Under the pieces are notes generated by a model. The model was not told where the DNA came from. It made no database searches and saw only the letters and a list, made by a program, of their open reading frames with translations. Shown here piece by piece: positions 1 to 64,000 of a DNA stretch of 64,000 nt; within the stretch, counting starts at the first letter, position 1, and every line of letters begins with the position of its first letter. The translations under genes were made by a program, and so were the position numbers. Source of the DNA: Patescibacteria group bacterium. GTDB lineage: Bacteria; Patescibacteriota; Minisyncoccia; Moranbacterales; UBA2206. The DNA is taken from positions 70,384-134,383 of the forward strand of contig JAKLIG010000003.1 in NCBI GenBank assembly GCA_022709735.1, in the 5' to 3' direction.

Positions 1-405
1 TTTGGGAACAAAACCGAATTTTGGTGGTTCGCCGTATTTTTCTATTTCCTTGTTTTCACTATCATCCTTTCCAATTGGAGAATCAGGATGAGTCATATTT
101 GGAACTTGGTTTAATATTTTTTTGTATTCTTCGCTTATCGTTTCAAGTTCCGGCTTGGTTGTTTCTAATTTTTCCTTAACCGCTTTCCCCTGCTCAATTA
201 AAGCTTTTCGTTCGTCATCTTTTGACATCTGAATCAAATCATTGAGCTTATTTTTTTCCGCATTTAATTCTTCCACATATTGCGCTTGTTTTGTTTTTTG
301 CTCGTAAAGCTCGAGAAGTCGGTCGACATCGCATTTGATATTTCGAGATTCGCAATTTTTCTTGATAACTTCGGCATTTTCCCGGATGAATTTTATGTCT
401 AACAT
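1..405 (-). CDS. serS: seryl-tRNA synthetase, N-terminal part; partial, continues beyond the window start
   Basis: The minus-strand translation starts MLDIKFIRENAEVIKKN...KCDVDRLLEL, which aligns to the SerRS N-terminal coiled-coil arm (E. coli MLDPNLLRNEP...KLDVDKL). The ATG lies at 403-405 and the ORF runs off the window edge. Confidence 0.85.
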   Translation of the reverse strand, partial: MLDIKFIRENAEVIKKNCESRNIKCDVDRLLELYEQKTKQAQYVEELNAEKNKLNDLIQMSKDDERKALIEQGKAVKEKLETTKPELETISEEYKKILNQVPNMTHPDSPIGKDDSENKEIEKYGEPPKFGFVPK

Positions 406-469
406 ATGTTTAATTTAAGTGAATATTAACTTATCCAATATAACACGGCTTAAAAAATAATAAAAGTTT

Positions 470-1570
470 TTATCCCGCCCAATAATTGCTAACAAAAAGC
501 ATAATATCCAGCGCTAAAAAAAGAGTCGAAGCAAAAATCCAGCTCATTTGGAATGTTTTGTTTTTTACTTTAGCCAAAAGAATGAATAGTGGAAAAAGCA
601 CGAGGCTGTAGCGCCCAATGCTCATAAGTGTTCCGGAAGTAAGCGCAGACAAAACTGTAAGCGACATAAAAATTGCATAGAGCAAAGACAGTTTTTTATA
701 AACCAGAAAAATTACCGCGATGATTAGAATCGTAAAAAATGCATCCATTGCAAAATTAACAATCGCCGGATGGCTGAAAAATTGAAAATGCTCCATGTTC
801 AATTTGAATGATCTGCCCCAAGCGCTTTCCAGTTTAAAAAAAAGAAAAAAATCTTTAAATTTCACAGCGCTATAAGCTAAAAATGCAAAAGAAGCAATTG
901 GCGCCAAAAAGACTGGAATTATTTTTAGAGTGAATGTGCTTTTCCATCCATATGTTTCCCAAATTTTCCATAGAATTGGAAGTGCCAAAAAAACTCCATT
1001 GCTGTGAGTTAGCGCACCTAAAAAAGCAAAAAGTCCAGCCAGCCAAAAATTCTTTTTAAAAGCGTAAAAAAAAGTTGCCAGCGTCAAAAAAAGAAACATT
1101 GATTCAGTGTAGACAATATTAAAGAAAAAAGCGGTTGGAAAAACCAACATAAAAATTATCGGAATTTCTGGGGAAATTTCGGGATGAAATTCTTTCAGGA
1201 ATTTATGAAAATAGGCGCAAGCGAAAAATAAAAAAATGATGCTCAAAAACCAGCCGGCCAAAACAAAATTACCCAGAAAAATTGTGCCAAGAATTTTGAT
1301 AAGCGTCGGATAAAGCGGGAAAAAAGCGACATTAGAGAGCGTATTGTCAGAGCGAAGATAATAACCATTTTTCACAATGTCCAAATACCAATAGGAATCC
1401 CAGCGATTGTGCATATCGACAAAATCCCAGCTTTGAGCAACAGGAAATTTATCTGGATAAATCCATCTGTAAGCCGTGTCGGGATTTAGATTGAAGCGGT
1501 TAAGCACCACAAATCCAAAAACATTCACAATTATGAGCCACAAAAAAACAATTAGCAGTATTTTTTTCAT
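470..1570 (-). CDS. polytopic membrane protein, possible GT-C-type glycosyltransferase (PMT/DUF2029-like)
   Basis: The 366-aa product is highly hydrophobic with many predicted TM helices and FFPLYP / W-Y-rich loops. No precise family could be assigned from sequence alone. Confidence 0.4.
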   Translation of the reverse strand: MKKILLIVFLWLIIVNVFGFVVLNRFNLNPDTAYRWIYPDKFPVAQSWDFVDMHNRWDSYWYLDIVKNGYYLRSDNTLSNVAFFPLYPTLIKILGTIFLGNFVLAGWFLSIIFLFFACAYFHKFLKEFHPEISPEIPIIFMLVFPTAFFFNIVYTESMFLFLTLATFFYAFKKNFWLAGLFAFLGALTHSNGVFLALPILWKIWETYGWKSTFTLKIIPVFLAPIASFAFLAYSAVKFKDFFLFFKLESAWGRSFKLNMEHFQFFSHPAIVNFAMDAFFTILIIAVIFLVYKKLSLLYAIFMSLTVLSALTSGTLMSIGRYSLVLFPLFILLAKVKNKTFQMSWIFASTLFLALDIMLFVSNYWAG

Positions 1571-1969
1571 TTACTTTAATTTTGAAGATTTATAAATTTC
1601 CGGCTTGTAGGCTTTCAGTCGGATTATTTTTGTTTTTATTTTAAATTCTTTTAGTTTATTTCTAAGTTCCGTGAGATCAACTTTTTGATCATATCCGAGC
1701 GCAATCACATCTGGCTTATATCTTTTTATAATTGCATACTTATCTTTCAATTTTCCTAGCACTACCTCATTCGCCAAATTACTATTTTTTAAAATTTGTT
1801 TTCTTGCCTTTTCGTTATTCCTTACTTCTTTCTTCTTAATTCTTAATACTGTTTTATCTCTTGCCACTACCACAATCAAATAATCCCCTATTTTTTTCGC
1901 TTGTCTCAAATAACTTTTGTGGCCAAGATGATATATATCAAAAGTGCCAAACGCCATTACTTTCTTCAT
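1571..1969 (-). CDS. cytidylyltransferase-family nucleotidyltransferase (HxGH motif)
   Basis: The N-terminus MAFGTFDIYHLGH carries the (T/H)xGH signature of the class I aaRS-like nucleotidyltransferase fold (FAD synthase RibL / glycerol-3-P cytidylyltransferase type). It is 132 aa long. Confidence 0.6.
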   Translation of the reverse strand: MKKVMAFGTFDIYHLGHKSYLRQAKKIGDYLIVVVARDKTVLRIKKKEVRNNEKARKQILKNSNLANEVVLGKLKDKYAIIKRYKPDVIALGYDQKVDLTELRNKLKEFKIKTKIIRLKAYKPEIYKSSKLK

Positions 1970-2520
1970 TTTTTTAAATATCTAGCGGCTTTTAATATTA
2001 GAACACAACTTGCTCCGTGTGTGATAACACTATCCATAACCATCTTTACCGCTTCTTCTAATTTAACTTTAACTAGAGAAATATTTTCCGTTCCTTCCTG
2101 GTCATCTTTTCCAAATGTCAATTTTCTAGCTAGAAACATTTTTTGTGATCCTTTGACGACTGAAGTAAAGGGATTAATTAAACCTAAATCAACCCATTTC
2201 TTGGCTGTTATGCCTAACTCTTCCTTTAGCTCTCTTTTGGCCGATGTTAGATATCTCTCACCGCCATCGAGCCCTCCACTCATAGTTTCGATATCTATCT
2301 TCCCTATGGCATATTTAAACTCCTTTGTTAGATAGACATATCCGTCTTCATCTAGTGGAAGAACGGCCGATCCATCCAGTACGCGCACTGTACCAAAAAT
2401 TCCAGCTTTTCCGTTGGGTCTAATCACTTGATCTTCAGTCACTTCAATCCAAGGATTTTTATATTTTTGAACTGATTTTTTGATTATAAATTGTCCGTTT
2501 TTTTTCATATTCTTTTGCAA
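1966..2520 (-). CDS. NUDIX hydrolase
   Basis: The Nudix box GGLDGGERYLTSAKRELKEELGI matches GX5EX7REUXEEXGU. Confidence 0.8.
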   Translation of the reverse strand: MQKNMKKNGQFIIKKSVQKYKNPWIEVTEDQVIRPNGKAGIFGTVRVLDGSAVLPLDEDGYVYLTKEFKYAIGKIDIETMSGGLDGGERYLTSAKRELKEELGITAKKWVDLGLINPFTSVVKGSQKMFLARKLTFGKDDQEGTENISLVKVKLEEAVKMVMDSVITHGASCVLILKAARYLKK

Positions 2521-2873
2521 GCTTCAAAATTTATTTTCGGATCATTTTCATCAAAAACTTCAATCACCTTATATTTCCCCTTTGTCCAAACTTCTCCCTT
2601 ATCCAAAAAATGTGTTGCTTCAAGAATTTTTATGCTAGCCAGTGGCCGTGATAATTCTTCTTTGCCATTAGTTTCGCAAAGCGGAATTTGTCCATTCCCC
2701 CAAAATTCGCTGTCTGACAAATAAAAAACTCTTTGCCCGCTTTTTAAAAATTCATAAACTTTTTCCACTTCCAAATTTTCCGGAATACATTCTTCTATTT
2801 TTCTATTTCCATTTTTAAACTCCGTTATATTTCGAAGCGCCAAATCCGGATTGAATTCAACTTTTATGCCCAT
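2505..2873 (-). CDS. hypothetical protein
   Basis: It is a 122-aa ORF in operon context with the flanking minus-strand genes. No motif was recognised. Confidence 0.4.
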   Translation of the reverse strand: MGIKVEFNPDLALRNITEFKNGNRKIEECIPENLEVEKVYEFLKSGQRVFYLSDSEFWGNGQIPLCETNGKEELSRPLASIKILEATHFLDKGEVWTKGKYKVIEVFDENDPKINFEACKRI

Positions 2874-2875
2874 AA

Positions 2876-4462
2876 TTATTTTATAACTTCTTCCAATCTT
2901 TTTTCCAAAAACTTCTTATCTAAAACGCTCAAGAACCAGCCGACTTTCGGTCCGCGGTCTTTCCCAAGAAAACTCAAGTAAATTGCAGAAAAAAGTTCTT
3001 TTGGTTCAACTTCCATTTCTTGTTTTATCTCATGAATTTTAGAATGAAGCTCTTGGCCATCAAGACTTTTTTGCGATTTCACATATTCTAAAATTTTTCG
3101 AAGTCCTTCTTTTTGTTTTTCTGTAAAATTCTTAGCCGATTTGGGAATTTCATTTTCCTTGAGTTCATATTTATAATCCTCTGGCGCATATTTCAAAAGC
3201 CAGGACCGAGCATATTTGGAACGATAATCAACTTCTTCCTTATCCTCCTTAGTCAAAGATGAACCTTTTATTTTTTCTACTTCTGAATATATATCCATGT
3301 GTGGCATCTGTACCAAAAAAGCAATCTGTGAAAAACGAGGCAAAAATCTTTGCTTCATTTTTTCTTCCCAATTAGCGTGGATTAATTTAAAAATTCTAGT
3401 GTCGTCATTTTCTTCTTTTCCAAAATAACTGCCAGCCATCTTATCATAAGTGTCATAAAGGATCGGAATAGTATCTCCGTCAGGAATAAAATCAATTACT
3501 TTTTTTGCATCTTTTCCTAAAAGTAAAAGCCGAAGAAGTTCCGGTGGAAGAAGATCGGCAATTTCGCGAGAAGATGAACCAGCCCCCTTGGATGAAGACA
3601 TTTTTTTGCCACCTACTTGAAAAAATTCATAAGGAATATTAAATGGAGGATTGTGCATAAAAATTTTCCGACAAATCTCATCCGCAATTTCACGAGAACC
3701 TCCGCGCGTTGAATGGTCTTTCCCTGCACCTTCAATATCAACACCCACAACTCTAAATTTTGCTGCCCACTCGACTTTCCATGGCAACTTGGCATTCCCA
3801 TCATATGGAGAATTTTCGCCTGAATATCCACAACCTTTTGTCCATTTGACTGCATCTTCTACGCATTCATATTTTACTTTTTCGCCGTCAAAACTATATG
3901 CTCTCGTAGTGCTGACTTTCCCACATTTCTCGCAAATCATTTGTACTGGAAGCCATTTTTCTTCTTTTTCCGAACCGGAAATTTTTTTATAAATATCTCT
4001 GATTTTTTCCGCATTTTCTATAGCCAATTTTATAACTTCGTTATATTTCCCTGTTTTATACAATTCACTCGAGCGATAAAATTTTGGCCTGAATTCTGCT
4101 TCTTCAATGACTCTGATAAATTCCTCTCCGAAATATTCCGCATAGTTTTTCGCTTTTTTGTCAGGGGAAGGAACATTGCAAAGCGGTTTGCCCATATGGG
4201 GCTCAAATTTTTCTTTGTCCAAATAGACAGGTAGGCCATCCATCGGATCAAAATCGTTTATTTCATAAAGATATTCATTTTTTATCCCCTGCTCATTCAA
4301 AATTTCTGAAACAATTCCGTGAATCGCTACTCCGCGAAGCGATCCGATATGGACTCTTCCGGAAGCTGTTTTTTCATCACGAACAATAAGCGGTTTACCG
4401 CTTTCGATTTTTTCTTTTCGTTCTATTTTTATCTGCTCAATTAATTTATCTGCCCAAAACAT
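2876..4462 (-). CDS. lysS: lysyl-tRNA synthetase, class I (archaeal type)
   Basis: It has the HIGH-type motif (ASGRVHIGSLRG) and the KMSKS-type motif (KMSSSKG). At 528 aa it is typical of class I LysRS. Confidence 0.85.
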   Translation of the reverse strand: MFWADKLIEQIKIERKEKIESGKPLIVRDEKTASGRVHIGSLRGVAIHGIVSEILNEQGIKNEYLYEINDFDPMDGLPVYLDKEKFEPHMGKPLCNVPSPDKKAKNYAEYFGEEFIRVIEEAEFRPKFYRSSELYKTGKYNEVIKLAIENAEKIRDIYKKISGSEKEEKWLPVQMICEKCGKVSTTRAYSFDGEKVKYECVEDAVKWTKGCGYSGENSPYDGNAKLPWKVEWAAKFRVVGVDIEGAGKDHSTRGGSREIADEICRKIFMHNPPFNIPYEFFQVGGKKMSSSKGAGSSSREIADLLPPELLRLLLLGKDAKKVIDFIPDGDTIPILYDTYDKMAGSYFGKEENDDTRIFKLIHANWEEKMKQRFLPRFSQIAFLVQMPHMDIYSEVEKIKGSSLTKEDKEEVDYRSKYARSWLLKYAPEDYKYELKENEIPKSAKNFTEKQKEGLRKILEYVKSQKSLDGQELHSKIHEIKQEMEVEPKELFSAIYLSFLGKDRGPKVGWFLSVLDKKFLEKRLEEVIK

Positions 4463-4465
4463 AAA

Positions 4466-5095
4466 TTATTTTGAATTATTTTTTAATTTTTCTTTAATTT
4501 TTTTAATTTTTTCGAGATTCTCATTATAATCATCGCCTTCGTCATTTTCCATAAGAGCAAAAACATAAGCTTCCAATACTTCGTTTGCTTTTCCTTTTTT
4601 TACAACATACCACTTGCAATTACTTCCTAAACAAGTCCTGACTCTTTCAGAAGCGCCGGTATCTTTACGCTCCTTAGATAATAGGCAATAAGCTTCCCAT
4701 AGAATTTCAACTCTTTCCCTGGTTCCATCTTTATTTTCTAAATCCAAATACTTTTTATTTTGATCAGTATTACTTTCTCCAGCGATAGGTTTCTCGTTTG
4801 GAAACTTTGGATTGAAATAAATTTCTCGTTGTTCGGGTGGATTATCTCTGAATTTTCTCATTCTTTTCCTTATATCTTTTATTTCAGGCCCCTCATTTCT
4901 TATCGCTTGCAAATCCGCTCTTAATTGCTCGGGAGTTTTTTCCTTTTTTTCTTTTGCGACTATCTTTGGTGAATTCTTTTCCTTTAATTCTATTCTTTGC
5001 ATTTTTTTAATTGGCAAATCCATTTGTTCTGACATTTTTTTAAATGAAATATTATACCTTGATTTTATCCTATTTTCCCCAATTTTGCAATTCAT
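4466..5095 (-). CDS. hypothetical Lys/Glu-rich protein
   Basis: It is a 209-aa ORF; the start may instead be the internal Met (MSEQMDL...). The start codon is directly abutted by one arm of a long-range inverted repeat (see findings). Confidence 0.45.
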   Translation of the reverse strand: MNCKIGENRIKSRYNISFKKMSEQMDLPIKKMQRIELKEKNSPKIVAKEKKEKTPEQLRADLQAIRNEGPEIKDIRKRMRKFRDNPPEQREIYFNPKFPNEKPIAGESNTDQNKKYLDLENKDGTRERVEILWEAYCLLSKERKDTGASERVRTCLGSNCKWYVVKKGKANEVLEAYVFALMENDEGDDYNENLEKIKKIKEKLKNNSK

Positions 5096-5276
5096 CCCGC
5101 ACCACTTTTGCGCTTTTTTAAATATTTTTATTTTCTACTACTAATTTTTACGCTCGACATAAACTTATAATTAAATTTATTTATTTTTTGCGCCTTTGGC
5201 GCAAGCACAAAAGTGGTGCGGGACAAGAAAAAACAGGACTTGATTCCCGTTTTTCTTTAATAAGATTATTTGTAAA

Positions 5277-5732
5277 TTACTTCACATCCAATATCTCATA
5301 CTTCATTTTCCCGCCTGGAGCCTGCACTTCTACTTTGTCGCCCTTAACATGCCCCATAAAAGCTTTGCCCATCGGCGATTCGTTGGAAATCTTAAATTCT
5401 CCCGGATTGGCTTCGTTGGATCCGACAATTTGAAATTCTAACTCTTCCCCATTCAATTTAACTTTCACTCGGGACCCAATCTGCACTCCGCCAGAAGCTT
5501 TGTTATATTTCACCACCGTTGATTCTTTGAGCATAAATTCAAGCTCTGCAATTCTGGCTTCATTTTCCGCTTGCTGTCTTTTGGCTTCACTGTATTCCGC
5601 ATTTTCCGAAAGATCGCCTTGCTCTTTCGCTTCCTTGATTGCATTAGCAATAGACTGTCGAATAGTAATTTTTCGATTTTCCAATTCTTCTTTGATTTTT
5701 TTGAGACCTTCTTCAGTAATAAATTTTCCCAT
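5277..5732 (-). CDS. greA: transcription elongation factor GreA
   Basis: The product is 151 aa with an N-terminal coiled-coil (GDLSENAEYSEAKRQQ) and a C-terminal FKBP-like domain typical of GreA. Confidence 0.9.
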   Translation of the reverse strand: MGKFITEEGLKKIKEELENRKITIRQSIANAIKEAKEQGDLSENAEYSEAKRQQAENEARIAELEFMLKESTVVKYNKASGGVQIGSRVKVKLNGEELEFQIVGSNEANPGEFKISNESPMGKAFMGHVKGDKVEVQAPGGKMKYEILDVK

Positions 5733-5742
5733 ATTTTTTTTA

Positions 5743-5760
5743 ATCCCGCCAAGGCGGGAT
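5743..5760 (-). other. GC-rich hairpin (ATCCCGCC AA GGCGGGAT) in the greA leader, between the predicted promoter and the ATG
   Basis: The complementarity is perfect. It lies 10 nt upstream of the greA ATG and downstream of the TTGACA/TACAAT promoter. Confidence 0.45.
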
Positions 5761-5785
5761 GAATTTTAGTTAAACAATAAAACCA

Positions 5786-5813
5786 ATTGTACCAGAAAAA
5801 AAATTTCTGTCAA
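5786..5813 (-). promoter_or_regulatory. sigma70-like promoter for greA (TTGACA-16 nt-TACAAT on the minus strand)
   Basis: The minus strand reads TTGACAgaaattttttttctggTACAAT. The -35 hexamer is a perfect consensus and the -10 matches 5 of 6 positions. It sits between the mrdA stop and the greA start. Confidence 0.5.
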
Positions 5814-5820
5814 ACTATAA

Positions 5821-7713
5821 TTAATTCTGGCTTTTTTTGTTTTCAAAATACCAGCTTAACACTTCTTTTGTCACTGGCAAGGCCGCGCTATTCCCTTCTC
5901 CTCCGCCTGGCACAATTACCGCTAACGCAATTTCCGGATTTTCATATGGCGCAAAAGCGATAAACCAAGAATGGGTTTTTCCTTCTGTTCCAAATTGGGC
6001 TGTTCCGGTTTTTCCGGCCACTGCCACCGGCAAAGTTTTGAGTGTTTGCGCTGTCCCAGATTCAATTGTCATTCGCATTCCTTCTCGCACCACATTCATA
6101 ACATCTGCTGATATAAAATTATTGTTTAATATTTCCGGATCAACTATTTTTTCCGTCCCATCATTTTTTCTGATTCGATTTACAATTCTCGGGGAATAAA
6201 CTGTTCCGCCATTGGCAAGCGTAGCAGAAAAATTTGCCAATTGAAGCGGAGTTGCCGTCACAAATCCCTGGCCGATAGCACAGTGATAGCTGTCGCCAAT
6301 ATACCATCTTTCACCCAAATTATTTAATTTCCATTCTTCACTAGGGATAAATCCCGGCGTCTCTCCCGGGATATCAATCCCGGTTAAATTTCCAAAACCG
6401 AATAAGTTTTCATATTTTTTCATTCGAGACATTCCAAGGCCACTTATATTTCCATATCCTCCGCCCAAAGTATAAAAAAATATGTCATTACTTTCAGAAA
6501 TCGCGCGTCTCACATCGCTTGGCGCATGCGCTTTCCAGTCTCGAAAACTAAAACTTCCAATATTTATCACTCCTCCCAGCCCATCAATTATCGTTTCCGG
6601 TGTAATTGTTTTTTCTGAAAGCGCCGCGGCCGCTATAGCCGGTTTTATAGTTGAGCCAGGCGGATAAATCCCCGCGATACTGCGATTAAAAAGCGGGAGA
6701 TTAGCATCACTGATTAAATTTTTATAATCCTCATTGGAAATTCCTTTGGCAAAAAGATTATTATCATAGCTTGGCAGATTCACCAGCGCCAAAACTCCGC
6801 CGTTTCTTGGATCAATCGCCACCGCGGCGCCAGTTTGCGCTCCAGTTTTTTGCAAAACTTCACTCAAACTATCAAAAAATTTTTTCTGCAGTTCTCCATT
6901 AATATTGAGCACGAGATCATTGCCAGCTGTTGGATTTATGACGCCTAGCGTCCTTTTTACATTTCCCAAAGAATCAACTTCTGCCTGCGTCGCGCCATAA
7001 ATTCCGCGAAGTTCTTTTTCATAATTTTTTTCCAATCCGCTTTTCCCGATATAATCAGTCATCAGATAATCTGAATTATCATTGAGTTCTTCCCGTGTTA
7101 TTTTTCCATCATACCCAATGACTCCGGAAAAAATCGGTCCGCTATCATAGGAACGGATGGCTGTTTTTTCTAATTTTATTCCAGAAAATTCTGCTTCCCT
7201 TTCCGCCACAATCAAAGCTTGGTCTCGACTGATGTTTTCCTTGAGAAGAACCGGATTTAATGATTTAGGATCTTGGCTCGAAAGCATAATTTCAATGTTT
7301 CCTGAATTCATATCTAAAATCCCCGAAAGTTTTTCGGCAATTTCTTTTTTCGCACTGTCGTCTTTCGGAAGATCAGCTGGAATAACAATTGCATCGATGC
7401 TGGGCGCATTTCCCGCCAAAACATTTCCAAGTTTATCATAAATTGTTCCTCGAGGAGCCTTGATAACCACCGATCTCACCCGATTGCCTTTAGATATTTC
7501 ACTGTAATATTTTCCTTGGTAAAAGTTCAAATAAATAACTCGGCCAGCCAAAATTAAAATAATCACCACAATTGCCAGCCACGCCAGAGAAAGTCCCTGC
7601 CTTTTGAAAGGCGATTCAATTATCGCCTCCTCTTTTTGCGTTATGGTCATAATCGAATCTTCAATTTCCGTTCCTTTTCTGATTCTTCTTTGATTGAAAA
7701 ATTTTTGAAACAT
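5821..7713 (-). CDS. mrdA: penicillin-binding protein 2 (peptidoglycan D,D-transpeptidase)
   Basis: The active-site motifs SXXK (GSTIKP) and KTG (AGKTGTAQ) are present, with an N-terminal TM anchor. It lies directly downstream of mreBCD. Confidence 0.85.
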   Translation of the reverse strand: MFQKFFNQRRIRKGTEIEDSIMTITQKEEAIIESPFKRQGLSLAWLAIVVIILILAGRVIYLNFYQGKYYSEISKGNRVRSVVIKAPRGTIYDKLGNVLAGNAPSIDAIVIPADLPKDDSAKKEIAEKLSGILDMNSGNIEIMLSSQDPKSLNPVLLKENISRDQALIVAEREAEFSGIKLEKTAIRSYDSGPIFSGVIGYDGKITREELNDNSDYLMTDYIGKSGLEKNYEKELRGIYGATQAEVDSLGNVKRTLGVINPTAGNDLVLNINGELQKKFFDSLSEVLQKTGAQTGAAVAIDPRNGGVLALVNLPSYDNNLFAKGISNEDYKNLISDANLPLFNRSIAGIYPPGSTIKPAIAAAALSEKTITPETIIDGLGGVINIGSFSFRDWKAHAPSDVRRAISESNDIFFYTLGGGYGNISGLGMSRMKKYENLFGFGNLTGIDIPGETPGFIPSEEWKLNNLGERWYIGDSYHCAIGQGFVTATPLQLANFSATLANGGTVYSPRIVNRIRKNDGTEKIVDPEILNNNFISADVMNVVREGMRMTIESGTAQTLKTLPVAVAGKTGTAQFGTEGKTHSWFIAFAPYENPEIALAVIVPGGGEGNSAALPVTKEVLSWYFENKKSQN

Positions 7714-7718
7714 ATAAA

Positions 7719-8225
7719 TTATTTCACCGCCAATTTGCTTTCGCTAATTCCAAAAAACTCTTTGAATTTAGAAATTATTAAGTATAAAAAAATTGCAATG
7801 ATAAGATTTCCAATTATTTTCATAATCATTAGATTTACAGAAAAATTTATGGAAAAGTCAGCCAAAAAATTCGTCAAAAGCCAATTTAAAATCGTTCCGC
7901 CCGCCACCAGCGCCAAAGCAATGAGAAAAGATCCGGTTCTTTGGGCGATGAAAAATCTTTCCTTGAGAAAACTAGCCATAAAAGAAATTAAGATGAAGGA
8001 AAAAGCATTAATTCCGACTTTTCCAAAAACTGCGATATCCAAAATAAGTCCGCCAATCAGCGCCCAAAGCCAAATATCTTCAAATTTTTTTCTGGAAGAC
8101 CATAAAATAATAAGCACCAAAACAACATCGGGAACAATTTTTCCAGAAGTCAGCCCCGGGAAAAAAGAAATTTGCAAAACAACTGCCAAAAAAATAATTA
8201 TAGCTAATTTGATTTTTTGCCCCAT
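7719..8225 (-). CDS. mreD: rod shape-determining protein MreD (assigned by position)
   Basis: It is a 168-aa polytopic membrane protein located between mreC and mrdA. Confidence 0.55.
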   Translation of the reverse strand: MGQKIKLAIIIFLAVVLQISFFPGLTSGKIVPDVVLVLIILWSSRKKFEDIWLWALIGGLILDIAVFGKVGINAFSFILISFMASFLKERFFIAQRTGSFLIALALVAGGTILNWLLTNFLADFSINFSVNLMIMKIIGNLIIAIFLYLIISKFKEFFGISESKLAVK

Positions 8226-8241
8226 AAAATTAAAAGCAAAA

Positions 8242-9054
8242 CTATTTCACTCCCTTAATCGCAAAAACTACATTCAAATCGGAATATTTCACTTTTGGCC
8301 GAACGACTGCTTCCTGAAATAATTTATCCGATGAATTGGAAACCTGGTCTATCTTCCCAACCAGAAGGCCTTTCGGCATCAATCCTCCCAGCCCGGAAGT
8401 CACAATATCATCTCCTGATTTTATAATATCTGTCTGCTCCACCATTCCAAGTTTCAGCCCCAGCCCATATTCGCCGGTCAAAATTCCTTTAGCAGAAGTT
8501 TCGACGTCCGAAACATTGGTGGAACTTCCTGAATCAGACAAAAGAAAAACCTTGGAGCTATTGCTATAAACTTCGCTTATTTTACCCACCAATATTCCAT
8601 CAAAAACAATGACTGGCATTCCTTCTGCTATTCCATCCGCTTTCCCCTTGTCGATGACTATCCAGCTTCCTGATCCGCGCGGATCCTGCGCAATTACCAA
8701 ACTGGGTTCTAAATTATATTTTCCGCGTGGAGAAAGTTCCAACTGTTTTCTAAGTTCTTCGTTTTCTCTTTTTTGATCCTGTGCATCAGCTAATTTTGCA
8801 GAAAGCTCATTATTTTCCTTGATTAACTTTTCATTATTTTTCTTATAATCTCCAATTGAAAAAAGAAGACTGAAAAAATTATGAGTTTTCTGTCCAGCAA
8901 GATAAAAAGTTTTTTGAAAAGGATAGGAAATTTTGAGAAAAGTTCCCCGAACGGGATTGAAAAAATTTCGAGGATTTAGAAAAATTAATAAAAGGCAAAT
9001 TGCAATTGCCAGAATTAATTTTATTATTTTAGAAGTTAAGGTTTTTTTTGGCAT
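8242..9054 (-). CDS. mreC: rod shape-determining protein MreC
   Basis: It has an N-terminal TM segment, a coiled-coil (NEKLIKENNELSAKLADAQDQKREN) and a beta-rich C-terminal domain. It lies immediately downstream of mreB. Confidence 0.75.
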   Translation of the reverse strand: MPKKTLTSKIIKLILAIAICLLLIFLNPRNFFNPVRGTFLKISYPFQKTFYLAGQKTHNFFSLLFSIGDYKKNNEKLIKENNELSAKLADAQDQKRENEELRKQLELSPRGKYNLEPSLVIAQDPRGSGSWIVIDKGKADGIAEGMPVIVFDGILVGKISEVYSNSSKVFLLSDSGSSTNVSDVETSAKGILTGEYGLGLKLGMVEQTDIIKSGDDIVTSGLGGLMPKGLLVGKIDQVSNSSDKLFQEAVVRPKVKYSDLNVVFAIKGVK

Positions 9055-9069
9055 TATAAAAAAACATTA

Positions 9070-10152
9070 TTAACGCAAGGATTTTTCGTGCTGGTTTTCA
9101 ACTAGAACTTCCCTGAGAGTTTCGATGTCTTCCAAAACAATTCCTGTTCCGCGAACAACTGCCGTCAAAGGATCTTCCATCATTCGAACCGGCATTCCTG
9201 TCTGATCAGCTACTAATTTATCTAAATTCCGAATGAGACTGCCTCCGCCAGCTAGAATTATTCCTCGTTGCATAATATCCGCAATAAGTTCCGGCGGAGT
9301 TTCTTCCACTGCCGTTTTGATGTTGTTGATTATAATTCGAATCGATCTTGAAAGCGCTTCGCGCGCCTGTTCGTCAGTTATGATAATTTCTTTCGGGAGC
9401 CCGGAAACTAAATCGCGTCCGCGGACCGACATTTGCATTTTTTTCTCCTGCGGACAAGCGCTTCCAATTGCAATTTTCACATCCTCTGAAGTTTTTTCAC
9501 CGATAAGCAGATTGAATTCATCTCGGCAATAACGAATGATGTCCTCATTCATTTCATCTCCCGCTATGCGAAGATTTCGGGAAACCACAATTCCGCCTAA
9601 GGATATGACTGCGATATCAGTCGTTCCGCCTCCAATATCCACCACCATATTCCCCGCTGCTTCCTGGACTGGCAAGCGGGCGCCGATTGCCGCTGCCATT
9701 GGTTCGTCGATAAGATAGGCTTCTTTCGCTCCAGCATTTATCGCCGCGTCAATTACCGCTCTTTTTTCCACTTCGGTAACATCCGAAGGGATTCCAATTA
9801 CCACTCTTGGTCCAGAAAAAAAAGAAAAACCGCCCTTATTAACTTTGTCGATAAAACATTTGAGCATTTGTTCGGTAATTTCAAAATCGCTCACGACGCC
9901 GTCAACCAGCGGGCGAGTCGCCACAATATGGCTCGGAGTTTTTCCGACCATTCTTTTCGCCTCTCTTCCAATCGCCAAAACTTGGCCGGTTTTTTTGTTG
10001 ACCGCCACAACTGACGGCTCATTTATCACAATTCCTCGGCCTTTTACATAAACCAAAGTATTGGCGGTTCCAAGATCAATTCCGATATCCTTGGAAAATC
10101 CGCCGAAAAAATTGCCGGTTATTTTTTGAAAAAAGTTTCTAATTTTGCCCAT
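9070..10152 (-). CDS. mreB: rod shape-determining protein MreB (actin homolog)
   Basis: IGIDLGTANTLVY is the actin/Hsp70 phosphate-1 motif. The product is 360 aa. Confidence 0.95.
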   Translation of the reverse strand: MGKIRNFFQKITGNFFGGFSKDIGIDLGTANTLVYVKGRGIVINEPSVVAVNKKTGQVLAIGREAKRMVGKTPSHIVATRPLVDGVVSDFEITEQMLKCFIDKVNKGGFSFFSGPRVVIGIPSDVTEVEKRAVIDAAINAGAKEAYLIDEPMAAAIGARLPVQEAAGNMVVDIGGGTTDIAVISLGGIVVSRNLRIAGDEMNEDIIRYCRDEFNLLIGEKTSEDVKIAIGSACPQEKKMQMSVRGRDLVSGLPKEIIITDEQAREALSRSIRIIINNIKTAVEETPPELIADIMQRGIILAGGGSLIRNLDKLVADQTGMPVRMMEDPLTAVVRGTGIVLEDIETLREVLVENQHEKSLR

Positions 10153-10232
10153 ATTTTAAAAATCCAACATTATCTAGTTGGGAAATTTTATGATTAAAAA
10201 ATTTTGTTTTTATTTTACTTTACTTCTTATCT

Positions 10233-10261
10233 ATTCTACTTTAATAGAAGGGCGTTGTCAA
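10233..10261 (-). promoter_or_regulatory. sigma70-like promoter upstream of the mreB operon (TTGACA-17 nt-TAGAAT)
   Basis: The minus strand reads TTGACAacgcccttctattaaagTAGAAT, about 75 nt upstream of the mreB ATG. Confidence 0.5.
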
Positions 10262-10263
10262 AA

Positions 10264-10617
10264 TTAAGCGCTTTCTCCTTTGATTATTTTTCTGGCTCTT
10301 TCAAAATAACTAGATATGGCCTCTAAATCTGCTTCTTTTTTTATTCGTTCTAAATCAGCGTTATATTTATCAACAAGATTATTGAATTCAACAATAGCTT
10401 TCGGATCGCTTTTTAACATAATATAATCATACATCCCAGGAAATCCTTTTTCATTCCTCCTTAAATATTCTTCATAATGTTCGAGAGGCTTGGGCGAAAT
10501 TATAGTCGGCCATAAATTAAGAATATCAATATCTAATTTGTAGCCCATATTAAAGCTACTATCTACCATTTCTTTATGGTCATCACTTAGAATTGGCGAT
10601 TTTTTTTCGATATTCAT
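10264..10617 (-). CDS. hypothetical protein
   Basis: 117-aa ORF with no recognised motif. Confidence 0.4.
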   Translation of the reverse strand: MNIEKKSPILSDDHKEMVDSSFNMGYKLDIDILNLWPTIISPKPLEHYEEYLRRNEKGFPGMYDYIMLKSDPKAIVEFNNLVDKYNADLERIKKEADLEAISSYFERARKIIKGESA

Positions 10618-10629
10618 ATCATCTAAATT

Positions 10630-11013
10630 TTATAAATTATCATTTAAAAAATTTTCCAATATAACTAGGTCTTTTTTATCTTTACTATAATGAGATGTTT
10701 TTATGCCAACTGATTTAGCGCTTTTGGCAGCCTCTTTGTCATGCTCAAAATAAATCACATCTTCTGCATTTAACCTAAAATATTCTAACATTTTTTTATA
10801 ATAGTTTGGGTCTGTTTTTTCTGGATTATGCTTTAGGGTAAAAACTTCATAGGGAGTATCGTTTAAATTATAGCTATTATTAGTTTTATAATCAGCACTT
10901 GTAAGAATAATTTTTTTATTTTCAAATTTATCCAATAACAATTGCATATCTTTAAAAATATTTCCCTCTGTATCTATTAGACATCCTATTGCATCTACTA
11001 AGATTGTTTTCAT
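10630..11013 (-). CDS. hypothetical protein (possibly HAD-like)
   Basis: 127-aa ORF. The N-terminus ILVDAIGCLID weakly resembles HAD motif I, but no DxD is present. Confidence 0.35.
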   Translation of the reverse strand: MKTILVDAIGCLIDTEGNIFKDMQLLLDKFENKKIILTSADYKTNNSYNLNDTPYEVFTLKHNPEKTDPNYYKKMLEYFRLNAEDVIYFEHDKEAAKSAKSVGIKTSHYSKDKKDLVILENFLNDNL

Positions 11014-11038
11014 ATAGTTTTTTATTTGCTTTTCTATT

Positions 11039-11386
11039 CTAAATCTCCTCTACATAAAAATCTCCTTCTGTATAAGTAACCCTGACTCCATATTTTGGAA
11101 AAGATTTTGAACCTCCTTCTTCAAACTCAATGCAATCGACAATATCTTCAAGCGATTTATCGTTAGGACATTCCGGGTCAAGATACACGATCTGAAGTTT
11201 GTTTGGCGCTTCATTTTCCCACTCATCTGTTAATCGTCTCAACAAAAGAGGTTTGCCTCCGGGTTGCTTGCTCGCATAAACATTTTCAAGGCTTTCTTTT
11301 ATTCTATCTCCATTTTTCAATAAATCCTTCGTTTTATTTTCTTTTTGTTTTTTATATGCAAAAAAGTCTATTGTTTTTTCTGCCAT
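11039..11386 (-). CDS. hypothetical protein
   Basis: 115-aa ORF with no recognised motif. Confidence 0.4.
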   Translation of the reverse strand: MAEKTIDFFAYKKQKENKTKDLLKNGDRIKESLENVYASKQPGGKPLLLRRLTDEWENEAPNKLQIVYLDPECPNDKSLEDIVDCIEFEEGGSKSFPKYGVRVTYTEGDFYVEEI

Positions 11387-11401
11387 ATGTTTAATAATTA
11401 A

Positions 11402-12718
11402 TTATTTCACAAACTTCATCACATCCTTAAATGTAATTAGAATTAAAAGAAAAATGAGAAGCGCGAAGCCGACTGAATGGAAAGTTTGTTCCAATTTATG
11501 GCTCACGGGCGTTCCTTTTATTTTTTCAATTATCACAAAAAGAATTCTTCCACCATCAAGCGCCGGAATCGGCAAAATATTAATTATCCCAAGATTTATA
11601 CTTAGAAGCGCCGCAAATTGCAAGATATAAACCAAACCAAGACCGGTAACTTCTTTAGTGAGCACCGCAATGCCGACTGGTCCGGCGACATCTGCCGAGA
11701 CGCCATTACCCATAAATAGGCTTTTGATAATCCCGCCTAGCGCCACTAAAATTGCTACTGTTAAATTAAAAGTAGTTTTCAGGCCTTCCCAAAGAGCTTG
11801 ATACCACGGGTATTTTATAATCGAAGTTTCAGCAAGGCTCACGCCCAGCGGTCCCTGTCCTTCCGGCGCGTCTTTTCGTGGCGTTACTTTTATCTCCAAA
11901 ATCTGATCCCCTCTTTTTACCTCTAAATTTATTTCCTGACCGGCATTATTTTTTATGTAATTTTGGACATCTTCAATATTGGAAAGATTTTCATTTTTTC
12001 CAATCGAATTTTTCTGATTTTTTAGAATTTCATCTCCGATTTTTATCCCGGCTAATTGTGCCGGAGTTCCAGCGGAAACATTTGAAATTTGAATTTTCGT
12101 ATTTGAAATACTTTTATCATTCGGATCAATCGCTTGCGGAGCACCCAGCATAAAAACAATTGATATCAAAACCCAAGCCAAGATAAAATTCATCATCACT
12201 CCCGCGGCCAAAACTTTTGTTCGAACCCATGCTGATTTTCCCGCAAAACTATCTTCATCATCTTTGTTTCCTCCATCCTCGCCTTTGATTTTCACAAATC
12301 CTCCAAGCGGTATCCAGTTTATCGAATAAATTGTTCCGCCTCGAAATTTTTTTTCATGCGCCTCAGAAAGATCTTTTTTTTCATTTTCGTCATCGCCATC
12401 TTGGCTTCCCCAAATTATTCTCCATTTTTTTATCGGCGCAAGTATATATTTCTCATGAAATTTTTCCGTGATAATTTCTTCGCGAATTTCTTCACCCGGA
12501 ATTTTTATGTCAATCGATTTTACTTCCACGCTTTCCACTTCCCTTTCTTTCTTGTTTTCTTCTCCGGCTATTCTCTGCAAGCCAAAAATTCTTGGCGGAA
12601 AACCGAAACCAAATTCACTGGCTTTGATGCCATTTCTTCTAGCCGTCACAAAATGCCCCAACTCATGGACAAAAATTAAAACGCCGAGAATTATTATAAA
12701 GACAATTATCGCTATCAT
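11402..12718 (-). CDS. rseP: site-2 protease RseP (M50 zinc metalloprotease with PDZ domain)
   Basis: The HExxH motif HELGHF sits in the first TM helix, with a central PDZ-like segment and C-terminal TM helices. Confidence 0.85.
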   Translation of the reverse strand: MIAIIVFIIILGVLIFVHELGHFVTARRNGIKASEFGFGFPPRIFGLQRIAGEENKKEREVESVEVKSIDIKIPGEEIREEIITEKFHEKYILAPIKKWRIIWGSQDGDDENEKKDLSEAHEKKFRGGTIYSINWIPLGGFVKIKGEDGGNKDDEDSFAGKSAWVRTKVLAAGVMMNFILAWVLISIVFMLGAPQAIDPNDKSISNTKIQISNVSAGTPAQLAGIKIGDEILKNQKNSIGKNENLSNIEDVQNYIKNNAGQEINLEVKRGDQILEIKVTPRKDAPEGQGPLGVSLAETSIIKYPWYQALWEGLKTTFNLTVAILVALGGIIKSLFMGNGVSADVAGPVGIAVLTKEVTGLGLVYILQFAALLSINLGIINILPIPALDGGRILFVIIEKIKGTPVSHKLEQTFHSVGFALLIFLLILITFKDVMKFVK

Positions 12719-12793
12719 ATGAAAAATTTACAATTTTCAATTTACAATTTTCAATTTATTGTAAATTGATCATTGGTTATTGAAAATTAAATT

Positions 12794-13351
12794 TTATATT
12801 GTCATTATCTCTTCTTCTTTTTTCTTTCTGATTTCTTCAATTTTGGCATTGTATTCATCAACTATTTTTTGCAATTTTTCTTTTCCGCTGAATTTATCAT
12901 CCTCGCCGATTTTTCCAGCTTTCTCCGCTTCCTGAATTTCTTCCCAAATTTCTTCCCGCACTCTTCGCACCGACACTCGAGCTTCTTCCGCTCTTTGATT
13001 GAGCATTTTGACCAGTTCTTTTCGACGCTCTTCATTGAGCGCTGGAATATTGATTCGAACTACCTGCCCATCGTTAACTGGATTCAGATTCAATTGTGAT
13101 TCGCGAATCGCTTTTTCAATATCCACCAAAACATCCCGGCTCCACGGGGTAATGGCAATTGTTCTGGCTTCCGGCACGGTGATGCTCGCTACTTGTTTCA
13201 ATGGAGATTTGGCGCCATAATAATCCACCAGCAAATCCTCCACCAAAGAAACGCTAGCTCGTCCGGTTCGAAGTTTTCCCAATTCGTCCTTGAAATAACT
13301 AATCGCTTTTTCAAAATCCTCTTTTTTCTTGTTGATTGTTTCATTAACCAT
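12794..13351 (-). CDS. frr: ribosome recycling factor
   Basis: MVNETINKKKEDFEKAISYFKDELGKLRTGRAS... is typical RRF. The start was moved to the internal Met; the ORF track extends it to 13393. Confidence 0.9.
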   Translation of the reverse strand: MVNETINKKKEDFEKAISYFKDELGKLRTGRASVSLVEDLLVDYYGAKSPLKQVASITVPEARTIAITPWSRDVLVDIEKAIRESQLNLNPVNDGQVVRINIPALNEERRKELVKMLNQRAEEARVSVRRVREEIWEEIQEAEKAGKIGEDDKFSGKEKLQKIVDEYNAKIEEIRKKKEEEIMTI

Positions 13352-13460
13352 AATTATAAACCTACAAAAATACAAAATTTTACAAAAGTACAAAATTATA
13401 AAACTATTTTATTTCTTGCACTTTTGTATTTTTATATATATTTGTAATTTTGTAGGAAAT

Positions 13461-14519
13461 TTACTTAGTGAATCCCAAATACAATTCTCCGCCATTTGGA
13501 TTATATTCCAAAATATTGGCTTTCATTTTATTGTCAAACTGGAAAGTCTTCCAATTTTTTCCGCCGTCAATTGATTTATATGTCGCCTGGTCCATTGCAT
13601 ACACAATTTCGCTGGAATTTTTCGGGCTTATTGCCAACGCTCTTATCGGAAAATTTTCCGGATTGTTAAGCGCCAAAATTTCCTGCCATTTTTCTCCGCC
13701 GTCTGCGCTCATCATTATCCCATCTGCGCCGGCAAGATAAACACGATTAGGAAACACCGGATCAGTTTTTATCACACTGAATTTTCCACTATTGAAAGAA
13801 AAGGATTCCTTATTTATTTTTCCCGAAATATCTTCAAAGCTGGCGCCCGCATCTTTGCTTCGAAAAATATTTCCAGAATTAGTTATAAAATAAAGCAAAT
13901 TGCTATTTGCCACATCTATGACAATTTTTAAAATTGGATCTTCGGATAAATAAATATTCTTCCAAGTCGCTCCGCCGTCCATGCTTTTTATAGCTTCTTT
14001 TTCACTGGTCGTAGCATAAATAACATTAGGATTTTTTTTATCAATAATCAAAGAAATTACAATCGGACCGGCTGACGGACTGGTATAAATTTCCGTCCAA
14101 TTTTTTCCTTCGTCTTGGGTTTTGAAAATTTTTCCCGTTCCTTGCCAAACTCCGCTGGCATATAGGGTTCTGCCGTCAGTTGGGCTAAGCGCCAAACCAT
14201 AAACTTTTTCCGATTGATAGTTTATAAATTTCCAAGTTGTTCCACCGTCAGTTGTTTCCAAAATTCCGCCTTTCCGCAGTCCGACATAAACATTGTTCAC
14301 GTCATACGGATTTATGGCAAAACTCAAAATATCAATATCCGTCGCATTCGCTTTTCCTTCACCTTTGTTTTTTGCTTCCCAATTTGCTCCGCCGTCAGTT
14401 GACTTCCAAACGCTTTGCGTCAAAGTGAAAGTTGGGACAGCAGTAGTTTTATTACTCACGCAACCAGAAAAAACCAAAGCCACAAGCAATCCAGCCGAGA
14501 TAAATAATATTTTTTTCAT
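13461..14519 (-). CDS. BNR/Asp-box repeat beta-propeller lipoprotein (sialidase/Ycf48-like)
   Basis: A lipoprotein signal (LVALVFSGC) is followed by seven or more S/TxDxGxxW Asp-box repeats (STDGGANW, TTDGGTTW, SMDGGATW, SIDGGKNW...). Confidence 0.7.
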   Translation of the reverse strand: MKKILFISAGLLVALVFSGCVSNKTTAVPTFTLTQSVWKSTDGGANWEAKNKGEGKANATDIDILSFAINPYDVNNVYVGLRKGGILETTDGGTTWKFINYQSEKVYGLALSPTDGRTLYASGVWQGTGKIFKTQDEGKNWTEIYTSPSAGPIVISLIIDKKNPNVIYATTSEKEAIKSMDGGATWKNIYLSEDPILKIVIDVANSNLLYFITNSGNIFRSKDAGASFEDISGKINKESFSFNSGKFSVIKTDPVFPNRVYLAGADGIMMSADGGEKWQEILALNNPENFPIRALAISPKNSSEIVYAMDQATYKSIDGGKNWKTFQFDNKMKANILEYNPNGGELYLGFTK

Positions 14520-14556
14520 ATGTTTTTTATTTATTTAATTATAGCATAACTGCGCT

Positions 14557-14586
14557 AAAAAACAAAAAACCCCGCGTTATCGCGAG
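14557..14586 (-). terminator. intrinsic terminator after tRNA-Lys
   Basis: The minus strand reads CTCGCGATAACGCGGGG followed by TTTTTTGTTTTTT. Confidence 0.45.
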
Positions 14587-14595
14587 ATTTTCTTG

Positions 14596-14669
14596 TGCGC
14601 TGTGGAGGATTCGAACCTCCGACCGTTTGCTTAAAAGGCAACTGCTCTACCAGGCTGAGCTAACAGCGC
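14596..14669 (-). tRNA. tRNA-Lys (anticodon UUU); CCA not encoded
   Basis: The sequence folds as a cloverleaf: acceptor GCGCTGT/ACAGCGC, anticodon loop CTTTTAA, T-arm GGAGGTTCGAATCCTCC. Confidence 0.85.
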
Positions 14670-15163
14670 AAAAATGATAAGCTGAGTCCCGACCTTGCGT
14701 CGGAGCTAACAGCGCAAAATAAAAAATAACTTTCGTTATTATATCATCCTCATTTCTTTAGTCAATACGAGCTTAACTAAAAAAAGAAGGAGCCGGGATT
14801 GTAGCTTGGAGGTTCATATGGGACCACCAAAAATTCGCACAATCTCGGCTGGGTTAAATTGTTTGAGGGTTTTAACCGTAAAGTTCTATTCCCCTAATCC
14901 CAACCTCTGCAAGATGATTTCTTGCCATTTTTCTGTTTGCCGCGGAAACAGTTTCATCCATCGACATTTTAAATAAATAATCACATACAACAGAAAAATT
15001 CTTTCCTGGGCTCGGATAGGGAGCTAAAACAACTACAGCTCCACCTTCTTCTTGCTCCGATTTCATCATGGTGCCATTTCCTTTCTTTTTCCTTTAAACC
15101 CTCGTCCACAGCGTTGCCTAAGATTCTAGGCTATGAGTGCACACCGTGTGCACATTTAACGCT

Positions 15164-15192
15164 AAAAAAACCATAGCATACTTGTTATGGTT
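15164..15192 (-). terminator. intrinsic terminator downstream of the 15212-15703 gene
   Basis: The minus strand reads AACCATAacaagtatgcTATGGTT followed by TTTTT. Confidence 0.6.
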
Positions 15193-15211
15193 TGTCAAAA
15201 GTAAAAATGCC

Positions 15212-15703
15212 TTAATTAAGCCTTTTTCGAATAAGATAAACGAAAATAATTGGAATAATTAGCCAAAAGAAGTGAAACTCGGAAGAAACCAAGTATTTAT
15301 AAGCGTTTTCGGAAATGTAGCCGAGCGCTATTTTTTTAGGTAAAATTGAAAGAATAACACTTAGAAGCATTACTACTTCCAAAAAACTAACCGTGAAAAT
15401 TCGCCACAAAAATTGGGATCCGGAAATATAAACGCCAAAAATTCGTTTGCTAAAAATTGTAAATAAAATTAAAAGAATAAGGAAAAAAATCAACTCATAA
15501 GAATAATCCTTGAGATAATTTCCGGGAAAAGCCTCGAGAAGCGCCAGCGATATATAAGCGCTCATGAGAACTGCAATGAGTCGGCCACGACCAACCAAAA
15601 ATGCAAAAGCAACTGTTAGCAAAATTATAACTATCAAAAGAGAAAAGTCTTGCATGAAACTTGGCGAGATGCCTATTTTTGAAAAAAGTTCAATAAAGTT
15701 CAT
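15212..15703 (-). CDS. hypothetical membrane protein
   Basis: 163 aa with 4-5 predicted TM helices. Confidence 0.5.
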   Translation of the reverse strand: MNFIELFSKIGISPSFMQDFSLLIVIILLTVAFAFLVGRGRLIAVLMSAYISLALLEAFPGNYLKDYSYELIFFLILLILFTIFSKRIFGVYISGSQFLWRIFTVSFLEVVMLLSVILSILPKKIALGYISENAYKYLVSSEFHFFWLIIPIIFVYLIRKRLN

Positions 15704-15757
15704 ATGATTTTTATTTTAGTTTTTAATCTACGTTATTTATAGTATCAAGTATTTTAT

Positions 15758-15937
15758 CCCGCCCTTGCGAAATAGAAAGTCATAAATTAAAGTTTGCGAG
15801 TGTAAAAAATTTACTCATTATTATCCTAAGGGGAGTTTAGTAAATTTAACGAGCAAACTGAAAATTTATCTTTCTATGAGCCTGGGCGGCCTTTTTCTTT
15901 TCTGCCACTTTTCTTTTGGGAAAAGAAAAGTGGCGAA
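15758..15937. repeat. structured intergenic element, copy 1 (candidate sRNA or cis-regulatory element)
   Basis: It matches 35249-35427: CCCGCCCT, then AAAAATTTACTCATTA-TATCCTAAGGGGAGTTTAGTAAATTT (hairpin 1), then CTGGGCGGCC, then the 31-nt hairpin GCCACTTTTCTTTTGGGAAAAGAAAAGTGGC. Confidence 0.5.
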
Positions 15938-16015
15938 ATGTTATTGCGGAAAGAAAAAGTATAAATATTAAAATCTCATTTGGAATTTTATCATCATTTA
16001 ATTCTATTGCCAAAT

Positions 16016-17137
16016 TCATTCCCCCATCTTTTCCAACTCTTCAATAATCCTTTTTTGTTCTCGCGAAAGATTTTTTGGAATCCTGACAATAATTTTGACC
16101 AGCTGATTTCCCCGTCCTCGCCCGTGAATATCCGGCACGCCCTTATTTTTTATCCGAAAAGTTTCGCCTGATTGCGTTCCGGAGGGAATTTTCAAAATTA
16201 ATTTTCCTTCAATTGTTTCGATTTCAATTTCTCCGCCAAGCGTGGCGAGGGAAAAACTAATTTCCTCCGTGCTCAAAATATCATTGTCTCGGCGTGTAAA
16301 TTTATTGTGATTTTTGATGTGAATTAAAACATAAAGATCTCCGGATCTGGCGCCTTTTTCTCCGGCTTCACCCGCGCCTTGGATAGAGATTGTTTGACCA
16401 TTAGAAATTCCCGCCGGAATATTTATTTCCAGTTCTTGCTCTTTTTTTATTTTTCCGTCTCCTCCGCATTTTGTGCATTTCTTTTCATAAGTTTTTCCTT
16501 CTCCCTGGCAGTCCGGACAAACTGTCACTTGGGAAAAAGATCCAAAAAAACTGCGAGTGGTTTTCTGCACTTGTCCCGCGCCATGGCAAGTCGGACAAGT
16601 TTTGATGTTTGCTCCCGGCTCTCCTCCCGTTCCATTGCACCGGTCGCAAACTGCACTTTTATAAAGATTTATTTTTCTTTTCGCTCCGCTTACCATTTCA
16701 TAAAAATCTATTTCTACATCAACTTGAATGTCTTGGCCTCTTTTTTTTCTCCGACCTCTTCCTCCGTCTCCACCGCCAAAAATATTGGAAAAAATATCCT
16801 CAAAATCCGTTCCGCCAAAATCGAAGTTGCCAAAATCTCCGCCAAAGGCGGATCCGCCTCCGGCGGAAAATCCTGAAAAATCGAAACCTCCCGCTTGTCC
16901 GCCTTGGCCAGAAAAGCCTCCAGAACCATCAAAAGTCCGCCCAAATTGGTCGTATTGCTGTCTTTTGGTCTTATCGGAAAGCACTTGGTAAGCTTCGTTT
17001 ATTTCCTTGAATTTTTTTTCGTCTCCGCCGGCTTTGTCAGGATGATGTTTGTGCGCTAATTTTCGATACGCTCTTTTTATCTCATCATCCGACGCGCCTT
17101 TGGAAACGCCTAATATATTGTAATAATCATTCGCCAT
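16016..17137 (-). CDS. dnaJ: chaperone DnaJ
   Basis: It has a J-domain with HPD ([10 protein letters not shown]), a G/F-rich linker and four CxxCxGxG zinc-finger repeats. Confidence 0.95.
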
Positions 17138-17177
17138 ATATTTTTTACTCTTAATATTCTACCACCAAATAAAAAAA

Positions 17178-17204
17178 TTAGCAATCCCATGACTTGAGTG
17201 CTAA
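17178..17204. promoter_or_regulatory. CIRCE operator (HrcA binding site) upstream of dnaJ
   Basis: TTAGCAATC-N9-GAGTGCTAA has one mismatch to the TTAGCACTC-N9-GAGTGCTAA consensus. It lies about 41 bp upstream of the dnaJ ATG. Confidence 0.75.
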
Positions 17205-17228
17205 CTATTCCTTTTATTTTTATTTATA

Positions 17229-17363
17229 AGATTTATGCATTTGTTTTAGAAATTACTCATTGCAAAACTTTATTTGAAAACCTAAACTTTAAGTAAACCA
17301 GAAGAAAATTAGCTTAATAAAAAAATTATGCTTTAGTAATTTCTAAAACAAATGCATAAATCT
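17229..17363. repeat. perfect 29-bp inverted repeat pair flanking a 77-bp spacer
   Basis: AGATTTATGCATTTGTTTTAGAAATTACT at 17229-17257 has an exact reverse complement at 17335-17363. Confidence 0.6.
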
Positions 17364-18358
17364 TACTCCACCACTTCCACCTCCGTCATCACCTTAGAAA
17401 CCTTAACAAGTTCCGCTTTTCGCAAAATCCAAAAAATAAAAGCAACGAAATATCCAACGATGGAGCCAAGAAATGATCCAAGAGAAGCTACAGTCAAGAA
17501 AAGTATGAAAGAGGCAATGAAAGGCAAAAATGGCAAGTTATCCGCTTTGAAACTAGTGGAAAAAAATTCATTTATCTTGCCGTTGATCATCTCCGAGAAA
17601 ACATCAGAAATTTTTTCCTGCCCGGTAAGCTTCATTCCGGTAATTTGAGAAAGGCTTTCTCTTTCTTGCTCGATAATCTTTCCTTGATCAGCTTCAAGCA
17701 TTTTTTTCATCTGCTCCTTGCTGACACCGGTATTTTTTTCGTTGAGCCCCTGGCTTTCTAAAATATTTCCCAAAAAACCTTCAGCATTCTGCTTGGATAT
17801 TTCCGAAATAAATTCATCCACGGTAAGTTCGGTTTTTTGATTATCTTTCATATCCGGATAAATCATCGGCAAAATTTTGGAAACCGCATCCCCTGTTTCG
17901 AATTTTGGAATAATATTTATGTTGTTATTATTTTTTATCTCCGAATAATATTGCGAAGTGATGGCAATTGAAAGCGCCAAAATTAACATCGTTTTCCCAG
18001 TACGCACCGATTTGGCAATATCAAATTTTATATTCAGCTTCAAATCCTTGGCAATTCTTTCTGCTCCCAAAAAAATAAGTAGAAAAGAAAAAGCTAGCGC
18101 CAATATATGCCAGAAAGAAAAAGTGAAAATTAGACTTGAAAAAAGGCCTATCGCCAATGCAGAAAAAATAAGATATTTTTGTTTGATAAGAATTGCGCCA
18201 AGTGCGATTGCAATGAAAAAAAGCGAAAACCAAATAGCCGGAATGAGCCAAGTGCTGGAGGCCGGAACATTAATTGCCTCATCAACATAAAACCACGAAG
18301 CCGCACCAAAAATAACAACAAGTCCAGCGATTATATATTTTGTAATTTGTGTTTTCAT
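17363..18358 (-). CDS. hypothetical membrane protein
   Basis: 331 aa with N- and C-terminal TM helices and a soluble central domain. Confidence 0.5.
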   Translation of the reverse strand: MKTQITKYIIAGLVVIFGAASWFYVDEAINVPASSTWLIPAIWFSLFFIAIALGAILIKQKYLIFSALAIGLFSSLIFTFSFWHILALAFSFLLIFLGAERIAKDLKLNIKFDIAKSVRTGKTMLILALSIAITSQYYSEIKNNNNINIIPKFETGDAVSKILPMIYPDMKDNQKTELTVDEFISEISKQNAEGFLGNILESQGLNEKNTGVSKEQMKKMLEADQGKIIEQERESLSQITGMKLTGQEKISDVFSEMINGKINEFFSTSFKADNLPFLPFIASFILFLTVASLGSFLGSIVGYFVAFIFWILRKAELVKVSKVMTEVEVVE

Positions 18359-18360
18359 TT

Positions 18361-18975
18361 TTAAACTTTAACATTTTTTGCAAGAATATACCAATCTCCC
18401 TTTTCCATAATTTCGAATCCATTTTCTTCCGCTAATTGAATCTCCTTTTCAATTATCTTTTTCCCGGAGGTTACAAAAGGTAAAAATACAAAGCCATTTT
18501 CTTTGAGAATTCTTTTTAATTCAGAATAAAATTTTGGGATGTCCTTTCTTTGTTTTGTTATAGCTAATCCAGTTGCCAGATCAAAACTATTTTCATCAAA
18601 ACTCATTTCATGGAAATCACCTTCAATAACCTGCTCTTTAGAAAATCTTTTTTGAGCAGTTCCAAAATCAACCATATTTCTTAAATTATCCATCCCGATC
18701 AATTTTAAATTAGGAATGGAATTTAGCTCTTTGGTGTATATTCCAGTTCCCGATCCAAGTTCGAGCCCCAAATATTCTTTTTCTTTATCAAGAAAACTTT
18801 CCAGCTTATCTTTGGCAACTCTTGCCGTTTCGTCTCGTTCGCGACCCAAAACGAACGTGTCATACTCTTCTGGGCTGACATTTTCCATATTGTTATCAAT
18901 CCTTTTCTTAAGCGCCTTCTCTTCTGAATTGAGCGGCTTCAAATTTTTCTTAAATTCATGAATAAATTCTTCCAT
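18361..18975 (-). CDS. class I SAM-dependent methyltransferase
   Basis: Motif I LELGSGTGIYTKEL is present. The product is 204 aa. Confidence 0.7.
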   Translation of the reverse strand: MEEFIHEFKKNLKPLNSEEKALKKRIDNNMENVSPEEYDTFVLGRERDETARVAKDKLESFLDKEKEYLGLELGSGTGIYTKELNSIPNLKLIGMDNLRNMVDFGTAQKRFSKEQVIEGDFHEMSFDENSFDLATGLAITKQRKDIPKFYSELKRILKENGFVFLPFVTSGKKIIEKEIQLAEENGFEIMEKGDWYILAKNVKV

Positions 18976-19016
18976 ATTTTTTATTTAAAAAAATTATATT
19001 TTCTTCTCCTTACTGA

Positions 19017-19046
19017 CATTCTCACATTCTGCAGAATATGAGAATG
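19017..19046. promoter_or_regulatory. 30-bp palindrome CATTCTCACATTCTGCAGAATATGAGAATG (candidate operator), copy A
   Basis: It is a near-perfect dyad with one mismatch pair, centred on CTGCAG, 41 bp upstream of the methyltransferase ATG. A second copy lies at 49075-49104. Confidence 0.5.
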
Positions 19047-19835
19047 TTATTCTTTAGACATTATAAAATACTCGAGAACTTTCGGATGCAATTTCTTATT
19101 AGTCGCAATAATAGAATCAGCGTCCATGCTGATAGCCCGTCCATCAAAATTCGTTACAACACCCCCTGCCTCCTCGATGATAACTTTCACAGCAGCAATA
19201 TCATAGAGCTTGGCCTTGGCCTCAACCATTATATCCATTTTTCCTTGAGCAACTAAATGATAACTCCAAAAATCACCAAAACCTCTAGCGCTGTTTGCAT
19301 CGGCCGTTAATTTTGCCAAATTATCAATAATATTCTTTTTGTAGAAATGTTTTGGACCGCCAAATGTTATATAGGTCGACTCTATTTCTTGAGTTTGCGA
19401 TACGGATACTTTTTGTTCGTTGAGATAAGCACCGCCGCCTTTTTCTGCATACATTAGTTCTCCTAAAGCTGGTGCGTTAGAAACTCCAAGAATTATTTCT
19501 CTATCTTTCATCAAAGCAATTTGCGTTCCAAAAATCGGAATATGGTGGATAAAATTGTTCGTGCCGTCAATTGGATCGATTACCCAGACATATTGAGACT
19601 CCACATTTTCTTTTCCTGATTCTTCTCCAAAAAATCCGTGATCGGGAAATTCTTTCCTGATGGTCTCAATAATTATTTTTTCCGCCCCTTTATCTGCCTC
19701 TGTAACAAATGACCGATCCGCTTTCTGAGTCGATTTAATCTCTTTGGAATAATATTCCATTATTATTCTTTCCGCTTTCTTAGCTGCTTGAATAGCTACT
19801 TCTAAAAATTTACTTTGCGATTGTAATTGGTTCAT
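19047..19835 (-). CDS. inositol monophosphatase family protein (SuhB-like)
   Basis: The IMPase motifs WVIDPIDGT and GGxxY context are present. The product is 262 aa. Confidence 0.8.
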   Translation of the reverse strand: MNQLQSQSKFLEVAIQAAKKAERIIMEYYSKEIKSTQKADRSFVTEADKGAEKIIIETIRKEFPDHGFFGEESGKENVESQYVWVIDPIDGTNNFIHHIPIFGTQIALMKDREIILGVSNAPALGELMYAEKGGGAYLNEQKVSVSQTQEIESTYITFGGPKHFYKKNIIDNLAKLTADANSARGFGDFWSYHLVAQGKMDIMVEAKAKLYDIAAVKVIIEEAGGVVTNFDGRAISMDADSIIATNKKLHPKVLEYFIMSKE

Positions 19836-19845
19836 GGCTTTAAAA

Positions 19846-20607
19846 TTAATTAATTATTCTAGCTTGAATTAAGGTTAAAAGTAATATTATTACTGTCAGA
19901 GCATACATGACAGAATAATTTCTTATCGACACATAATTTTCAGCTGGAGAGATGCATAACTGGCTATCCATAAAATTTTTATTTTCCATTTTTTGATGAT
20001 GAGGGTTTGAATCATTTACTTTTTTATAAAGAATTGTTCCATAATAATCGCCAATTGAATTAAATAAAATATCCGACTCTGCTTTTAAAAATTTCTTATT
20101 TTTATCAATAAGGCAAACTCCCCCAGCCTCAGGCTGATTATTAATAAAACCGCCAATTTTCAGCGGAATTTTTATGGAATTAAAATAAACGATTTGAAAT
20201 TCATCATATAAATTTAAAAAATCTTCTTTTCTTTTGATTACTTTACCATTATTATCAGTTAGATCCATCACTTCAATTTTAATTTTTATTTTTCTATTCG
20301 CAATAAAACCACCCTTCGATGAAAGTGTCATCGATATCGGTATTCCAAAGTCTAGTGGAATATTTTCCGATCCAGGAGCAGAGAATGTGTAGAAAAATTT
20401 ACAGCTTGTTATAAAAAAACCAAAGAAACCAAATATGGCCCAAATTAAAAATAAAAATACTATAAATTTAGAATTAAATCCATATAAAATTCCAAAAAAA
20501 ATAAATACAGCTACCGCGATTTCAATAAAATATCTTTTTGGTCCATCAAATAAAAAAAATTCCTTAATCCATGTTTTTATTTTAATAATTTTTTCTTTAA
20601 TTTCCAT
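19846..20607 (-). CDS. hypothetical membrane protein
   Basis: 253 aa with N-terminal and C-terminal TM segments. Confidence 0.45.
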   Translation of the reverse strand: MEIKEKIIKIKTWIKEFFLFDGPKRYFIEIAVAVFIFFGILYGFNSKFIVFLFLIWAIFGFFGFFITSCKFFYTFSAPGSENIPLDFGIPISMTLSSKGGFIANRKIKIKIEVMDLTDNNGKVIKRKEDFLNLYDEFQIVYFNSIKIPLKIGGFINNQPEAGGVCLIDKNKKFLKAESDILFNSIGDYYGTILYKKVNDSNPHHQKMENKNFMDSQLCISPAENYVSIRNYSVMYALTVIILLLTLIQARIIN

Positions 20608-20649
20608 AGTTTTTTAAGAGCCCCGATAAATCGGGGCTCAAATTTAAAT

Positions 20650-22614
20650 TTATTCTTTTTTATCCCCTTCCTTCGTCTCCGCGTCCCGCACACTGTCATC
20701 TGATTTATTGGATGACTGTGCGTCCGCCGATGAGGCGGATTCGCTTGCCTGTCCGCCTTGGGCTGATTGCTGGGACTGCTGAGCCTCGTTAGCGGCTTTA
20801 TAAAGCTTCTCGCCGATTTTTTGTGCTGATTGAGATAATCCTTCGGTAGCTTTTTTGATAGCCTCAATATCATCTCCGTCTTTTACTTTCTTGAGCGCTT
20901 CAACTGCTTCTTCAACTGGTTTTTTTTCATCGGCAGTAATTTTGTCCCCAGCATCGCGAAGCGCTTTTTCTGTGGTATAAACCAAAGTGTCCGCCATATT
21001 TTTCGCTTCAATGAGTTCCTTCTTTTTCTTATCTTCCTCCGCATGTGCTTCAGCATCCTTTTTCATTTTTTCAATTTCATCTTTGGAAAGTCCCGTCGAA
21101 GCTTCAATGCGGATTGATTGCTCCTTGCCAGTGGCTTTGTCCTTAGCTTTGACAGAAAGTATTCCGTTGGCATCAATATCAAATGTCACTTCAATTTGCG
21201 GAATACCTCGAGGCGCTGGTGGAATACCGTCTAGAATAAATCTTCCAAGAGTTTTGTTGTCAGAAGCCATTTCTCGTTCGCCTTGCAAAACATGAATTTC
21301 GACTGATGGCTGGCTGTCAGCCGCAGTTGAAAATATTTGCGATTTGGCTGTTGGCACCGTCGTGTTTCGTTCTATGAGAGGTGTTCGCACTCCGCCCATT
21401 GTTTCAATTCCAAGTGTAAGGGGAGTCACATCCAAAAGTAATACATCTTTTACATCGCCTTGAAGCACTCCACCTTGGATTGCCGCACCAAGCGCCACTA
21501 CTTCATCCGGATTAACGGTGAGGTTAGTTTTCTTACCAAAAAAATCTTCCACTGTTTTTATGACAAGTGGCATTCTAGTCATTCCGCCAACCATCACTAT
21601 TTCATTTATATTCTTAGTTTCAAGCTTCGCATCCGCGAGAGCTTTTTTTGTTGGCTCCAAAGTTTTCTTGACCAAGTCTCCGACTAATTCTTCCAATTTC
21701 GCTCGAGTAATTTTCATCACTAAATGTTTCGGACCATTAGCGTCAGTCGTGATAAATGGCTGATTAATTTCTGTTTCCACTGCAGTTGAAAGTTCAATCT
21801 TAGCTTTTTCCGCCGCTTCTTTGATTCTTTGAAGCGCCAACGGGTCGTTTCCAAGATCAATACCTTCTTGTTTCTTAAATTCCGAAATAATCCAGTTAAT
21901 TATAATTTGGTCAAAGTCGTCTCCGCCAAGATGCGTGTCACCATTGGTTGATTTCACTTCCACTGTGTCGCCTCCCACTTCCAAAATAGAAATATCGAAA
22001 GTTCCGCCGCCAAGGTCATAAACCGCAATTTTTTCATCTTTCTTTTTGTTGAATCCATAAGCCAAAGCCGCCGCTGTTGGTTCATTGATAATGCGTCGAA
22101 CTTTGAGTCCCGCGATTTCTCCCGCTTCTTTGGTGGCTTTTCTTTGTGAGTCGTCAAAATAAGCCGGAACAGTAATCACTGCTTCGTCTATTTTTTCTCC
22201 CAATTTTTCTTCGGCATCCGCTTTTAATTTTCCAAGTATCATTGCAGAAATTTCTTGCGGTGTATAATCTTTGACTTGCCCCGAGCCTGTTGAGGGGTCT
22301 CCCATTTTTATTTTCACTCCGCCGTTTGATTTTTCAATTTTATACGGCATAAGCTTCATGTCTCTTTGCACTTCTTCGTCCGTAAAAGCCCGTCCGATCA
22401 GGCGCTTAATGGAAAATAGCGTGTTTTGCGGATTAGTCACGGCTTGGCGCTTAGCCAAAAGCCCGACCAATCTTTCCCCGGATTTTGAAATCGCCACCAT
22501 TGAAGGTGTAGTTCTCGCCCCTTCTTTGTTTTCAATTATTTCCGGCTTTCCGCCCTCCACGATTGCCATCGCGGAATTAGTTGTCCCCAAATCGATTCCT
22601 AATATTTTGCTCAT
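20650..22614 (-). CDS. dnaK: chaperone DnaK (Hsp70)
   Basis: It carries [18 protein letters not shown] and the Hsp70 signatures, followed by a C-terminal acidic tail. The product is 654 aa. Confidence 0.97.
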
Positions 22615-22735
22615 AGTTTTACAATAATTTTTAAATTTTTAATTTTTGAATTTTTAAATAAATCCAAATTTTAAATTTTTAAAAATTAGAAATTAAATAT
22701 TATTTATAAAATTAAAAATTACAAAATTAAAAATT

Positions 22736-23629
22736 TTACTCTACAATCACTCTCGCCACTCTAATTACTTTTTCTCCTATTTCATATCCCTTCATCACTA
22801 TTTTCTTTATTATTAATTCTTTTTCGCTTTCTTCTTTATTCTTACTTCCTTCTTCATGTTTTATGGCTTCCATAACACTGGGATCAAACTTATCTCCAAC
22901 TTTAACTGAAATTTCATTCACTCCATTATCTTCTAAAACTTTTTCTAATTGTTTCTGAATATGCATTATTCCAACTACCCATCCGCTTTCTTTCTGATCT
23001 TCCGGAATATGATCTGTCGAGGCATGGAAATTATCCAGCACCGGCAAAATTTCAGAAATTAAATTGGCATTAGAATAGGCAACAGTGTCTTTCAAATTTT
23101 CCGCCTGTCTTTTTTTATAATTTTCAAAATCAGCCATGCAACGCTTCCAGCCAGCAAGAGAATTTTTGAGCTCAATAATTTTTTGCGCTTTTAGGATCGT
23201 ATTTCTTTTTTCATTTTCAAAGCCGTCTTTCTCTGATAATTTCAGAAGTGCTTTTTCAAAAGAAAGCCACTCATATTCTTCGTGTTCCGGACTTAATTTA
23301 ACTTCTGTTGATTTGCTATAACAAATGCATCTTATTCCTCTTTTTTCTTCTTTGAAGAGCGGGCTATCTTTTGGAAATTCCACGACATCAATAATTTCTC
23401 CCAAAACAGTTTCGAGCCCGGCTTCTTCTTTGATTTCTCTTATTATAGAATCTTCAAAACTTTCATTCTCTCCGATGTGCCCACCGGGCAAATCATATTT
23501 TCCTGCATTCAGAAAATCGCTCTTTGCTCTCTTTAAAATCAAAACTTCATTATTTTCATTAAGAACCACCGCCTTGATTGTGAGCGCCATTGGACGCGGA
23601 TCTGAATCAACTTTTTTTTCTTTTTCCAT
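22736..23629 (-). CDS. grpE: NUDIX hydrolase-GrpE fusion protein (nucleotide exchange factor GrpE with N-terminal Nudix domain)
   Basis: The N-terminal ~150 aa carry a canonical Nudix box (GGHIGENESFEDSIIREIKEEAGL). The C-terminal ~150 aa are GrpE, with a coiled-coil and the KFDPSVMEAI..HEE signature. It sits between hrcA and dnaK. Confidence 0.8.
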   Translation of the reverse strand: MEKEKKVDSDPRPMALTIKAVVLNENNEVLILKRAKSDFLNAGKYDLPGGHIGENESFEDSIIREIKEEAGLETVLGEIIDVVEFPKDSPLFKEEKRGIRCICYSKSTEVKLSPEHEEYEWLSFEKALLKLSEKDGFENEKRNTILKAQKIIELKNSLAGWKRCMADFENYKKRQAENLKDTVAYSNANLISEILPVLDNFHASTDHIPEDQKESGWVVGIMHIQKQLEKVLEDNGVNEISVKVGDKFDPSVMEAIKHEEGSKNKEESEKELIIKKIVMKGYEIGEKVIRVARVIVE

Positions 23630-23638
23630 TTTTTTATT

Positions 23639-24385
23639 TTAAAATATTATTCCGCCTTCAATTATCAAAAATATTACAACCGAACCGCCTAAAAGTTTTC
23701 GAGCATAATCCAAAAGGGACTTGTTTTTGGCATATTTCATTCTTTTTGGCCCGACAATCGCCAAGACTCCTCGTTCGCCTGATTTAGTTGTATATGGACT
23801 CACCACCATCGAACAATTGGAAATTTCTTTGATTGGATTTTCTTTGCCGATGAAAATTCTGGTTTCGCCGTCTTTGATTTTGGAAAGAATCGCATCCACA
23901 TTTTCATCAATATAATCCAACGCTTCCGCAATCCGGCAAAATTCATCTACATTTTGGAATTCCGGATTTTCCAAAAGTTCCCGCACTCCAAAATCATACA
24001 ATTTATTTTCCGATCCGCTAATCGCTAGTGATCCGGAAAGTGAAGAAAGTAGTTTCGCCGTAGTTCTGGAAAGTCTTTGATTTTTGGCTTTGAGTTTTAG
24101 CACTTCTGTTTGGAGTTTTTTTTGGTCAGTGAGACTCAACTTTTGATCAGCCATAATACTCTCCACAAAAAAACGGTATCCTTTGTCAGTTGGAATTCGT
24201 CCGGCGCTGATGTGCGGTTGGTATAAATATCCTTTTTCTTCCAGTTCTACCATATCGTTTCTAATCGTTGCTGAACTCACTTTCAAACCATACTTATCTT
24301 CCAAAACTTTTGAGCCCACTGGAATAGCCGAATTGGTATATTCTTCCACCACTGCCGCTAATATTTTTTTGAGTCTTTCATTCAT
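23639..24385 (-). CDS. hrcA: heat-inducible transcription repressor HrcA (short form, 248 aa)
   Basis: The N-terminal winged-helix segment LKKILAAVVEEYTNSAIPVGSKVL is typical of HrcA. A perfect CIRCE lies 22 bp upstream. Confidence 0.8.
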   Translation of the reverse strand: MNERLKKILAAVVEEYTNSAIPVGSKVLEDKYGLKVSSATIRNDMVELEEKGYLYQPHISAGRIPTDKGYRFFVESIMADQKLSLTDQKKLQTEVLKLKAKNQRLSRTTAKLLSSLSGSLAISGSENKLYDFGVRELLENPEFQNVDEFCRIAEALDYIDENVDAILSKIKDGETRIFIGKENPIKEISNCSMVVSPYTTKSGERGVLAIVGPKRMKYAKNKSLLDYARKLLGGSVVIFLIIEGGIIF

Positions 24386-24406
24386 AAGTTTATTATAATC
24401 TATCCT

Positions 24407-24433
24407 TTAGCACTCGTCAAGAGTGAGTGCTAA
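24407..24433. promoter_or_regulatory. CIRCE operator (perfect consensus) upstream of hrcA-grpE-dnaK
   Basis: TTAGCACTC-GTCAAGAGT-GAGTGCTAA. Confidence 0.85.
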
Positions 24434-24614
24434 TTGTATTTTAGCAGATTGGTTTGGAGTGTCAAATATTCAAAAATTGGCAAATAAAAAAGGACCTAAA
24501 CGATGTAGATCCAATTATTTTACATATGTCTTTTGTTTGTAGTCAAAACAGAAAAAACTGAAATTATATTTTCCTCAAGATTATTCTTTCATCAACTTAT
24601 AAAATTATAAACAG

Positions 24615-25130
24615 TTAGCAAATAATCAAACCTTTTTCAACTGATTCATATTTACAAATCATTTTTTTTCCGTTTGTAAATTTAACAATTACTATGTCTC
24701 CGGGCAATAATTTAAGAAGAGCATCATTCCAAGCGACATTTTTATCTGCAAGCTGAGGCGAAAAGTAGAAATCTTTTGGCCCAGTTGCTTTTTCAATAAC
24801 TTTCTCTTGCCAGAAAAAACTCGAGTTTTTTTCTGAATCCTGAAGTGTCCATCGACCTATTGCCTTGTCTGAAACTCGATCTCTGGTCATAACAAGAACA
24901 AGAACTCTTTCATCATTGAGCCGGTTTGGTTTTGCGAGAACAAATCCATTGGCCGTCCTAACAGGAAATGCTTCATAAACAAAGCCGTGTTTATCTACCT
25001 CTGGAAGATTTTTCTTAAACAAACAAATCTTCTTGCTAGCAGAGCCAGCTCCAATATGAAGATTATTTTCAAAAAGATCCAGTTTCATTCCTTTTCTTAA
25101 GCCAAAATGATTGATGGTAAAAACTTTCAT
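24615..25130 (-). CDS. hypothetical protein
   Basis: 171-aa ORF with an AAAGGAGA ribosome-binding site and a GC-rich structured leader at 25135-25230. Confidence 0.45.
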   Translation of the reverse strand: MKVFTINHFGLRKGMKLDLFENNLHIGAGSASKKICLFKKNLPEVDKHGFVYEAFPVRTANGFVLAKPNRLNDERVLVLVMTRDRVSDKAIGRWTLQDSEKNSSFFWQEKVIEKATGPKDFYFSPQLADKNVAWNDALLKLLPGDIVIVKFTNGKKMICKYESVEKGLIIC

Positions 25131-25364
25131 AGCAATCTCCTTTTTCTTATTTTTAACAGCACATTTCTGGCTATCTCTGCACGGCGCAGAGGCAGTCAGA
25201 AAATGGCTGTTAAATGACTAGCCATAAGTTTTTAATGTTCAATTAGCTATTATACTCTTTTTTTATCATTTTGTCAAATATAAATATTATAAAACAAAAA
25301 AAGGCCTTAAAAAAGCCTTCTTTTAATTATTGGGCCAATAGTATTCTCACTTCGCGCTATCTTG

Positions 25365-25435
25365 TTCGGAGACTAGGACTCGAACCTAGATTAACAGGAT
25401 CAGAACCTGTCGTCCTACCATTAGACGATCTCCGA
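25365..25435 (-). tRNA. tRNA-Gln (anticodon CUG); CCA not encoded
   Basis: It folds as a cloverleaf: acceptor TCGGAGA/TCTCCGA, anticodon loop TTCTGAT, T-arm CTAGGTTCGAGTCCTAG. Confidence 0.8.
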
Positions 25436-25566
25436 ATATAAATCTACTATACATCATACATAATATCTCCACAAAATCAATAAGCGCTTGACAATATCCT
25501 TATTTTCCCTATTATTAAGTATCTCTGGCTTTAAACATATAATTTAACAGAAAAGGAGATTGTGCG

Positions 25567-26202
25567 ATGAAAAAGTTCTTTAAAATAGCGACATTAATTC
25601 TCCTTTTTTTATTTATGCAAAAGAGAGAATTAGAAAGTTATGAAATTAAAGAAGCAGTTGGTTTCGTTAGTGGATTCTTGGCCGGACTAGGTGGTCACGA
25701 ATTTGGTCATAAGATTGCCTCGGATAGCCAGCATGCTGGAATAAATTTTTCCGGAAAAAAATGCGATTTTTCTTCCGGCGCAACTGACTCGCAATATGAA
25801 AATTCTTTTTTGGGAGGATTTGCAAGTGAAATCATGAGTTCGGAAATAATTTTAGCCAAAAATAAAAATTCCAAAATAATCTTAAATAATAATTTTATCT
25901 TGGGATATATGTTTTGGAATATAGCTCATCCCGTAGTTTATGTGATTCGACACGAATCATTTAAAAGTAATAGCGACGATCTTTCTGGAATTGAATGGAA
26001 TGGAGGAGATAGCAGTGCCATAGAGACTTTAATTGTTTCACAAGCTCTTTGGAGTATTTGGAGACTTTATGACGGAGAAAAAGAATTAAAAATTTTTTCT
26101 TTGAAAAAAACTATTTCATCTCCTTTCTTTGAAATTGTTCCTCCGACTGAAAAAAACAACCGCCAAATTCAATTTGAATTTGGTATTCGTTGGCAAAATT
26201 AA
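25567..26202 (+). CDS. secreted/membrane-anchored HExxH protein (putative zinc metallopeptidase-like)
   Basis: It is the only complete plus-strand CDS. It has an AAGGAG ribosome-binding site 8 nt upstream, a signal peptide and an HEFGH motif, and it is adjacent to tRNA-Gln. Confidence 0.55.
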   Translation: MKKFFKIATLILLFLFMQKRELESYEIKEAVGFVSGFLAGLGGHEFGHKIASDSQHAGINFSGKKCDFSSGATDSQYENSFLGGFASEIMSSEIILAKNKNSKIILNNNFILGYMFWNIAHPVVYVIRHESFKSNSDDLSGIEWNGGDSSAIETLIVSQALWSIWRLYDGEKELKIFSLKKTISSPFFEIVPPTEKNNRQIQFEFGIRWQN

Positions 26203-26244
26203 AAACCCTTGGTTCAAAAAATGAATCGAGGGTTTTTACATAAA

Positions 26245-27153
26245 TCAAATCTTAAGATATTTTCTCATGGCGATCCAACTGCTAGCGATGCCCAAAAATG
26301 CACCGATAGCGATTTGGAGGCCGAGAATATAAAGCGCATTATCAAGATAAAAAGCAAAAAGATTTCCGGAAGATACGACCGAAGAAGCATAAACATTTAT
26401 AAATTTAATTGCAATCATAAGAATGATTGACGCTACGAGCGAAGCAACCACGCCATAAATTATGCCTTCAAAAATAAACGGCAGACGGATAAACATATTG
26501 GATGATCCAACCAAGCGCATTACTTCAATTTCCTGCTTGTGGGTATAAATTGTAATTCTAATCGTGTTAAAAATAATCAGAATGGAAACCGCGCCAAAAA
26601 TTCCCGCCAAAACCAATCCGATTTTTTTGATCTGAAGGATAATACTGTTTAAGCGATTGATTAAATCCTTATTTTTCCCATAATTAACCCGGCTCACATC
26701 ATCTTTGAAAGATGCATTATTTACATAATCAACAATCACTTGATACTGGCTGGGATTATTCGCTTTGATAACTAATGAGGCTAAAAGCGGATTCTCCCCT
26801 ATTTCTTCCAGCGATTCCATAATCACTTGCTCGTCAGCATTGTCCCGTTTGAAAATTTCCAGCGCCTTATCTTTAGAAATATATTCCACCGAGCTTATTT
26901 CCTTAAAGCCTTCCAAATCTTTTTTGCTCGCTTGTATTTTTTCTTCAGCTACATCACTTTTGAAATACACGCTGATATTAACTTTATTTTCCACATTTTT
27001 GAGCACATTATCCGCTACCATTCCGAGCATAAAAACCGCGCCCACAACAAAAAGTGAAAGCACGAGAACACTCACGGCAGCCACTGATAGCCAGCCGTTT
27101 CGCCAAAAATTTATAAAACTTTCTTTTAACGCCCTGCCGATAATTAAAAACAT
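26245..27153 (-). CDS. ftsX: cell division ABC transporter permease FtsX
   Basis: It has the FtsX topology: one TM helix, a periplasmic domain and three TM helices. It lies directly downstream of ftsE. Confidence 0.8.
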   Translation of the reverse strand: MFLIIGRALKESFINFWRNGWLSVAAVSVLVLSLFVVGAVFMLGMVADNVLKNVENKVNISVYFKSDVAEEKIQASKKDLEGFKEISSVEYISKDKALEIFKRDNADEQVIMESLEEIGENPLLASLVIKANNPSQYQVIVDYVNNASFKDDVSRVNYGKNKDLINRLNSIILQIKKIGLVLAGIFGAVSILIIFNTIRITIYTHKQEIEVMRLVGSSNMFIRLPFIFEGIIYGVVASLVASIILMIAIKFINVYASSVVSSGNLFAFYLDNALYILGLQIAIGAFLGIASSWIAMRKYLKI

Positions 27154-27246
27154 AGTATTTCTTTACGAATTACTAATCACTTACTAATATACGAATGTAA
27201 GAATTTTTTATTAGTATATTCGTACAAAATTAGTAATTAGTAAAGA

Positions 27247-28017
27247 TTAACACATTTTATATTTCCCTTTTGCATCGTCGCAAATTATTTTTCCATGATC
27301 AAGAACAATCACTCTTTTCGCTGCCTTATTCACCACTTCCCGGTCATGGCTGGCCAAAATTACTGTCGTTCCAAGCTTGTTGATTTCCAAAAGTAATTTT
27401 ACCATTTCAATAGAGCTCACTGGATCCAAATTTCCCGTCGGCTCATCCGCCGCGATCACCAGCGGTTTATGAATCAGTGCTCGCGCCAAAACTACTTTTT
27501 GCTGTTCGCCTCCGGAAAGTTCGTGCGGAAATTTTTCCATTTTATCTCCCAGTCCCACTATATCCAAAATCTGTGGCACATCTTCCAAAATTTCGTTCTT
27601 TGGCGCTCCGCAGGCTTCCATAGCATAAGCGACATTTTCAAAAACAGTTTTCTTGGGAAGCAATTTGAAATCCTGAAAAATCGTGCCGATTCTTCTTCTG
27701 TGATATGGCATTTTTCTTCGACTGATCATATCCAGAGAAACTTCATCAAAATAAACCGAACCGACTGTTGGCATTTCTTCAGCATAAATTAATTTGAGAA
27801 GCGTGGACTTTCCCGCTCCGCTATGTCCAACTATGGAAATAAATTCTCCTCTTTTAATTTCCAAATTAATATCCGACAATACATCCTTATCGTCTTTGAA
27901 AAATTTGCTTACATGATCAAACCTGATCAACACCGAAGGATCTTTTGATTCCCTTGAATATTTTTCTTCGTTCATATCTTCTGTTTCTTCAATTTTTATT
28001 TTTCTTTCTTTTTTCAT
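27247..28017 (-). CDS. ftsE: cell division ATP-binding protein FtsE
   Basis: Walker A GHSGAGKST, the signature LSGGEQQKV and Walker B are present. The true start may be an internal Met. Confidence 0.9.
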   Translation of the reverse strand: MKKERKIKIEETEDMNEEKYSRESKDPSVLIRFDHVSKFFKDDKDVLSDINLEIKRGEFISIVGHSGAGKSTLLKLIYAEEMPTVGSVYFDEVSLDMISRRKMPYHRRRIGTIFQDFKLLPKKTVFENVAYAMEACGAPKNEILEDVPQILDIVGLGDKMEKFPHELSGGEQQKVVLARALIHKPLVIAADEPTGNLDPVSSIEMVKLLLEINKLGTTVILASHDREVVNKAAKRVIVLDHGKIICDDAKGKYKMC

Positions 28018-28021
28018 AATG

Positions 28022-28083
28022 TTTTACGAAATACAAAAAGGGAGTTTAAATGTTTCGTAGTTCGTTCATTTCGTAGTTCGTAA
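28022..28083. repeat. short, inverted-orientation variant of the ~88-bp TACGAA/TTCGTA TIR element family
   Basis: The sequence TTTTACGAAATAC...AAAAAGGGAGTTTAAATGTTTCGTA...TTTCGTAGTTCGTAA fills the ftsE-prfB spacer. Confidence 0.5.
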
Positions 28084-28094
28084 TTTATTATAAA

Positions 28095-29184
28095 CTATTT
28101 CTTAATATACTTCAAATAGCTTTCCATAAAATCATTTAGATTTCCCTCCAAAACCCATTCCGCCTGGGCTGTTTCGTATTTTGTCCTATGATCTTTGACC
28201 ATTTTATAAGGGTGAAGGACATAAGAACGGATTTGGCTTCCCCACTCGGCGCTTAATTGTTCGCCACGAATTTTTCTTTTTTCTTCTTCGGCTTCTTCCA
28301 GATATTTTTTATGAAGCTTCGCTTTCAAAATTTTCATTGCTTGTTCTTTGTTTTGCAATTGCGATCTTTCATTTTGGCAAGTTGCTTGGATTCCGGTTGG
28401 AATATGCGTGATGCGAACTGCGCTGTCTGTCGTGTTCACACTTTGTCCGCCGGCGCCAGATGAGCGATAAACATCCACGCGAAGATCCTGGGGATTAATT
28501 TGCACTTCTTTTATTTCCGGAATTACCGGCATAATTTCCACTAGTGCAAAAGAAGTTTGACGAAGATTATCTGCATTGTATGGCGACAACCTAACAAGCC
28601 GGTGTACTCCCGCTTCGCTTTTGAGATATCCATAAGCATATGCGCCAGAAACTTCTATTGTTACATTTTTTATTCCAGCTTCTTGACCACGAGTTTCATC
28701 TAAAATTCTCGCTTTAAAATTATATATTTGCGCCCACTTGAGATACATTCGAAGAAGCATCTCTGACCAGTCTTGCGCGTCCACTCCGCCGGCTCCACTC
28801 ATGATCGTGATAATCGCGTCATTTCTGTCATAATCTTCGGAAAAAAGCGTTTTGAATTCTAAAGCATTGATATTTTCCTCTACTTTTTTAATTTCTTTTT
28901 CGAGTTCAGCAATATCTTTTTTGCTTTCTGAAATTTCCGCCAATTCTTTTAAATTTTCAAGCTTTTTTTCTAATTCATCTATTTCCTCAATTTCTTTCTT
29001 TGTTTCTTCTAATTCTTTCATAATCTCTCCTGCTTTTTGCGAATCACTCCAAAAATTTTCCTTAGCCGTTTCTTTTTCCAGTTCTTTTATTCTTTTTTCT
29101 TTTTTCGGTAAGTCAAAGATAGTCCCGAATAGTCGGGAGTTTATTTTTTAGCTCTTCGATTCTTTGTAAGGTTTCTTTTGGCAT
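28095..29184 (-). CDS. prfB: peptide chain release factor 2, with a programmed +1 ribosomal frameshift
   Basis: Frame 0 reads MPKETLQRIEELKNKLPTIRDYL and ends at the CTT TGA C shift site (plus-strand 29112-29118). The +1 frame continues DLPKKEKRIKEL... into the long ORF carrying GGQ and the RF2-type domain. Confidence 0.85.
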
Positions 29185-29241
29185 TACTATTTATTCGAAT
29201 CATTCGAGTGTTAATTCGCAACATTCGAGTCGCGTTAATAA

Positions 29242-29985
29242 TTATTCAAACATCAGCATCCCTAACATTAGTCCTATTCCTAAAACAAACATTATTACCT
29301 GTAAAATTCCTTTTTTGGCTTCGTTGTGTTTGTGAAGTTCGGGAATTAAATCTGTTCCAGCAATGTAGATAAATCCCCCAGCCGCAAAAGGCACTAAAAA
29401 TGAGGTCAGATTAGCTGGATTCAAGTTTATCGATAAAATTACCATTGCTCCCAGAACCGCTGAAAGAGCGGTAATGAAGTTAAAAAACAACGCTTTTGCT
29501 CTTGAAAATCCAGCATACACCAAAGAAGCAAAATCGCCAATCTCCTGGGGAATTTCATGGAAAACTACCGCTACCGTTGTGGCAATTCCAAGCGGGATGC
29601 TCGCAAGAAAACTTCCGGCAATTATCACTCCGTCAAGAAAATTATGAATTGAATCTCCAAACAAGATAACATAAGAAAAAGGATGCGGATGATCCACGCA
29701 AGGTTCCTCGTGGCAATGGCGCCAGCGGATAATTTTTTCAATTAGGAAAAAAACTAAAATTCCTCCCAGGATTGAAAAAGAAATTTTAACCGTATTTTGT
29801 GAATTCTCAAAAGCTTCCGGGATAAGATGGATAAATGCATCGCCCATTAAAGTTCCCGCCGAAAAACTCACCAGATAAATGAGAATTTTATATAATTTTT
29901 TCTGATCAAAAGACAGCGTAAAAACTCCGACTAGTGAAATTAGACTGACAATAATTACTGAAATAATTGTATAAAACCAAAGCAT
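29242..29985 (-). CDS. ZIP family metal transporter (ZupT-like)
   Basis: The HEIPQEIGDF and HNFxDG motifs are present, with 8 predicted TM helices. Confidence 0.8.
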   Translation of the reverse strand: MLWFYTIISVIIVSLISLVGVFTLSFDQKKLYKILIYLVSFSAGTLMGDAFIHLIPEAFENSQNTVKISFSILGGILVFFLIEKIIRWRHCHEEPCVDHPHPFSYVILFGDSIHNFLDGVIIAGSFLASIPLGIATTVAVVFHEIPQEIGDFASLVYAGFSRAKALFFNFITALSAVLGAMVILSINLNPANLTSFLVPFAAGGFIYIAGTDLIPELHKHNEAKKGILQVIMFVLGIGLMLGMLMFE

Positions 29986-29988
29986 AAA

Positions 29989-30504
29989 TTATAAATTCTT
30001 GATGAGTTCGATGTGTCCTGCCTCGACTTGCATTAGCGCGCCGAAAAGTTTTCGGATATTATCTTCAGAAGCTTCGCTGGCAAACTTTTTGTAAATTTCT
30101 GTCGCATGGTCTTCCAGCTCAATTGTTTTTTGAAAATTTTCTTCATTCGTATCAGCGCAATTTTCAACTTTTATTTCCGGCATTGCAATTCCCAAAAGTT
30201 TTGTCGCGATCACCGCATGCTCCAATTCCACTTTTGCCAAACGCTTATACATTTTTTGGATTTTATATTCCTGCGCTTTTCCGGCCATACAAAGATAAAT
30301 CGCATTGGCTCGAGTTTCCAGCGCCAGCGTTTCCATCAAATTCTTCTTGGAAAGTTCGCTAATCGGAGTTTTCTCCTCAATAATTGGCTTAGCCTCCGAA
30401 GCCAATTTTATAAAATTTCCTTTCGCCCCGCAAAACGGGCAGTCAGTTGGTTTTTCTTCCCCAATATATGCGTCTCCGCATATTTCACAAATGTAGAGTT
30501 TCAT
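29989..30504 (-). CDS. reverse rubrerythrin (N-terminal rubredoxin-like CxxC..CxxC plus a diiron four-helix bundle)
   Basis: The N-terminus has CEICG...CPFCG. ExxH diiron motifs follow (ELEHAV, EAGHIE). Confidence 0.8.
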   Translation of the reverse strand: MKLYICEICGDAYIGEEKPTDCPFCGAKGNFIKLASEAKPIIEEKTPISELSKKNLMETLALETRANAIYLCMAGKAQEYKIQKMYKRLAKVELEHAVIATKLLGIAMPEIKVENCADTNEENFQKTIELEDHATEIYKKFASEASEDNIRKLFGALMQVEAGHIELIKNL

Positions 30505-30520
30505 ATAATTAAAAATATTA

Positions 30521-31543
30521 TTAATTTAATTCTGGATAAATTCTTTTAGCTCCAAAGTGCTCTACGAAATTACGATAAATATCAGTATCTCCTCCTTTCT
30601 TCAATTCTTCTGCAATATTCCTCAAGCTTTGGTCGCTTAAATTTGCTTTTTTGACAACTCCTTCTATAGAATCTTTTATATACTTCCAATCTCCAGCTTT
30701 TTGATTTGCGACAAAACTTCTTATACTATTTTCTATACCCTTTAAAACCTTTGGGTCATTGAATATTTCTTTAGAAATTCCAGGTAAATCTTGTATCCTA
30801 TCGATATTATACAAATGAACATTTCCGGAAGATAATACTTCCTTAAACCTATCCGTGATCTCAGGTTGAGAAATAATCTCTGGTTTATTTCCAAAATTAT
30901 TTAAAAAATCTAATGTATGTTCCCAATCCCCCTTCGCTATATTTTTAGCAACAGCAGAAATTTCTCGTGAAGTCATATTTTTCAGCGCTTCTTCATAGTC
31001 TTTAGGCTTATTGACTTTCAAATCAACCATTTTATTATTCAAAGCAACAGTATCAATTGTTTCATCCTCAGAAATTTCCTTGGTTGGCTCTGCATTTCTT
31101 TCTTTATTATCAACAATTCTATCGGGTGCATTTTCTTCTCCTAAATTCCCACTTTTTATTTGTGCTAAAAGTGATTCTGCTTTCCCCCTGTCTTCCTCTT
31201 CTTTTTTTACTTTTTCTTCTTCAAACTTAATCTTTGCTGCTTCCTCTTCAGCTTTTTTAACAGCCTCGGCTTCATCAAAAGCTTTATTTTCTTCATTGGC
31301 TTCCTTGTGTATTTCTTCTTCGCCGGTCTCTTCTCGCTCTGCACTATCTTTTTCTAATCTTAAAGCTTCACCCTGCTCTTGGAGTTTTTTCCCAAGTGCT
31401 ATCAAATCTTCTGGTGATTTAGCATCCATAACTTCTTTTGACATTTCACTTTTCGCTCCTTCAAATTTTTTCTTAAAATTCTCCCATTTTTTAGCGAGTG
31501 CTTCTTTGACAGTTTCATACACATTTTTAGGTGTTTCTTTCAT
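30521..31543 (-). CDS. hypothetical Glu/Lys-rich coiled-coil protein
   Basis: 340 aa; the N-terminal half is low-complexity and E/K-rich. Confidence 0.4.
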   Translation of the reverse strand: MKETPKNVYETVKEALAKKWENFKKKFEGAKSEMSKEVMDAKSPEDLIALGKKLQEQGEALRLEKDSAEREETGEEEIHKEANEENKAFDEAEAVKKAEEEAAKIKFEEEKVKKEEEDRGKAESLLAQIKSGNLGEENAPDRIVDNKERNAEPTKEISEDETIDTVALNNKMVDLKVNKPKDYEEALKNMTSREISAVAKNIAKGDWEHTLDFLNNFGNKPEIISQPEITDRFKEVLSSGNVHLYNIDRIQDLPGISKEIFNDPKVLKGIENSIRSFVANQKAGDWKYIKDSIEGVVKKANLSDQSLRNIAEELKKGGDTDIYRNFVEHFGAKRIYPELN

Positions 31544-31725
31544 TTTTTTTTATTTTCCTTAAATTATAAAATTATTTTTTATAATCCAGGTTAAATTAAT
31601 TATTTATAAAATTTATTTGAATTATTTCGACTTTTGTTTTATATTATCTAAGCGCCGATGTAGCTTCAGCCCTAGGCTGATCCGCCTCGGGCGGACAATT
31701 GGTAGTCGAGAGAAAAATATTATAT

Positions 31726-31798
31726 GCCCTCTTAGCTCAGTTGGCAGAGCGACGCATTCGTAACGCGTAGGTCATCAGTTCGATTCTGATAGAGGGCT
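31726..31798 (+). tRNA. tRNA-Thr (anticodon CGU); CCA not encoded
   Basis: It folds as a cloverleaf: acceptor GCCCTCT/AGAGGGC, anticodon loop TTCGTAA, T-arm ATCAGTTCGATTCTGAT, discriminator U. Confidence 0.85.
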
Positions 31799-31835
31799 CC
31801 GTTTACTCCGCTTGCCCCGTGGCAGCGAAGCTGCT

Positions 31836-32738
31836 TTACGGGGTCATATCCACCAGTCTTTGCCATTCGTCATTAACTAATTTTTGTATTTCTTCCAATA
31901 CTTTCTTATTTTCTTCTTTGAACAAATGTTTGAATCGTCCTTGCGTTTTCAAAAATTCGCTGACTGGCTTTGGTTTTTCCGTCGCGAAGTTTATTTTATA
32001 TTTTCCATTTTCGATTTCATAGAGTGGCCAGAAATTTGTTTCGGTTGCTAATTTGGCAAGAGCTACATATTCTGAAGTCGGAAATTTCCAATTATTAGTG
32101 CAAGGCGAAAAAACCAAAAGAAAAGTCGGTCCTTCGGTCTCCAGCGCTTTTTTGGCTTTCTTTTTTAGATCGGCTATATATGCCACATTCGCTTGCGCTA
32201 AATATGCAATTCTGTGAGCATTGACTATTTCCATTAAATTTTTCCGCGTTTCCATTTTTCCAAAAGATTTTTTTCCAACTGGTGTAGTTTCCGTGAAAGC
32301 GCCATAGGGAGTTGCTGAAGATCTTTGGTTTCCCGTATTCATATATCCCCCATTGTCATAACAAACATAAAGAAAATTATGCCCACGCTCCAGCGCGCCA
32401 GATAAGCTTTGAAGTCCAATATCATATGTTCCGCCATCCCCGCCAAACGCCACGAATTTTATTTTTTTCTTAATCTTGCCTTTTCTCTTTAGAATTTCAT
32501 ATGCTTTTTCCACACCGGAAATTGTTGCCGCGGCATTTTCAAAAGCGCTGTGGATATATGGCACTTTCCAAGCGGAGTATGGATAAAGCGTGGAAGTCAC
32601 TTCAAGGCATCCCGTGGCATTCGCCACCACCACTTCGTTTTTCGCCTCGCCTAAAATAGTGCGAACTATCGCCGGAAATCCGCATCCTGCGCAAGCGCTG
32701 TGTCCCGGAGCAAAATGTTTAGTTAATTCTTTGTTCAT
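31836..32738 (-). CDS. porB: pyruvate/2-oxoacid:ferredoxin oxidoreductase beta subunit (TPP-binding)
   Basis: It has TPP-binding GDG..N-type motifs (AFGGDGGTYDIG) and the Cys cluster of the POR beta subunit. Confidence 0.85.
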   Translation of the reverse strand: MNKELTKHFAPGHSACAGCGFPAIVRTILGEAKNEVVVANATGCLEVTSTLYPYSAWKVPYIHSAFENAAATISGVEKAYEILKRKGKIKKKIKFVAFGGDGGTYDIGLQSLSGALERGHNFLYVCYDNGGYMNTGNQRSSATPYGAFTETTPVGKKSFGKMETRKNLMEIVNAHRIAYLAQANVAYIADLKKKAKKALETEGPTFLLVFSPCTNNWKFPTSEYVALAKLATETNFWPLYEIENGKYKINFATEKPKPVSEFLKTQGRFKHLFKEENKKVLEEIQKLVNDEWQRLVDMTP

Positions 32739-32741
32739 AAA

Positions 32742-33005
32742 TTATTTTTTAGAAAATTCTTGCCAGATTTTTTTAATTAAATAAAAAATCAATGAGTATG
32801 CTATATAAAAAAGTGTCAGTAAAAATAGAATTAATAAGATTGCTAGATATAAATTTGAGTTTATTAAAGTATCACAACGTGAGCATAGGCTATTTTTCCA
32901 ATCACAAGAAGGACAACCAAAATTTGCAATTATAGCAAAAACTTCCCATGTTGAAAAAAATGCTAGGATAATTTTTAATATAACTAATAATATTTTTTTA
33001 ATCAT
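32742..33005 (-). CDS. small membrane protein with a CxxC...CxxC loop, inserted between porA and porB
   Basis: 87 aa; two TM helices flank the loop CPSCDWKNSLCSRCD. Confidence 0.45.
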   Translation of the reverse strand: MIKKILLVILKIILAFFSTWEVFAIIANFGCPSCDWKNSLCSRCDTLINSNLYLAILLILFLLTLFYIAYSLIFYLIKKIWQEFSKK

Positions 33006-33009
33006 TTTT

Positions 33010-34167
33010 TTACTTTATATATTTCCCTTTATGTTTCCCCAAAATCACATCCTCGATTTGTTTTTGAAAAATATCTCGTCCGCCGAGACCATAAATATAG
33101 CTTTTTATTTTTTTATTTATAGGTACGGACAGGTCGCGACCTGTCCCTACGAATGAATTTAATATTTCGCTGTAAAACGGTGGATTTGTTCCAATTGATT
33201 GCGCGCGATCAAGCACAATTATTTCTTTGGCATTTTTGAGAGCTTCGGCGATTTCTTTGTGTGGAAACGGCCTAAATAAGCCGATTTTCAATAGCCCTAC
33301 TTTTTCTCCGGATTCCCGCAATTTATCAATCACAACTTTGGATGTTCCGGACGCACTGCCAGTGAGCACTAATATTTTTTCTGCGTCTTCTGTCTGATAT
33401 TTTTCAAAAAATTCATATTTCCTTCCACTAATTTTCTCGAATTCTTTGGCAATTTTTTGATATTCTTCAAAAGCTTTTTCCATTGCTTCTTCTTCGTCAA
33501 TCCGAAATTCAAAATATGAATTTTGAAGCGCGACTGGTCCATAACTCACGGGATTGTCAGTGTCAAGAAGCGAATTTATTGCTTCAAATCTCCCAACAAA
33601 TTCTTTGACGATTTTTGTTTCCAAAATTTCCAAATTTTCCACCGAGTGCGAAGTGTTGAATCCATCCATAATTACCATGACCGGCAATTTCACTTTTTCC
33701 GCGAGTCTCATTCCAATAATTGTTTTATCATAAACTTCTTGCCCATTTTCACAAAAAATTTGAATCCAGCCGGAGTCTCGACAGCCCATCACATCAGAGT
33801 GATCGCCATGAATGTTTATCGGGGCTGCCAGTGCTCGCGCGCTAACAAGCATGAGAATTGGAAGCCTCATTCCGCTCGCAATATAGAGCATCTCGTGCAT
33901 CAAAGCCAAGCCTTGCGAACTTGTGGCCGTTGCTGTTCTTGCTCCTGCTGCACTCGCTCCAATCGCCGCACTCATGGCAGAATGTTCCGATTCAACTTTT
34001 ATTATTTCCGTATCCACTTCGCCATTCGCTTGAAAACCGGCATAAGTTTCAATAATCGGCGTTTGCGGTGTGATCGGATAAATCGGCATCACTTCCGGTT
34101 CGATTTGTTTCAAAGCCTCGGCCGCCGCTGCTCCACCAGTCAACGCTAATTTATTTTTTTTATTCAT
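33010..34167 (-). CDS. porA: pyruvate/2-oxoacid:ferredoxin oxidoreductase alpha subunit
   Basis: 385 aa with the POR alpha fold signature. It sits in porGDAB order. Confidence 0.85.
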   Translation of the reverse strand: MNKKNKLALTGGAAAAEALKQIEPEVMPIYPITPQTPIIETYAGFQANGEVDTEIIKVESEHSAMSAAIGASAAGARTATATSSQGLALMHEMLYIASGMRLPILMLVSARALAAPINIHGDHSDVMGCRDSGWIQIFCENGQEVYDKTIIGMRLAEKVKLPVMVIMDGFNTSHSVENLEILETKIVKEFVGRFEAINSLLDTDNPVSYGPVALQNSYFEFRIDEEEAMEKAFEEYQKIAKEFEKISGRKYEFFEKYQTEDAEKILVLTGSASGTSKVVIDKLRESGEKVGLLKIGLFRPFPHKEIAEALKNAKEIIVLDRAQSIGTNPPFYSEILNSFVGTGRDLSVPINKKIKSYIYGLGGRDIFQKQIEDVILGKHKGKYIK

Positions 34168-34168
34168 A

Positions 34169-34438
34169 TTATTTTTTCTTCATAACTATTGCCTTTACCG
34201 GGCAAACTTGTGCACAAACTCCACAACCCTTGCAATATTCATAATCTATTTCTGCTTTTTTCTTGCTTCTTACTTCTTTATTCTTACTTCCTACTTCTAT
34301 GCTTGCTTCTGGACAAAACGGAACACAAGTGCCACAACCAATGCACTTTTCCTTGTCCACTTCCGGATGCATATACCGCCATGCCCCAGTTTTCGGCGCC
34401 TTGTCCAAATTGTGTTTAATTACAGCTCCTAACTCCAT
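34169..34438 (-). CDS. porD: pyruvate:ferredoxin oxidoreductase delta subunit (2x[4Fe-4S] ferredoxin)
   Basis: It has two CxxCxxCxxxCP motifs. The start was moved to the internal Met, because the ORF track start runs into AT-rich repeat sequence. Confidence 0.8.
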   Translation of the reverse strand: MELGAVIKHNLDKAPKTGAWRYMHPEVDKEKCIGCGTCVPFCPEASIEVGSKNKEVRSKKKAEIDYEYCKGCGVCAQVCPVKAIVMKKK

Positions 34439-34552
34439 GAAAATTTTGTAATTTTGTAATTTTATAATTTTTAAATAATTTCTAATGCTAAAATTTTTAA
34501 ACATTGAAAAATAAGATTCATTTATAAAATTAAAAATTAAAAAATTAAAAAA

Positions 34553-35137
34553 TTAAATTGTATCGTACGCCTTTTCTATCGCCAAAATATTTTTATCACA
34601 AGCTTCTTTTCCTATTTTTTTCTCAAAAATTTCCCGGAATTCTTCTATCACGCTTTCGAGCTTTACTATTCCTGAAACTTTCACAAATTTTCCTAAAATC
34701 ACCGTATTGGGCCGAGGCGCTCCGATAATTTTCATGGATATTCCGCTAGCATCCACCGGATAAATTTTCCCAGAAAAATTACCTCCCCTTTCCATCATTT
34801 TTTCCCGCACTTTATGCTCCGGCATTTGGGTGTTTATTATTAAAAATTCATTTTTGTCTAAATTAAAAGCCACTTCCTGCGAATCCAAAAGAGTGTCATC
34901 AAGAACAACCACAAGATCCGGATCAACTACCGGCTCATGAGTGCGAATTTCACTATCTGAAATTCGAAGATAAGTTTTTGTCGGTGCGCCAGATCGCTCG
35001 GGTCCAAAACTCGGGAAAGCCTGGACGAATTTATTTTCAAATAAAGCCGACTGCGCTAAAATTTCCGCAGTAGTTTTTGCGCCCTGCCCTCCGCGGGCAA
35101 AAAAAATAACTTCAAAAATGTCTTTATGATACTTCAT
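34553..35137 (-). CDS. porG: pyruvate:ferredoxin oxidoreductase gamma subunit
   Basis: The ARGGQGAKT motif of POR gamma is present. Confidence 0.85.
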   Translation of the reverse strand: MKYHKDIFEVIFFARGGQGAKTTAEILAQSALFENKFVQAFPSFGPERSGAPTKTYLRISDSEIRTHEPVVDPDLVVVLDDTLLDSQEVAFNLDKNEFLIINTQMPEHKVREKMMERGGNFSGKIYPVDASGISMKIIGAPRPNTVILGKFVKVSGIVKLESVIEEFREIFEKKIGKEACDKNILAIEKAYDTI

Positions 35138-35248
35138 GTTATTCTTTACTAATTACTAATCAAATACTGGCGTACTGGTTTAAAAATCGACTTTAATATT
35201 ATAGCATAATAATTCAAAAACTAAAAAATTTGATTTTTTGCATTTAAA

Positions 35249-35427
35249 CCCGCCCTATAAAATAAAGCACTATAAATTGAGATTTTCTAGCGTTAAAAAT
35301 TTACTCATTAATATCCTAAGGGGAGTTTAGTAAATTTAGCGAGAAAATCGAAAATTTATTTCTTTATTTTATCTGGGCGGCCTTTTTTCTTTCTGCCACT
35401 TTCTTTTTGGGAAAAAGAAAGTGGCGA
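35249..35427. repeat. structured intergenic element, copy 2 (candidate sRNA or cis-regulatory element)
   Basis: It matches copy 1 at 15758-15937. The long hairpin here reads GCCACTTTCTTTTTGGGAAAAAGAAAGTGGC, with two compensatory base-pair swaps relative to copy 1. Confidence 0.5.
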
Positions 35428-35495
35428 ATAATTAAACAAAAAAACAACCTCTTTTCCAGAGATTGTTTTTGAAATAACGCTTTATTCTTACTTCT

Positions 35496-36518
35496 TTATT
35501 CTTGCTTCTTACTCAATTGTTCTTCGATATCCGCTTTAAATTGATCCGCGCTTAACGCTCCAGTCTCTACTTTGTCCTGAATAAAAATTGTCGGTGTCCC
35601 AGTGACGCCAAAATTTTGAGCTTCATTTTTGTCGGCATTAATTTTATCCTGATATTTTTTGTTATCCAAACATCCATTGAAATCATTGGCATTTAACCCG
35701 AGTGTTCGAGCATATGATTTGAAACTTGAGGTGTCTTTTGTTTCGCCCCACTGCGATTGCTTGGCATAAAGCATATCCGCATATTCCCAGAATTTTCCCT
35801 GTTCCAGCGCACACATGGAAGCCAGCGCCGCATTTTCCGCTTGCGGATGAATTTCGGAGAGCGGAAATTCTTTGAAACTAAACAAAACATTGTCTTTATA
35901 ATTTTTCATCGTATCGCGAAGAGACTTGTAGAAAACTTTGCAATATGGACACTGAAAATCAGAAAAAATAACCACCTTAACTTTGGCGTCATTGTTTCCA
36001 AAAGTGGCATCATCATTATTTATTCTTGGAAGCTCCAAATATTTTCCAACCGGCGCGCCAAGTTCTTGGACATTTAAAACATACTTGTCGCCCTTAGCAT
36101 AAAATAGGGGTTGAGCCTCTGCATAAAATTCCGTTTGGTCAAGATTTTTTCCAAAAATGAAAGCCGGCAAGGTTTTGATTCCAAATTCCCCGATTAAAGT
36201 TTTTCCTTTTTCAGTGTCAAAATTTATTTTTTCCGCGCTTATAGTCGGCGACACTCTTCGAAGCCAAGCCAAAATTTCTCCCGGATCGCAATTTTCACAA
36301 GCGTCGTCTGTGATAACAGAAATTGGAACAGCTGGATCGCTGTAGGCTACCCAGGTTTTTCCGCTCGCTTCAAAAATATCCGATTTATTGAGGTTTTTTT
36401 GCGAATATCCGCCGCCTTTTATAATTTGGCCAATGTCCACAAAAAGACTGCCTAGAAGCAACCCAAATAAAAGAATTGAAAGAGAAATTAGGTTTTTAAT
36501 TTTATTATCCTTTTCCAT
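35496..36518 (-). CDS. DsbA-like thioredoxin-fold protein (membrane anchored)
   Basis: It has an N-terminal TM segment and a CPYC active site in a DsbA-like domain. Confidence 0.65.
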   Translation of the reverse strand: MEKDNKIKNLISLSILLFGLLLGSLFVDIGQIIKGGGYSQKNLNKSDIFEASGKTWVAYSDPAVPISVITDDACENCDPGEILAWLRRVSPTISAEKINFDTEKGKTLIGEFGIKTLPAFIFGKNLDQTEFYAEAQPLFYAKGDKYVLNVQELGAPVGKYLELPRINNDDATFGNNDAKVKVVIFSDFQCPYCKVFYKSLRDTMKNYKDNVLFSFKEFPLSEIHPQAENAALASMCALEQGKFWEYADMLYAKQSQWGETKDTSSFKSYARTLGLNANDFNGCLDNKKYQDKINADKNEAQNFGVTGTPTIFIQDKVETGALSADQFKADIEEQLSKKQE

Positions 36519-36538
36519 AATATTATATTTAGAATTTA

Positions 36539-36865
36539 TTATTCAACTGCTTGATTATTATTTTCTTGATTTTGCTCTGGATTATTCTCAACATTTTCTG
36601 CTTGCTTCTTTAGAATATCTTCTTCAATTTTATTAATATCAAAATCTTGCTTCATAATTTTCATTTTATAATCGTCAAAGCCCATCGTAATTCTTTTCAC
36701 GGCTTCGGTTTTCAGCGCAACTCCAATTAGAATTCCTAAAACCAAAAACAGCACGAGTTCCATATAGAAATCATACTTTCTTTTTTTCGATTGCTCTTGG
36801 GGCGCTTCTAAAATTCTTTCCAGCTCCATTATTTGCGTTTCAATTTTTTCTTCGTTATTTTCCAT
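36539..36865 (-). CDS. hypothetical small membrane protein
   Basis: 108 aa with one TM helix. Confidence 0.4.
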   Translation of the reverse strand: MENNEEKIETQIMELERILEAPQEQSKKRKYDFYMELVLFLVLGILIGVALKTEAVKRITMGFDDYKMKIMKQDFDINKIEEDILKKQAENVENNPEQNQENNNQAVE

Positions 36866-36940
36866 TGCTTTTTGTCATTCCCGCGAAAGCGGGAATCCAG
36901 TCAATAAATTTATTTGTGTAATTAAAACTATCATATACTC

Positions 36941-36962
36941 AAAAACCCTGCAATCTTGCAGG
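36941..36962 (-). terminator. intrinsic terminator downstream of the 37013-38200 gene
   Basis: The minus strand reads CCTGCAAGATTGCAGG followed by GTTTTT. Confidence 0.6.
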
Positions 36963-37012
36963 ATTTATGGTTTATGGCGTAATAAAAAGTTAATCAGAAA
37001 AATAATTCGTAC

Positions 37013-38200
37013 TCAATATCTGCTAAAAATCCCATAAGGAGTATCCAAAATTACTTTATTTTCAAAATTTTTATTAGCCTCACAAATTCCTAATTCGAAT
37101 AATTCAATATGCACTTCTTTAGCAACTTCTTTAAGCGCTTTTTTGAATTTAATATTGTTTTCTCCTACTATATCTATTCCTATACCGCAATTGAAATCCT
37201 GGAACATTTCTTCCCATGTAACGCCAGATTCGCTCTGAATAAACTGAAAAATACTGGGTGGCATCGGCATTTTCTTTTTATAAATAATCCCCTTGCCAAC
37301 ATGAGAAATTTTAGTAGCACCCCCTCCCGTATTCATACTTATTCCATGAAGCATAGAAAATATTCCCTTTTCTTTAAGCTTTTCAGCTATTTTCTTAATC
37401 ACTATCGCCCAATGTCTTGTCGGGGAAAGAATTGCTTCGCTTACTGTCATGCCCTCAAGAATTTTTGGTTTATCATTGACTTTAAATTTTCCTCTATATC
37501 CGGATTTCCCATTACTTAAAAAAGGGTATTTTTTTGAATATTCCTTGCTCATCAATTCAATTCTCGCCAAAGTTACGCCGTTTGACATGATTCCTGAATT
37601 ATTATTTTTTTCCCATTTTGCTTTTCCGTCGCTTGCAAATCCATATATAATATCGCCCGCCTCAACTTCGCCCGAAATTATTTCTGTTTCCTTTGCTCTC
37701 GCATAAATAGAAACATCAAACACCATGCTTTGAACTTGCGTCGGAAGATCAGCAGTTTCTCCTCCCAGAAAATAATTCATATCAAATCCATTTTTTTTAT
37801 ATAAACCCATCAAATCAGATATTCGTAATGCAATTTGCTTCATTATAATTTCTTTAGGCAGATTTTTTGCATTAATATTGATAACATCCGTGATAACCCA
37901 TTTGCCAAACAAAAAACCACTGGCAGCAATGTCTCCTGTATTCATAGAAATTGCATCATCGACTGCTCCTTGAAAAATTGTAGGATCTTTCGTTTCAAAA
38001 TAATGCAAAATACGCTGAACAATTTTGCTACCGTCTCCATCCATATGCTGGGTAAAAACAGTTCCGGCAATTTCAGGATCATGAACGATATTTACAAATG
38101 CACTGGGATAATCATTTGAAATATTTTTTTTGAATATTTTTCTGACATTTTTCTTTCCGGCATCGATTCCAAGTTCTTTATATTTATTTATTTTTTTCAT
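37013..38200 (-). CDS. AIR synthase-related (PurM-like) protein
   Basis: It has a PurM-like N-domain (GIDAGKK.., HMDGDGSK) and a PurM C-domain. The start was moved to the internal MKKINKYK, because the longer ORF overlaps the upstream gene. Confidence 0.5.
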   Translation of the reverse strand: MKKINKYKELGIDAGKKNVRKIFKKNISNDYPSAFVNIVHDPEIAGTVFTQHMDGDGSKIVQRILHYFETKDPTIFQGAVDDAISMNTGDIAASGFLFGKWVITDVININAKNLPKEIIMKQIALRISDLMGLYKKNGFDMNYFLGGETADLPTQVQSMVFDVSIYARAKETEIISGEVEAGDIIYGFASDGKAKWEKNNNSGIMSNGVTLARIELMSKEYSKKYPFLSNGKSGYRGKFKVNDKPKILEGMTVSEAILSPTRHWAIVIKKIAEKLKEKGIFSMLHGISMNTGGGATKISHVGKGIIYKKKMPMPPSIFQFIQSESGVTWEEMFQDFNCGIGIDIVGENNIKFKKALKEVAKEVHIELFELGICEANKNFENKVILDTPYGIFSRY

Positions 38201-38216
38201 AATAAAATGACTTTTT

Positions 38217-39470
38217 TTATTCCTTACGAAGCGCTTCCATTGGCGAAAGAAGCGAAGCTTTGCGGGCCGGATAATAGCCAAAAATAATTCCAGTGAGCGC
38301 GGAAAATCCTAGTCCGATTGACGCTGACCACCAAGTGATTGGAAATTTCAAATTAAATCCAAAATTAACTGCCACAATTTCTCCAAGTTTTGAAATACCA
38401 AAACCGATTAAAAATCCAACTATTCCTCCGAGTAGAGTGATAAAAATCGCTTCAAAAAGAAATTGAAAAAGTATCTGGGAATTTTTCGCTCCAATTGATT
38501 TTTTTAGCCCGATTTCAAATGTCCTCTCTGTGACTGTCACATACATCACATTCATAATTCCCACTCCGCCGACAATGAGGGAAATTGAAGTAAGCGCAAT
38601 GAGAAGCAAATTAACCGAGAAAAAAACTTTATTGAGAATTTCCAAAACTTCCACAATTGAATTGACCGCAAAATCATCGTCATTTGGGTCAGTAATATCG
38701 TGTTGCGTTCGCATAACATCTGTCGCATTGAGAATAGTAAGATCAAGCTTTTTCATATCATCCAGTTTGAAAATTGCAAATTGAATATAATCGATACCGG
38801 CTAATTTTTTCTGGACTGTTTGAAGCGGAACATAAACAACTTCATCAAAATTGAAAGGACCGACGGCGCCTCTTTCTTTCAAAACTCCAATGACTTTATA
38901 AGTCTGCCCTTTAATTTTTATTTCTTTACCTACCGCTTCGCTTTCCCCAAAAAAATCTTTTTTCACTCCTGATCCCAAAATTGCTATTTGCCGAAGGCTA
39001 TTATCATCATCTTCGTTAAACATTATGCCCTTTTCTATCTCCATTTTTTTGTCCGCCTCTGCCACTCCGGCGGTCGTTCCCATTATATAAACTTGCTTGT
39101 TTTTATTTTCATATTTTATTATTTGCTGATTCATAATCGCTGCATACCAAGCGCCAACATTGGGAAGTTTCGCAACTTTCTCGGCATCTTCTAATTTAAA
39201 AGTGGTGATTTGTGTTCCGCCCGCTTGTCCGCTGGCATTTTGCGTGGAAGTCTTGGAAACTTTCGGCACCTTAATTTCAATTTCCATAATATCCGAACCA
39301 AAAGCGGATACTTGATCAACCAAAAATCCTTTGACGCCAGAACCAAATGACAAAACTAAAATCACGCTCACTACTCCAATCACAATTCCAAGAAGCGACA
39401 AAATAGTTCGTCCAACATTGTTGCGAAGACTCTTAAAAGCTAATTTAATTGGAATTAAAAAATTATTCAT
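38217..39470 (-). CDS. ABC transporter permease, FtsX/MacB-like
   Basis: It has the MacB topology: TM1, a large periplasmic domain, then three TM helices. Confidence 0.75.
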   Translation of the reverse strand: MNNFLIPIKLAFKSLRNNVGRTILSLLGIVIGVVSVILVLSFGSGVKGFLVDQVSAFGSDIMEIEIKVPKVSKTSTQNASGQAGGTQITTFKLEDAEKVAKLPNVGAWYAAIMNQQIIKYENKNKQVYIMGTTAGVAEADKKMEIEKGIMFNEDDDNSLRQIAILGSGVKKDFFGESEAVGKEIKIKGQTYKVIGVLKERGAVGPFNFDEVVYVPLQTVQKKLAGIDYIQFAIFKLDDMKKLDLTILNATDVMRTQHDITDPNDDDFAVNSIVEVLEILNKVFFSVNLLLIALTSISLIVGGVGIMNVMYVTVTERTFEIGLKKSIGAKNSQILFQFLFEAIFITLLGGIVGFLIGFGISKLGEIVAVNFGFNLKFPITWWSASIGLGFSALTGIIFGYYPARKASLLSPMEALRKE

Positions 39471-40710
39471 AACGTAATGCTTCCATTGGACTTATGCGCG
39501 AAGCTTTGATCGCCGGATAAAGCCCGAAAATAATTCCGATTGTGATTGAAACTAAACAAGCAATGACTATCGATTGCCAAGAAATTATGAATGGCCAGGT
39601 ATATTTTAGGCTTTGAATAATTATTGCTGCTAAAAATGAAATAATTATTCCAATAATAATTCCCACAACTCCGCCGATAAAAGAAATGAAAATTGACTCA
39701 ACAATAAATTGCATTCGGACATCGCCATTTTTTGCTCCAACCGCCTTTCGCAGTCCCACTTCCCGAATTCTTTGATTGACTGCCAAAAGCATAATATTCA
39801 TAATTCCTACTCCGCCGACAATGAGCGAAATTGTTCCAATCGCTAAAAGAAAATATCGGAGAACATCAGTTACTTGCGTAATTATTTTTACAGCCGAAGC
39901 CATATCGCGCACAGAAAAATCATCATTGGCTGGGTCATCTATATTGTGCCGATCTCTAAGCGTCACGGCGACATTTTCTTTGGCCAATGAAATCAAACTC
40001 GAGTCTCTCACTTTGAGCCGGATAAATCCAAGATGATCAATGCCTAAAAGAAGTTTTTGCGCAGTTTTAAGCGGAACAAAAACCGCATCGTCTTGGCTCG
40101 CCATACCAAAACCGGTTGAGCCTTTTTTCTTCAAAATTCCTATGACCGTAAAATTTTGATCTTTTATTTTTATTACTTTTCCCAAAGGATCCGCACTGGG
40201 AAAAAGATCACGCACAATATTCGCTCCAATCACTACTGTTCGAGACATATTTGTTTCTTCATCTTTCGAAAAAAAACGCCCTTGAACCACTTGTGTATTT
40301 TCAACATTAATATAGCTCGCCGTTGTTCCCTCAAAAGAAGCATTTAAATTATTGCCGTTATACGAAACTTCCGCCGTACCCAAAACATATCCCGCGCCTT
40401 CCGCCACTTCCGGAACATTTCTTCCATTTCGAAGCGCTTCGAGATCATCATATTTCAAAGTTGTGATTGAAATTCCCATCGCTGCCGCCGGTGGACCATT
40501 TTCATCCGATGCTCCCGGTAAAACTCCGATTAAATTTGATCCGATGCCGGTAATTTGATCCAAAATCAAAGCTTGGGCTGATTTTCCAATCGCCATGATA
40601 ATAATCACTGACGCCACCCCAATAATAATTCCAAGAATTGTCAAAAAAGAGCGGAACTTCGCCGCCATTAAGTATTTATAGGAGATTTTTATGGGACTAA
40701 TTAAATTCAT
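39463..40710 (-). CDS. ABC transporter permease, FtsX/MacB-like (paralog)
   Basis: It has the same architecture as 38217-39470. The two overlap by 8 bp. Confidence 0.75.
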   Translation of the reverse strand: MNLISPIKISYKYLMAAKFRSFLTILGIIIGVASVIIIMAIGKSAQALILDQITGIGSNLIGVLPGASDENGPPAAAMGISITTLKYDDLEALRNGRNVPEVAEGAGYVLGTAEVSYNGNNLNASFEGTTASYINVENTQVVQGRFFSKDEETNMSRTVVIGANIVRDLFPSADPLGKVIKIKDQNFTVIGILKKKGSTGFGMASQDDAVFVPLKTAQKLLLGIDHLGFIRLKVRDSSLISLAKENVAVTLRDRHNIDDPANDDFSVRDMASAVKIITQVTDVLRYFLLAIGTISLIVGGVGIMNIMLLAVNQRIREVGLRKAVGAKNGDVRMQFIVESIFISFIGGVVGIIIGIIISFLAAIIIQSLKYTWPFIISWQSIVIACLVSITIGIIFGLYPAIKASRISPMEALRYE

Positions 40711-40712
40711 TT

Positions 40713-41483
40713 CTATTTTGTAATCATTTTATGTTTGAGACAACCACGATCGCTTTTAAATTCACAAGTTTTATAGCTTAAAAATCCCATTAATACCAAT
40801 AAAACAATCAATAAATAAATAAACTTCTTAAAATAAACGGATAATTTTCCATATTTATCATTGTATTTGGAATAATATATTTTTTTATATAAATGTATTG
40901 GCAAAACGCCGAACAGCAAGCTTAGTATTGGAGAAATAATCAGGCTGGCTATTAAAATTCCAATTAGTATAAAAAAGATCAGCCCAACTGTATCGCCATG
41001 TTTCCCTGAATTTGCCACGCAAATTCCAAAAATAATTGTATAAAAAAAAGAAATTGCAAAAAATATTGCAGAGCTTACAAAAAAATAAATTAAAAGCCAT
41101 TTCCAAGAAAAAGAACCATTAATCATCCTTTTGCGAGCAAGGTGTATTGAAATAAAAAAGAATGTTAGTAGAAAAGTTAATGATCCGATTGCTATAAACT
41201 CACCCCTGAATTCCAGTCTGTTTAATATTTTATTTAAATCTCCCAAGAAAAAAGAACTGGCGCTTAGATTAAAAACAAAAACTGCTTCCAAAATAATTAG
41301 TATAAAAATATTTTTTAATGTTTTTGAAAAACTTTCATAAACTTCATTTTTATTTTCAAATTTATAGTTAATTTTTTTATAAAAATATACGGGTAAAATA
41401 CCCATAAAAAAAATTATTAAAGGAAAAAGCAATAAAAAAAATGATAGCCCATAAGTTCCTGATGATATTTTTTCACAAATCAT
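40713..41483 (-). CDS. hypothetical membrane protein with an internal duplication
   Basis: 256 aa; LPVYFYKKINYKFENK... and LPIHLYKKIYYSKYNDK... are repeated halves. Confidence 0.45.
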   Translation of the reverse strand: MICEKISSGTYGLSFFLLLFPLIIFFMGILPVYFYKKINYKFENKNEVYESFSKTLKNIFILIILEAVFVFNLSASSFFLGDLNKILNRLEFRGEFIAIGSLTFLLTFFFISIHLARKRMINGSFSWKWLLIYFFVSSAIFFAISFFYTIIFGICVANSGKHGDTVGLIFFILIGILIASLIISPILSLLFGVLPIHLYKKIYYSKYNDKYGKLSVYFKKFIYLLIVLLVLMGFLSYKTCEFKSDRGCLKHKMITK

Positions 41484-41508
41484 ATTTTTAATTTATCTAA
41501 TCATTAAA

Positions 41509-42243
41509 TTATTTCAAAATAGTTTCCCCGTCTTGCGCGATTCTTCTGTTTTTTACCGGATCATCCGCCACAATTTCTCCGTCTTTCATATAAAGAATTC
41601 TTTTGGCGTGTTCAGCGGTATAAGTTTCATGTGTTACCAAAATAATCGTGTGCCCTTCATCATTTAATTTTTGAAGAATTTTCATTACTTGCAGTCCCGA
41701 TTTTGAATCCAAGTTTCCAGTCGGTTCATCGGCAAAAATAATTTCCGGATTGTTGACCAGCGCTCTGGCAATCGCCACCCTTTGTTTTTCTCCGCCAGAA
41801 AGTTGATTGGAAAGATATTTCTCACGATGTTCCATGCCGACAGATTTCAAAGCATGCATCACTTTTTCCTGATTGATTCCATCTGGCTCCTGGTCATAAA
41901 GAAGAGGAAGCTCAACATTTTCAAAAACAGAAGTTCTTGGCAGAAGATTGAATGATTGAAAAACAAAACCGATTTTTTTGTTTCTAACTTTTGCCAAAGT
42001 ATCATCGCTAAATTTAGCCGCATCCTTTCCTTCGAGCAAATATTTTCCTTCTGTCGGACGATCAAGTAACCCAAGAACCTGCATTAAAGTTGATTTTCCG
42101 CTACCGCTCGGCCCCATAATCGAAAGAAATTCCCCCTTCTCCACGACAAAATTCGCTCCGCAAAGCGCCGGAGTTTTCACACCTTCATTTTCATAAACCA
42201 TACAAAGATTTTTAACCTGGATTAAAGACATAATTACATCCAA
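41509..42243 (-). CDS. ABC transporter ATP-binding protein (MacB/LolD-type)
   Basis: Walker [10 protein letters not shown], the signature LSGGEKQRV and Walker [13 protein letters not shown] are present. The true start is probably Met5 (42231). Confidence 0.9.
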
Positions 42244-42782
42244 ATATTTTCAACATTATTTCTGTCCTGTTCCCAATTTTTCGGATTATTTAGAATATAT
42301 TCACGGATTTTGTTCAACGATATTTCATTTCGGATGATATGGTCGTAAAAAGATTTTTGCCATATCGTAGGGAACGCGTATACGCGTTCCTTTTTATTAT
42401 TTTTATCATATCCGTTTTCCATTCGCGTTACAGCAGCTTTGAAGCCCTGGACAATTTTTGATAATAACATTTTTGTTCTATTGGTATTTTTGGAACGCAT
42501 ATATGCGTTCCCTACATTAATATTGAAATTTATTTCAATAATTCCGTGAACATGATTCGGCATTATGACATATTGATCTAAATATATATTATCAAAATGT
42601 TTAGGGATTTCTAAATAACATTTTTGAACAATTTTCCCTAATTCATTCAAAATCATTTTTCCATTTTTTATTCCACCAAACAATTCTTCCCTATTTTTCG
42701 TGCAAATTGTCACAAAATACATCCCGTTCTGGGAATAATCGTAATTTTGCAAACGATTGTTTTTTCTATTTTTTAATTCCAT
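42234..42782 (-). CDS. REP-associated tyrosine transposase (RAYT) / IS200-like HuH Y1 transposase homolog
   Basis: It has the HuH motif MPNHVHGII, the conserved IWQKSFYDHIIRNE (compare E. coli RAYT IWQPRFWEHAIRNT) and a catalytic-Tyr region REYILNNP. It is embedded between the HlyD-like gene and the ABC ATPase gene. Confidence 0.8.
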   Translation of the reverse strand: MELKNRKNNRLQNYDYSQNGMYFVTICTKNREELFGGIKNGKMILNELGKIVQKCYLEIPKHFDNIYLDQYVIMPNHVHGIIEINFNINVGNAYMRSKNTNRTKMLLSKIVQGFKAAVTRMENGYDKNNKKERVYAFPTIWQKSFYDHIIRNEISLNKIREYILNNPKNWEQDRNNVENIWM

Positions 42783-43780
42783 TATTTCTCACTGGAAAGC
42801 ACCACCACATCTTCTCCGCCCTTGAGTCCTGACACAATTTCCACCATTCCGTCGTCCCCTTTCAGTCCAGCTTGCACATTCACTCGTTCCGTTTTATTTT
42901 CTGGTTTTAAAATTTCTACAAAATCTTGATTGCCATCATTTTTCACTGCTCGCAAAGGAATCATAACCGCATTATTTTTTTCCGCCGTATTAATATCAGC
43001 GTCCACACTCATTCCGATTTTCAATCTTTCATCCCATTTTGAAAGTTTTAATTTAGCTTTATAATAAACCACATCTTGAATGACAGTTGAAGCCGGTTCG
43101 ATTTCAAAAACTTCTCCTTCTAATTTTTCAGTTGACGGCAAAGCGTCAAAAGATATTTTGGCTTTTTGCTCGATTTTTACATCAATTACATCTGATTCTG
43201 AGACATCAATTTCAATAAATGGTTCGCCTAAACCGGAAATAACCAGAACAGAAGTATTGGCTACTGCATTTTCTCCAATTTCAATATTTTTCCTTGTAAC
43301 CGTTCCTTCAATCGGCGAATAAAGAATTGTGTCGCCTATCTGCTTTTTTATTTCATTAATTGCTCCCTCCGATTCTCTTATTTGCGCTCTTTGAGCTTCC
43401 CGCTGCGCATGATTGTAAGTGCCATCTCTTTTTTTCATATTTTTCAAAGTTTCATTCTGTACTTCAAGCTCGTGTTTAGCCTGCTCTAATTGCTCCAGCA
43501 ATACTCCTTTGTCAATCACCGCAATTTTTTGGCCCTTTGTAATATTATCTCCCACATCAACAAAAATAGACTCTACTCGCCCGCTTATTTTGAAAGACAA
43601 ATCTGATTCAATTTCCGGCTTGATTTCTCCAGTAGCGGAAACTGTTTTAGCAATAGTTCCGACTTTCGCTTTTTCAGTTGTGTAAGTAATTTTAACCGGC
43701 CTCGATTTCCAATAATAAATTCCGCCGATAATTAAAATTATCAGAACTAGAATTATATAGGTTTTTTTCTTCTTGGACAT
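42782..43780 (-). CDS. HlyD/MacA-family periplasmic adaptor subunit
   Basis: It has an N-terminal TM segment, a coiled-coil hairpin and lipoyl/beta-barrel domains. It is the first gene of the efflux operon. Confidence 0.7.
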   Translation of the reverse strand: MSKKKKTYIILVLIILIIGGIYYWKSRPVKITYTTEKAKVGTIAKTVSATGEIKPEIESDLSFKISGRVESIFVDVGDNITKGQKIAVIDKGVLLEQLEQAKHELEVQNETLKNMKKRDGTYNHAQREAQRAQIRESEGAINEIKKQIGDTILYSPIEGTVTRKNIEIGENAVANTSVLVISGLGEPFIEIDVSESDVIDVKIEQKAKISFDALPSTEKLEGEVFEIEPASTVIQDVVYYKAKLKLSKWDERLKIGMSVDADINTAEKNNAVMIPLRAVKNDGNQDFVEILKPENKTERVNVQAGLKGDDGMVEIVSGLKGGEDVVVLSSEK

Positions 43781-43787
43781 AAATGCC

Positions 43788-43900
43788 TGTCATTGCGAGG
43801 GAGCGTAGCGACCGTGGCAATCTCGGACTTTAATACGCCAGACTCGAAATTTTATTTATGATTTTAATTGCGAGATTGCTTCGCTTTGCTCGCAATGACA
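43788..43900. repeat. intergenic imperfect inverted repeat (TGTCATTGCGAG...CTCGCAATGACA)
   Basis: Arms of about 37 nt with matching ends (GTCATTGCGAG / CTCGCAATGAC) flank a 45-nt AT-rich loop. It fills the rnhA-HlyD spacer. Confidence 0.45.
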
Positions 43901-43904
43901 TACT

Positions 43905-44333
43905 CTATAATAAGCTTCCTTGCTTCTCTTTTGCGTCAAGAGCCTGATTCACCAAGCTATCAGCAATCTCATTTTGCTCCCTCGGTATATGTATCATCTT
44001 AACATTTTTAAAGTCTAACATCAAATTCCAAACTTCGATAAAATTCTTTTGGACATTTGCTTCTTTCAGTTTATATTCGTGATTAAGTTGTTTCACCACT
44101 AACTCAGAGTCTAGATAGCATTCTATTTCAAATTGTTTGGTTTTATCTTTTCCAAGAAGTTGTTTTAGTTTTTTTAGGCTAAAAATCAGTGCTTCATATT
44201 CCGCCTCGTTATTGGTTTTCTCGCCAATATATTCGCCGTATTTTTTGTCCAGCGTTTCAACATAAACCCCAATCCCAGCTGGCCCCGGATTTCCTCTTGA
44301 TCCGCCATCAGTAAACATTTTAATAATATTCAT
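43905..44333 (-). CDS. rnhA: ribonuclease HI
   Basis: The N-terminus FTDGGSRGNPGPAGIG is followed by the DEDD catalytic residues. Confidence 0.85.
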   Translation of the reverse strand: MNIIKMFTDGGSRGNPGPAGIGVYVETLDKKYGEYIGEKTNNEAEYEALIFSLKKLKQLLGKDKTKQFEIECYLDSELVVKQLNHEYKLKEANVQKNFIEVWNLMLDFKNVKMIHIPREQNEIADSLVNQALDAKEKQGSLL

Positions 44334-44506
44334 AAAGAATTTTTAATTTTTGAATTTTTAATTTTGTAAATAAATTTTAATTTTTAATTTCTAAACTTTA
44401 TTTTATCGGTTGGTTTAAAAATTTAGATTTAAGATTTATTTCAAAAATTATAAAATTAAAAATTGTAAAAATTTTATTTACTACCATATGTAAGCGAATG
44501 GTAGTA

Positions 44507-46225
44507 TTACTTTTCCGATATTTTTATATCAATCAATTTCAATTGCATTTTCTTATTCCCATTCCACTCGTCTTCTTCTAAATTAAAAACTATATCTATT
44601 TTATCATCTTTTTTAATTTGGGGGAATTTCTCGGCTAAGGAAAATCCAATCGCTTCAAAAATTTTCGGGCTTTTGCCTTCGCCCTTAAGCGCTAATTTCA
44701 AATGCTTGCTTCCATTTCCCACGATTTTCAAATCAACAACTTGCATATTTTTTACGCAAAATACCGGCTGTTCATTGCCCATTCCAAAAGGTTCCATTTT
44801 CTTGAGATCTGAAATTAGTTCCCAATCAATATCATCCGCTGTAATTTCAGCATCCATTTCAAGGTTTAGCGTAATTTCTTTTCCAGCCAATTCTTCCTCG
44901 ACCAATTTTGAAATTTTTTCACAAAATTTTTCAATATTTTCATGCCTCACTCTCACTCCCGCTGCTTGGGAATGCCCGCCGAATTTAATGAGCATGTCCG
45001 AACATTTTTCTATTATTTCCACAATATTTATTTCCGGAACGCTTCGAAGCGATCCAACGAATTCTTTTTCTTGCCGTTGCATAATCATGCTGGGCTTTTG
45101 AAATTCATCCGTTATTTTTCCCGCTACCAATCCTAAAATTCCCACCGGCCAATGCTCGTTTTCCGCAAAAATAAATTTTCTGTCCTTGAAAGAATTTTCC
45201 GCCAAAATTTGCACCTCGCGAAAAATTTCGGAAGTTATTTTTTGACGGTTTTGATTTTTGCTTTCCAGTTCAAGTGCCAAAACGCGCGCCACTGCTCCTT
45301 CTTTTTCTATTAATAATTTATAAGCTGCATTAGCGTGATCCATCCGGCCGGCCGCATTGATTCTCGGCGCAAGTTGAAAGGCGATTTTTCGCGTGTCCGG
45401 AATATTATTTTCCGAAATATCAATTCGACCGACTTTGAATATTTCTTGAAATCCGGCTCTTTTAGTTTTCGAAAGTACCAGAAGCCCGTATTTTACCAAT
45501 ATTCTATTTTCAGAAATCAATGCTACGCAATCAGCAATAGTTCCAAGCGCCACGAGATCAAGTAGCCACTTCAATTGATCTTTTTTTTCTGGCGCGATTT
45601 TCTGATAAAGGCCTTGCGCTAATTTGAAAGCCACGCCCACTCCAGCCAAATCCTTAAAAATAAAACCTGAATTTGGAATATTCGGATTTATAATCGCATG
45701 GGCTTTTGGAAGAATTTCCGGCGCATGATGATGGTCAGTAATAATAACATCCATTCCAAGTTCCTTTGCCTTTTCCACTTCCGAAACATTTGTTATTCCA
45801 GAATCAACAGTGATGATGAGATTTACTTTTTCTTTTTGAAGATAATCAATAGCATTTTCATTCATCCCATAGCCTTCCAACTGACGATCTGGAATATAGC
45901 AAATAATATTTTTGAATCCTAAATTAGTTAGCGTTTCATAAATAAGTGCAGAAGCTGAAACTCCGTCCGCGTCATAATCTCCAAAAATTGCAATTTTTTC
46001 TTCTTTAGCTTTGGAAATTCTTTCCACTGCTTTTTCCATTCCGGAAATTTGAGACGGATCGCCCAAATCTTTTTCGTAGTCAAAATCAAAATATTTTTCA
46101 ATTTCTTCTATTTTTTCCAAACCGCGATTTTGAAGCAATTGCAAAACAATCGGATTATATTTTTCCAATAAATCTGCAGAAAAATTTATTTTATCAAGTG
46201 AAGTTTTAGTTTTCCAGATTTTCAT
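44507..46225 (-). CDS. recJ: single-stranded-DNA-specific exonuclease RecJ
   Basis: The DHH motifs (GDYDADGV, ITDHHH) and a DHHA1 domain are present. The product is 572 aa. Confidence 0.85.
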   Translation of the reverse strand: MKIWKTKTSLDKINFSADLLEKYNPIVLQLLQNRGLEKIEEIEKYFDFDYEKDLGDPSQISGMEKAVERISKAKEEKIAIFGDYDADGVSASALIYETLTNLGFKNIICYIPDRQLEGYGMNENAIDYLQKEKVNLIITVDSGITNVSEVEKAKELGMDVIITDHHHAPEILPKAHAIINPNIPNSGFIFKDLAGVGVAFKLAQGLYQKIAPEKKDQLKWLLDLVALGTIADCVALISENRILVKYGLLVLSKTKRAGFQEIFKVGRIDISENNIPDTRKIAFQLAPRINAAGRMDHANAAYKLLIEKEGAVARVLALELESKNQNRQKITSEIFREVQILAENSFKDRKFIFAENEHWPVGILGLVAGKITDEFQKPSMIMQRQEKEFVGSLRSVPEINIVEIIEKCSDMLIKFGGHSQAAGVRVRHENIEKFCEKISKLVEEELAGKEITLNLEMDAEITADDIDWELISDLKKMEPFGMGNEQPVFCVKNMQVVDLKIVGNGSKHLKLALKGEGKSPKIFEAIGFSLAEKFPQIKKDDKIDIVFNLEEDEWNGNKKMQLKLIDIKISEK

Positions 46226-46313
46226 ATTTTAAAATTAAATTAGGGGGTAGTTCCCCTAACTTTTCGTATTTCGTTAATTTCGCCTGCCTGCCGGTAGGCA
46301 AGGTAGTTCGTAA

Positions 46314-46874
46314 TTAATTACATCTAGGACAGACAAATTTTGCCGTAAATTCTTTCTTGTCCACATTAGAAACTTCTAAATTCAATATCATTTCGCCTAG
46401 ACAGCTTGGGCATTGAAATTTTTCACCAAAATAAAAATCTTTCGCTAATTTTGGCGCGTCTATTTCTTCCGCATTGAATTTCAAATGATATTTTAGAGAT
46501 CCAAAAATATTACGCACTCTTTCCACTACTTGTCTCGGCGTAACCATGCCTTGAACTATAAAATCTTTTACTCCCAAGCTTTCTGCTTTTTGCCGATCTT
46601 CTTCCCGCCCCATATGCGAAAGCATTACCACTGGAATATTGGCAGTATTTACATTTTTCGCCAAAGCTTCCTTCAGAGAAAAACCATCCATTTTCGGCAT
46701 AATAATTCCAGTAAAAATGATATCTGGAATTATTTCCATAGCCTTATTCATACCTTCGAGCCCGTCAATCGCTTCGATTACTTCAAATCCTTCATTGCGA
46801 AAAATATCCGCATATGTTCCGCGAATTATTTCATCATCATCAATAACCAAAATTTTAACTTTTTTGTCTTCCAT
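46314..46874 (-). CDS. response-regulator receiver domain protein with a C-terminal Cys4 zinc ribbon
   Basis: It has a REC domain (DDDE.., phospho-acceptor D in IIMPKMDG, conserved K) and C-terminal CPSC...CPRC. Confidence 0.7.
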   Translation of the reverse strand: MEDKKVKILVIDDDEIIRGTYADIFRNEGFEVIEAIDGLEGMNKAMEIIPDIIFTGIIMPKMDGFSLKEALAKNVNTANIPVVMLSHMGREEDRQKAESLGVKDFIVQGMVTPRQVVERVRNIFGSLKYHLKFNAEEIDAPKLAKDFYFGEKFQCPSCLGEMILNLEVSNVDKKEFTAKFVCPRCN

Positions 46875-46881
46875 AATTATA

Positions 46882-46970
46882 TTTACGAACTACGAAACGA
46901 CCGAATTACGAAACGCTTAAGCCACCCTTTCGTACTTTCGTATTTCGTATTTTTTTCGTATTTCGTAAAA
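46882..46970. repeat. ~88-bp TIR-bounded intergenic element (TTTACGAACTACGAAA ... TTTCGTATTTCGTAAAAC)
   Basis: It is one of three full-length copies and exactly fills the spacer between the acs stop and the response-regulator start. Confidence 0.6.
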
Positions 46971-46971
46971 C

Positions 46972-49029
46972 TTAAATAATTATTTTAACATCCACGGCAG
47001 TCGCCTCCTGACCATTATTATAAACAAATAGCGGGTTTATATCAAACTCGCAAATTTCCGGAATTTCCAGCGATAGCGCGCCAATTCCCATAAGAATTCT
47101 GGCTGTTTCTTCCAAATTATATTTCCTTTGCCCGCGAACGCCTTGGAATAAAAATTTAATTTTTCCTTCTGTCAAAGATTTTTCCGTTTCACCTAAATTC
47201 AACGGTGGCACAAGATAGTCCACTGTTTTCAGAAATTCCGCATAAATTCCACCCAAACCATAAACCACGACCGGTCCAAAAATTTCATCTTTTTTTATCC
47301 CAACTATAAGTTCCATTCCTTTTTCTGCCATTGGTTGGATTATAAATTTGCTTCCCGGAAAGCTTGTATGCATTCTGGATATAGCCTTAGAAAGTTCTGA
47401 TTCATCTTTGATGCCCAAAATCAAACCATTCTTATCGGTTTTATGCAAAATTTTGTCGCTATCAATTTTGAGTGCCACTGGATACCGAAAAGTTCTTTCC
47501 CGATAATTTTGAATTTCAAAACTTTCCACTGTAGAAATTCCGTATAATTTCATAACCTCCGCGCTTTCTTCAAAATATAGCGCTTGGCGATTTTCTGATT
47601 TGGCACGCTTTATTATTTCTAAAACTTTTTCTTGCCTTTTTTTATTGATTATCTGTGCTTCGCTTTTTATTTTTAAATTCTTAGATTCGCTCCATTTATA
47701 ATATTCGTCAATCGCCAAAACTGCGCTGTCAGGAAAATTAAAATTACATATTCCACTTTGTTTTAGCTTTGCAATTCCCTTTTCCACTTTCTCTCCGCCC
47801 AAAAAAACTGTCGAAATTATCTTGTCAGTTTTTTCTTTGAATTTTATTATCTCCGAAGCAATTTTAAGAACTGGCGTTTGCTCTTGTGGAGTAAGCAGAC
47901 AAATGACTGAACCGATTTCTTCGACTTTGGAAATTATTTCCAAAACATTTCTGTATCGATCAGCTGTGGCGTCACCCAAAAGATCAATCGGATTTTCCAC
48001 TGATGATTCCAGCGGAAGAATTTCTCGCAATTTATTTTTTGTTTCTTCGTCAAAATTTGCCATCTGTATATTTTTTCCAGAAAAAGCATCAGAAGCCAAA
48101 ACTCCCGCTCCGCCGGCGTTCGTTATAACCGCCACTTTTTGGTTGGGGAATGTTTCAGAAAAACTAATAAGACTTAGTAGATTGAAAAATTCTCCCAAAT
48201 TTTCTGCCCGAATTATTCCAGCTTTTTTTAAAACTGCCGAAACAATTTCGTCATCGCCGGCAAGCGCCCCAGTATGCGAGCTGATGGCTTTTTGCGTTTT
48301 TTCATTTTTTCCCGCCTTGAGAATAACCACTGGCTTAACACGAGAGACATTTCCAACAATTTCAACAAATTTTTTTCCACCTTTTATTCCTTCAAGATAC
48401 ATTCCAATCACTTTCGTATTTTCGTCTTTCGCTAAATATTCGAGCATTTCTTCTTCCGCAATTTGCATTTTGTTCCCGACAGAAACAATGTTGGAAAATT
48501 TCAATCCTTCTTTTTTTGCTTTGTCCATAAGCGCTACCGCGAGAGCTCCCGATTGCGAAACAAAAGAAATGTTTCCGGCTTCCGGCATCCCGCCGGCAAA
48601 AGAAGCGTTGAGCTTGAGGCTTGGAATAATAAATCCCAAACAATTCGGTCCCAAAATATTCAAATCATTTTCTTTGGCAATTTTCGCCAAGTCTTCTTCC
48701 TGCTTTCTTCCTTCTTTGCCAATTTCAGAAAACCCCGCCGAAATCACAATATAGTTTTTTATTTTTTCGGCATTGTTTTTTATTTCTTGATTTACAAACT
48801 TCGCCGGTATGGCAATAATCGCCAAATCAACTTCTTTTTCAATTTCATTTAAAGATTTATGACATTTCTTCCCAAAAATTTCATCGTATTTCGGATTCAC
48901 TAAAAAAACTTCGCCTTGATATCCAAGCTCGATTATATTTTTTGCAATCACATTGCCAATCTTGCCTTCTTCTGATGAAGCCCCGACAACCGCGATTGAT
49001 TTAGGATTAAAAAGTTTTTCTAAGTTCAT
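46972..49029 (-). CDS. acetyl-CoA synthetase (ADP-forming), fused alpha/beta subunits
   Basis: It has an N-terminal CoA-binding domain (IAVVGASSEEGKIGN), succinyl-CoA-synthetase-like domains and a C-terminal ATP-grasp. The product is 685 aa. Confidence 0.8.
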   Translation of the reverse strand: MNLEKLFNPKSIAVVGASSEEGKIGNVIAKNIIELGYQGEVFLVNPKYDEIFGKKCHKSLNEIEKEVDLAIIAIPAKFVNQEIKNNAEKIKNYIVISAGFSEIGKEGRKQEEDLAKIAKENDLNILGPNCLGFIIPSLKLNASFAGGMPEAGNISFVSQSGALAVALMDKAKKEGLKFSNIVSVGNKMQIAEEEMLEYLAKDENTKVIGMYLEGIKGGKKFVEIVGNVSRVKPVVILKAGKNEKTQKAISSHTGALAGDDEIVSAVLKKAGIIRAENLGEFFNLLSLISFSETFPNQKVAVITNAGGAGVLASDAFSGKNIQMANFDEETKNKLREILPLESSVENPIDLLGDATADRYRNVLEIISKVEEIGSVICLLTPQEQTPVLKIASEIIKFKEKTDKIISTVFLGGEKVEKGIAKLKQSGICNFNFPDSAVLAIDEYYKWSESKNLKIKSEAQIINKKRQEKVLEIIKRAKSENRQALYFEESAEVMKLYGISTVESFEIQNYRERTFRYPVALKIDSDKILHKTDKNGLILGIKDESELSKAISRMHTSFPGSKFIIQPMAEKGMELIVGIKKDEIFGPVVVYGLGGIYAEFLKTVDYLVPPLNLGETEKSLTEGKIKFLFQGVRGQRKYNLEETARILMGIGALSLEIPEICEFDINPLFVYNNGQEATAVDVKIII

Positions 49030-49074
49030 CTTTTTGTTTTAATTTATTTTCTATAACAATTACTAGCCTATTAA

Positions 49075-49104
49075 CATTCTCATATTCTGCAGAATGTGAG
49101 AATG
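49075..49104. promoter_or_regulatory. 30-bp palindrome CATTCTCATATTCTGCAGAATGTGAGAATG (candidate operator), copy B
   Basis: It is the exact reverse complement of copy A (19017-19046) and lies 45 bp upstream of the acs ATG. Confidence 0.5.
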
Positions 49105-49112
49105 TTCTTTTT

Positions 49113-50102
49113 CTATGAAATTTCTTCTTCCTTTAAGAGTCCCTTTACTGCTCCGAAATTTTTGATTGCGCTGGCGCTGTTTTCAATGCCCCATTTCAAA
49201 CATTCTCCTAAATTTTTTCCTTTGAGATGCGCCGAAATAAATCCACTAGAAAACGCGTCGCCGGCTCCCAAGGTGTCCGCCACTTTTTCTTTTTTGGCTT
49301 CAACATGCAAAAATTCTTTTCCATCAAATCCCCACGCGCCTCTCTGCCCATCTGTAAGAGCAATGATTTTAGCGCCTAATCTATTCAATTTTTCCGCTAA
49401 AAATTTCTCGTCATTAATCATCTCATTATTTGAGTCGTCTAATTTATCCACTATCTCAATCGCTTCGTCTTTGTTGATTATTAGCATTTCTGATTGACGG
49501 ATAGCTTCAATCACTTTCTCCTGATTGTTTTTGATATTTTTTTGTCCCGGATTAAAAATTAATTTTATGTTTTCCTCTGAAATTAAATTCAAAATCTTAT
49601 CCAGTTTTTTGTCCCAACTTTCGTCCACATTCCCATTGAGCGAACTTAGGAAAATCCACTGAGCGCCAATTTTCTTAATTTCCTCCGGAATTATTTCCAG
49701 CTTTTCATTGGAATCGCGATCAGAAAAAATTATCCGGTCTTCGCTCGGAATATGCGCCACAATCGCCGAAAGATCACTCTTGTGATTTTTCCCCACTTGC
49801 ACTAAATCAGTTTTGACGCCGTTTGTTTCCAATTCTTTTTTGAGCCATTTTCCTGCATCGTCATCGCCCAATCTTGTAGCACAATATGTTTCAACTCCAA
49901 GACGCGCGAGTCCTGAGGCGACATTAGCCGCACAACCGCCAATGGACTCGTGGCGCTCCTCAAGAACTTGATATTTGGCGCCAAGTTCAAAAACAATTTT
50001 TTTCTGTGCTTCCAAATCTTCCGGTGTTTCCTTGACTTCCCCTTCACTGATTGGAAAAATTATATCTTTCGCCGACGAACCTAAACATATTATTTTTGTC
50101 AT
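49113..50102 (-). CDS. PfkB-family carbohydrate kinase (ribokinase-like)
   Basis: It has the C-terminal DTLGAGDAF signature and N-terminal GG motifs. Confidence 0.75.
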   Translation of the reverse strand: MTKIICLGSSAKDIIFPISEGEVKETPEDLEAQKKIVFELGAKYQVLEERHESIGGCAANVASGLARLGVETYCATRLGDDDAGKWLKKELETNGVKTDLVQVGKNHKSDLSAIVAHIPSEDRIIFSDRDSNEKLEIIPEEIKKIGAQWIFLSSLNGNVDESWDKKLDKILNLISEENIKLIFNPGQKNIKNNQEKVIEAIRQSEMLIINKDEAIEIVDKLDDSNNEMINDEKFLAEKLNRLGAKIIALTDGQRGAWGFDGKEFLHVEAKKEKVADTLGAGDAFSSGFISAHLKGKNLGECLKWGIENSASAIKNFGAVKGLLKEEEIS

Positions 50103-50121
50103 AAAATTATTTTTAATTTAA

Positions 50122-51681
50122 TTATTTCAAGAGTGATTCCTTTTCCATCACTTTAGGTTTTTCAATATTCAAAATATCTAAAATCGTCGGCGCGATGTTG
50201 CCTAAGATTCCATCTCCTTTTAGTTTAGCATTTTTAAATTTTTCGCCAATCAGTAGAAATGGCACTGGATTTTTGGTGTGGAAAGTATAGGGTTGATTGG
50301 CTTTTTCATCAAACATTTTTTCTGCATTGCCATGATCAGCGGTAATTATCAAATTTCCTCCGCGTTTCAAAACTTCCGCGGAAAGAATTTCAATTTGCTG
50401 GTCTAAAATTTCACAAGCTTTGACAGTCGCCATGAGATCTCCCGTATGCCCGACCATATCTGCGTTGGCAAAATTAACCGCATAAAAATCGTATTTATTT
50501 TTCTGCATTTTTTCCAAGAGAGTGCTCGTAATTTTCGGCGCTGACATTTGTGGCATCTTGGCATAAGAATCAATTTTCGGTGAAGGAACCATAATCCGAT
50601 TCTCATCATCCACCGGATCGGCATATCCGCCATTTATAAAATATGTGATATGGGCGAATTTTTCCGTTTCCGCAATATAAAGCTGTTTTATTTTTTTCCC
50701 AAGAGCCATCGGCAAAGTTCCTTGAAGTGGCTGGTCATCCCAAACTGTATGCACATCAAGATCTGGCCCGAAATCAGTAAGCGCCACAAAATATAAATTG
50801 TTAATGTGGTCAATTACCGGCATATCGTCATTAATGATAGAAGTTTTATTAGAAGCTACAAAAAGTTTTGCAAATTGCCTGGCCCGATCTGATCTTAGGT
50901 TGAAAAAAACCATACTGTCATTTTCTTTGAGCCTCACGATTGGAGCATCGTTTTCCAAAATTACTGTCGGCAAAATATATTCATCTGTTAAATTATTTTT
51001 ATAAGCATTTTTTATTGCTTCTTCCGGACTGTCAGCTTTTTCTCCTCTGACAAAAACCATTGCATCATAAGCGCGCGTAAGCCGATCCCAATTTTTTGCG
51101 CGATCCATTGCATAAAATCTCCCAGAAATCGTGGCAATTTTTCCAATTCCTATTTCAGATATTATTTTTTGAAAATACTTTAAATGTTCCAAAGCAGATT
51201 TCGGATAAGAATCGCGCCCGTCAGTAAAAAGATGACAATAAACTTCTTTGATTCCATTCTCTTTGGCTAATTTTAGAATTGCGCGAAAATGATCAGGATC
51301 GCTATGTGGGCTGTCAGAGTCTCCCATTAGTCCCATCAAATGAAAATTCCCTCCGCTTTTTTGGACATGGCGAATTGATCCTATAAGTGCCGGATTCATA
51401 AAAAAACTTCCATCCTTAATACTTTTGGTAATATAATAATTATCCTGAAAAGCAATTCGTCCCGCACCGATATTCATATGCCCGGATTCTGATCCGCTCA
51501 TCATATTGTCCGGCAGTCCCACATCTTTTCCGGTCGCACCTAACTGCGTACTTGGATAAAGCTCAAACAAGCGATCAATCGCCGGCTTTTTTGCCAAGGT
51601 TATTGCATTATATTTTCCCGCCTCGGCAATGCCATAACCATCTAATATCATCAGTAAGGTTGGACGCTTTATATTAGACAT
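50122..51681 (-). CDS. gpmI: 2,3-bisphosphoglycerate-independent phosphoglycerate mutase
   Basis: LMILDGYGI, the catalytic Ser region SGSESGHMN and a metal-binding C-domain are present. The start was moved to the internal MSNIKRP. Confidence 0.85.
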   Translation of the reverse strand: MSNIKRPTLLMILDGYGIAEAGKYNAITLAKKPAIDRLFELYPSTQLGATGKDVGLPDNMMSGSESGHMNIGAGRIAFQDNYYITKSIKDGSFFMNPALIGSIRHVQKSGGNFHLMGLMGDSDSPHSDPDHFRAILKLAKENGIKEVYCHLFTDGRDSYPKSALEHLKYFQKIISEIGIGKIATISGRFYAMDRAKNWDRLTRAYDAMVFVRGEKADSPEEAIKNAYKNNLTDEYILPTVILENDAPIVRLKENDSMVFFNLRSDRARQFAKLFVASNKTSIINDDMPVIDHINNLYFVALTDFGPDLDVHTVWDDQPLQGTLPMALGKKIKQLYIAETEKFAHITYFINGGYADPVDDENRIMVPSPKIDSYAKMPQMSAPKITSTLLEKMQKNKYDFYAVNFANADMVGHTGDLMATVKACEILDQQIEILSAEVLKRGGNLIITADHGNAEKMFDEKANQPYTFHTKNPVPFLLIGEKFKNAKLKGDGILGNIAPTILDILNIEKPKVMEKESLLK

Positions 51682-51810
51682 ATAATAAATTTTCAATTTA
51701 CAATAATCAATTTTCAACCAATTATCAATTCTCAATTATTTAGTTTTGTAAATTGAAAATTATCTCATTGAAAATTCATTGTAAATTGTAAATTGATAAT
51801 TGAAAATTTT

Positions 51811-53067
51811 TCACAACTCTTCTTCTATCCGAAGTAGCCTATTGTATTTGCAAATTCTTTCTCCTCTGGAAAGTGAACCGGATTTGATATAATCAGCGCC
51901 GGCGCCCACAGAAAGATCAGCAATAAAATCATCCGTTGTTTCTCCGCTTCGATGCGATACTACAACTTTCATTTTATTTTTCTTAGCTAATTTTATACAA
52001 TCCATTGTTTCCGTGAGTGTTCCAATTTGATTGACCTTGATCAAAACTGCATTGCAAGATTTTTCTTCTATCGCTTTTTTCAAACGCTTTACATTTGTTA
52101 CCAAGAGGTCATCTCCAATCAACATAATTTTTCCTCCAATTTTTTCATTCATCGCTCGCCAGCCGGAAAAATCATTTTCATTGAGGCCGTCTTCCACTGA
52201 AATAACATTATATTTTTCTATCCATTCGTTATAAATATTAACCAGCATTTCGCGAGTAAGCGTAGAATTTTCCGGCTTGAAAATATATTTTTCTTCTTTT
52301 TCGTCATAAAAAGAATTGGCAGCCGCATCTATTCCAATGCTGGCTTCTTTGCCATTTTTATATCCCGCTTTAGAAATCGCTGCATTAATCAGTTCCAGCG
52401 CATGAGCATTGCTTTCCAATTTTGGCGCAAAACCGCCTTCGTCTCCCACGGAAACACTATAGCCCTCACCGGAAAGTATTTCTGAAAGCGTATGAAAAAT
52501 TTCGCTACCAGCCCGAAGTTGTTCGCTGAATTTTTTTATTCCATTCGGCACTAATTTATATTCCTGGATTGAAAGTCCGCTATCGCTGTGCTTTCCGCCG
52601 TTTATGATATTAAACATCGGCGTTGGTATTTTATATTTTGTATATTTTATATTGTATATTTTCTTAATATACGCATAAAGTGGCAGATTATTTTCCGTGG
52701 CCGCTGCTCGACAAACAGCTAATGATACGCCAAGAATTGCATTCGCTCCAAGATTGGATTTATTTTCTGTAGAGTCCAGTTCTAACATTTTTTTGTCAAT
52801 TTCAGTTTGATTTTCCACTTCCATCCCCACTAAAATTTCAGAAATTTTTTCATTGACATTTGAAACAGCTTTTAGAACTCCCTGCCCAAGATAACGTTTT
52901 TCATCCTTATCTCTAAGTTCAAGCGCTTCATAAGCGCCAGTCGAAGCCCCGCTTGGCACTGCCGCACTTGCTTTTATTCCCGATTCCAATTCAACTTCCA
53001 CCTCCACCGTCGGATTTCCCCTCGAATCCAAAATTTCCCGCGCAAATATTTTTTTGATCTTTGACAT
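51811..53067 (-). CDS. eno: enolase
   Basis: It has the enolase N-terminus (IKKIFAREILDSRGNPTVEVEV) and C-terminal signatures. The start was moved to the internal Met. Confidence 0.95.
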   Translation of the reverse strand: MSKIKKIFAREILDSRGNPTVEVEVELESGIKASAAVPSGASTGAYEALELRDKDEKRYLGQGVLKAVSNVNEKISEILVGMEVENQTEIDKKMLELDSTENKSNLGANAILGVSLAVCRAAATENNLPLYAYIKKIYNIKYTKYKIPTPMFNIINGGKHSDSGLSIQEYKLVPNGIKKFSEQLRAGSEIFHTLSEILSGEGYSVSVGDEGGFAPKLESNAHALELINAAISKAGYKNGKEASIGIDAAANSFYDEKEEKYIFKPENSTLTREMLVNIYNEWIEKYNVISVEDGLNENDFSGWRAMNEKIGGKIMLIGDDLLVTNVKRLKKAIEEKSCNAVLIKVNQIGTLTETMDCIKLAKKNKMKVVVSHRSGETTDDFIADLSVGAGADYIKSGSLSRGERICKYNRLLRIEEEL

Positions 53068-53146
53068 ATTTGTTATATAAATATACGAATACAACGCATA
53101 TTTTAAATAAAATTTTATTTGAGTTAAGTTCTAATTTATAACCAAA

Positions 53147-53407
53147 CTATTTTTCAATTTTATCCATAAAATTCTTTTCCATCTTAATAACTTCGTCCAT
53201 TACCGCCATATCATTTTTTGACAAAGCTTCCAATTTTCTATCCAAAATCTTAATAAAATCAGAAACAAGATTTATGTCTTTAGATAAAACTCCCGCAACA
53301 TATTCCTGAATGTTATCTTCTATTTTTACTAGAACTTTTTCATATTTTTCAAGTTGTTTTTCGGAAACTTTATTTTTTAAAAAAAGTGTTTTTAATTTTA
53401 TATTCAT
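53147..53407 (-). CDS. hypothetical protein
   Basis: 86-aa ORF between eno and pgk. Confidence 0.35.
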   Translation of the reverse strand: MNIKLKTLFLKNKVSEKQLEKYEKVLVKIEDNIQEYVAGVLSKDINLVSDFIKILDRKLEALSKNDMAVMDEVIKMEKNFMDKIEK

Positions 53408-53434
53408 TTTTATTATTTTAAATTATTAATTTAT

Positions 53435-53815
53435 TTATTTAGTTAGTTCTGTTTCTTCTAAATTTCCAGCTTTTTTTATTTCCTGATCACCTATCGATAA
53501 GGCTACTCCGTTATAATTTTCTAGTTTTTGACTGCCAATATTCATCGCAATTCCCATCGAATCCTTAATTTCTTGCTCTCCAATTGACATGGCAATACCA
53601 TGGAAATTATTAATCTTCTGAACACCGATATTCATGGCACATCCCTCACAAATATACAACGATGATAAAAGAAGAAATCCAGCAATTATTCTGCCTTTTC
53701 CTGTTCTAGCATGTTCAAATAAACTTTTTTCCGCACCAATTCTTTCTTTTATGCTATCTTCAGCATTTTCTTGTCGAGGTTTTTCAAAAATTCCCATATT
53801 TTTACATTTTGACAC
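53435..53815 (-). CDS. hypothetical small membrane protein with three tandem ~19-aa repeats
   Basis: Repeats of the form AMNIGVQKINNFHGI / AMSIGEQEIKDSMGI / AMNIGSQKLENYNGV / ALSIGDQEIKK follow one TM helix. Confidence 0.4.
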   Translation of the reverse strand: MSKCKNMGIFEKPRQENAEDSIKERIGAEKSLFEHARTGKGRIIAGFLLLSSLYICEGCAMNIGVQKINNFHGIAMSIGEQEIKDSMGIAMNIGSQKLENYNGVALSIGDQEIKKAGNLEETELTK

Positions 53816-53867
53816 TTGATAAAAAATTTAGCACATTTTTTCAAGTATCTAAAATAATTAATTTAAA

Positions 53868-54959
53868 CTAATCCATTAAACAAAGAACACCTGGCATTTT
53901 TCCTCCCGCTAAATATTCAAGCATCGCTCCTCCACCAGTCGAAACAAAACTTATCCTATCCATTGCATTATTTTTTTCCAAAATTTCCAGCGTTTCTCCT
54001 CCGCCGACTACTGTGTATGCGCCGGATGCTAAAACAGATTTCAATATTTCATTGGAACTAACGGCATATTTTTCTTCTTCAAATTTTCCAGTCGGCCCGT
54101 TCCAAACAATTGTTTTAGCGCTAGAAATTATTTCTTTGAATTTTTTGAGCGTTTCTGGTCCGATATCCAAACGGCTTGCCCCGTGGTCCGACGCAAAGTC
54201 GGACTTTACGGGGTCATCTACAAAATCAAAAGGCAAAATTACTTTCTCACTAAATTGCGTTTTTTGGTCTAGCGCTTCATTGGCAATTTTCCCGCCGACT
54301 AAAATATAGTCGTATTTTTCTTCAAAAAATTTAATCACCGGCAATTTCGTTTCAATTTTCGCACCACCGATGATTGCCACTGCCGGACGCGCAAAATCAT
54401 TTTTTATTTTTTCCATCTCTGAAACTTCTTTTTGCATTAAAAGTCCAGCATAGCTTGGAATAAATTTTGGTATGCCAGCAATTGAAGCTTGATTTCTATG
54501 TGATTGACTAAATGCATCATTAACAAAAATATCAAAATTCTCCGCTAATTTTTTGGCAAATTCTTCATCATATTCTTTCCCTGTTTCAACATCACCTTCG
54601 CCCGGATAAAATCTGACATTTTCCAAAAGCGCTATTTCTCCATCCTTTAATTTATCCATTGCTTCTGCAACTTTTTCCCCAATACAATCCGAAACAAAAA
54701 TTATTTTATAGCCTAAAATATTTTCAACATCATCCTTTATCTGACTGACAGAGAATTTCATATCTCTTTCTCCTTTTGGACGTCCAAGCCAAGTCATCAA
54801 AGCCACTTTAGCTTTTTTATTCATGAGATAATCAGTTGCTTCTTTTATTGTTTCAATTTTAAATTTTTCTTTAGCATGTCCGTCTTCGATTGAAACATCT
54901 ACTCCAACGCGAAAAATTACTTTTTTATTTTCGACGCTAGTATCTTGTATCTTTCTCAT
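53868..54959 (-). CDS. pgk: phosphoglycerate kinase
   Basis: It has the PGK N-domain and C-domain signatures (GGGAMLEYLAGGKMPGV). A surface-loop codon stretch is encoded by a GC-rich hairpin cassette (see findings). Confidence 0.9.
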   Translation of the reverse strand: MRKIQDTSVENKKVIFRVGVDVSIEDGHAKEKFKIETIKEATDYLMNKKAKVALMTWLGRPKGERDMKFSVSQIKDDVENILGYKIIFVSDCIGEKVAEAMDKLKDGEIALLENVRFYPGEGDVETGKEYDEEFAKKLAENFDIFVNDAFSQSHRNQASIAGIPKFIPSYAGLLMQKEVSEMEKIKNDFARPAVAIIGGAKIETKLPVIKFFEEKYDYILVGGKIANEALDQKTQFSEKVILPFDFVDDPVKSDFASDHGASRLDIGPETLKKFKEIISSAKTIVWNGPTGKFEEEKYAVSSNEILKSVLASGAYTVVGGGETLEILEKNNAMDRISFVSTGGGAMLEYLAGGKMPGVLCLMD

Positions 54960-54968
54960 AATTCTTTA

Positions 54969-55055
54969 TTTACGAACTACGAAATTAGCGAAATACGAAA
55001 CATTTAAACTCCTTTTTCGTACTTTCGTATTTAGTATTTATTTCGTAGTTCGTAA
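54969..55055. repeat. ~88-bp TIR-bounded intergenic element
   Basis: TTTACGAACTACGAAAT...TTTCGTAGTTCGTAA fills the spacer between the mraY stop and the pgk start. Confidence 0.6.
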
Positions 55056-55061
55056 TGTAAT

Positions 55062-56171
55062 TTAATGAAAATGTTTTCCTGCTCCTAAAATTCCAACGAT
55101 CACCCCAATCATAGCGGTAATTGCCGTAAATATCCAAAATCGCATTGTTACTTTAGTTTCCGGCCAGCCAATAGCTTCAAAATGATGATGAATCGGCGTG
55201 GATAAAAATATTTTTCTTTTAAAAAACTTCTTACTAGTAAGCTGAATTGCCACCGAGCCGGATTCAATAACATAAATAAAAACAATGATGAGCAAAACTA
55301 GAGCGGAATTAGTAAGCATTGCGACTATTCCCAAAGTTATTCCAAGCGACACTGCTCCAGTGTCTCCCATGAAAAATCTGGCCGGATAAACATTGAACCA
55401 AAGAAAAGCCAAGAGTGCGCCGGCAATGGCTGCACAAAAAGAAGCCAGATCCATTTTATTTTGGGAAAAGGAAATCAGCGTGAATGATCCAAATGCCATA
55501 AGCAACACTCCGCCATTAAGGCCGTCCAGCCCGTCTGTTTCATTGGAAGAAATGGCCGTGAAAAGAATAATAAAAATAAAAAGCGGGATATACCAAAGTC
55601 CGATGGAAAAATCACCCATCGCCGGAATATGAATTTTGTCCCAGCCTAATTTATAATAAAACCACCAGGCGCCAAGAATTGAAATCACAATTAACCAGCC
55701 GAAGCGCGCCAAAAATCTCATTCCGCCTCCCTTATTTTTTCCAATTCCTCGAACACTCATATAATCATCGCAAAGACCGAGAACTCCGGCCGACAAAAGT
55801 GCAAAAAGCGGAAGCCAGGTTTGTGACCGGCTAAAAAAATCAAGTCGAGCGATAAAATCAGTCTTGAAAAATTGAGCGATATAATGAAAAAGATAATGGG
55901 AAGCAAAAATCAAAATAGCTATTGAAAACCAAATTAAAACTCCGCCCATAATCGGCGTGCCGGATTTGTGTCGATGGAGATTATTGACATAAGTAAGTTT
56001 TTCTCCGTCAACAGATTTTTCTTTTATTTTTATTCCGATTTTATATTTATAAAGTATGTGCGTCCAAAGCGGAGTCAAAGCAAATGCTAAAACAAAAGCT
56101 AAAAAACCAGTAGTAAGAATTTTCATCACATTTATGACATCGGGGATAGTTTGTATTTGAGAGATATTCAT
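55062..56171 (-). CDS. mraY: phospho-N-acetylmuramoyl-pentapeptide transferase
   Basis: It has 10 predicted TM helices, the cytoplasmic-loop motif GLCDDYMSV and PIHHHFEAIGW. Confidence 0.8.
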   Translation of the reverse strand: MNISQIQTIPDVINVMKILTTGFLAFVLAFALTPLWTHILYKYKIGIKIKEKSVDGEKLTYVNNLHRHKSGTPIMGGVLIWFSIAILIFASHYLFHYIAQFFKTDFIARLDFFSRSQTWLPLFALLSAGVLGLCDDYMSVRGIGKNKGGGMRFLARFGWLIVISILGAWWFYYKLGWDKIHIPAMGDFSIGLWYIPLFIFIILFTAISSNETDGLDGLNGGVLLMAFGSFTLISFSQNKMDLASFCAAIAGALLAFLWFNVYPARFFMGDTGAVSLGITLGIVAMLTNSALVLLIIVFIYVIESGSVAIQLTSKKFFKRKIFLSTPIHHHFEAIGWPETKVTMRFWIFTAITAMIGVIVGILGAGKHFH

Positions 56172-56174
56172 AAT

Positions 56175-57221
56175 TTATTTCCATTCATAATTAGCAAAAA
56201 CCCAATCCACCAATCTTTTCATATCTTCCCAGCGATTTTCATCACTAAGTATCACAGAAACTATTTTGTGCTCTCTGGTTGGATCAGCCGCTACGGTGAG
56301 AAGCGATTTTCCAGCCATCGGAGTAAAGCCAGTTTTTCCGCCAAGGCAATTTGGCATTTCACGAAGTAGCATATCCGTATTCTTAAGCTGGTGCATATAT
56401 TTCCCGTTCGTCGAATAAACCTGCTCCTCCTCTATCTTCATTATATCCCAAATCAAGCTATATTGTAAGGAATAGGAAGCGATTCTGGCAATGTCGTAGG
56501 CGGATGAATAACATTCTGCTTCCCTGCCGTCAATTTCCAATCCTGATGGAGTGCAAAAATTCGTGTCCTTAAGCCCTAATTCCTTGGCTTTAGCGTTCAT
56601 TAATTTTACAAAATTTTCCGGAGTTGTCGCCACATGAATTGCCAACGCCGTCGCCGCGTCATTAGCGCTGTTTAGAAGCATCGCTTTTAGGAGATTTCGC
56701 ACAGTTATTTTTTCTCCCACATACATCCGGTTGGCGTTGCAAAAAACACTGGTCGGACAGCCCACTGTCGTCCCATCGACATCCAGCGCAGTTTTTGTAA
56801 TTGTCACGCTCTCATCCAAATTTTCAATTTTTTCAGCAACCAGAATTGCCGTCATAATTTTCGTAAGCGACGCAATCTGTGTTTGCTTTCGGCCATCAGC
56901 ATATTCCAAAATCGTTCCACTATCAGCATCAATCGCCACTGACGCTCCCGCTAAAATATTTATATCTCGATAGTTATCCTTTCTTTGCGGAATCAGATTA
57001 TTTGGAAGTTTTTTTTCATCCAGCGGAAAAAGGTTTCGGGAAGCTAGGCTTTGTGGAACATCACTTTGGCAAGAATTTATTTCTTCTTTTTGTTTTTCCC
57101 CGCCCAAAATTTTATTCAAGCTTATTGTATTTTTTTCAAAATTCGCCCTATCAACTAAATCCCCATACATAAAAATGGGGAGAAAGGGAACTATTAAAAT
57201 TGCAAAAATTATATTCAGCAT
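56175..57221 (-). CDS. D-alanyl-D-alanine carboxypeptidase (S11, PBP5/6-like)
   Basis: The SXXK (SLTKIM), SXN (NSANDAA) and KTG (KTGFT) motifs are present. Confidence 0.75.
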   Translation of the reverse strand: MLNIIFAILIVPFLPIFMYGDLVDRANFEKNTISLNKILGGEKQKEEINSCQSDVPQSLASRNLFPLDEKKLPNNLIPQRKDNYRDINILAGASVAIDADSGTILEYADGRKQTQIASLTKIMTAILVAEKIENLDESVTITKTALDVDGTTVGCPTSVFCNANRMYVGEKITVRNLLKAMLLNSANDAATALAIHVATTPENFVKLMNAKAKELGLKDTNFCTPSGLEIDGREAECYSSAYDIARIASYSLQYSLIWDIMKIEEEQVYSTNGKYMHQLKNTDMLLREMPNCLGGKTGFTPMAGKSLLTVAADPTREHKIVSVILSDENRWEDMKRLVDWVFANYEWK

Positions 57222-57237
57222 TTAAAAAAATATTGCT

Positions 57238-57780
57238 TTAGCTTGCGATCACGCTTTCTATCCGACTGTCTTTTGAAAGTGTTTCAAAATCCGGCAGTTT
57301 TGAAATATCATCCAACCCGAGTTTTTTCAAAAATTCAAAAGATATTTTATATAAATATGATCGGTTATCCGTCGGATTTTCCACTCTTTCCAAAAGCCCG
57401 CGCATCATAAGATTTCGAAGGGTAAAAGTGCAATTGACTCCGCGGATGGCTTCAATATTGATTCGGGAAATCGGTCCACGGTATGCCACAATTGAAAGCA
57501 CTTCGAGTGCCGCTTTGCTTAACGATTCCTGAATTTCGCTTTTCACGAGTTCTGAAATAATTTCAGAATTCTCCGACGCTGTCGCCATTTGAATTTGATC
57601 TTCTTTTTTGATAATAATTATTCCGCGATTTCCGCTATATTCGCCTTGAAGAACCATTATGGCATTTTCAATTTCCGGCGTTTTTGCGCCAGTAACTTTC
57701 GCAATCTTTGAAATCTTCACCGGCTCTCCGTTCACAAACAAAATACTTTCAATTATTGATTTTAGTTTTTCTATTTCCAT
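57238..57780 (-). CDS. scpB: segregation and condensation protein B
   Basis: It has the two ScpB winged-helix repeats and lies downstream of scpA. Confidence 0.8.
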   Translation of the reverse strand: MEIEKLKSIIESILFVNGEPVKISKIAKVTGAKTPEIENAIMVLQGEYSGNRGIIIIKKEDQIQMATASENSEIISELVKSEIQESLSKAALEVLSIVAYRGPISRINIEAIRGVNCTFTLRNLMMRGLLERVENPTDNRSYLYKISFEFLKKLGLDDISKLPDFETLSKDSRIESVIAS

Positions 57781-57783
57781 AAA

Positions 57784-58488
57784 TTAATTATTTTTTAAGT
57801 TTAGTTTTATTTCTTGGAATAAATCAGCTTGCTCTACTTCCACTATCCTTTGTTTTATCATTTCAAGCATTGCAAGAAAAGATACAATTACCTCCGCTTT
57901 ATCCTGGGCTTTTCCCACCAAATCAGAAAAGGATGATTGGATTTTTTCGCGCAAGAAATTTTCCAGTTCGCTTATTTTCTCTTCCAGCGTCACTACTTCA
58001 CTCACTATCTCTTCAGACAATTTTTCCAGAATCGGAATTTCGCTAAGAATTGAAAGAAAATGTTTTTTGAAATCATAAATATTAAAGTCTTCCGGCGGAT
58101 AAAAAATAGATTTTACTCCCCCGAAACCTTCTCGAGAATAGCAAATTTTTCCTCTTCCGGCAATTTTTCCAAGATTTATTGAGACCTCCTTGAATTTTTT
58201 ATATTCTTCCAGTTGTTTGGCCAAATCCTGGATTTCTTCCTCCTCTTCTTCACTGAATTTCAGCATTGGGAGAAGCGCCCGAGATTTTATAAGAATAAGC
58301 CGTGATGCGACTGACAAAAAATCAGCCAAATTTTCCAGATTAATATTCTGGTTGCTTTTTATATATTCCAAATATTCATTGGCTACTTTGGAAAGGCTAA
58401 GTTCCGTGATTTCTAATTTTTCTTTTTGAATTAGTTCCAGAAGCAATTCCATCGGGCCCTCGAATTTGTCAGTTCTAACCTGATACAT
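57784..58488 (-). CDS. scpA: segregation and condensation protein A
   Basis: The N-terminus FEGPMELLLELIQKEKLEI is typical of ScpA. Confidence 0.8.
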   Translation of the reverse strand: MYQVRTDKFEGPMELLLELIQKEKLEITELSLSKVANEYLEYIKSNQNINLENLADFLSVASRLILIKSRALLPMLKFSEEEEEEIQDLAKQLEEYKKFKEVSINLGKIAGRGKICYSREGFGGVKSIFYPPEDFNIYDFKKHFLSILSEIPILEKLSEEIVSEVVTLEEKISELENFLREKIQSSFSDLVGKAQDKAEVIVSFLAMLEMIKQRIVEVEQADLFQEIKLNLKNN

Positions 58489-58509
58489 ACTGTTTGGTTA
58501 ATTATCTAA

Positions 58510-58598
58510 TTTACGAACTACGAAATGAGCAAACTACGAAACATTCGAACTTCCTTTTCGTATTTTCGTATTTCGTATTTTTTTCGTAGTTCGTAAAA
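58510..58598. repeat. ~88-bp TIR-bounded intergenic element
   Basis: TTTACGAACTACGAAATGAGCAAACTACGAAAC...TTTCGTATTTTTTTCGTAGTTCGTAAAAC fills the spacer between the 58599 stop and the scpA start. Confidence 0.6.
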
Positions 58599-59096
58599 CT
58601 ATTTCTTTTTGCTAAAACTTCCCTTGACCACTTCCTCTTTTTTTATATATTCACTGGTATTAATCAAAATTGATTCCGTATATTCTCCTGATCCGGTATA
58701 AATTTTCTTGTTTTTGAGAAGCAGACTGTCGGCAAAAATATCTAATTTTATAAGACCGCGAAATGGCGGAGTAGCGCCGACTTTTCCTTCTAAATTCTTT
58801 TTCATCCAAACTTCTTTGGCAAAATCAATTTTTTTGCTGTTTTTTAAGCCCTGCTTTTTCCTTTGCGCATTAATGAGTTTCAATAATTTCTGCTTGTCTA
58901 AATTCCTGTTTCCCGGTATTAGCGCTAAAACATAATTATTATCCGCTTTCATAACCAAAGCTTTCGCCACCATTTTTGGATCAATTTTTTCCGTCTGCGC
59001 CGTGTCCCAAGCTGTGAAGGTTTTTTTATGATCAATGATATTATATTTATATTTTTTCTCTTCTAAATATTTTTGGATTTTTTTAGAAATAGCCAT
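58599..59096 (-). CDS. YbaK/ProX-family aminoacyl-tRNA deacylase
   Basis: 165 aa with YbaK-like conserved Lys and GxxxG-type residues. Confidence 0.6.
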   Translation of the reverse strand: MAISKKIQKYLEEKKYKYNIIDHKKTFTAWDTAQTEKIDPKMVAKALVMKADNNYVLALIPGNRNLDKQKLLKLINAQRKKQGLKNSKKIDFAKEVWMKKNLEGKVGATPPFRGLIKLDIFADSLLLKNKKIYTGSGEYTESILINTSEYIKKEEVVKGSFSKKK

Positions 59097-59132
59097 AAAT
59101 TTAAATTATTTTTTACTTTTCTATCATACCAT

Positions 59133-59160
59133 AAAACAAAAATTCAGGAAAATCCTGAAT
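59133..59160 (-). terminator. intrinsic terminator downstream of the MFS gene
   Basis: The minus strand reads ATTCAGGATTTTCCTGAAT followed by TTTTGTTTT. Confidence 0.55.
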
Positions 59161-59212
59161 TAATTCATCTTTTTATTCATAATCATCCTTAACAAATTTT
59201 CACTTCTTTTTC

Positions 59213-60379
59213 TCATTTACTGTCTTTGAGCCTGAAAACCGGGTAAAGCGCGAGAAAAACTGTTATCGCCAACAAGACGAAAACCGCTTTTATCGAAAAA
59301 AAGAAAATCACCAAAGCGGAAACAATTGAAGCTACGATATATGCTCCGGGACGCGCCGTTCGGAAAATATTAATGAGATCCACATCACTCGCATCAATTC
59401 GTTTGTAGAAATACGAATCCCGAAGAATTTCAATCAGCGACGCGCCAACTCTTGTCAAAAAGAAAACCGCCGACCAGACAAGAATGCTTTTTGAATTTAT
59501 AAAATATACTGCCAGTGTCGAAATTCCCATCAAAAATACCGCGCCGACGAGCATCTCTTTTTCCCCCAACTTTTTATCCGCCAGCATTCCGACCGGATAT
59601 TGAAAAAGAACAAAAGGCACAAGCATGATTGTGAAAATAATTCCGATTTCTTTCCAACTTATGCCAAGATCAATAAGATAAATTGGCGCATAAATTACCA
59701 TCACGGCATAAAAAAATTCCAAAGTGAAGGAAATAAGATAAATATGCAAAATATTCTCTCTCTTTGCAATTTTTCGAAAAATTGAGACCAGCGAAAGATC
59801 GCTTCGCAAATTTTTTCCCGCCCGTTCCATAATGTTAGTTTCGATAAAAAGAACAGCAGTATTGATGATGAGCAGGATAAGAAAAACTCCGAAATATTGG
59901 AATTTTGAAAATATTTCAATAGACAAAAACGGACCCAAAAGAAAACCTAAATTCATAATCGTGAGAAATGTCCCGCGGATTCTTCCGGACATATTGTCGA
60001 TGGAATAAGATTCCAAAATTATATCCAGCATAACCCATTCCAAATTTCCAAAAATCAGATACAAAATTACAAGCGTAATTCCCAAGTATCCGGAAGGCAA
60101 AAAAAGAAGACCGGTAATAATTGCTACTTTTGAAACTAGCGAAAAAACAAGCACATCGGATTTCCCAAATTTTCTGACAATTTTGTGCAAATTTAAAAAT
60201 ATAATCAGTATCACGCCATAAGCGATCAAATAAAAAACCCCGACATTTTCCGTGCCGGAAGCTAGTTTGAAAAAAGAAGACATTATATAAAGAAAAAAAG
60301 CTTCGGATAATCCCACTAAAAGAGAAACCGCGCTGATAATTCTTATTTTTTTCAGATTTAATTTTTCGTGATGAAGCAC
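59213..60379 (-). CDS. MFS transporter
   Basis: 388 aa with 12 predicted TM helices in a 6+6 arrangement. Confidence 0.7.
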   Translation of the reverse strand: MLHHEKLNLKKIRIISAVSLLVGLSEAFFLYIMSSFFKLASGTENVGVFYLIAYGVILIIFLNLHKIVRKFGKSDVLVFSLVSKVAIITGLLFLPSGYLGITLVILYLIFGNLEWVMLDIILESYSIDNMSGRIRGTFLTIMNLGFLLGPFLSIEIFSKFQYFGVFLILLIINTAVLFIETNIMERAGKNLRSDLSLVSIFRKIAKRENILHIYLISFTLEFFYAVMVIYAPIYLIDLGISWKEIGIIFTIMLVPFVLFQYPVGMLADKKLGEKEMLVGAVFLMGISTLAVYFINSKSILVWSAVFFLTRVGASLIEILRDSYFYKRIDASDVDLINIFRTARPGAYIVASIVSALVIFFFSIKAVFVLLAITVFLALYPVFRLKDSK

Positions 60380-60407
60380 TGTGTTTGTTTTGATTTTTAT
60401 CTAAAAT

Positions 60408-61730
60408 TTATGGCGCCAATCTTTTCACATCCCGCGGGAAAAGAATGGCCTCCTTGATTGAAGCAATGCCAAGAATTTTTTGCACAATTCGTTCCGAACC
60501 AAGCCCCCAACCGCCGTGCGGTGGCATACCGATTTTGAAAACTTCCAAATAATCTTTGAAATCTTCCGGATTCAGTTTGTGTTTTTTAATATTGGCCACC
60601 AGCTGATTATAATTATGAATTCTTTGGCTACCAGTCGCAATTTCCACTCCCTTGAAAATCAAGTCGAAGCCTTCCGTAAATTGCGGGTCATCACTGCTTG
60701 GCATAGTATAAAATGGCTTGGCGCTAGCCGGATAGTGTGTGATAAAAATAAAATCACTGTCATAAGTTTTCTTTGCCCACTCCGAGATCATTCGTTCGCC
60801 TTCCGGATCGATATCAATTCCTTCGATTTCCTTATTATATTCTTTTTTGAGAATTTCCAGCGCTTCAGTAAGTTTTATTTTTGGAAAAGTTTCCGGAACA
60901 AAAATTTCACTTTCATATTCTGCCAGTTCCTTGGCGCATTTTTCTTTCGCGTCTTTTATAATTCTTTTCATCACAATTTCAAGTTCATCCATAATTTCGG
61001 AAAAATTTTCGATAAATCCCATTTCCGCATCAAGTCCCGTATATTCATTAACATGTCGAGTGGTAAAATGCGGTTCCGCGCGAAAAACTGTGCCAATTTC
61101 AAAAACTCGCTCAAACGCTCCGACTCCAGCTTGTTTATAGAACTGCGGGCTTTGCGCGAGATAGGCGTCTCTTTTGAAATATTTTATTTTGAAAAAGTTC
61201 GCTCCGCCTTCTGTCGCCGCCGAAAGAATTTTTGGAGTTTTTATCTCTAAAAATCCTCTCTCTCGCAACACCTCGGCATAGGATTTTAAAATTTGCGAAT
61301 AAACTTTGAAAATATCATTTACCTTCTTGTTTCGAAGCGATAAATTTCGATTATCCAAAAGCGTAACCAGATTTACATCCAAATCTTTTTTGGAAACATC
61401 AAAAGGCAATTCTCCTTCGACGCGAGAAATTATCTCCATCTTTTCCACTTCAATTTCCACTTTTCCCAAAGGATTTTCATTTTTTTCTTGTCCGCCTGGA
61501 CGCTCTTTTACCAAACCTTCGACTGATATGACAAATTCATTTCTCACTTCCTTGGACGCGCTATATGCGCCTTCTTTGTCCGGAATAACTACCATTTGGA
61601 TTATTCCTGATCGGTCGCGAAGATCAATAAAAATAAGCTTGCCGTGATCGCGCCGGACATTTACCCAGCCGGAAAGTTTCACTTTTTGGCCGATTAGATT
61701 TGGAGTTTCGGAAATTAAAATTCGTTTCAT
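60408..61730 (-). CDS. aspS: aspartate--tRNA ligase, archaeal/eukaryotic type (class IIb; discriminating status unknown)
   Basis: It has an N-terminal OB fold, the class II motifs 1-3 and the C-terminal GGWGLGSERIV...FPRDVKRLAP. At 440 aa it is the archaeal-type size. Confidence 0.8.
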   Translation of the reverse strand: MKRILISETPNLIGQKVKLSGWVNVRRDHGKLIFIDLRDRSGIIQMVVIPDKEGAYSASKEVRNEFVISVEGLVKERPGGQEKNENPLGKVEIEVEKMEIISRVEGELPFDVSKKDLDVNLVTLLDNRNLSLRNKKVNDIFKVYSQILKSYAEVLRERGFLEIKTPKILSAATEGGANFFKIKYFKRDAYLAQSPQFYKQAGVGAFERVFEIGTVFRAEPHFTTRHVNEYTGLDAEMGFIENFSEIMDELEIVMKRIIKDAKEKCAKELAEYESEIFVPETFPKIKLTEALEILKKEYNKEIEGIDIDPEGERMISEWAKKTYDSDFIFITHYPASAKPFYTMPSSDDPQFTEGFDLIFKGVEIATGSQRIHNYNQLVANIKKHKLNPEDFKDYLEVFKIGMPPHGGWGLGSERIVQKILGIASIKEAILFPRDVKRLAP

Positions 61731-61742
61731 AAATTTATTTAA

Positions 61743-62552
61743 TTATTCTCCTAATAGTTCCCCGACTTTTTTGGAAAGTTCGCTTGGAATTATTTTAGTT
61801 TTAATGAAAAATTCATTGGCGCCTAATTTTTTTACTTTTTCTTCAACATGGTCTTCAACCGAAGCCGAGAGAATGATAATTGGAATGTCTTTTGTTTTTT
61901 CTTCCAATTTCAATTTTTCAATTATCTCATCTCCCGTCATCGCCGGCATCATCATATCAATTATAAAAAGATTGAAATCCTTGCTTAGCGCCTCCTTGAG
62001 GCCCCAAGCGCCATTATTGGCTGTTTCAACAACATAGCCGTCTTGGCGAAGTTTTTCCCCAAACATTTCCAAAAATATTTCTTCGTCTTCAATCAAAAGA
62101 ATTTTTTTCTTTCCGTTTTTTTCTTTCTCCGCAGAAAGCTGGCTGTCTCCATTATGTGAAGCTTCGTTTTTTTCCATCTCCCTGTCTTGATTCATCCTTC
62201 TGGAAATTTCCTTGACCAAATCAGACGGCGCATAATTCGCCTTGATGATAAATCCATCGGCGCCCAATTTCATTGCTTTGTCTTGATCTTCTTTTTGACT
62301 CAAATTGCTGAACACAAAAATTTTCATTCCGGGATTGCAATTTGATTCCCTGATATTTTTTATCACTTCAAATCCGTCCATTTTCGGCATAATAAGATCG
62401 AGGAGCATAATATCGGCCTTTTCGGTCCTGTCCAGTTCCAAAGCTTTTTCCCCGCAGTCCGCCGCCAGAACTTCATAACCGGACTCGGAAAACTTTTTCT
62501 GGTATATTTCAGAAATCATCGGATCATCTTCAACAATGATAATTTTGGGCAT
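61743..62552 (-). CDS. tandem receiver-domain (REC-REC) response-regulator protein without an output domain
   Basis: Two CheY-like domains (IIIVEDD...LDLIMPKMDG and ILLIEDE...DMMMPAMTG) are joined by a Glu-rich linker. Confidence 0.7.
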   Translation of the reverse strand: MPKIIIVEDDPMISEIYQKKFSESGYEVLAADCGEKALELDRTEKADIMLLDLIMPKMDGFEVIKNIRESNCNPGMKIFVFSNLSQKEDQDKAMKLGADGFIIKANYAPSDLVKEISRRMNQDREMEKNEASHNGDSQLSAEKEKNGKKKILLIEDEEIFLEMFGEKLRQDGYVVETANNGAWGLKEALSKDFNLFIIDMMMPAMTGDEIIEKLKLEEKTKDIPIIILSASVEDHVEEKVKKLGANEFFIKTKIIPSELSKKVGELLGE

Positions 62553-62599
62553 AAAATTAAAAAAATATAAGTTTTATATTACTTCTAAATTATAGCTTA

Positions 62600-63460
62600 T
62601 TAAAGAGAAAAGGCAAGTTTTTTTGCCACTTCTTTGATTATCCAGCTGGGAGTGGACGCGCCGGCGGTAATGAAAACTTTTTTTGTTCCCCAAAACCAAG
62701 TTTTTTTGAGCTGGCCGGCATTTTCTACAGAATAAGTTTTGGGATTTTTCTCTTTGGCAATTTCAAAAAGACGAGTGGAATTGGCGCTTTCTTTGGAACC
62801 GATCACAATTACCGCTTCGTTTTTCTCGGCCATTTTTTTTATCTCTTCTTGGCGATCGTGCGTAGTGTAGCAAATGGTAGAAAAAATTTCCGCCTTGCTA
62901 TTTTTCTTTTTGATGAATTTGCCGGCTTTTTCAAAAAAATCAATGTCCTGGGTAGTTTGTGAGATCACTGCAATTTTTTCATTTTTAGAAAATTTAAGTT
63001 TCCCCAAATCTTTTTTCGAAGAAATAATTTTGGCTTTTTTTTCGCCCCATGAATTGATCCCTTCCACTTCCTTGTGCCCCTTGTCGCCAATCAAAATTAT
63101 TTTATATTTTCTTTTTGAAAAAACTTGAGCCAACCGTTGAACTTTGGCAACTTTTGGACAAGTTGTATCGATTATCTCTATTTTTTTCTTTTTCGCAATT
63201 TCAAAAACTTCCGGTCCGACGCCGTGAGCCGTGATGATAAGCGTGCCAATTTCTCCTACCTTGGAATGCAAAAGTTTTTTATAATCTATTTTTTTAATCC
63301 CCTTTTTCTCAACTCGCCTGATCACTTCCGGATTATGCACTAAAGAACCCAATATATAAATTGGTTTTTTCACTTTAGAGATATCAAGAGCGCTCACTAT
63401 TTCATAAGCTCTTTCCACTCCACTGCAAAAACCAGCGAACTGGCTAAGGTTTATCTTCAT
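62600..63460 (-). CDS. ispH: 4-hydroxy-3-methylbut-2-enyl diphosphate reductase
   Basis: The N-terminus GFCSGVERA carries the first cluster Cys, with the two further Cys at the conserved positions. Confidence 0.85.
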   Translation of the reverse strand: MKINLSQFAGFCSGVERAYEIVSALDISKVKKPIYILGSLVHNPEVIRRVEKKGIKKIDYKKLLHSKVGEIGTLIITAHGVGPEVFEIAKKKKIEIIDTTCPKVAKVQRLAQVFSKRKYKIILIGDKGHKEVEGINSWGEKKAKIISSKKDLGKLKFSKNEKIAVISQTTQDIDFFEKAGKFIKKKNSKAEIFSTICYTTHDRQEEIKKMAEKNEAVIVIGSKESANSTRLFEIAKEKNPKTYSVENAGQLKKTWFWGTKKVFITAGASTPSWIIKEVAKKLAFSL

Positions 63461-63572
63461 AATAATAATACTAATGCAAAATCAGCCCATTGCCAAGCTT
63501 TTGCCAATAATTTATTTTAGTAGTATGCTAGATAAAGACAGAAAATTATAAATCCTAATAAATCTAATTATT

Positions 63573-64000
63573 ATGCAAAATAATAAAAAACATTCCGAGA
63601 CAGTCGCAGTTATTGGATTGGGTTATGTCGGGTTGCCATTGGCTATTCGAGTCGCCGAAAGAGGTTATAAAACTTATGGCTTTGATATGGATAAGAAAAA
63701 AATTGAAGCTATAAAAAAAGAACGAAGTCCCTTCAAAGAAGAATTTATTGAAAAAAGAAAACATTTACTTTCCAAAATAAATGCCTCAATTGATCCAACT
63801 GTTCTAAAAAAAGCTGATATTGTAGTAGTTTGCGTCCCTACTCCAGTGGATGAAAAGTTTTATCCGATTTTTGAACCTCTTATCTCCGCTATTGAACTAA
63901 TTATAAAAAATAGAAAAGCTGGACAATTAATAATTATTGAATCCACCATCAATCCTGGCGTATGCGAAGAGGTGCTTATACCATTTTTTTCTAAAGCTAA
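63573..64000 (+). CDS. UDP-glucose/GDP-mannose 6-dehydrogenase family protein (N-terminal part; runs off the window)
   Basis: The Rossmann motif VAVIGLGYVGLPLA and VCVPTP are present. The ORF is open to the window end. Confidence 0.75.
   Translation, partial: MQNNKKHSETVAVIGLGYVGLPLAIRVAERGYKTYGFDMDKKKIEAIKKERSPFKEEFIEKRKHLLSKINASIDPTVLKKADIVVVCVPTPVDEKFYPIFEPLISAIELIIKNRKAGQLIIIESTINPGVCEEVLIPFFSKA

Follow-up and report, generated by a model that had tools for sequence, protein, structure and literature searches.

The window analysed here, a 64,000-nt stretch of Patescibacteria DNA, contains two structured intergenic elements on the forward strand. Copy 1, which the initial annotation placed between dnaJ and a membrane-protein gene, occupies positions 15758–15937 (+), running from CCCGCCC at 15758–15764 to a final GAA that ends at 15937, and copy 2, placed between a DsbA-like gene and porG, occupies 35249–35428 (+). 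Both were found where that annotation had located them, and all of the blocks it described are present in both copies, namely AAAATTTACTC...GAGTTTAGTAAATTT with CCTAAGGGGAG in the loop, CTGGGCGGCC, and 31-nt perfect hairpins. Two of its measurements needed correction: the gap in the loop-bearing hairpin is 16 nt instead of 15 nt, and the distance between the element 5′ end and the following minus-strand start codon is 55 bp for copy 1 and 112 bp for copy 2, instead of 100–150 bp. In the repeat finder, the two copies shared 77% identity across 125 nt and 89% across 56 nt. In each, a rod hairpin of ~130 nt comes first, then a pyrimidine tract, and last a perfect 14-bp hairpin, and a degenerate pattern of this 3′ module matched exactly the two copies, with a shuffle expectation of 0.00. 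At least one copy had been miscalled as a spurious gene, a 57-aa ORF at 15846–16019 (−); we rejected this frame as a real or recurrent gene, as it had zero homologues among 5.8 billion proteins.

In copy 1, the rod (15758–15889, +) is an imperfect hairpin closed by CCCGCCC (15758–15764) and GGGCGG (15884–15889), with an MFE fold z-score of −7.1, a GAA bulge, and a conserved asymmetric loop, GUGUAAAA, which reads GCGUUAA in other members of the family described below. The pyrimidine tract Y1 (TTTTTCTTTTCT), read from the sequence, spans 15892–15903 (+); within it, 15893–15902 (TTTTCTTTTC) is the parallel Hoogsteen complement of the purine arm AAAAGAAAAG, and 15903 is a 1-nt linker. The 31-nt perfect hairpin GCCACTTTTCTTTT GGG AAAAGAAAAGTGGC at 15904–15934 (+) comprises a GCCA/TGGC clamp, the pyrimidine arm CTTTTCTTTT (15908–15917), the GGG loop (15918–15920) and the purine arm (15921–15930), and the conserved unit ends with the GAA tail at 15935–15937 (+). 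This tail occurs in all members with the GCCA/TGGC clamp (module types A–D), reading GAG in one, and the end of type E differs. Copy 2 has the same layout, with a rod at 35249–35380 (+) closed by CCCGCCC (35249–35255) and GGGCGG (35375–35380; z-score −7.5), a tract Y1 (TTTTTTCTTTCT) read at 35383–35394 (+), in which 35384–35393 (TTTTTCTTTC) is the parallel complement of AAAAAGAAAG and 35394 is the linker, and a 31-nt perfect hairpin GCCACTTTCTTTTT GGG AAAAAGAAAGTGGC at 35395–35425 (+), with a GCCA/TGGC clamp, the arm CTTTCTTTTT, the GGG loop at 35409–35411 and the purine arm AAAAAGAAAG. Its conserved GAA tail lies at 35426–35428 (+). Alignments assigned the copy 2 rod to a subfamily shared with members L023, L024, L025, L031a and L032, and its hairpin variant (type B) is also found in L024, L031a and L032.

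The differences between the two copies preserve pairing. In the 14-bp stem, the two left-arm changes pointed out in the initial annotation are indeed paired with two right-arm changes (15904–15934 versus 35395–35425), and the rod carries further compensatory changes, AGTTTGC/GCAAACT versus GATTTTC/GAAAATC and ATAGAAAG/CTTTCTAT versus ATAAAATAAAG/CTTTATTTTAT. The tract before the last hairpin also varies together with both arms (TTTTTCTTTTCT in copy 1, TTTTTTCTTTCT in copy 2). The suggestion that selection acts on structure held up in 17 further copies, where variation in the rod and the 14-bp stem was compensatory and not random. Folding z-scores ranged from −6.9 to −7.5, with none of 200 shuffles folding equally well, and a MAFFT alignment yielded 18 compensatory pairs. 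In a CM alignment of 17 sequences, 97.1% of cells were paired, compared with 41–54% in slid controls, and 25 of the 47 pairs were double-changed, corresponding to 115 cells against 32.8 ± 4.5 in shuffles (0/500 shuffles reached 115). Nineteen rod pairs were changed on both sides among 17 sequences, and the 14-bp hairpin corresponds to helix 5 of the family covariation alignment.

When the two strands were compared, the rod MFE was lower on the + strand in 17 of 18 members, by 3–17 kcal/mol (5 kcal/mol in copy 1), and a control hairpin repeat in the same window exhibited no strand bias. Among the 10 reliable sequences, the + strand contained G·U in 15 cells and A·C in none, a count that is weaker strand evidence than first thought because the commonest "U·G" falls in the conserved GUUAA loop and may be unpaired; the strand energy asymmetry is still seen in L033b, which lacks any G·U. 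In the commonest module, type C, the hairpin has a C·A mismatch on the + strand and G·U on the − strand. We consider it likely that the + strand is the folding strand, which is antisense to the flanking genes and C-rich, with a GC skew of −0.18.

The two elements are copies of an undescribed intergenic repeat family of ~185 nt from a Candidatus Moranbacteria clade (Patescibacteria/CPR). Across Candidatus Moranbacteria genomes and metagenomes, we identified 19 members at ~13 different intergenic sites, with two copies in 64 kb of the window genome and 0–2 per locus in relatives, represented by pieces of at most 20 kb. Several orthologous sites in relatives are empty: the dnaJ spacer measures 144–180 bp in relatives versus 312 bp in the window genome, and L035 and L036 have a recO spacer of 67 bp. 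Conversely, the window lacks the element at 49030–49118, a site that is occupied in L015 and L016. Rearranged copies include a remnant in L006, an inverted pair in L019 and chimeras in L020 and L033a, and module types were exchanged as units between copies (L023 versus L024; L033a). The neighbouring genes share no common function (dnaJ, dsbA-like, an rseP-like M50 protease, a 336-aa gene, recO, HlyD-like and a U32 peptidase), and at all eight loci with co-oriented flanking genes, the element has the same orientation relative to them. The scattered sites, the empty orthologues and the chimeras, remnant and inverted pair indicate a dispersed repeat family and not a regulator of particular genes. 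We regard the family as almost certainly a dispersed repeat selected for structure, a behaviour shared with REPIN and ERIC, in whose hairpins compensatory change is likewise frequent (PMC3116915). The variable sites and unrelated neighbours, together with the lack of a conserved 5′ promoter, lend no support to the proposal of an independent sRNA gene, or of a riboregulator that controls the adjacent genes.

Comparison with Rfam, which had been suggested as a check, yielded zero family matches: Rfam 15 detected only three tRNAs over the whole window, and permissive scans of copy 1, L015 and L031b produced hairpin noise at 10–24 bits against thresholds of 40–195. Viral contigs scanned for the element gave 0 matches. 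A GTDB genome scan with CCCGCCC...CCTAAGGGGAG...GGGCGG returned a single GC-rich chance match, and it is uninformative on the spread of the family because the apical loop motif was later found to be unconserved.

The 3′ module occurs in five types, A–E, with copy 1 carrying type A and copy 2 type B. A single rule relates its three tracts: in every type, the tract is the complete parallel (Hoogsteen) complement of the purine arm, in a fixed register of tract, 1 linker base and 4-bp clamp. The parallel matches were 10/10, 10/10, 10/10, 8/8 and 8/8 for types A–E, with tract-shuffle probabilities of a full match of 0.023, 0.023, 0.10, 0.13 and 0.13, respectively. The best antiparallel runs were 10, 8, 10, 7 and 5, with a register that shifts between types. 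Parallel and antiparallel matching can be told apart in types B, D and E alone, the tracts of the other types being mirror-symmetric. Across a 5-nt spacer, the tract mirrors the pyrimidine arm at 10, 10, 9, 7 and 8 positions. In types C and D, the tract tracks the purine arm (T opposite A) and the pyrimidine arm retains C, which argues against H-DNA in a duplex and also against a purine-motif triplex on the other strand. Type E, which was recovered via rod similarity and not via a pattern that constrains the tract, differs in its clamp (TTAC/GTAA) and its loop, and its tract is asymmetric (TTCTTTTT with AAGAAAAA). As modules are swapped as units between copies, the types represent few independent events. 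A generic scan of 350 kb for other hairpins with pyrimidine and purine arms and a matching third tract found none outside the family, with imperfect coverage of the + strand. Judged from the sequence rule, the chance that the 3′ hairpin is wrapped into a U·A-U/C+·G-C triple helix approaches even. C+·G-C triples require cytosine protonation.

Several other readings of the module were considered and dismissed. Member L033b appeared to have its module replaced by a canonical terminator, but a longer flank revealed a 20-nt GC palindrome inserted within the third tract of an otherwise intact type E module. A pseudoknot in which the GGG loop pairs with the CC that precedes the tract was rejected, given that a loop of 3 nt is unable to pair and that loop 3 would shrink to 0–1 nt. 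A GCGG/CCGC match in L019a resembled covariation for this pseudoknot. AAAAGAAAAG-TGGCGAA looks like a retroviral PPT plus tRNA primer-binding site over 7–10 nt, a likeness that type E lacks.

We further examined promoters, terminators and gene ends around the copies. No conserved + strand promoter was found at a fixed position 5′ of the element, and only copy 1 has a 10/12 sigma-70-like site, ~45 nt upstream on the + strand. As the initial annotation had stated, neither window hairpin is followed by a real U tract; copy 1 was flagged only by a lenient scan, owing to AAATGTTATT. The 14-bp hairpin is thus unlike an intrinsic terminator, being followed by GAA and mixed sequence on the + strand and by AGAAAAGAAAAAGG on the − strand. 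Under a criterion of a GC-rich stem base with a U-rich tract within 0–3 nt, the rod and tract on the + strand formally fit a putative intrinsic terminator, as GGGCGG-CC-UUUUUCUUUU in types A–C and GGCUGA-GAG-UUCUUUUU in type E. A canonical bidirectional terminator lies beyond copy 2, so that the copy 2 hairpin would not be the very 3′ end. At least five of the loci have a convergent gene whose stop codon is 3–5 nt away from the hairpin end. The distance from the stop to the hairpin is 3–5 nt in L013, L015, L022 and at the recO locus, and it grows to 16 nt in L016 and 33 nt in L020. The following start codon in L013 lies just 22 nt from the rod, which makes gene-sense read-through almost certain there. 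Hairpins directly after stops are routine in the window genome, as in the D1 family and at window positions 49030–49118.

Our preferred reading, to which we give slightly less than an even chance, is that of a single-stranded, probably RNA, element with a triple-helix-wrapped 3′ hairpin. The unit would act as a single strand, folded from the + strand and most probably in the form of RNA. One part would be an imperfect rod of ~60 bp with conserved purine-rich loops, and the other the 3′ hairpin, with an all-pyrimidine 5′ arm, an all-purine 3′ arm and the U/C tract in front. Running parallel to the purine arm, the tract would occupy the major groove and form 8–10 consecutive U·A-U and C+·G-C triples, with the 1-nt linker connecting it to the 4-bp mixed-sequence clamp at the hairpin base. 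From the sequence patterns we infer RNA as the nucleic acid, actual formation of the triplex and a protective role, in which the wrapped hairpin would cap the transcript's 3′ part against nucleases, much as triple helices do in MALAT1 and PAN-type RNAs; the family would persist and turn over within genomes through duplication and gene conversion between copies. Protection of the 3′ end by the module, which is argued by analogy, is doubtful. More tentatively than the preferred reading itself, we propose that the module may be a natural intramolecular pyrimidine-motif RNA triplex of 8–10 consecutive triples, in which a hairpin is wrapped by its own 5′ flank with three-way covariation, capping the transcript of a dispersed repeat in a bacterium. 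Helices of this length have precedents in the protective 10-triple helix of MALAT1 (PMC6379651) and in a crystal structure with 11 consecutive triples (PMC7102945). Counting against the preferred reading are the lack of a conserved promoter 5′ of the rod, the C·A mismatch on the + strand (G·U on the − strand) of the commonest module, type C, and the palindrome within the third tract of L033b. Hairpins 3–5 nt from convergent stop codons are also explained more easily by a role in the gene-sense transcript.

Such a gene-sense (minus strand) role would make the unit a 3′-UTR or intercistronic element, in which the 14-bp hairpin after the stop acts as an exonuclease barrier or unconventional terminator and the rod further stabilises polycistronic mRNA or marks a site for its processing, roles that have been proposed for REP and ERIC elements. 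It would account for the hairpin-to-stop distances in L013, L015, L016, L020, L022 and the recO locus, the short interval between the L013 rod and the next start codon, the routine use of hairpins after stops in the window genome, the G·U rather than C·A pair of type C on the − strand, and the constant orientation at the eight loci with co-oriented genes. However, the − strand rod fold is worse in 17 of 18 members and one-sided changes become A·C mismatches on that strand; a − strand U tract is missing after the hairpin and is not consistent after the rod; and in copy 2 and L019a, the element lies beyond the upstream gene's own canonical terminator. The mirror rule on the − strand would moreover require a purine-motif RNA triplex, which to our knowledge is not known to be stable, and the tract of types C and D would then match the wrong arm. 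We regard this role as quite unlikely. A + strand RNA that does without a triplex appears very unlikely. In such an RNA, the rod and U5CU4 tract would be an intrinsic terminator, or the tract would form Watson-Crick and G·U pairs with the purine arm as a two-state switch. All types do have a GC-rich closing stem followed after 2–3 nt by a U-rich tract, antiparallel runs of 10, 8, 10, 7 and 5 pairs are possible, and the GC palindrome before a T5 run in L033b is a textbook terminator on the + strand; avoidance of a sense-oriented terminator inside operons could also explain the orientation bias. Yet the antiparallel register shifts, down to 5 pairs in type E, whereas the parallel match is always complete and in one register, the alternative helix, with ~10 A-U pairs, is no match for a 14-bp hairpin at about −20 kcal/mol, and the U tract of a terminator would not shift its C in step with the downstream arms.

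Two further readings place the structure in DNA. The rod and hairpin could be REPIN-like ssDNA that, once folded, is acted on by a domesticated Y1 transposase (HUH, IS200-like/RAYT-like) whose gene lies elsewhere in the genome; the demands of excision and copying would then keep the structure conserved, and a T·A-T/C+·G-C fold in ssDNA would underlie the triple-tract rule. Dispersed copies with variable presence, remnants and chimeras would be expected of such an element, TIRs and TSDs are missing as in REPINs, DNA hairpins also tolerate G·T, and compensatory change is common in REPINs, with predicted ssDNA or mRNA folds (PMC3116915). Two different Y1_Tnp genes above the Pfam threshold are encoded in these genomes: the window gene (42234–42782) sits exactly where L017 has an element, and the second lies 1.5 kb from the L013 element and adjoins the L006 remnant. 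Nevertheless, no element flanks the Y1_Tnp genes at L006 18100–18642 and L013 8266–8808, and the window gene abuts both neighbours without a spacer on either side. Copy number is low (two in 64 kb, and 0–2 per 20 kb in relatives), REPINs numbering tens to hundreds of copies per genome, the GTAG-type conserved 5′ tetranucleotide is missing, and there appears to be no short inverted REP pair. The C-rich folding strand, antisense to genes, is presumably the leading-strand template and not the lagging-strand template used by IS200/IS605 enzymes, and overall we consider REPIN-like ssDNA unlikely. In duplex DNA, the mirror repeat of tract, 5-nt spacer and pyrimidine arm might form H-DNA under negative supercoiling and act on replication or transcription, with the inverted repeat as a separate overlapping feature. 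Although a perfect or near-perfect homopyrimidine mirror repeat is present in all five types, its arms are only 8–10 bp, which is short for H-DNA, and the tract of types C and D follows the purine arm instead of the duplex partner of the pyrimidine arm. The compensatory upkeep of the inverted repeat and clamp and the strand asymmetry of the rod would both go unexplained, which leaves H-DNA extremely improbable.

Long protective RNA triple helices have been described in lncRNAs of vertebrates, in herpesvirus RNAs and in the RNAs of plant and fungal transposons. The cases given for bacteria in one review (PMC13541005) are short, ligand-linked triples of riboswitches and introns. Three tracts that co-vary in a triplex-like manner are not known for bacterial repeats. 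If the preferred reading is true, the family would supply comparative evidence for a long bacterial triplex, of a kind for which we found no report, and bacteria would have a counterpart of the ENE/MALAT1 3′ caps whose topology is simpler and had not been described before. The module would offer a minimal model of triplex folding of ~50 nt, as well as a handle on transcript stabilisation or insulation in the tiny CPR genomes, in which many RNA-handling systems are missing. Even without a triplex, this is a new structured repeat family of Patescibacteria whose pairing covaries clearly, whose modules recombine and whose copies keep to an orientation rule; genome annotation also benefits from it.

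Among known systems, several candidates were rejected. The ends of a MITE are not present, as CCCRCCC... and ...TGGCGAA are not mutually inverted and the flanks of 14 members share no duplication. 6S RNA occupies a single conserved locus and forms a long rod with a large central bubble, whereas the element has only small internal loops, no Rfam match and multiple copies with variable presence. Integron attC sites follow the order R''(RYYYAAC)...R'(GTTRRRY) beside an integron integrase and cassette array; here, GTTAAAA on the 5′ arm and TTTAGC on the 3′ arm are in the wrong order on either strand, and the neighbours are housekeeping genes. A retron msr/msd was dismissed because no RT lies nearby. 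ERIC/IRU are imperfect palindromes of ~130 bp at variable intergenic locations, with a presumed RNA-level effect on nearby transcripts. The element resembles these and similar repeats of enterobacteria and Bacillus (general review PMC3184786) in its rod-sized intergenic imperfect palindrome and variable locations, but it belongs to another phylum without sequence relation and has an orientation rule, a thermodynamic strand bias and a separate, near-invariant 3′ module. The rod forms one long, imperfect hairpin whose apical part varies. Set against REPIN/RAYT systems, the element does not appear to be composed of two short inverted REPs: its conserved blocks are not two self-palindromic REP copies, and conservation is highest in the non-symmetric 3′ module, whose three matched tracts are an addition to the REPIN layout. 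It also differs in lacking a GTAG-type end and a flanked Y1 gene, in its few copies and in a folding strand that is apparently the leading-strand template. The two are alike in being short, non-coding, hairpin-forming intergenic repeats with variable presence between relatives, compensatory hairpin changes, no TIRs or TSDs, and Y1/HUH transposase-like genes in the same genomes (PMC3116915, PMC3337134).

With intrinsic terminators, the element shares GC-clamped hairpins beside U-rich tracts at gene ends, and the rod with its tract fits the formal definition on the + strand; the 14-bp hairpin, however, has its U-rich tract 5′ on the + strand and an A-rich tract 3′ on the − strand, which is wrong both ways, and the tract covaries with the arms. 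The major-groove triples of H-type pseudoknots (telomerase RNA, SAM-II and preQ1-II; PMC13541005) likewise have a 5′-joined pyrimidine strand in the deep groove, parallel to a purine-rich 3′ strand, and short linkers able to span several base pairs across that groove. Unlike them, the module has no second stem, and pairing of a GGG loop of 3 nt with the CC that precedes the tract is not possible; the known bacterial cases comprise only 2–4 triples and bind ligands. The ENE/A-rich-tract triplexes of MALAT1, MEN-beta, PAN RNA and transposon RNAs (PMC6379651, PMC4836648, PMC7583470) differ from the module in that they use an ENE stem-loop with a U-rich internal loop to clamp a 3′ tail. In the module, the purine strand would be the 3′ arm of a simple hairpin and the third strand the 5′ flank of that hairpin, joined via a 1-nt linker and 4-bp clamp, with only GCCAC or TTAC between the two pyrimidine strands, and the host of the repeat is bacterial. 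The likeness to the ENE-type triplexes extends to a run of ~10 consecutive U·A-U triples with embedded C+·G-C, which for the module is predicted, a Hoogsteen tract (UUUUUCUUUU) similar in kind, and a proposed role as a nuclease-resistant 3′ structure, which for the repeat is read from sequence alone. Both share the 5′-to-3′ order of Hoogsteen strand, Watson-Crick pyrimidine strand and purine strand, and in the sequences of all five variants, the module has the polarity of these triplexes, with two U-rich strands and one A-rich strand and the Hoogsteen strand running parallel to the purine strand.

We examined the two structured intergenic elements of the window, and their positions and sequence blocks agreed with the initial annotation: copy 1 spans 15758–15937, opening with CCCGCCC and closing with GAA, and copy 2 occupies 35249–35428. 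A repeat finder aligned them at 77% identity over 125 nt and 89% over 56 nt, and a degenerate pattern of the 3′ module matched these two copies alone in the window (0.00 expected). The 31-nt hairpins were indeed perfect in both, with two substitutions per arm between copies and pairing retained. Absent from that annotation were a single rod hairpin formed by the first 130 nt of each copy (closing pair CCCGCCC/GGGCGG), with several additional compensatory differences between copies, and a pyrimidine tract 5′ of the last hairpin that varies between copies in step with the hairpin arms. Folding z-scores were about −7 for each copy on either strand, equalled by 0 of 200 shuffles. The proposed check against Rfam 15, at gathering thresholds, returned three tRNAs only in the window and no family for the elements, and permissive Rfam scans of three family members gave weak hairpin noise only.

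The genes flanking copy 1, on the minus strand, are dnaJ and that of a 163-aa membrane protein, whose NCBI name assigns its source to a Candidatus Moranbacteria MAG and whose homologues all come from Moranbacteria or unnamed metagenomes. Copy 2 is flanked, also on the minus strand, by a DsbA/thioredoxin-like gene and the gene of the POR gamma subunit; a canonical bidirectional terminator-like hairpin (35440–35470; A tract, 13-bp stem, T tract) lies between the dsbA-like stop codon and this copy. A 57-aa ORF present as a gene call in public records (15846–16019, minus strand) overlaps the dnaJ stop by ATGA and runs through the hairpin and tract of copy 1; it is probably spurious, because it had zero homologues among 5.8 billion proteins.

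The window also contains other repeats. D1, a second hairpin-forming intergenic repeat (46881–46972, 54968–55059, and 58509–58600), has TTCGTA/TACGAA units, copies that are 80–85% identical, and strands that fold equally well. Each copy fills the ~100-bp spacer of co-oriented minus-strand genes, beginning 2–3 nt past the upstream stop codon. A/T-rich direct repeats (TAATTTTTAAATTTTTAATTTTTGAATTTT-like, 71–81% identical) occur at 22614–22738, 34454–34556, and 44325–44475, with one copy immediately upstream of the por gene cluster.

Across the window and loci from relatives and metagenomes (L handles; a and b denote separate copies within one locus), the family comprises 19 copies at about 13 sites. 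One metagenome scan, using a pattern in which the informative tract positions were left free, yielded ten genuine members plus a single chance match that was GC-rich; nhmmer recovered a second, inverted copy in L019, and loci fetched via RecO homologues provided five further members. The covariance-model search suggested in the initial annotation added none in the 285 kb searched, and a GTDB scan by apical-loop pattern and a viral scan were dead ends. At L019 (3996–4350), two members, one with a truncated rod, lie head to head with an identical flank (TTTTTCTGAAAGAAAAATTAGCGCTGTA) outside each; this pair is an inverted duplication.

Occupancy differed among genomes, evidence that the family turns over. 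The dnaJ spacer, fetched via the membrane protein, measures 144–180 bp in four relatives versus 312 bp in the window, and the element is therefore missing there in these relatives. In one relative, this spacer holds an 84-aa GIY-YIG gene (L026 1369–1623, L027 2542–2796, L028 1048–1302), and it is apparently a hot spot for insertions. One of the four relatives, L013, carries a member at a different site, the spacer between M50 protease and CYTH genes, where L006 and L007 have a 46-nt remnant only. L015 and L016 are occupied at a spacer whose window orthologue (49030–49118) has, 7 nt past a stop codon, only an imperfect plain hairpin (AACATTCTCAcATTCTGCAGAATaTGAGAATGTT); in the window genome, stop codons seem as a rule to be followed directly by hairpins. 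Five genomes have the element in the recO spacer, which is empty in L035 and L036. The copies in L020 and L033a have rods that are chimeric between subfamilies, and L033a retains, behind its newer module, an older module's right arm; L023 and L024 represent one locus (RecO 95% identical) with module types A and B, respectively. The window also encodes a 182-aa Y1_Tnp (IS200-like) protein (42234–42782, minus strand; Pfam 37.8 bits), whose gene abuts an HlyD-like gene and an ABC ATPase gene with no spacer on either side; the ORF includes two inverted palindromes, GGAACGC-N6-GCGTTCC (42371–42390 and 42492–42511). In L017, a family member occupies the HlyD-like/ABC ATPase spacer in place of this gene. 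A different 180-aa Y1_Tnp gene (24.7 bits; L006 18100–18642, L013 8266–8808), missing from the window, adjoins the L006 and L007 remnants; in L013, 1.5 kb separates it from the element.

For 12 members in a plain MAFFT alignment, RNAalifold gave 47 pairs, 18 with compensatory change. Alignments guided by the covariance model, which are biased towards the model but concordant with the MAFFT result, had 97.5% of cells paired for 12 sequences (68 doubly changed cells versus 22.6 ± 3.5 in shuffles) and 97.1% for 17 sequences, where double changes affected 25 of 47 pairs and 115 cells (shuffles, 32.8 ± 4.5; reached by 0 of 500). Slid controls of the 17 sequences were 41–54% paired, with at most 12 doubly changed cells. 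The 14-bp stem has six doubly changed pairs, clamp included (GCCA/TGGC versus TTAC/GTAA). Selection on structure, to which the two copies had pointed in the initial annotation, is thus borne out by further members, and the family is a dispersed repeat selected for structure. Its neighbours have no common function, so it is not a cis-regulator of a pathway, and the riboregulator suggested in the initial annotation is unsupported in that form.

On the + strand, on which the sequences are written, the rod had the lower minimum free energy in 17 of 18 members, by 3–17 kcal/mol, the exception being the truncated L019b. This asymmetry stems largely from purine-rich internal loops (GUUAA, GAA), since it is present even in a member without G·U pairs; the D1 control repeat showed no strand bias, differing by at most 1.7 kcal/mol either way. 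One-sided changes among ten reliably aligned members comprised 15 G·U cells and no A·C, although the commonest G·U may sit in a loop. With a GC skew of −0.18, the element's + strand is C-rich; it is antisense to genes and is probably the folding strand. It was antisense to co-oriented neighbours at all eight determinable sites (copy 1, copy 2, L013, L015/L016, L017, the recO locus, L019a, and L020). The hairpin end points to the stop codon of the gene on its side, at 3–5 nt (L013, L015, L022, L023, L024, L032), 16 nt (L016), 33 nt (L020), or 67–100 nt (copies 1 and 2, L019a). For copy 2 and L019a, whose upstream genes possess canonical terminators of their own, the element is situated past the terminator. 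No conserved promoter was found 5′ of the rod.

The 3′ modules fall into five types, written 5′–3′ on the + strand. Type A (TTTTCTTTTC-T-GCCA-CTTTTCTTTT-GGG-AAAAGAAAAG-TGGC) is found in copy 1, L022, and L023; type B (TTTTTCTTTC-T-GCCA-CTTTCTTTTT-GGG(C)-AAAAAGAAAG-TGGC) in copy 2, L024, L031a, and L032; type C (TTTTCTTTTT-T-GCCA-CTTTTCTTTT-GGG-AAAAGAAAAA-TGGC) in eight members; type D (TTTCTTTT-T-GCCA-CTTTCTTT-GCCGCC-AAAGAAAA-TGGC) in L019a; and type E (TTCTTTTT-G-TTAC-TTTTTCTT-GCGGA-AAGAAAAA-GTAA) in L033a, L031b, and L033b. In L033 (about 15700–15740, minus strand), a GC-rich 20-nt palindrome (CCTGCCTACCGGCAGGCAGG), missing from the orthologous L031b, is inserted into a type E module, inside its third tract, and with the T5 behind it mimics a canonical terminator.

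In all five types, the tract equals the purine arm in the same reading direction, with A changed to T and G to C, and the register is constant: tract, one linker base, 4-bp clamp. At the sequence level, this is the code of a putative pyrimidine-motif third strand parallel to the purine strand. Parallel matches for types A–E were 10/10, 10/10, 10/10, 8/8, and 8/8, with full matches in 2.3%, 2.3%, 10%, 13%, and 13% of shuffled tracts; the best antiparallel Watson–Crick/G·U runs were 10, 8, 10, 7, and 5. Types A and C are mirror-symmetric and so do not distinguish polarity, whereas B, D, and E do, with parallel favoured in all three. The cleanest case is type E, with an asymmetric tract and a different clamp and loop; its tract was unconstrained by the search pattern because this type was identified by similarity of the rod. 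In types C and D, the tract has T opposite a purine-arm A while the pyrimidine arm retains C; the tract therefore tracks the purine arm, a pattern that is consistent with a fold-back single strand. Because module types transfer between copies as units, independent events are few, perhaps four. Allowing for this, the joint chance probability is roughly 1e-4; it would be about 8e-7 were the types independent.

We tentatively propose that the + strand of this structure-selected repeat, most likely as RNA, would form a rod and a triplex-wrapped 3′ hairpin, a full mechanism that falls a little short of probable. The data establish the family, its turnover, the covariation, the strand asymmetry, and the rule linking the three tracts; we infer that the element acts as RNA and that the triplex forms in the 3′ module. 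The third strand would be attached to the 5′ end of the helix bound by it, a topology that H-type pseudoknots show between loop 1 and stem 2. In such pseudoknots, 1–2 nt can span several base pairs of the deep groove. By analogy with the protective MALAT1-type triple helices (PMC6379651, PMC4836648), the triplex may protect the transcript's 3′ portion against exonucleases, and a structure with 11 consecutive triples shows that such lengths are feasible (PMC7102945).

A REPIN-like single-stranded DNA element mobilised by a Y1 transposase is an unlikely explanation: Y1_Tnp genes are present, one exactly at the site of the L017 element, and compensatory change is seen in REPINs as well (PMC3116915), but the element flanks no Y1 gene, the copy number observed is low, and its folding strand appears to be the leading-strand template. 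Somewhat less likely again is a gene-sense 3′ hairpin or mRNA stabiliser, which would account for the closeness to stop codons and for the G·U that type C gives on the gene-sense strand; it is opposed by the asymmetry of the rod, the missing U tract, and a tract that tracks the wrong arm.

We regard as improbable a + strand RNA without a triplex, whose tract would be a terminator U tract or an alternative Watson–Crick partner. In its favour are a formally terminator-like shape and the insertion in L033b, but the antiparallel register shifts and shrinks between types, and the alternative helix is weak. H-DNA is very improbable, as a tract following the purine arm in types C and D is inconsistent with duplex H-DNA or a minus-strand purine-motif triplex.

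Among other candidates, a pseudoknot with the hairpin loop and attC, 6S, retron, and PPT/PBS identities were dropped. In its genomic behaviour, the family resembles REP, REPIN, and ERIC elements; by the testable membership criteria, it does not qualify as a REPIN or a MITE. As prokaryotic triple helices, a 2026 review lists triples of riboswitches and of group II introns (PMC13541005); for bacterial repeats or sRNAs, we found no report of a long pyrimidine-motif triplex. If real, the triplex proposed here would represent a bacterial 3′ cap with a new topology, similar in its working to the ENE/MALAT1 triple helices but of a different and simpler architecture.

Follow-up and report, generated by a model that had tools for sequence, protein, structure and literature searches.

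The gene at positions 42234 to 42782 (minus strand) of the window, by which we mean the whole 64-kb stretch of DNA analyzed here, probably encodes a functional RAYT (TnpA_REP) of the subclass 2.4 type that carries its cognate GTAG-footed REP hairpins in frame, in surface loops of the segment that separates the HuH motif from the Tyr motif. Since in-frame REPs in RAYT genes are already reported as a subclass 2.4 hallmark in PMC6006769, the finding is mostly a correct rediscovery. Three points are new: comparison among relatives shows that selection at the level of DNA preserves the hairpins, a bare RAYT gene was inserted into an efflux operon of a Candidatus Moranbacteria genome, and extragenic copies of this REP were almost absent from the clade sequence searched. 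The host extends subclass 2.4 to the CPR/Patescibacteria; our literature searches turned up no study of RAYTs or REPINs from Patescibacteria, and PMC6006769 was the sole paper they yielded on subclass 2.4.

The RAYT gene encodes an intact Y1 HuH enzyme

The 182-aa product of the 42234-42782 ORF is an intact Y1 HuH enzyme, and its gene is the lone HuH ORF in the 64-kb window. The first-pass annotation had described a RAYT-type Y1 HuH protein, which profile searches, structural comparison, and the HuH and Tyr residues all bear out. The protein matched Pfam Y1_Tnp (PF01797) at 37.8 bits against a cutoff of 23 (E = 2.3e-9), and its top NCBIfam model by far was REP_Tyr_transpos (NF047646) at 69 bits, below the curated cutoff of 80, a shortfall plausibly caused by loop inserts in the protein. 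Because the match to the PDB by sequence alone was marginal (4er8, E = 5e-4), a fold comparison was needed. With an AF2 model of the protein (pTM 0.74), the best structural match found by Foldseek was 4er8_A, the E. coli TnpA_REP, at an rmsd of 2.2 A, and the matches 4er8, 2xm3, 2a6m, and 2vjv were obtained at E ~1e-6. Purifying selection on the gene is evident from a dN/dS of 0.06 to 0.16 against eight relatives. An IS200/IS605 insertion sequence was considered for this locus and rejected, as the IS200 model NF033573 scored 20 bits against a cutoff of 55, LE and RE hairpins were absent, and the gene occurred in a single copy in the window.

The residues expected of an active enzyme are present: H77, H79, W141, Q142, D147, R151, Y162, and N166. 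The HuH codons, H77-V-H79 in MPNHVHG, lie at 42546-42554 (minus strand), with both histidines invariant in the homologue alignment. W141-Q142 (42357-42362, minus strand) align with W94 and Q95 in the IWQPRFWEH segment of 4er8, W141 being invariant, and the catalytic Tyr motif Y162-ILNNP (42282-42299, minus strand) aligns with DYIYINP of 4er8, so that the invariant Y162 and N166 correspond to E. coli Y115 and N119. The Tyr of SFYDH, previously proposed as catalytic, is therefore replaced in that role by Y162 in REYILNNP. W94 and Q95 of the E. coli enzyme are reported to contact GTAG (PMC6006769), and the E. coli GTAG-contact residues W94, Q95, E100, and R104, together with N119, have counterparts here in W141, Q142, D147, R151, and N166. 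An Asp in place of Glu, as in D147, is described in the same paper for one TnpA_REP subclass. The segment from HuH to WQ is indeed longer than in E. coli, as had been noted, with the excess being ~29 aa (61 versus 32 residues) rather than the ~20 aa first estimated.

Subclass 2.4 of TnpA_REP (RAYT group 4 of Bertels, Gallie, and Rainey 2017, PMC5581495) is characterized, according to Quentin, Siguier, Chandler, and Fichant (2018, BMC Genomics 19:475; PMC6006769), by the signature NH[IFV]H, WQ, and YIxNNP, a median length of ~194 aa, REPs that lie in frame in the stretch from HuH to Tyr, and a variable beta3-alphaC insertion made of REP sequence. In that paper, REPs of the subclass form long hairpins that have GT[AG]G as a 5' foot and in many cases also C[TC]AC at the 3' end (a "double foot"), and the subclass is scattered across many phyla. 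The window RAYT matches this published signature with NHVH, WQ, YILNNP, and 182 aa, and an in-frame REP insert follows beta3 at residues 90-97. The two feet of a double-foot REP are also present, split over two hairpins. As judged from its sequence, the RAYT protein is probably of subclass 2.4, because it combines these signature motifs with the shared in-frame REP hallmark.

Two palindromes in the RAYT reading frame bracket helix alphaC

The RAYT reading frame contains two exact 20-bp palindromes (10-bp arms) with outward GTAG/CTAC feet. Internal REP 1 (hp1; 42492-42515, minus strand) reads GTAG+GGAACGCATATATGCGTTCC in the gene sense and encodes V90-S97 (VGNAYMRS), and internal REP 2 (hp2; 42367-42390, minus strand) reads GGAACGCGTATACGCGTTCC+CTAC and encodes E131-T138, within KERVYAFPT. 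Read on the plus strand, GTAG+GGAACGCGTATACGCGTTCC at 42367-42390 and GGAACGCATATATGCGTTCC+CTAC at 42492-42515 are both exact, lie 101 nt apart, and offer 24-nt arms that are complementary at 22/24 positions. The inverted doublet of two perfect palindromes with GTAG/CTAC extensions had been recognized in the first-pass annotation with exact coordinates, as had the translation of the two in different frames relative to the palindrome.

The doublet flanks helix alphaC on both sides: hp1, immediately downstream of beta3 and HuH, falls in the beta3-alphaC loop, and hp2 falls in the alphaC-beta4 loop, shortly ahead of WQ. Both loops are modeled with limited confidence by AF2, with pLDDT <50 at residues 89-103 and ~62 to 67 at residues 121-140. 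On the antisense (plus) strand, hp2 reads as GTAG, a hairpin, and a T-run, making it terminator-like on that strand only; no sense-strand terminator was found within the RAYT gene. Thermodynamic prediction pairs the two arms as a REPIN-style long stem. We rejected this long stem as the conserved structure, since it lacks covariation and it is the two separate hairpins that covary.

The hairpins are conserved as nucleic acid

Both hairpins are essentially perfect palindromes across nine close relatives, and they occupy the same codons in eight relatives. In the stems, we counted four compensatory double changes and no one-sided change, with 99.2% of cells paired, in a small covariation set of six distinct sequences. 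The two stretches of 24 nt are invariant among the window gene and its two closest relatives (L081 and L082), whose ORFs are 81 to 82% identical to the window RAYT outside the hairpin codons. Third-codon-position identity was 0.88 to 1.00 in the hairpin codons and 0.50 to 0.67 elsewhere, and dS outside the hairpin codons (1.0 to 2.9) was saturated. The compensatory changes, the lack of one-sided ones, and third positions frozen despite saturated dS thus show, as a comparative signature, that what selection preserves in each palindrome is the nucleic acid rather than the peptide. The first-pass annotation had raised the prospect of orthologues retaining the codons without the symmetry; the opposite was found, with codons and peptides changing (AYM/AHV/AYL; VY/IY/AC) and the palindromic symmetry staying. 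Its suggestion that a REPIN invaded the RAYT is contradicted as far as a recent event is concerned, because hairpins at the same codons outlast the saturation of synonymous sites.

The same observations refute the idea that the palindromes arose by chance or as by-products of peptide selection on VGNAYMRS and ERVYAFPT, to which we assign practically no weight. The hairpin peptides are fairly conserved in the closest relatives, as such selection would have it. Against it, the palindromic 24-mer had no match in 100 dinucleotide-preserving shuffles, synonymous positions are conserved in the hairpin codons, symmetry persists while peptides change, and distant homologues share the GTAG...CTAC architecture with unrelated peptides.

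A tagged hairpin was present in 122/154 homologous HuH-to-WQ segments, compared with 370/7377 background tiles (5%), and the segments that have it come from many phyla and carry it at the same place. The arrangement is therefore not the one-gene oddity that it had seemed, being a hallmark of subclass 2.4 in PMC6006769 and found at the same place in most of the 154 segments. Stem sequences differ widely among lineages. The Moranbacteria clade has two half-footed palindromes replacing the usual single double-foot form (GTAG-stem-stem'-CTAC). In seven loci (L001, L004, L007, L013, L032, L077, and L080), identical 28-bp palindromes flank the RAYT gene, and in other phyla the internal hairpin copy is identical to the flanking copies.

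Compensatory changes are equally consistent with an RNA or a DNA helix, and the predicted RNA fold is strong (MFE -50.1 kcal/mol, z = -6.0). The hairpins might thus act in the mRNA, attenuating translation, setting stability, or serving as an RNase target, and so keep transposase output low in a host operon independently of RAYT recognition. Two further points fit such a role: IS200 transposase is limited by mRNA structure (cited in PMC3733652), and the RAYT gene would depend on host operon transcription. However, the GTAG/CTAC feet are kept family-wide though an RNA hairpin does not need them, many RAYT loci have identical palindromes next to the gene as extragenic REPs, which points to DNA recognition, and a stable hairpin in the operon would affect the downstream ATPase gene as well. 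We therefore regard an RNA-level element as distinctly unlikely and favor a DNA-level role as cognate REP sites.

Extragenic REP copies are nearly absent from the sequence searched

A degenerate 24-mer search allowing <=3 mismatches, which reports each site on both strands, matched only the hp1 and hp2 sites in the 64 kb, and no GG[AG]ACGC...GCGT[TC]CC hairpin was found in the 64-kb window outside the RAYT ORF. There were thus no extragenic copies of the hp1/hp2 REP in these 64 kb, which amount to ~37% of one 172.8-kb MAG contig. Flanking REPs at the RAYT, the REPtron criterion, were not found; host genes abut both ends. The ~111 kb around RAYT genes of the clade held one extragenic REP copy only, and in L165 a REP copy lies directly after the RAYT stop codon. 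In the Moranbacteria clade, the internal REPs would thus appear to be nearly the only copies left.

The window contains another in-frame REP, in the OFOR alpha gene, and no second RAYT that could own it was found in the 64 kb. A 9-bp near-palindrome in recJ (45036-45055) with a GGAACGC half was rejected as a REP. It encodes GSLRS, which we take to be a conserved RecJ motif, and it has one mismatch and no GTAG/CTAC foot; for these reasons, we treated it as a chance occurrence.

It is possible, though rather unlikely in our judgment, that the internal REPs are neutral passengers, placed in tolerant loops by RAYT activity and functionless there, with symmetry kept by conversion from extragenic REPs or by hairpin-templated repair. 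PMC6006769 views subclass 2.4 internal REPs as functionless insertions in tolerant loops, and our AF2 model likewise places the hairpins in low-confidence, peripheral loops. REPs also occur in frame in unrelated genes, such as OFOR alpha (33123-33150) and more generally (PMC3733652), and the identity of internal and flanking copies in other phyla suggests homogenization. The hairpin is also dispensable, because a minority of the 154 homologous segments lack the tagged form. In contrast, a single extragenic copy in ~111 kb leaves conversion donors scarce, and hp1 and hp2 of one gene are unlike each other in every genome of the clade, which speaks against mutual homogenization. Persistence at the same codons beyond synonymous saturation and across phyla is also unexpected for a neutral insert of 24 to 28 nt. 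Together, these findings favor internal REPs that are selected sites over passengers.

The RAYT gene is an ORF-only insertion in a MacAB-type operon

The RAYT gene lies in the same orientation between genes for a periplasmic adaptor (HlyD/MFP) upstream (42782-43780, minus strand; Pfam HlyD_D23 and HlyD_3; orthologues P0122-P0128) and a MacB-type ABC ATPase downstream (41509-42231, minus strand; Pfam ABC_tran), so that Pfam confirms the neighbors first proposed. The RAYT ATG overlaps the adaptor TAA by 1 nt (TAATG), and at the other end just 2 nt separate the RAYT stop from the ATPase ATG at 42231. The 10-bp overlap with the ATPase gene reported earlier holds for the longest ORF, which opens at a TTG at 42243, and disappears with the real start, because orthologues begin at ATG 42231 (MSLIQ...).

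Syntenic MacAB-type operons at three loci (L167, L168, and L169) have the adaptor stop 4 to 8 nt from the ATPase ATG with no RAYT between them, confirming the expectation that orthologous efflux operons would lack the gene. These empty sites read gagaaaTAA-TTTT/TCCT/TTTTGTTT-ATGTC. Against them, in the gene sense, the left junction (42778-42788, minus strand) reads gagaaaTA|ATGGAA and the right junction (42229-42236, minus strand) reads ...GGATG TAA TT ATG..., with TAA or TAAT at both. In relatives, RAYTs 65 to 85% identical to that of the window follow an OFOR beta-subunit gene (L081, L082, and P0007), glycosyltransferase genes of a glycosyltransferase/Wzy operon, an LTD/PKD-domain gene, or yebC, and the orthologous OFOR beta/tRNA-Thr junction of the window is empty. 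All eight relatives have the RAYT start -11 to +8 nt from the stop codon of a co-oriented upstream gene. DNA homology of the window RAYT with L081 and L082, the only close relatives returned by a metagenome scan with the single RAYT protein, extends from the ATG to the stop codon and no further.

Since the syntenic operons are empty and relatives carry the RAYT after other genes, these comparisons show it to be a lineage-specific insertion of the ORF alone between the adaptor and ATPase genes. The insertion leaves no promoter space. A search of the RAYT ORF ends revealed neither terminal inverted repeats nor hairpins. The sequences upstream of the nine RAYT genes yielded only a loose TGA(A)/TTTGAA-like pattern, along with the TAA/TAAT at the window junctions, which is insufficient for a target site.

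The shared orientation, 1-nt overlap upstream, 2-nt spacing downstream, and lack of an internal sense terminator would suit a RAYT domesticated as a component or regulator of the efflux operon, as the first-pass annotation had entertained. This reading is contradicted and largely refuted, and we hold it to be very improbable: syntenic operons do without the RAYT, relatives carry it in unrelated operons, and the same operon position class in relatives also collects other small, selfish-looking genes (23S_rRNA_IVP and PDDEXK_3). Judged from gene contexts, the RAYT is not part of the efflux machinery.

A model for RAYT genes with internalized REPs

Considering the RAYT as a functional subclass 2.4 enzyme with cognate in-frame REPs, its expression would rely on transcription reading through from the host operon and on translational coupling to it. 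By analogy with E. coli TnpA_REP, the enzyme may recognize hp1 and hp2 as single-stranded DNA through the GTAG foot. The internal copies could then be cognate sites that are safeguarded, since losing them would impair the ORF, and that accompany the RAYT gene wherever it goes. Possible roles for them are to seed or re-template REPs outside genes and/or to allow the enzyme to sense its own gene or hold it in check.

A more far-reaching reading, which we advance tentatively and consider unlikely as a whole, is that the clade RAYT internalized its REPs and gave up the extragenic population. The hairpins would then be selected cis-sites bound or cut by the enzyme, making the bare ORF self-contained and able to relocate seamlessly between gene boundaries (peel-and-paste, with clean empty sites) while living off host transcription and translational coupling. 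If true, the system would amount to a "REPtron folded into one reading frame" and to the first Y1 transposase with recognition sites kept by selection inside its own coding sequence.

Short of that model, the compensatory changes and frozen synonymous sites argue that internal hairpins are selected at the nucleic-acid level and are not mere tolerated passengers. The pairs of filled and empty sites indicate that a RAYT ORF without flanking REPs changed position within a lineage. This is relevant to whether RAYT genes are mobile, by what mechanism, and what role they have in genomes without a REP population. For annotators, GC-rich peptides such as VGNAYMRS(LQ), VGTGRDLS(L/V)P, and GQTQGLSLQ in AT-rich genomes should be read as a warning of translated REPs.

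Comparison with known systems

The closest known relatives are the subclass 2.4 RAYTs as described in the available text of PMC6006769, with which the window RAYT shares the signature, a length of ~180 to 195 aa, a beta3-alphaC REP insert, the double-foot REP type, and in-frame REPs. It differs in its host, a CPR bacterium (Candidatus Moranbacteria) outside the phyla named there for the subclass, and in having two half-footed REPs around alphaC, the second in the alphaC-beta4 loop, in place of one double-foot REP. It also differs from the published members in lacking flanking REPs, in having almost no extragenic copies in the sequence at hand, and in being an ORF-only insertion abutting host genes.

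The E. coli TnpA_REP (YafM, REP/BIME, PDB 4ER8; Messing et al. 2012, Ton-Hoang et al. 2012) has the same Y1 HuH fold, with the HuH, WQ, Asp/Glu, Arg, Tyr, and Asn residues conserved and, by analogy, the same type of GTAG-footed hairpin substrate. However, it is only ~16% identical to the window RAYT, belongs to subclass 2.2, and has its REPs, present in hundreds of genomic copies, on either side of its gene rather than inside it. As in the REPIN-RAYT systems of Pseudomonas and Enterobacteria (Bertels and Rainey 2011), inverted REPs lie ~100 nt apart with GTAG outermost and arms that pair in the predicted fold. Unlike REPINs, the doublet here is coding and within the RAYT itself, its local hairpins covary whereas the long stem does not, and neither a REPIN population nor another copy was found in the sequence searched.

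The IS200/IS605 TnpA proteins (IS608 and ISDra2) share the fold and catalytic motifs, and their seamless "peel and paste" would fit the empty donor and target sites observed here. In contrast to them, the window RAYT has no subterminal hairpins and no tnpB and is single copy in the window, and there is no space for IS200/IS605 ends because the unit is the ORF alone. Finally, intragenic REPs and RPEs in housekeeping genes (Di Nocera et al. 2013, PMC3733652; Rickettsia RPEs) are likewise short palindromes tolerated in frame in loops, but here the host gene would encode the very enzyme that recognizes the repeat, and the position of the insert is conserved across the subclass.

A subclass 2.4 TnpA_REP gene with two internal palindromes

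The RAYT ORF proposed in the first-pass annotation proved real, occupying 42234-42782 on the minus strand between an HlyD/MFP adaptor gene (42782-43780) and an ABC ATPase gene and encoding a 182-aa protein. This protein scored above the threshold of Pfam Y1_Tnp, and its top match by far among NCBIfam models was the REP-associated tyrosine transposase (69 bits, below the cutoff of 80), with the IS200 model reaching 20 bits. The closest PDB match of an AlphaFold2 model built from 40 homologues (mean pLDDT, 77; pTM, 0.74) was 4er8_A, E. coli TnpA_REP with a bound REP hairpin (rmsd of 2.2 Å over 151 columns), followed by the IS608, ISDra2, and IS200 transposases. The HuH histidines are present, as are W141-Q142, D147, R151, Y162, and N166, equivalent to W94, Q95, E100, R104, Y115, and N119 of E. 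coli TnpA_REP. Profiles, fold match, and conserved residues establish both the identity and the integrity of the enzyme, and the earlier assignment to the RAYT/Y1 HuH family was correct. We rejected the Tyr of SFYDH as the catalytic residue, which is Y162 in REYILNNP. Public data already include an identical protein, labeled "transposase", from a 172.8-kb contig of a Candidatus Moranbacteria MAG.

Our sequence check exactly bore out the two palindromes described within this ORF, which are 101 nt apart. On the plus strand, the site of hp1 (42492-42515) reads GGAACGCATATATGCGTTCC+CTAC and that of hp2 (42367-42390) reads GTAG+GGAACGCGTATACGCGTTCC; in the gene sense, hp1 is GTAG+GGAACGCATATATGCGTTCC, coding for VGNAYMRS, and hp2 is GGAACGCGTATACGCGTTCC+CTAC, within the codons of KERVYAFPT. 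With a degenerate 24-mer and up to 3 mismatches, only these two sites matched in 64 kb and none matched in 100 shuffles. The palindromes are real and significant.

The peptide right after the HuH strand was variable in the 40-homologue alignment (VGNAYMRS(LQ), VGNAHVRS, VGNAEMRS, TGNKDFCSLQ, and VGADLVSA...GQTQGLSLQ). Because these peptides resemble translated palindromes, we retrieved the DNA of homologous loci, 80 from reference genomes of many phyla and 80 from metagenomes. At the post-HuH position, a perfect GTAG-N10-(loop 0-4)-N10'-CTAC palindrome (28-29 bp) is present in most of the 80 reference-genome loci, with stems wholly unlike between lineages (e.g., GGGCGAAAAA, AGACGCAAAA, GGGCACGGCA, and GGGCAATTCA); a few have no hairpin there, and L044, L046, L057, L065, and L076 have the two-hairpin form of the window. 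Tagged hairpins (stem length of ≥8 bp plus a GT[AG][GA] or [CT][TC]AC tag) occurred in 122 of 154 HuH-to-WQ segments versus 370 of 7377 background 240-nt tiles from the same loci. Since the 28-mer recurs immediately outside the gene, as an identical copy in L001, L004, L007, L013, L032, L077, and L080 and a near-identical one in L027, L038, L039, and L053, the internal palindrome is a copy of the cognate REP of the gene.

Passages of Quentin, Siguier, Chandler, and Fichant 2018 (PMC6006769) give TnpA_REP subclass 2.4, equated with RAYT group 4 of Bertels et al. 2017, the signature NH[IFV]H / WQ / YIxNNP, "double foot" REPs, and REPs carried in frame inside the gene, in the stretch from HuH to Tyr. 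The window protein has NHVH, WQ, and YILNNP, and measured against those passages, the central claim of REPs inside the RAYT ORF therefore correctly rediscovers an established hallmark. The gene is a further subclass 2.4 TnpA_REP, in a clade and host phylum new to the subclass as those passages describe it.

Two homologous contigs each carry two subclass-2.4-type RAYT genes with different internal REPs (L011, 2502-2687 and 10217-10408, stems GGGCGGTTCG versus GGAACAGGCA; L041, 10208-10417 and 11422-11646), consistent with each enzyme being paired to its own REP type. Termite-gut metagenome homologues contain half-footed hairpins, GTAG+GGGACGCCGCCCTCGGCGTCCC and GGGACGCCGAGGGCGGCGTCCC+CTAC, ~265 nt apart (L111, 439 and 702; L158, 1052 and 1327), and doublets can therefore span an even larger portion of the gene than in the window.

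Conservation of the hairpins at the nucleic acid level

In all eight close relatives with DNA (L081, L082, and L161-L166; roughly 64-84% aa identity to the window RAYT), the same codons contain two palindromes. hp1 reads ...GCATATATGC... in the window, L081, L082, and L161, ...GCACATGTGC... in L162-L165, and GGGGACGCATATTTGCGTCCC in L166, and hp2 reads ...GCGTATACGC... in the window, L081, and L082, ...GCGCATGCGC... in L161 and L165, and ...GCATATATGC... in L162, L163, L164, and L166. Across the window and these relatives, stem changes were always matched on the opposite arm (99.2% of cells paired, four two-sided pairs, and zero one-sided). REPIN-type pairing of hp1 with hp2 showed no covariation, its 93.8% paired being equal to the shuffle mean; a long hp1-hp2 stem is nonetheless favored by thermodynamic prediction.

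Against the relatives, the RAYT protein is under strong purifying selection (dN/dS of 0.06-0.16) and synonymous sites are saturated (dS of 1.0-2.9). Third-codon-position identity was 0.88-1.00 in hairpin codons versus 0.50-0.67 outside them, and the window, L081, and L082 share 48 of 48 hairpin nucleotides, the rest of these ORFs being 81-82% identical to the window. The first-pass annotation had pointed to orthologues lacking palindromic symmetry as the case against its reading; instead, the peptides vary (AYM/AHV/AYL; VY/IY/AC) and the symmetry is kept. Together with the conserved third positions, this pattern argues that selection, or an equivalent homogenizing force, acts on the nucleic acid. 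Given these changing peptides and the shuffles, an origin of the palindromes in chance or peptide-level selection has a negligible probability.

The AlphaFold2 model puts both hairpin peptides in predicted loops, beta3-alphaC and alphaC-beta4, with pLDDT of <50 at residues 89-103 and ~62-67 at residues 121-140. According to part of PMC6006769, the alphaC-beta4 loop adjoins the REP-recognition region in other TnpA_REP subclasses.

Insertion of the bare ORF into an efflux operon

Through adaptor-protein homologues, we found the syntenic loci L167 (80% identity) and L168 and L169 (68%). The order CoA ligase, response regulator, RecJ, RNase H, adaptor, ATPase, and two MacB genes is shared by L168, L169, and the window; L167 is a 2.6-kb contig with RNase H, adaptor, and the start of the ATPase gene. 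The suggested check of whether orthologous operons lack the RAYT gave a clear answer: all three do, with the adaptor stop 4-8 nt before the ATPase ATG. The empty site reads gagaaaTAA-TTTT-ATGTC and the filled site in the window gagaaaTA[ATGGAA...GGATGTAA]TTATGTC; only the 549-bp ORF is inserted, with TAA or TAAT at either junction. The supposed 10-bp overlap with the ATPase ORF was an artifact of a longest-ORF TTG start, as orthologues use the ATG at 42231, 2 nt past the RAYT stop.

In L081, L082, and the homologue P0007, RAYT directly follows the beta-subunit gene of 2-oxoacid:ferredoxin oxidoreductase (OFOR), with a tRNA next in L081 and L082. The OFOR genes are orthologous in the window (alpha subunit 82% identical to L081), where the junction at 31801-31835 between OFOR beta (31836-32738, minus) and tRNA-Thr (31726-31800, plus) has no RAYT and is the empty counterpart of the L081/L082 site (RAYTs 81-84% identical). 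The gene thus sits at different locations in related genomes. Elsewhere the upstream gene is a glycosyltransferase (L161 and L164; in L161 a downstream Wzy_C gene overlaps RAYT), an LTD/PKD-domain gene (L162), yebC (L165), or a gene with no family on record (L163 and L166). These unrelated neighbors, and the syntenic operons without the gene, make it very improbable that RAYT is a domesticated component of the efflux operon, as had earlier been considered.

In 8 of 8 close relatives, RAYT begins between -11 and +8 nt relative to the stop codon of a co-oriented upstream gene, often as ATGA, and its start codon is preceded by a loose TGA(A)/TTTGAA-like pattern; neither a target motif nor unit ends were definable from these 5' junctions and the filled/empty sites. 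DNA similarity between the window and L081/L082 runs from ATG to stop codon, no further. The filled/empty site pairs are clean and resemble what seamless Y1 "peel and paste" might produce. RAYT divergence (84% aa identity) approximates that of a housekeeping neighbor (82%), which suggests relocation inside the lineage rather than recent import.

Because the RAYT gene has no room for a promoter and no internal sense-strand terminator, it is probably cotranscribed and translationally coupled with its host operon. hp2 and a T-run are terminator-like for antisense transcription only. We consider a purely RNA-level attenuator role for the hairpins unlikely.

The same MacAB-type operon in relatives holds other small wedged genes (L168, 6801-7205 and 8569-8991; L169, 6801-7205), namely a gene for a 23S_rRNA_IVP four-helix bundle, which separates the ATPase gene from the MacB genes, and a PDDEXK_3 gene flanked by the two MacB paralogues. 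A 256-aa membrane-like ORF has the equivalent position in the window (40713-41483), and the operon seems prone to take up small genes of selfish appearance.

REP population and other repeats

We detected no GGAACGC-type hairpin outside the RAYT ORF in the window (64 kb) or in the flanks of L081, L082, L161, and L162 (~47 kb together). The sole extragenic copy found was in L165, right after the RAYT stop codon and followed by a T-run; in L166, the 3' end of the upstream gene contains a related hairpin, GGGCCGCATATATGCGGCCC+CTAC. Over the window and relatives' flanks, which are portions of genomes, extragenic REPs seem to be few or absent in this clade, and conversion from outside copies is therefore an unlikely cause of the perfect palindromes. 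Such a scarcity of donors weighs against the hairpins being tolerated passengers whose symmetry is maintained through repair or conversion, an explanation to which we assign roughly a one-in-four chance.

A second REP of another family, the double-foot palindrome GTACGGACAGGTCG|CGACCTGTCCCTAC at 33123-33150, lies in frame in the OFOR alpha-subunit gene (33010-34167, minus) and encodes VGTGRDLSVP. The L081 orthologue (82% identical) is without this segment and 5 aa shorter there. The stem resembles in-ORF REPs of CPR RAYTs in L010 and L045, and no matching RAYT was found in the window.

Other repeats were also observed. A 113-bp element (43788-43900) with a 12-nt inverted repeat at its ends (TGTCATTGCGAG...CTCGCAATGACA) occurs once in the window, in the spacer between the RNase H and adaptor genes, and is presumably similar to the "cattgcgag...gcaatctc" repeats found widely in CPR genomes. 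A ~32-nt palindrome, ACATTCTCA[C/T]ATTCTGCAGAAT[A/G]TGAGAATGT, has two copies 30 kb apart (19016-19047 and 49073-49106), the second just downstream of a CoA-ligase-type gene (46972-49029, minus); the two could be either shared terminators or members of a further small repeat family. A perfect 31-nt inverted pair (17227-17257 and 17335-17365) has 77 nt between its arms, and a 21-nt pair with 95% complementarity (5095-5115 and 5203-5223; 87 nt between arms) may be the "88-bp TIR element" of the first-pass annotation.

Comparison with known TnpA_REP systems

E. coli TnpA_REP is reported to recognize GTAG-footed hairpins in single-stranded DNA (Ton-Hoang 2012; Messing 2012). By analogy with that enzyme (4ER8), the window protein would recognize such hairpins. 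Our best reading is that the internal copies may be protected cognate sites, inseparable from the RAYT gene, which would keep enzyme and site coinherited and possibly permit self-recognition or self-limitation. We add evidence of selection on the hairpins, a doublet split around alphaC, an apparent dearth of extragenic REPs, and filled/empty site pairs to a system whose REP hairpins within the RAYT ORF are already presented, in passages of PMC6006769, as a hallmark of subclass 2.4.

Follow-up and report, generated by a model that had tools for sequence, protein, structure and literature searches.

The window analyzed here, a 64,000-nucleotide stretch of a Candidatus Moranbacteria (CPR) contig, contains a family of short palindromic repeats located between genes. 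All of the ORFs around these copies are on the minus strand, and each copy begins 1 to 3 nt past the stop codon of one gene and finishes a few nucleotides ahead of the ATG of the next. With the core boundaries read as TTACGAA...TTCGTAA, the core measured 86 nt in all three full copies. The family members, their spacers, and a sister palindrome are as follows.

46883..46968, minus strand: full copy with an 86-nt core, short-loop type, gene-sense (nhmmer 93 bits; dG -26.8 kcal/mol, z = -3.1)
46875-46971: spacer of this copy, from the stop of an acs-like gene (46972-49029) to the ATG of a response-regulator gene (46314-46874)
54970..55055, minus strand: full copy with an 86-nt core, sense, loop GGAGTTTAAATG (nhmmer 87 bits; dG -28.2 kcal/mol, z = -5.0)
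54960-55061: spacer of this copy, from an mraY-like gene (55062-56171) to pgk (53868-54959)
58511..58596, minus strand: full copy with an 86-nt core and perfect 16-nt terminal repeats, sense (nhmmer 91 bits; dG -30.9 kcal/mol, z = -5.1)
58489-58598: spacer of this copy, from a ybaK-like editing-domain gene (58599-59096) to scpA (57784-58488)
28024..28083, plus strand: truncated 60-nt copy (model positions 31-90), antisense to the genes (nhmmer 44 bits)
28018-28094: spacer of the truncated copy, from prfB to ftsE
46262..46313, minus strand: left-arm-only remnant (TTACGAACTAC...CGAAATTAACGAAATACGAAAAG) in the spacer between the response-regulator gene and recJ
27154..27246, minus strand: palindrome of a sister family, built of TTACTAAT/ATTAGTAA units, with TTTACGAA...TTCGTAAAG ends as in the TACGAAA family (dG -24.5 kcal/mol, z = -5.2)

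The three full copies were located where the original prediction had placed them (the 46882, 54969, and 58510 copies), and the four spacers that it described as filled (acs-like/response regulator, mraY/pgk, ybaK-like/scpA, and prfB/ftsE) are indeed occupied. It had also assigned exact inverted termini and a T7 tract to every copy. The termini are exact in the 58510 copy only, with one mismatch each in the 46882 copy (at its TTTCGTATTTCGTAA end) and in the 54969 copy (one end of which reads ATTACGAAC), and one of the three copies lacks the T7 tract. The shorter inverted copy suspected near 28022-28083 proved to be a genuine truncated copy in the opposite orientation. Two further regions had been taken for degenerate relatives; the one at 46262-46313 is the left-arm remnant of the family, and the one at 27154-27246 instead belongs to the sister family of TTACTAAT units. 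The remnant is split between TTCG and TA by a nested 21-nt GC-rich mini-palindrome (46283-46303), inserted at the same position as GC-rich palindromes in the heptads of relatives. The sister palindrome fills the spacer between ftsE and ftsX and fell under the nhmmer threshold for the TACGAAA family; its family was also found at positions 3955-4045 of locus L044. Further heptad filler families are present in the window as well.

A repeat search of the window grouped the three full copies into one 92-nt family with 80 to 85% identity. The 16-mer TTTACGAACTACGAAA, with up to 3 mismatches allowed, occurred 14 times in the window against 1.1 expected, and 14 occurrences were reached in none of 100 shuffles. 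All three full copies were predicted to form strong hairpins on the gene-sense strand (-26.8 to -30.9 kcal/mol; z = -3.1 to -5.1). The spacers of this genome show no Shine-Dalgarno sequence.

An alignment of 46 copies in the commoner gene-sense orientation gave the consensus T-TTACGAA(C/A)TACGAAA-T(T/A)AA-TAC(T/G)AAA-TACGAAA-(G/A)-TACGAAAA - loop - GTTTCGTA-TTTCG(C/T)T-NA-TTTCGTA-(G/T)-TTCGTAA-AT. The unit, T-TTACGAA...TTCGTAA-AT, is 86 nt long when the loop is short (approximately GGAGTTTAAATG) and 104 to 106 nt when it is long (AATAAAATTAAATACGAAAATATATCTAAAA). The arms are asymmetric, with five TACGAAA heptads on one side and four TTTCGTA heptads on the other, and the extra heptad produces a conserved internal loop. 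Heptads are spaced at 7, 8, or 11 nt, in arrays that adjoin start codons and are paired with an inverted array. RNAalifold predicted 26 pairs in the 46-copy alignment; no compensatory change was observed in any of the 26, which we attribute to the arms being essentially invariant. At the G/A position, which is able to form a G.U pair, the state was independent of the transcribed orientation, and antisense copies retain the G that would give a C.A mismatch in their RNA. No Rfam family was reported for the elements at gathering or E-value thresholds.

We considered two further roles for the sequence and rejected both. The loop GGAGTTTAAATG resembles a ribosome-binding site and start for a mini-ORF (MFRISLIS, then stop), and ATG, GTG, or TTG stands there in approximately 54% of the 46 copies, with 28% of copies being antisense. 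A DNA-uptake sequence was discounted as well; of the 29 TACGAAA occurrences in the window, 21 fall inside elements, and outside them the heptamer is not in excess.

The element is not unique to the window. Species-representative genomes were scanned with the pattern TACGAACTACGAAA-N40-70-TTTCGTAKTTCGTA, which returned at least 80 loci in at least 17 other MAGs, almost all of them Moranbacteria or Parcubacteria of 35 to 44% GC, often with several copies within a single 8-kb locus. An nhmmer search of the window and the pattern-scan loci identified 123 places, nearly all of them intergenic. A single genome has many copies of the element. In an unbiased sample of 80 loci (965 kb in total), which were fetched via pgk and chosen independently of the element, the TACGAAA family had a patchy distribution and was found at 7 of the 80. 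Viral contigs, phage records, and plasmids yielded no match to the element.

Placement was analyzed with 57 copies that have distinct flanks and lie between codirectional genes. Forty-one of these were in the sense and 16 in the antisense orientation (72:28; binomial p = 0.0013, for copies that are not phylogenetically independent). The median distance from the nearest stop triplet to the core was 2 to 3 nt, and that from the core to the first ATG was 6.5 nt for sense and 10 nt for antisense copies, the element ending approximately 2 to 11 nt before the ATG. Only 2 of the 123 nhmmer sites were at convergent junctions. Loci L044 and L074, from two genomes, carry the spc operon (L14, L24, L5, S8, L6, L18, S5, L15, secY, adk, and map), and there a copy was found at almost every junction, all in the sense orientation. 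The presence of the elements inside this operon, which presumably is transcribed throughout, argues that they are not strong terminators.

Intrinsic (Rho-independent) terminators consist of a GC-rich hairpin followed by a U-tract and are located at operon ends. The elements were rejected as terminators of this kind on the basis of their AT-rich stems, the location inside the spc operon, and the rarity of a U-tract, since only 2 of the 57 copies had at least 5 T residues among the 8 nt that follow the hairpin. Promoters were sought as -35 and -10 hexamers at a spacing of 16 to 18 nt that read into the downstream gene. Among the best 60 of the 82 scan sites, no sigma-70-like minus-strand site was located in 46881-46972, 54968-55059, or 58509-58600. 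With neither a promoter nor a U-tract, the element presumably is cotranscribed with its neighbors as an intercistronic hairpin. Integron attC sites are imperfect palindromes that follow each mobile cassette and have RYYYAAC and GTTRRRY cores. This identity also was rejected, as the genes flanking the elements are core and syntenic (pgk, mraY, scpA, and ribosomal proteins), and the GTAAAAC/GTTTTAC ends miss the core consensus at two positions each.

The arms and the loop evolve at different rates. Orthologous copies in distant genomes were 5 to 8% diverged in the inner arms and 42% in the loop, so that at the same locus the arms evolve approximately 8 times slower than the loop. The corresponding values were 4 to 9% and 52% for paralogues within a genome and 6 to 10% and 54% for nonorthologous copies between genomes. 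Paralogues within a genome were no closer to one another than were copies from different genomes, and there was no sign of genome-specific bursts. The search pattern constrains the outer arms; the inner arms are not constrained by it, yet they are equally conserved. The arm conservation is in part a detection artifact, given that diverged and half copies exist (L088; L002, 3306-3382 and 2895-2957; L086).

Evidence for the spread of the element came from copies with unrelated flanks, which were up to 97.7% identical over the full length, loop included, both within and between genomes. Near-identical pairs of this kind are L020_3791 and L074_1762, L055_1959 and L065_6664 (within one genome), and L055_1959 and L002_3938 (in different genomes). 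Turnover was most readily followed between RIFOXYA12_FULL_35_19 (MFSE) and CG23 35_22 (PCRW), the coding DNA of which is approximately 95% identical, with divergence jumping only at the junctions. Between L24 and L5, one of the two genomes has the element and the other a 19-nt spacer that keeps TTCGTAA, the footprint of a deletion; the 20-nt spacer that more distant genomes have there is unrelated. Between S8 and L6, between L15 and secY, between secY and adk, and at two junctions around a conserved noncoding block, another heptad family had taken the place of the filler with the boundaries unchanged, the families swapped in being TACAAAA, TTACTAAT, and TACAAAT/GCGAAT. Orthologous fillers between L6 and L18 are 93 and 109 nt long and vary in the number of heptads. 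Gain, loss, and exchange with other heptad families therefore occur while coding DNA diverges by only approximately 5%.

Two junctions of the window were compared across relatives, with the following states.

mraY to pgk: short spacer (L088 and L089)
mraY to pgk: half element (L086)
mraY to pgk: arrays of TACGAAT, TACAAAT, TTTCAAT, AAAGTTAAAAGTT, or CACGTAA (other loci)
ybaK to scpA: the same element, broken by a nested GC-rich palindrome (L085)
ybaK to scpA: a copy that has diverged at the site and retains the same 3' flank (L088)
ybaK to scpA: other families (L087, L095 to L097, L110, and L118)
ybaK to scpA: empty, with the stop adjoining the start (TAA followed by ATG), in seven lineages

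Sister genomes thus do not agree in sequence at all orthologous sites. By the refuting condition that the original prediction had set, the differences at these junctions favor turnover over fixed regulatory DNA. Direct heptad arrays without a hairpin partner were found at some junctions, for example at L094 and L105. Comparison of four close genome pairs yielded footprints, half-elements, and family swaps but not a single clean empty site, and the "empty" alleles also differ from the filled ones in the adjoining few bases. Target-site duplications were sought in 75 copies with distinct flanks, and direct repeats of k = 2 to 6 were no commoner than with shuffled flank partners. In the 640 kb around the copies, no autonomous partner, multicopy transposase, or other multicopy protein that would mark a parent insertion sequence was found, and the element had no match in viral, phage, or plasmid records. 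A 42- to 45-nt GC-rich palindrome (the CCCGCCTCG... family) showed clean reciprocal presence and absence between MFSE and PCRW, at the boundary between TA and CG of the heptads, and judging by it, an activity that mobilizes small palindromes plausibly exists in these genomes. Taken together, the data support the TACGAAA element being duplicative, mobile DNA and, with it, the broad interpretation as a mobile repeat.

The TACGAAA family is one of many. Across all loci (1,280 codirectional junctions), spacer length was bimodal, with peaks at 0 to 20 nt and 80 to 120 nt. Among the 218 spacers of 60 to 160 nt in the unbiased loci, 37% folded at z < -3 and 29% formed a single hairpin over at least 70% of the spacer, and base autocorrelation in spacers of this length peaked at lags of 7 to 8. 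The filler families include TACGAAT, TACAAAA, TTACTAAT, CACTGAT, GCAAAT, TTTCAAT, TTCTAAT, and AAATTAAAAATT, among others, and all hairpin fillers leave a median of 2 to 3 nt unpaired after the stop and 8 nt before the ATG. About one-third of codirectional junctions have spacers of 60 to 160 nt, and 29 to 62% of those spacers are single heptad-periodic hairpins. The shared architecture of so many families indicates that the TACGAAA element is one well-conserved family within a superfamily of heptad-array foldback sequences. A literature search on repeats, REPINs, MITEs, or palindromes in CPR, Moranbacteria, Patescibacteria, or Parcubacteria returned nothing relevant.

The original prediction had linked the elements to a RAYT gene at 42234 and had raised the possibility of mobile REPINs. 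A dispersed, junction-filling repeat family of MITE/REPIN-like character was borne out, and the tie to the gene was not. The protein encoded at 42234-42782 is a RAYT-like Y1/HUH protein with an HVH motif, which matched NCBIfam REP_Tyr_transpos at 69 bits (E = 4e-19), below the curated cutoff of 80 bits. Its gene overlaps both neighbors within a macA/macB-like operon, and no element lies beside it. A homologue at L053 (47% identical) is neighbored by a GC-rich GTAGAGACGCCCC...GGGGCGTCTCTAC hairpin (GTAG...CTAC) and not by the element. Four more homologues (L164, L166, L167, and L168), with 58 to 84% identity, occupy four different gene contexts; at L164, L166, and L167 there is a 4-nt overlap with the upstream gene, and at L168 a 3-nt gap. 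The element thus flanks the RAYT-like gene at none of the six loci (these five and the window).

Against this background, we regard it as unlikely that the elements are REPINs proper, that is, REP doublets mobilized by the single-copy RAYT-like tyrosine transposase at 42234-42782. REPINs form hairpins of approximately 89 bp whose REP arms are 94 to 98% conserved and whose spacers are all different (PMC3337134), and the 86-nt core, with arms 4 to 10% and loops 42 to 54% diverged, agrees with them in size and population structure. The encoding of a RAYT-like HUH/Y protein in the window, the lack of a detectable target-site duplication, the 41:16 strand bias, and the CTAC and GTAG within the outer arms also speak for such an origin, although the conservation of these tetranucleotides is partly imposed by the search pattern. 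REPs are described as short imperfect palindromes (20 to 40 bp), most but not all of which have a GTAG or CGTC tag at one end (PMC3733652). The element arms, in contrast, are AT-rich direct heptads without an internal dyad, and their GTAG lies 7 nt inside the right arm. The GC-rich palindromes of these genomes, namely, the GTAG...CTAC hairpin at L053 and the CCCGCCTCG... family, are better REP candidates. The varied contexts of the RAYT-like gene and its 4-nt upstream overlap also are unlike a vertically fixed RAYT. Membership among the REPINs therefore is not supported: the elements pass on size and population structure and fail on REP form and RAYT adjacency, a RAYT gene typically being single copy and flanked by its own REPs or REPINs. 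A host cis-element is another doubtful explanation, if a little less so, in which the heptads are bound by an RNA- or DNA-binding protein particular to the clade, or mRNA processing, stability, or translation depends on the hairpin as a signal, and selection rather than mobility maintains the sequence. The conservation of the arms in primary sequence, together with paralogues being no closer than copies from different genomes, could indeed mean a host-level constraint on the heptads. The slow divergence of arms at orthologous sites, the fixed stop and start placement in both orientations and in all families, and the occurrence of copies ahead of essential genes and inside ribosomal-protein operons, in a genome with spacers that lack a Shine-Dalgarno sequence, all point the same way, as does the parallel with the TAACTGA heptamers of Beggiatoaceae, proposed to be sites for a posttranscriptional regulator (PMC4679880). 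Such a requirement is difficult to reconcile with close relatives in which the same junction is empty or holds an unrelated family with no sign of harm, with the patchiness of the family among relatives, with several families side by side in one genome, and with the 28% of copies that are antisense and keep their mismatching G.

Two remaining explanations are considerably less probable. The elements might have originated locally, through in-place polymerase slippage of heptanucleotide repeats and subsequent palindrome formation, with ectopic gene conversion rather than transposition making the sites similar. Heptanucleotides are the most abundant long simple repeats in prokaryotes and are ascribed to slippage (PMC4679880), and the autocorrelation of spacers at lags of 7 to 8, the variable heptad number between L6 and L18, the junctions with direct arrays alone, and the one architecture common to many sequence families are all compatible with this. 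What makes it very unlikely is that the whole 86-nt unit, with an identical five-plus-four layout, linkers, and loop, recurs at unrelated junctions in different genomes; slippage cannot produce such a recurring unit, and conversion needs homology that the flanks lack. We give the least credence of all to a transcription signal, whether a promoter module, an attenuator (roles that the original prediction had offered as alternatives), or a bidirectional terminator. A strong hairpin directly ahead of start codons would suit one, and the acs-like gene contains a sigma-70-like TTGATA-17-TATAAT sequence approximately 45 nt upstream of the 46883 copy. Against this stand the absence of promoter-like sites in or out of the elements among the best 60 of 82 sites, the quite different appearance of the canonical TGnTATAAT promoters of relatives, the T-run after the hairpin in 2 of 57 copies, the mere two copies between convergent genes, and the copies at nearly every junction of the spc operon.

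On a slight balance of probability, then, the TACGAAA elements constitute one family of foldback elements, nonautonomous and spread by duplication, that is particular to Candidatus Moranbacteria and close relatives. A trans-acting enzyme would recognize the heptad arms or the hairpin and copy the element without a target-site duplication; single-strand transposition of the HUH type would be consistent with both the lack of such a duplication and the strand bias. Lacking a promoter and a terminator tail and lying within operons, the element would be transcribed along with the neighboring genes, and folding back of the mRNA would bring the upstream stop and downstream start to within approximately 10 nt of each other, with an unpaired A-rich leader of approximately 8 nt. 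As this folding would keep stop and start close, only foldback elements might survive at tight junctions, the ancestral state of which would be TAA followed by ATG. Hairpin folding probably accounts for survival even inside ribosomal-protein operons. The hairpin may also protect or punctuate the mRNA, and the host might benefit, for example, through 3'-end protection or through processing, parallel to what has been proposed for Correia and ERIC elements (PMC2229807).

A bolder extension, which we advance tentatively and consider improbable but not negligible, is that heptad-array foldback elements form a clade-wide CPR class of junction DNA used by the host as intercistronic RNA punctuation, with a modular heptad-reading protein coevolving with each family and driving cassette-like exchange. 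If so, the hairpins would determine how mRNA is processed, how stable its 3' end is, or how stop and start are coupled in genomes without Shine-Dalgarno sequences.

The genomes of CPR/Patescibacteria usually are described as streamlined and repeat poor. A large share of the scarce noncoding DNA in these organisms consists of foldback repeats that turn over fast. If purely selfish, they illustrate how a mobile element can settle harmlessly in tightly coupled operons, namely, by folding itself aside; if they serve the host, they would constitute a general signal for gene expression in organisms in which the signals for translation and mRNA processing are obscure. The elements are strain-level markers and probably cause contigs to break in Moranbacteria MAGs.

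Among known systems, the REPINs and RAYTs of Pseudomonas fluorescens SBW25 (PMC3337134 and PMC3116915) share with the TACGAAA element a noncoding hairpin of approximately 86 to 89 nt made of two inverted arms, highly conserved arms with a spacer that differs in nearly every copy, dozens or more of extragenic copies (here, nearly all are extragenic), no target-site duplication, and a RAYT-like gene in the genome. The element differs in that its arms are AT-rich direct 7-nt repeats, whereas REPs are short GC-rich imperfect palindromes with a GTAG/CGTC tag, and in that the RAYT-like gene lacks a flanking element at 6 of 6 loci. Unlike REPINs, moreover, one element sequence type is common to many species of 35 to 44% GC, and copies give way to other families while the junction boundaries stay fixed. 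Bacterial MITEs (Correia/NEMIS, ERIC, RUP, and RPE; PMC2229807) resemble the element in being shorter than 200 bp, AT rich, and noncoding, with terminal inverted repeats, TA-containing ends, and a single long stem-loop, and in showing presence and absence between relatives and cotranscription with neighbors, the latter being presumed for the element. Target-site duplications, absent from the 75 element copies, and a parent insertion sequence with the same ends, of which no sign was found in the 640 kb around the copies, set MITEs apart, as do the inverted repeats of the element, which span its full length and are internally heptad repetitive, and its strict positioning with respect to the stop and the start.

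As regards the heptads and their proximity to start codons, the nearest published counterpart is provided by the TAACTGA repeats of Beggiatoaceae, also present in Cyanobacteria and Bacteroidetes (PMC4679880). As in the element, a 7-nt unit is repeated (2 to 6 times) shortly before start codons, within operons for ribosomal proteins and at genes that lack a ribosome-binding site, with a patchy phylogeny and no evident vector (PMC4679880). Those repeats are direct (169 direct sets versus one inverted in the Beggiatoa genome; PMC4679880), whereas the arrays of the element are matched by a complementary array to give a hairpin. It also is the whole 86-nt unit, and not the heptamer alone, that is repeated in the element. 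The cyanobacterial STRR heptamers are another intergenic heptanucleotide repeat. Eukaryotic Foldback (FB) elements have long inverted arms made of short tandem subrepeats in variable number, and their copies are mostly noncoding; they are kilobase sized and make target-site duplications. Their resemblance to the TACGAAA element is architectural only. The TACGAAA element is a variant of the REPIN/MITE type, unusual for its heptad-array arms, clade-wide sharing, strict placement between stop and start codons, colonization of ribosomal operons, and exchange between families.

Comparison of two genomes with about 95% identity in coding DNA revealed that the heptad elements, the intergenic hairpins built of TACGAAA / TTTCGTA heptads, themselves carry insertions. 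A GC-rich palindrome of 42 to 45 nt, of the form CCCGCCTCGCGTCGAC...GAGTCGAGGCGGG, sits within heptads between TA and CG in 9 of its 10 copies, and the insertions at this position are without duplication. Its presence and absence in the two genomes are clean and reciprocal, as seen at the following loci of relatives (L numbers):

L021 5169-5210 compared with L071 422-511
L071 (minus strand) compared with L021 170-263
further loci with the palindrome: L006, L020, L046, L047, L080 and L085 5798-5839

This reciprocal pattern between such close genomes indicates recent activity. The palindrome is thus a recently active, target-specific mini-element, a parasite of heptad elements. We also noted a 21-nt GC mini-palindrome at window positions 46283-46303, which differs from the 42- to 45-nt one but occupies the same position within a heptad, between TTCG and TA.

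Further intergenic repeat families in the window share heptad or octad architecture with the TACGAAA elements. They comprise arrays of ATTGTAAATTGAAAATTG / CAATTTACAAT, palindromes of AAATTAAAAATT (three sites) and a hairpin of CATTCTCACATTCTGCAGAATGTGAGAATG (two copies), and such families were found at these positions:

12719-12793, 51736-51810, 22615-22735 and 34454-34556
44334-44506, 18976-19046 and 49030-49112

The minus strand carries nearly all long ORFs of the window (1-64000), the GC skew is uniformly negative (-0.12 to -0.22), and GC content is 35-37%. No Shine-Dalgarno motif was observed in the window spacers, where leaders are A/T-rich, and canonical TTGACA-17-TATAAT promoters are present in a few longer spacers (e.g., 24386-24614 and 5733-5820). 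One apparent spacer, 29022-29241 (minus strand), contains the start of prfB, with direct CGAAT-type heptads ahead of the ATG. The ORF, which opens with ATGCCAAAAGAA, reaches TAT CTT TGA C, the classical site of programmed +1 frameshifting in RF2; this accounts for the N-terminus missing from the listed prfB ORF (28095-29021).

Two paralogous noncoding blocks of about 190 nt were also identified, upstream of genes 15212-15703 and 34553-35137:

15753-15937, minus strand, noncoding block
35243-35428, minus strand, noncoding block

The blocks are 77-89% identical, conserve the hairpins GCCACTTTTCTTTTCCCAAAAGAAAAGTGGC and GGCCGCCC..., and have no match in Rfam; they may represent an undescribed leader or small RNA. 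A conserved noncoding block of about 250 nt, of the form ACCGTGCGACAAAAGGCACTAGCGCC..., was found on comparing L020 2895-3300 with L068 3547-3976, and is probably a structured RNA gene. Heptad palindromes lie on either side of it and belong to different families in the two 95%-identical genomes.

The RAYT-like Y1 gene (42234-42782, minus strand) is contained seamlessly in a macA/macB-like operon and overlaps both neighbors. About 1 kb from it, upstream of the macA-like gene, is a further GC-rich palindrome, with one copy in the window:

43781-43904, 124-nt palindrome of the form ATGTCATTGCGAGC...GCTCCCTCGCAATGACAGGCAT

Similar hairpins, GTCATTGCGAGG...GGAATGAC, occur in L102 and L104. As substrate candidates for the RAYT-like enzyme, we would, speculatively, rank the 42- to 45-nt and 21-nt GC-rich palindromes above the TACGAAA family. 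Four homologues of the gene (58-84% identity) lie in markedly different gene contexts, and the start overlaps the stop of the upstream gene by 4 nt in three of them:

L164 6001-6546, 4-nt overlap
L166 6001-6531, 4-nt overlap
L167 4618-5157, 4-nt overlap
L168 6001-6516, 3-nt gap to the upstream gene

No flanking repeats were found at any of these four loci. In these respects the window gene and its homologues are unlike classical RAYTs, which suggests that the gene itself relocates.
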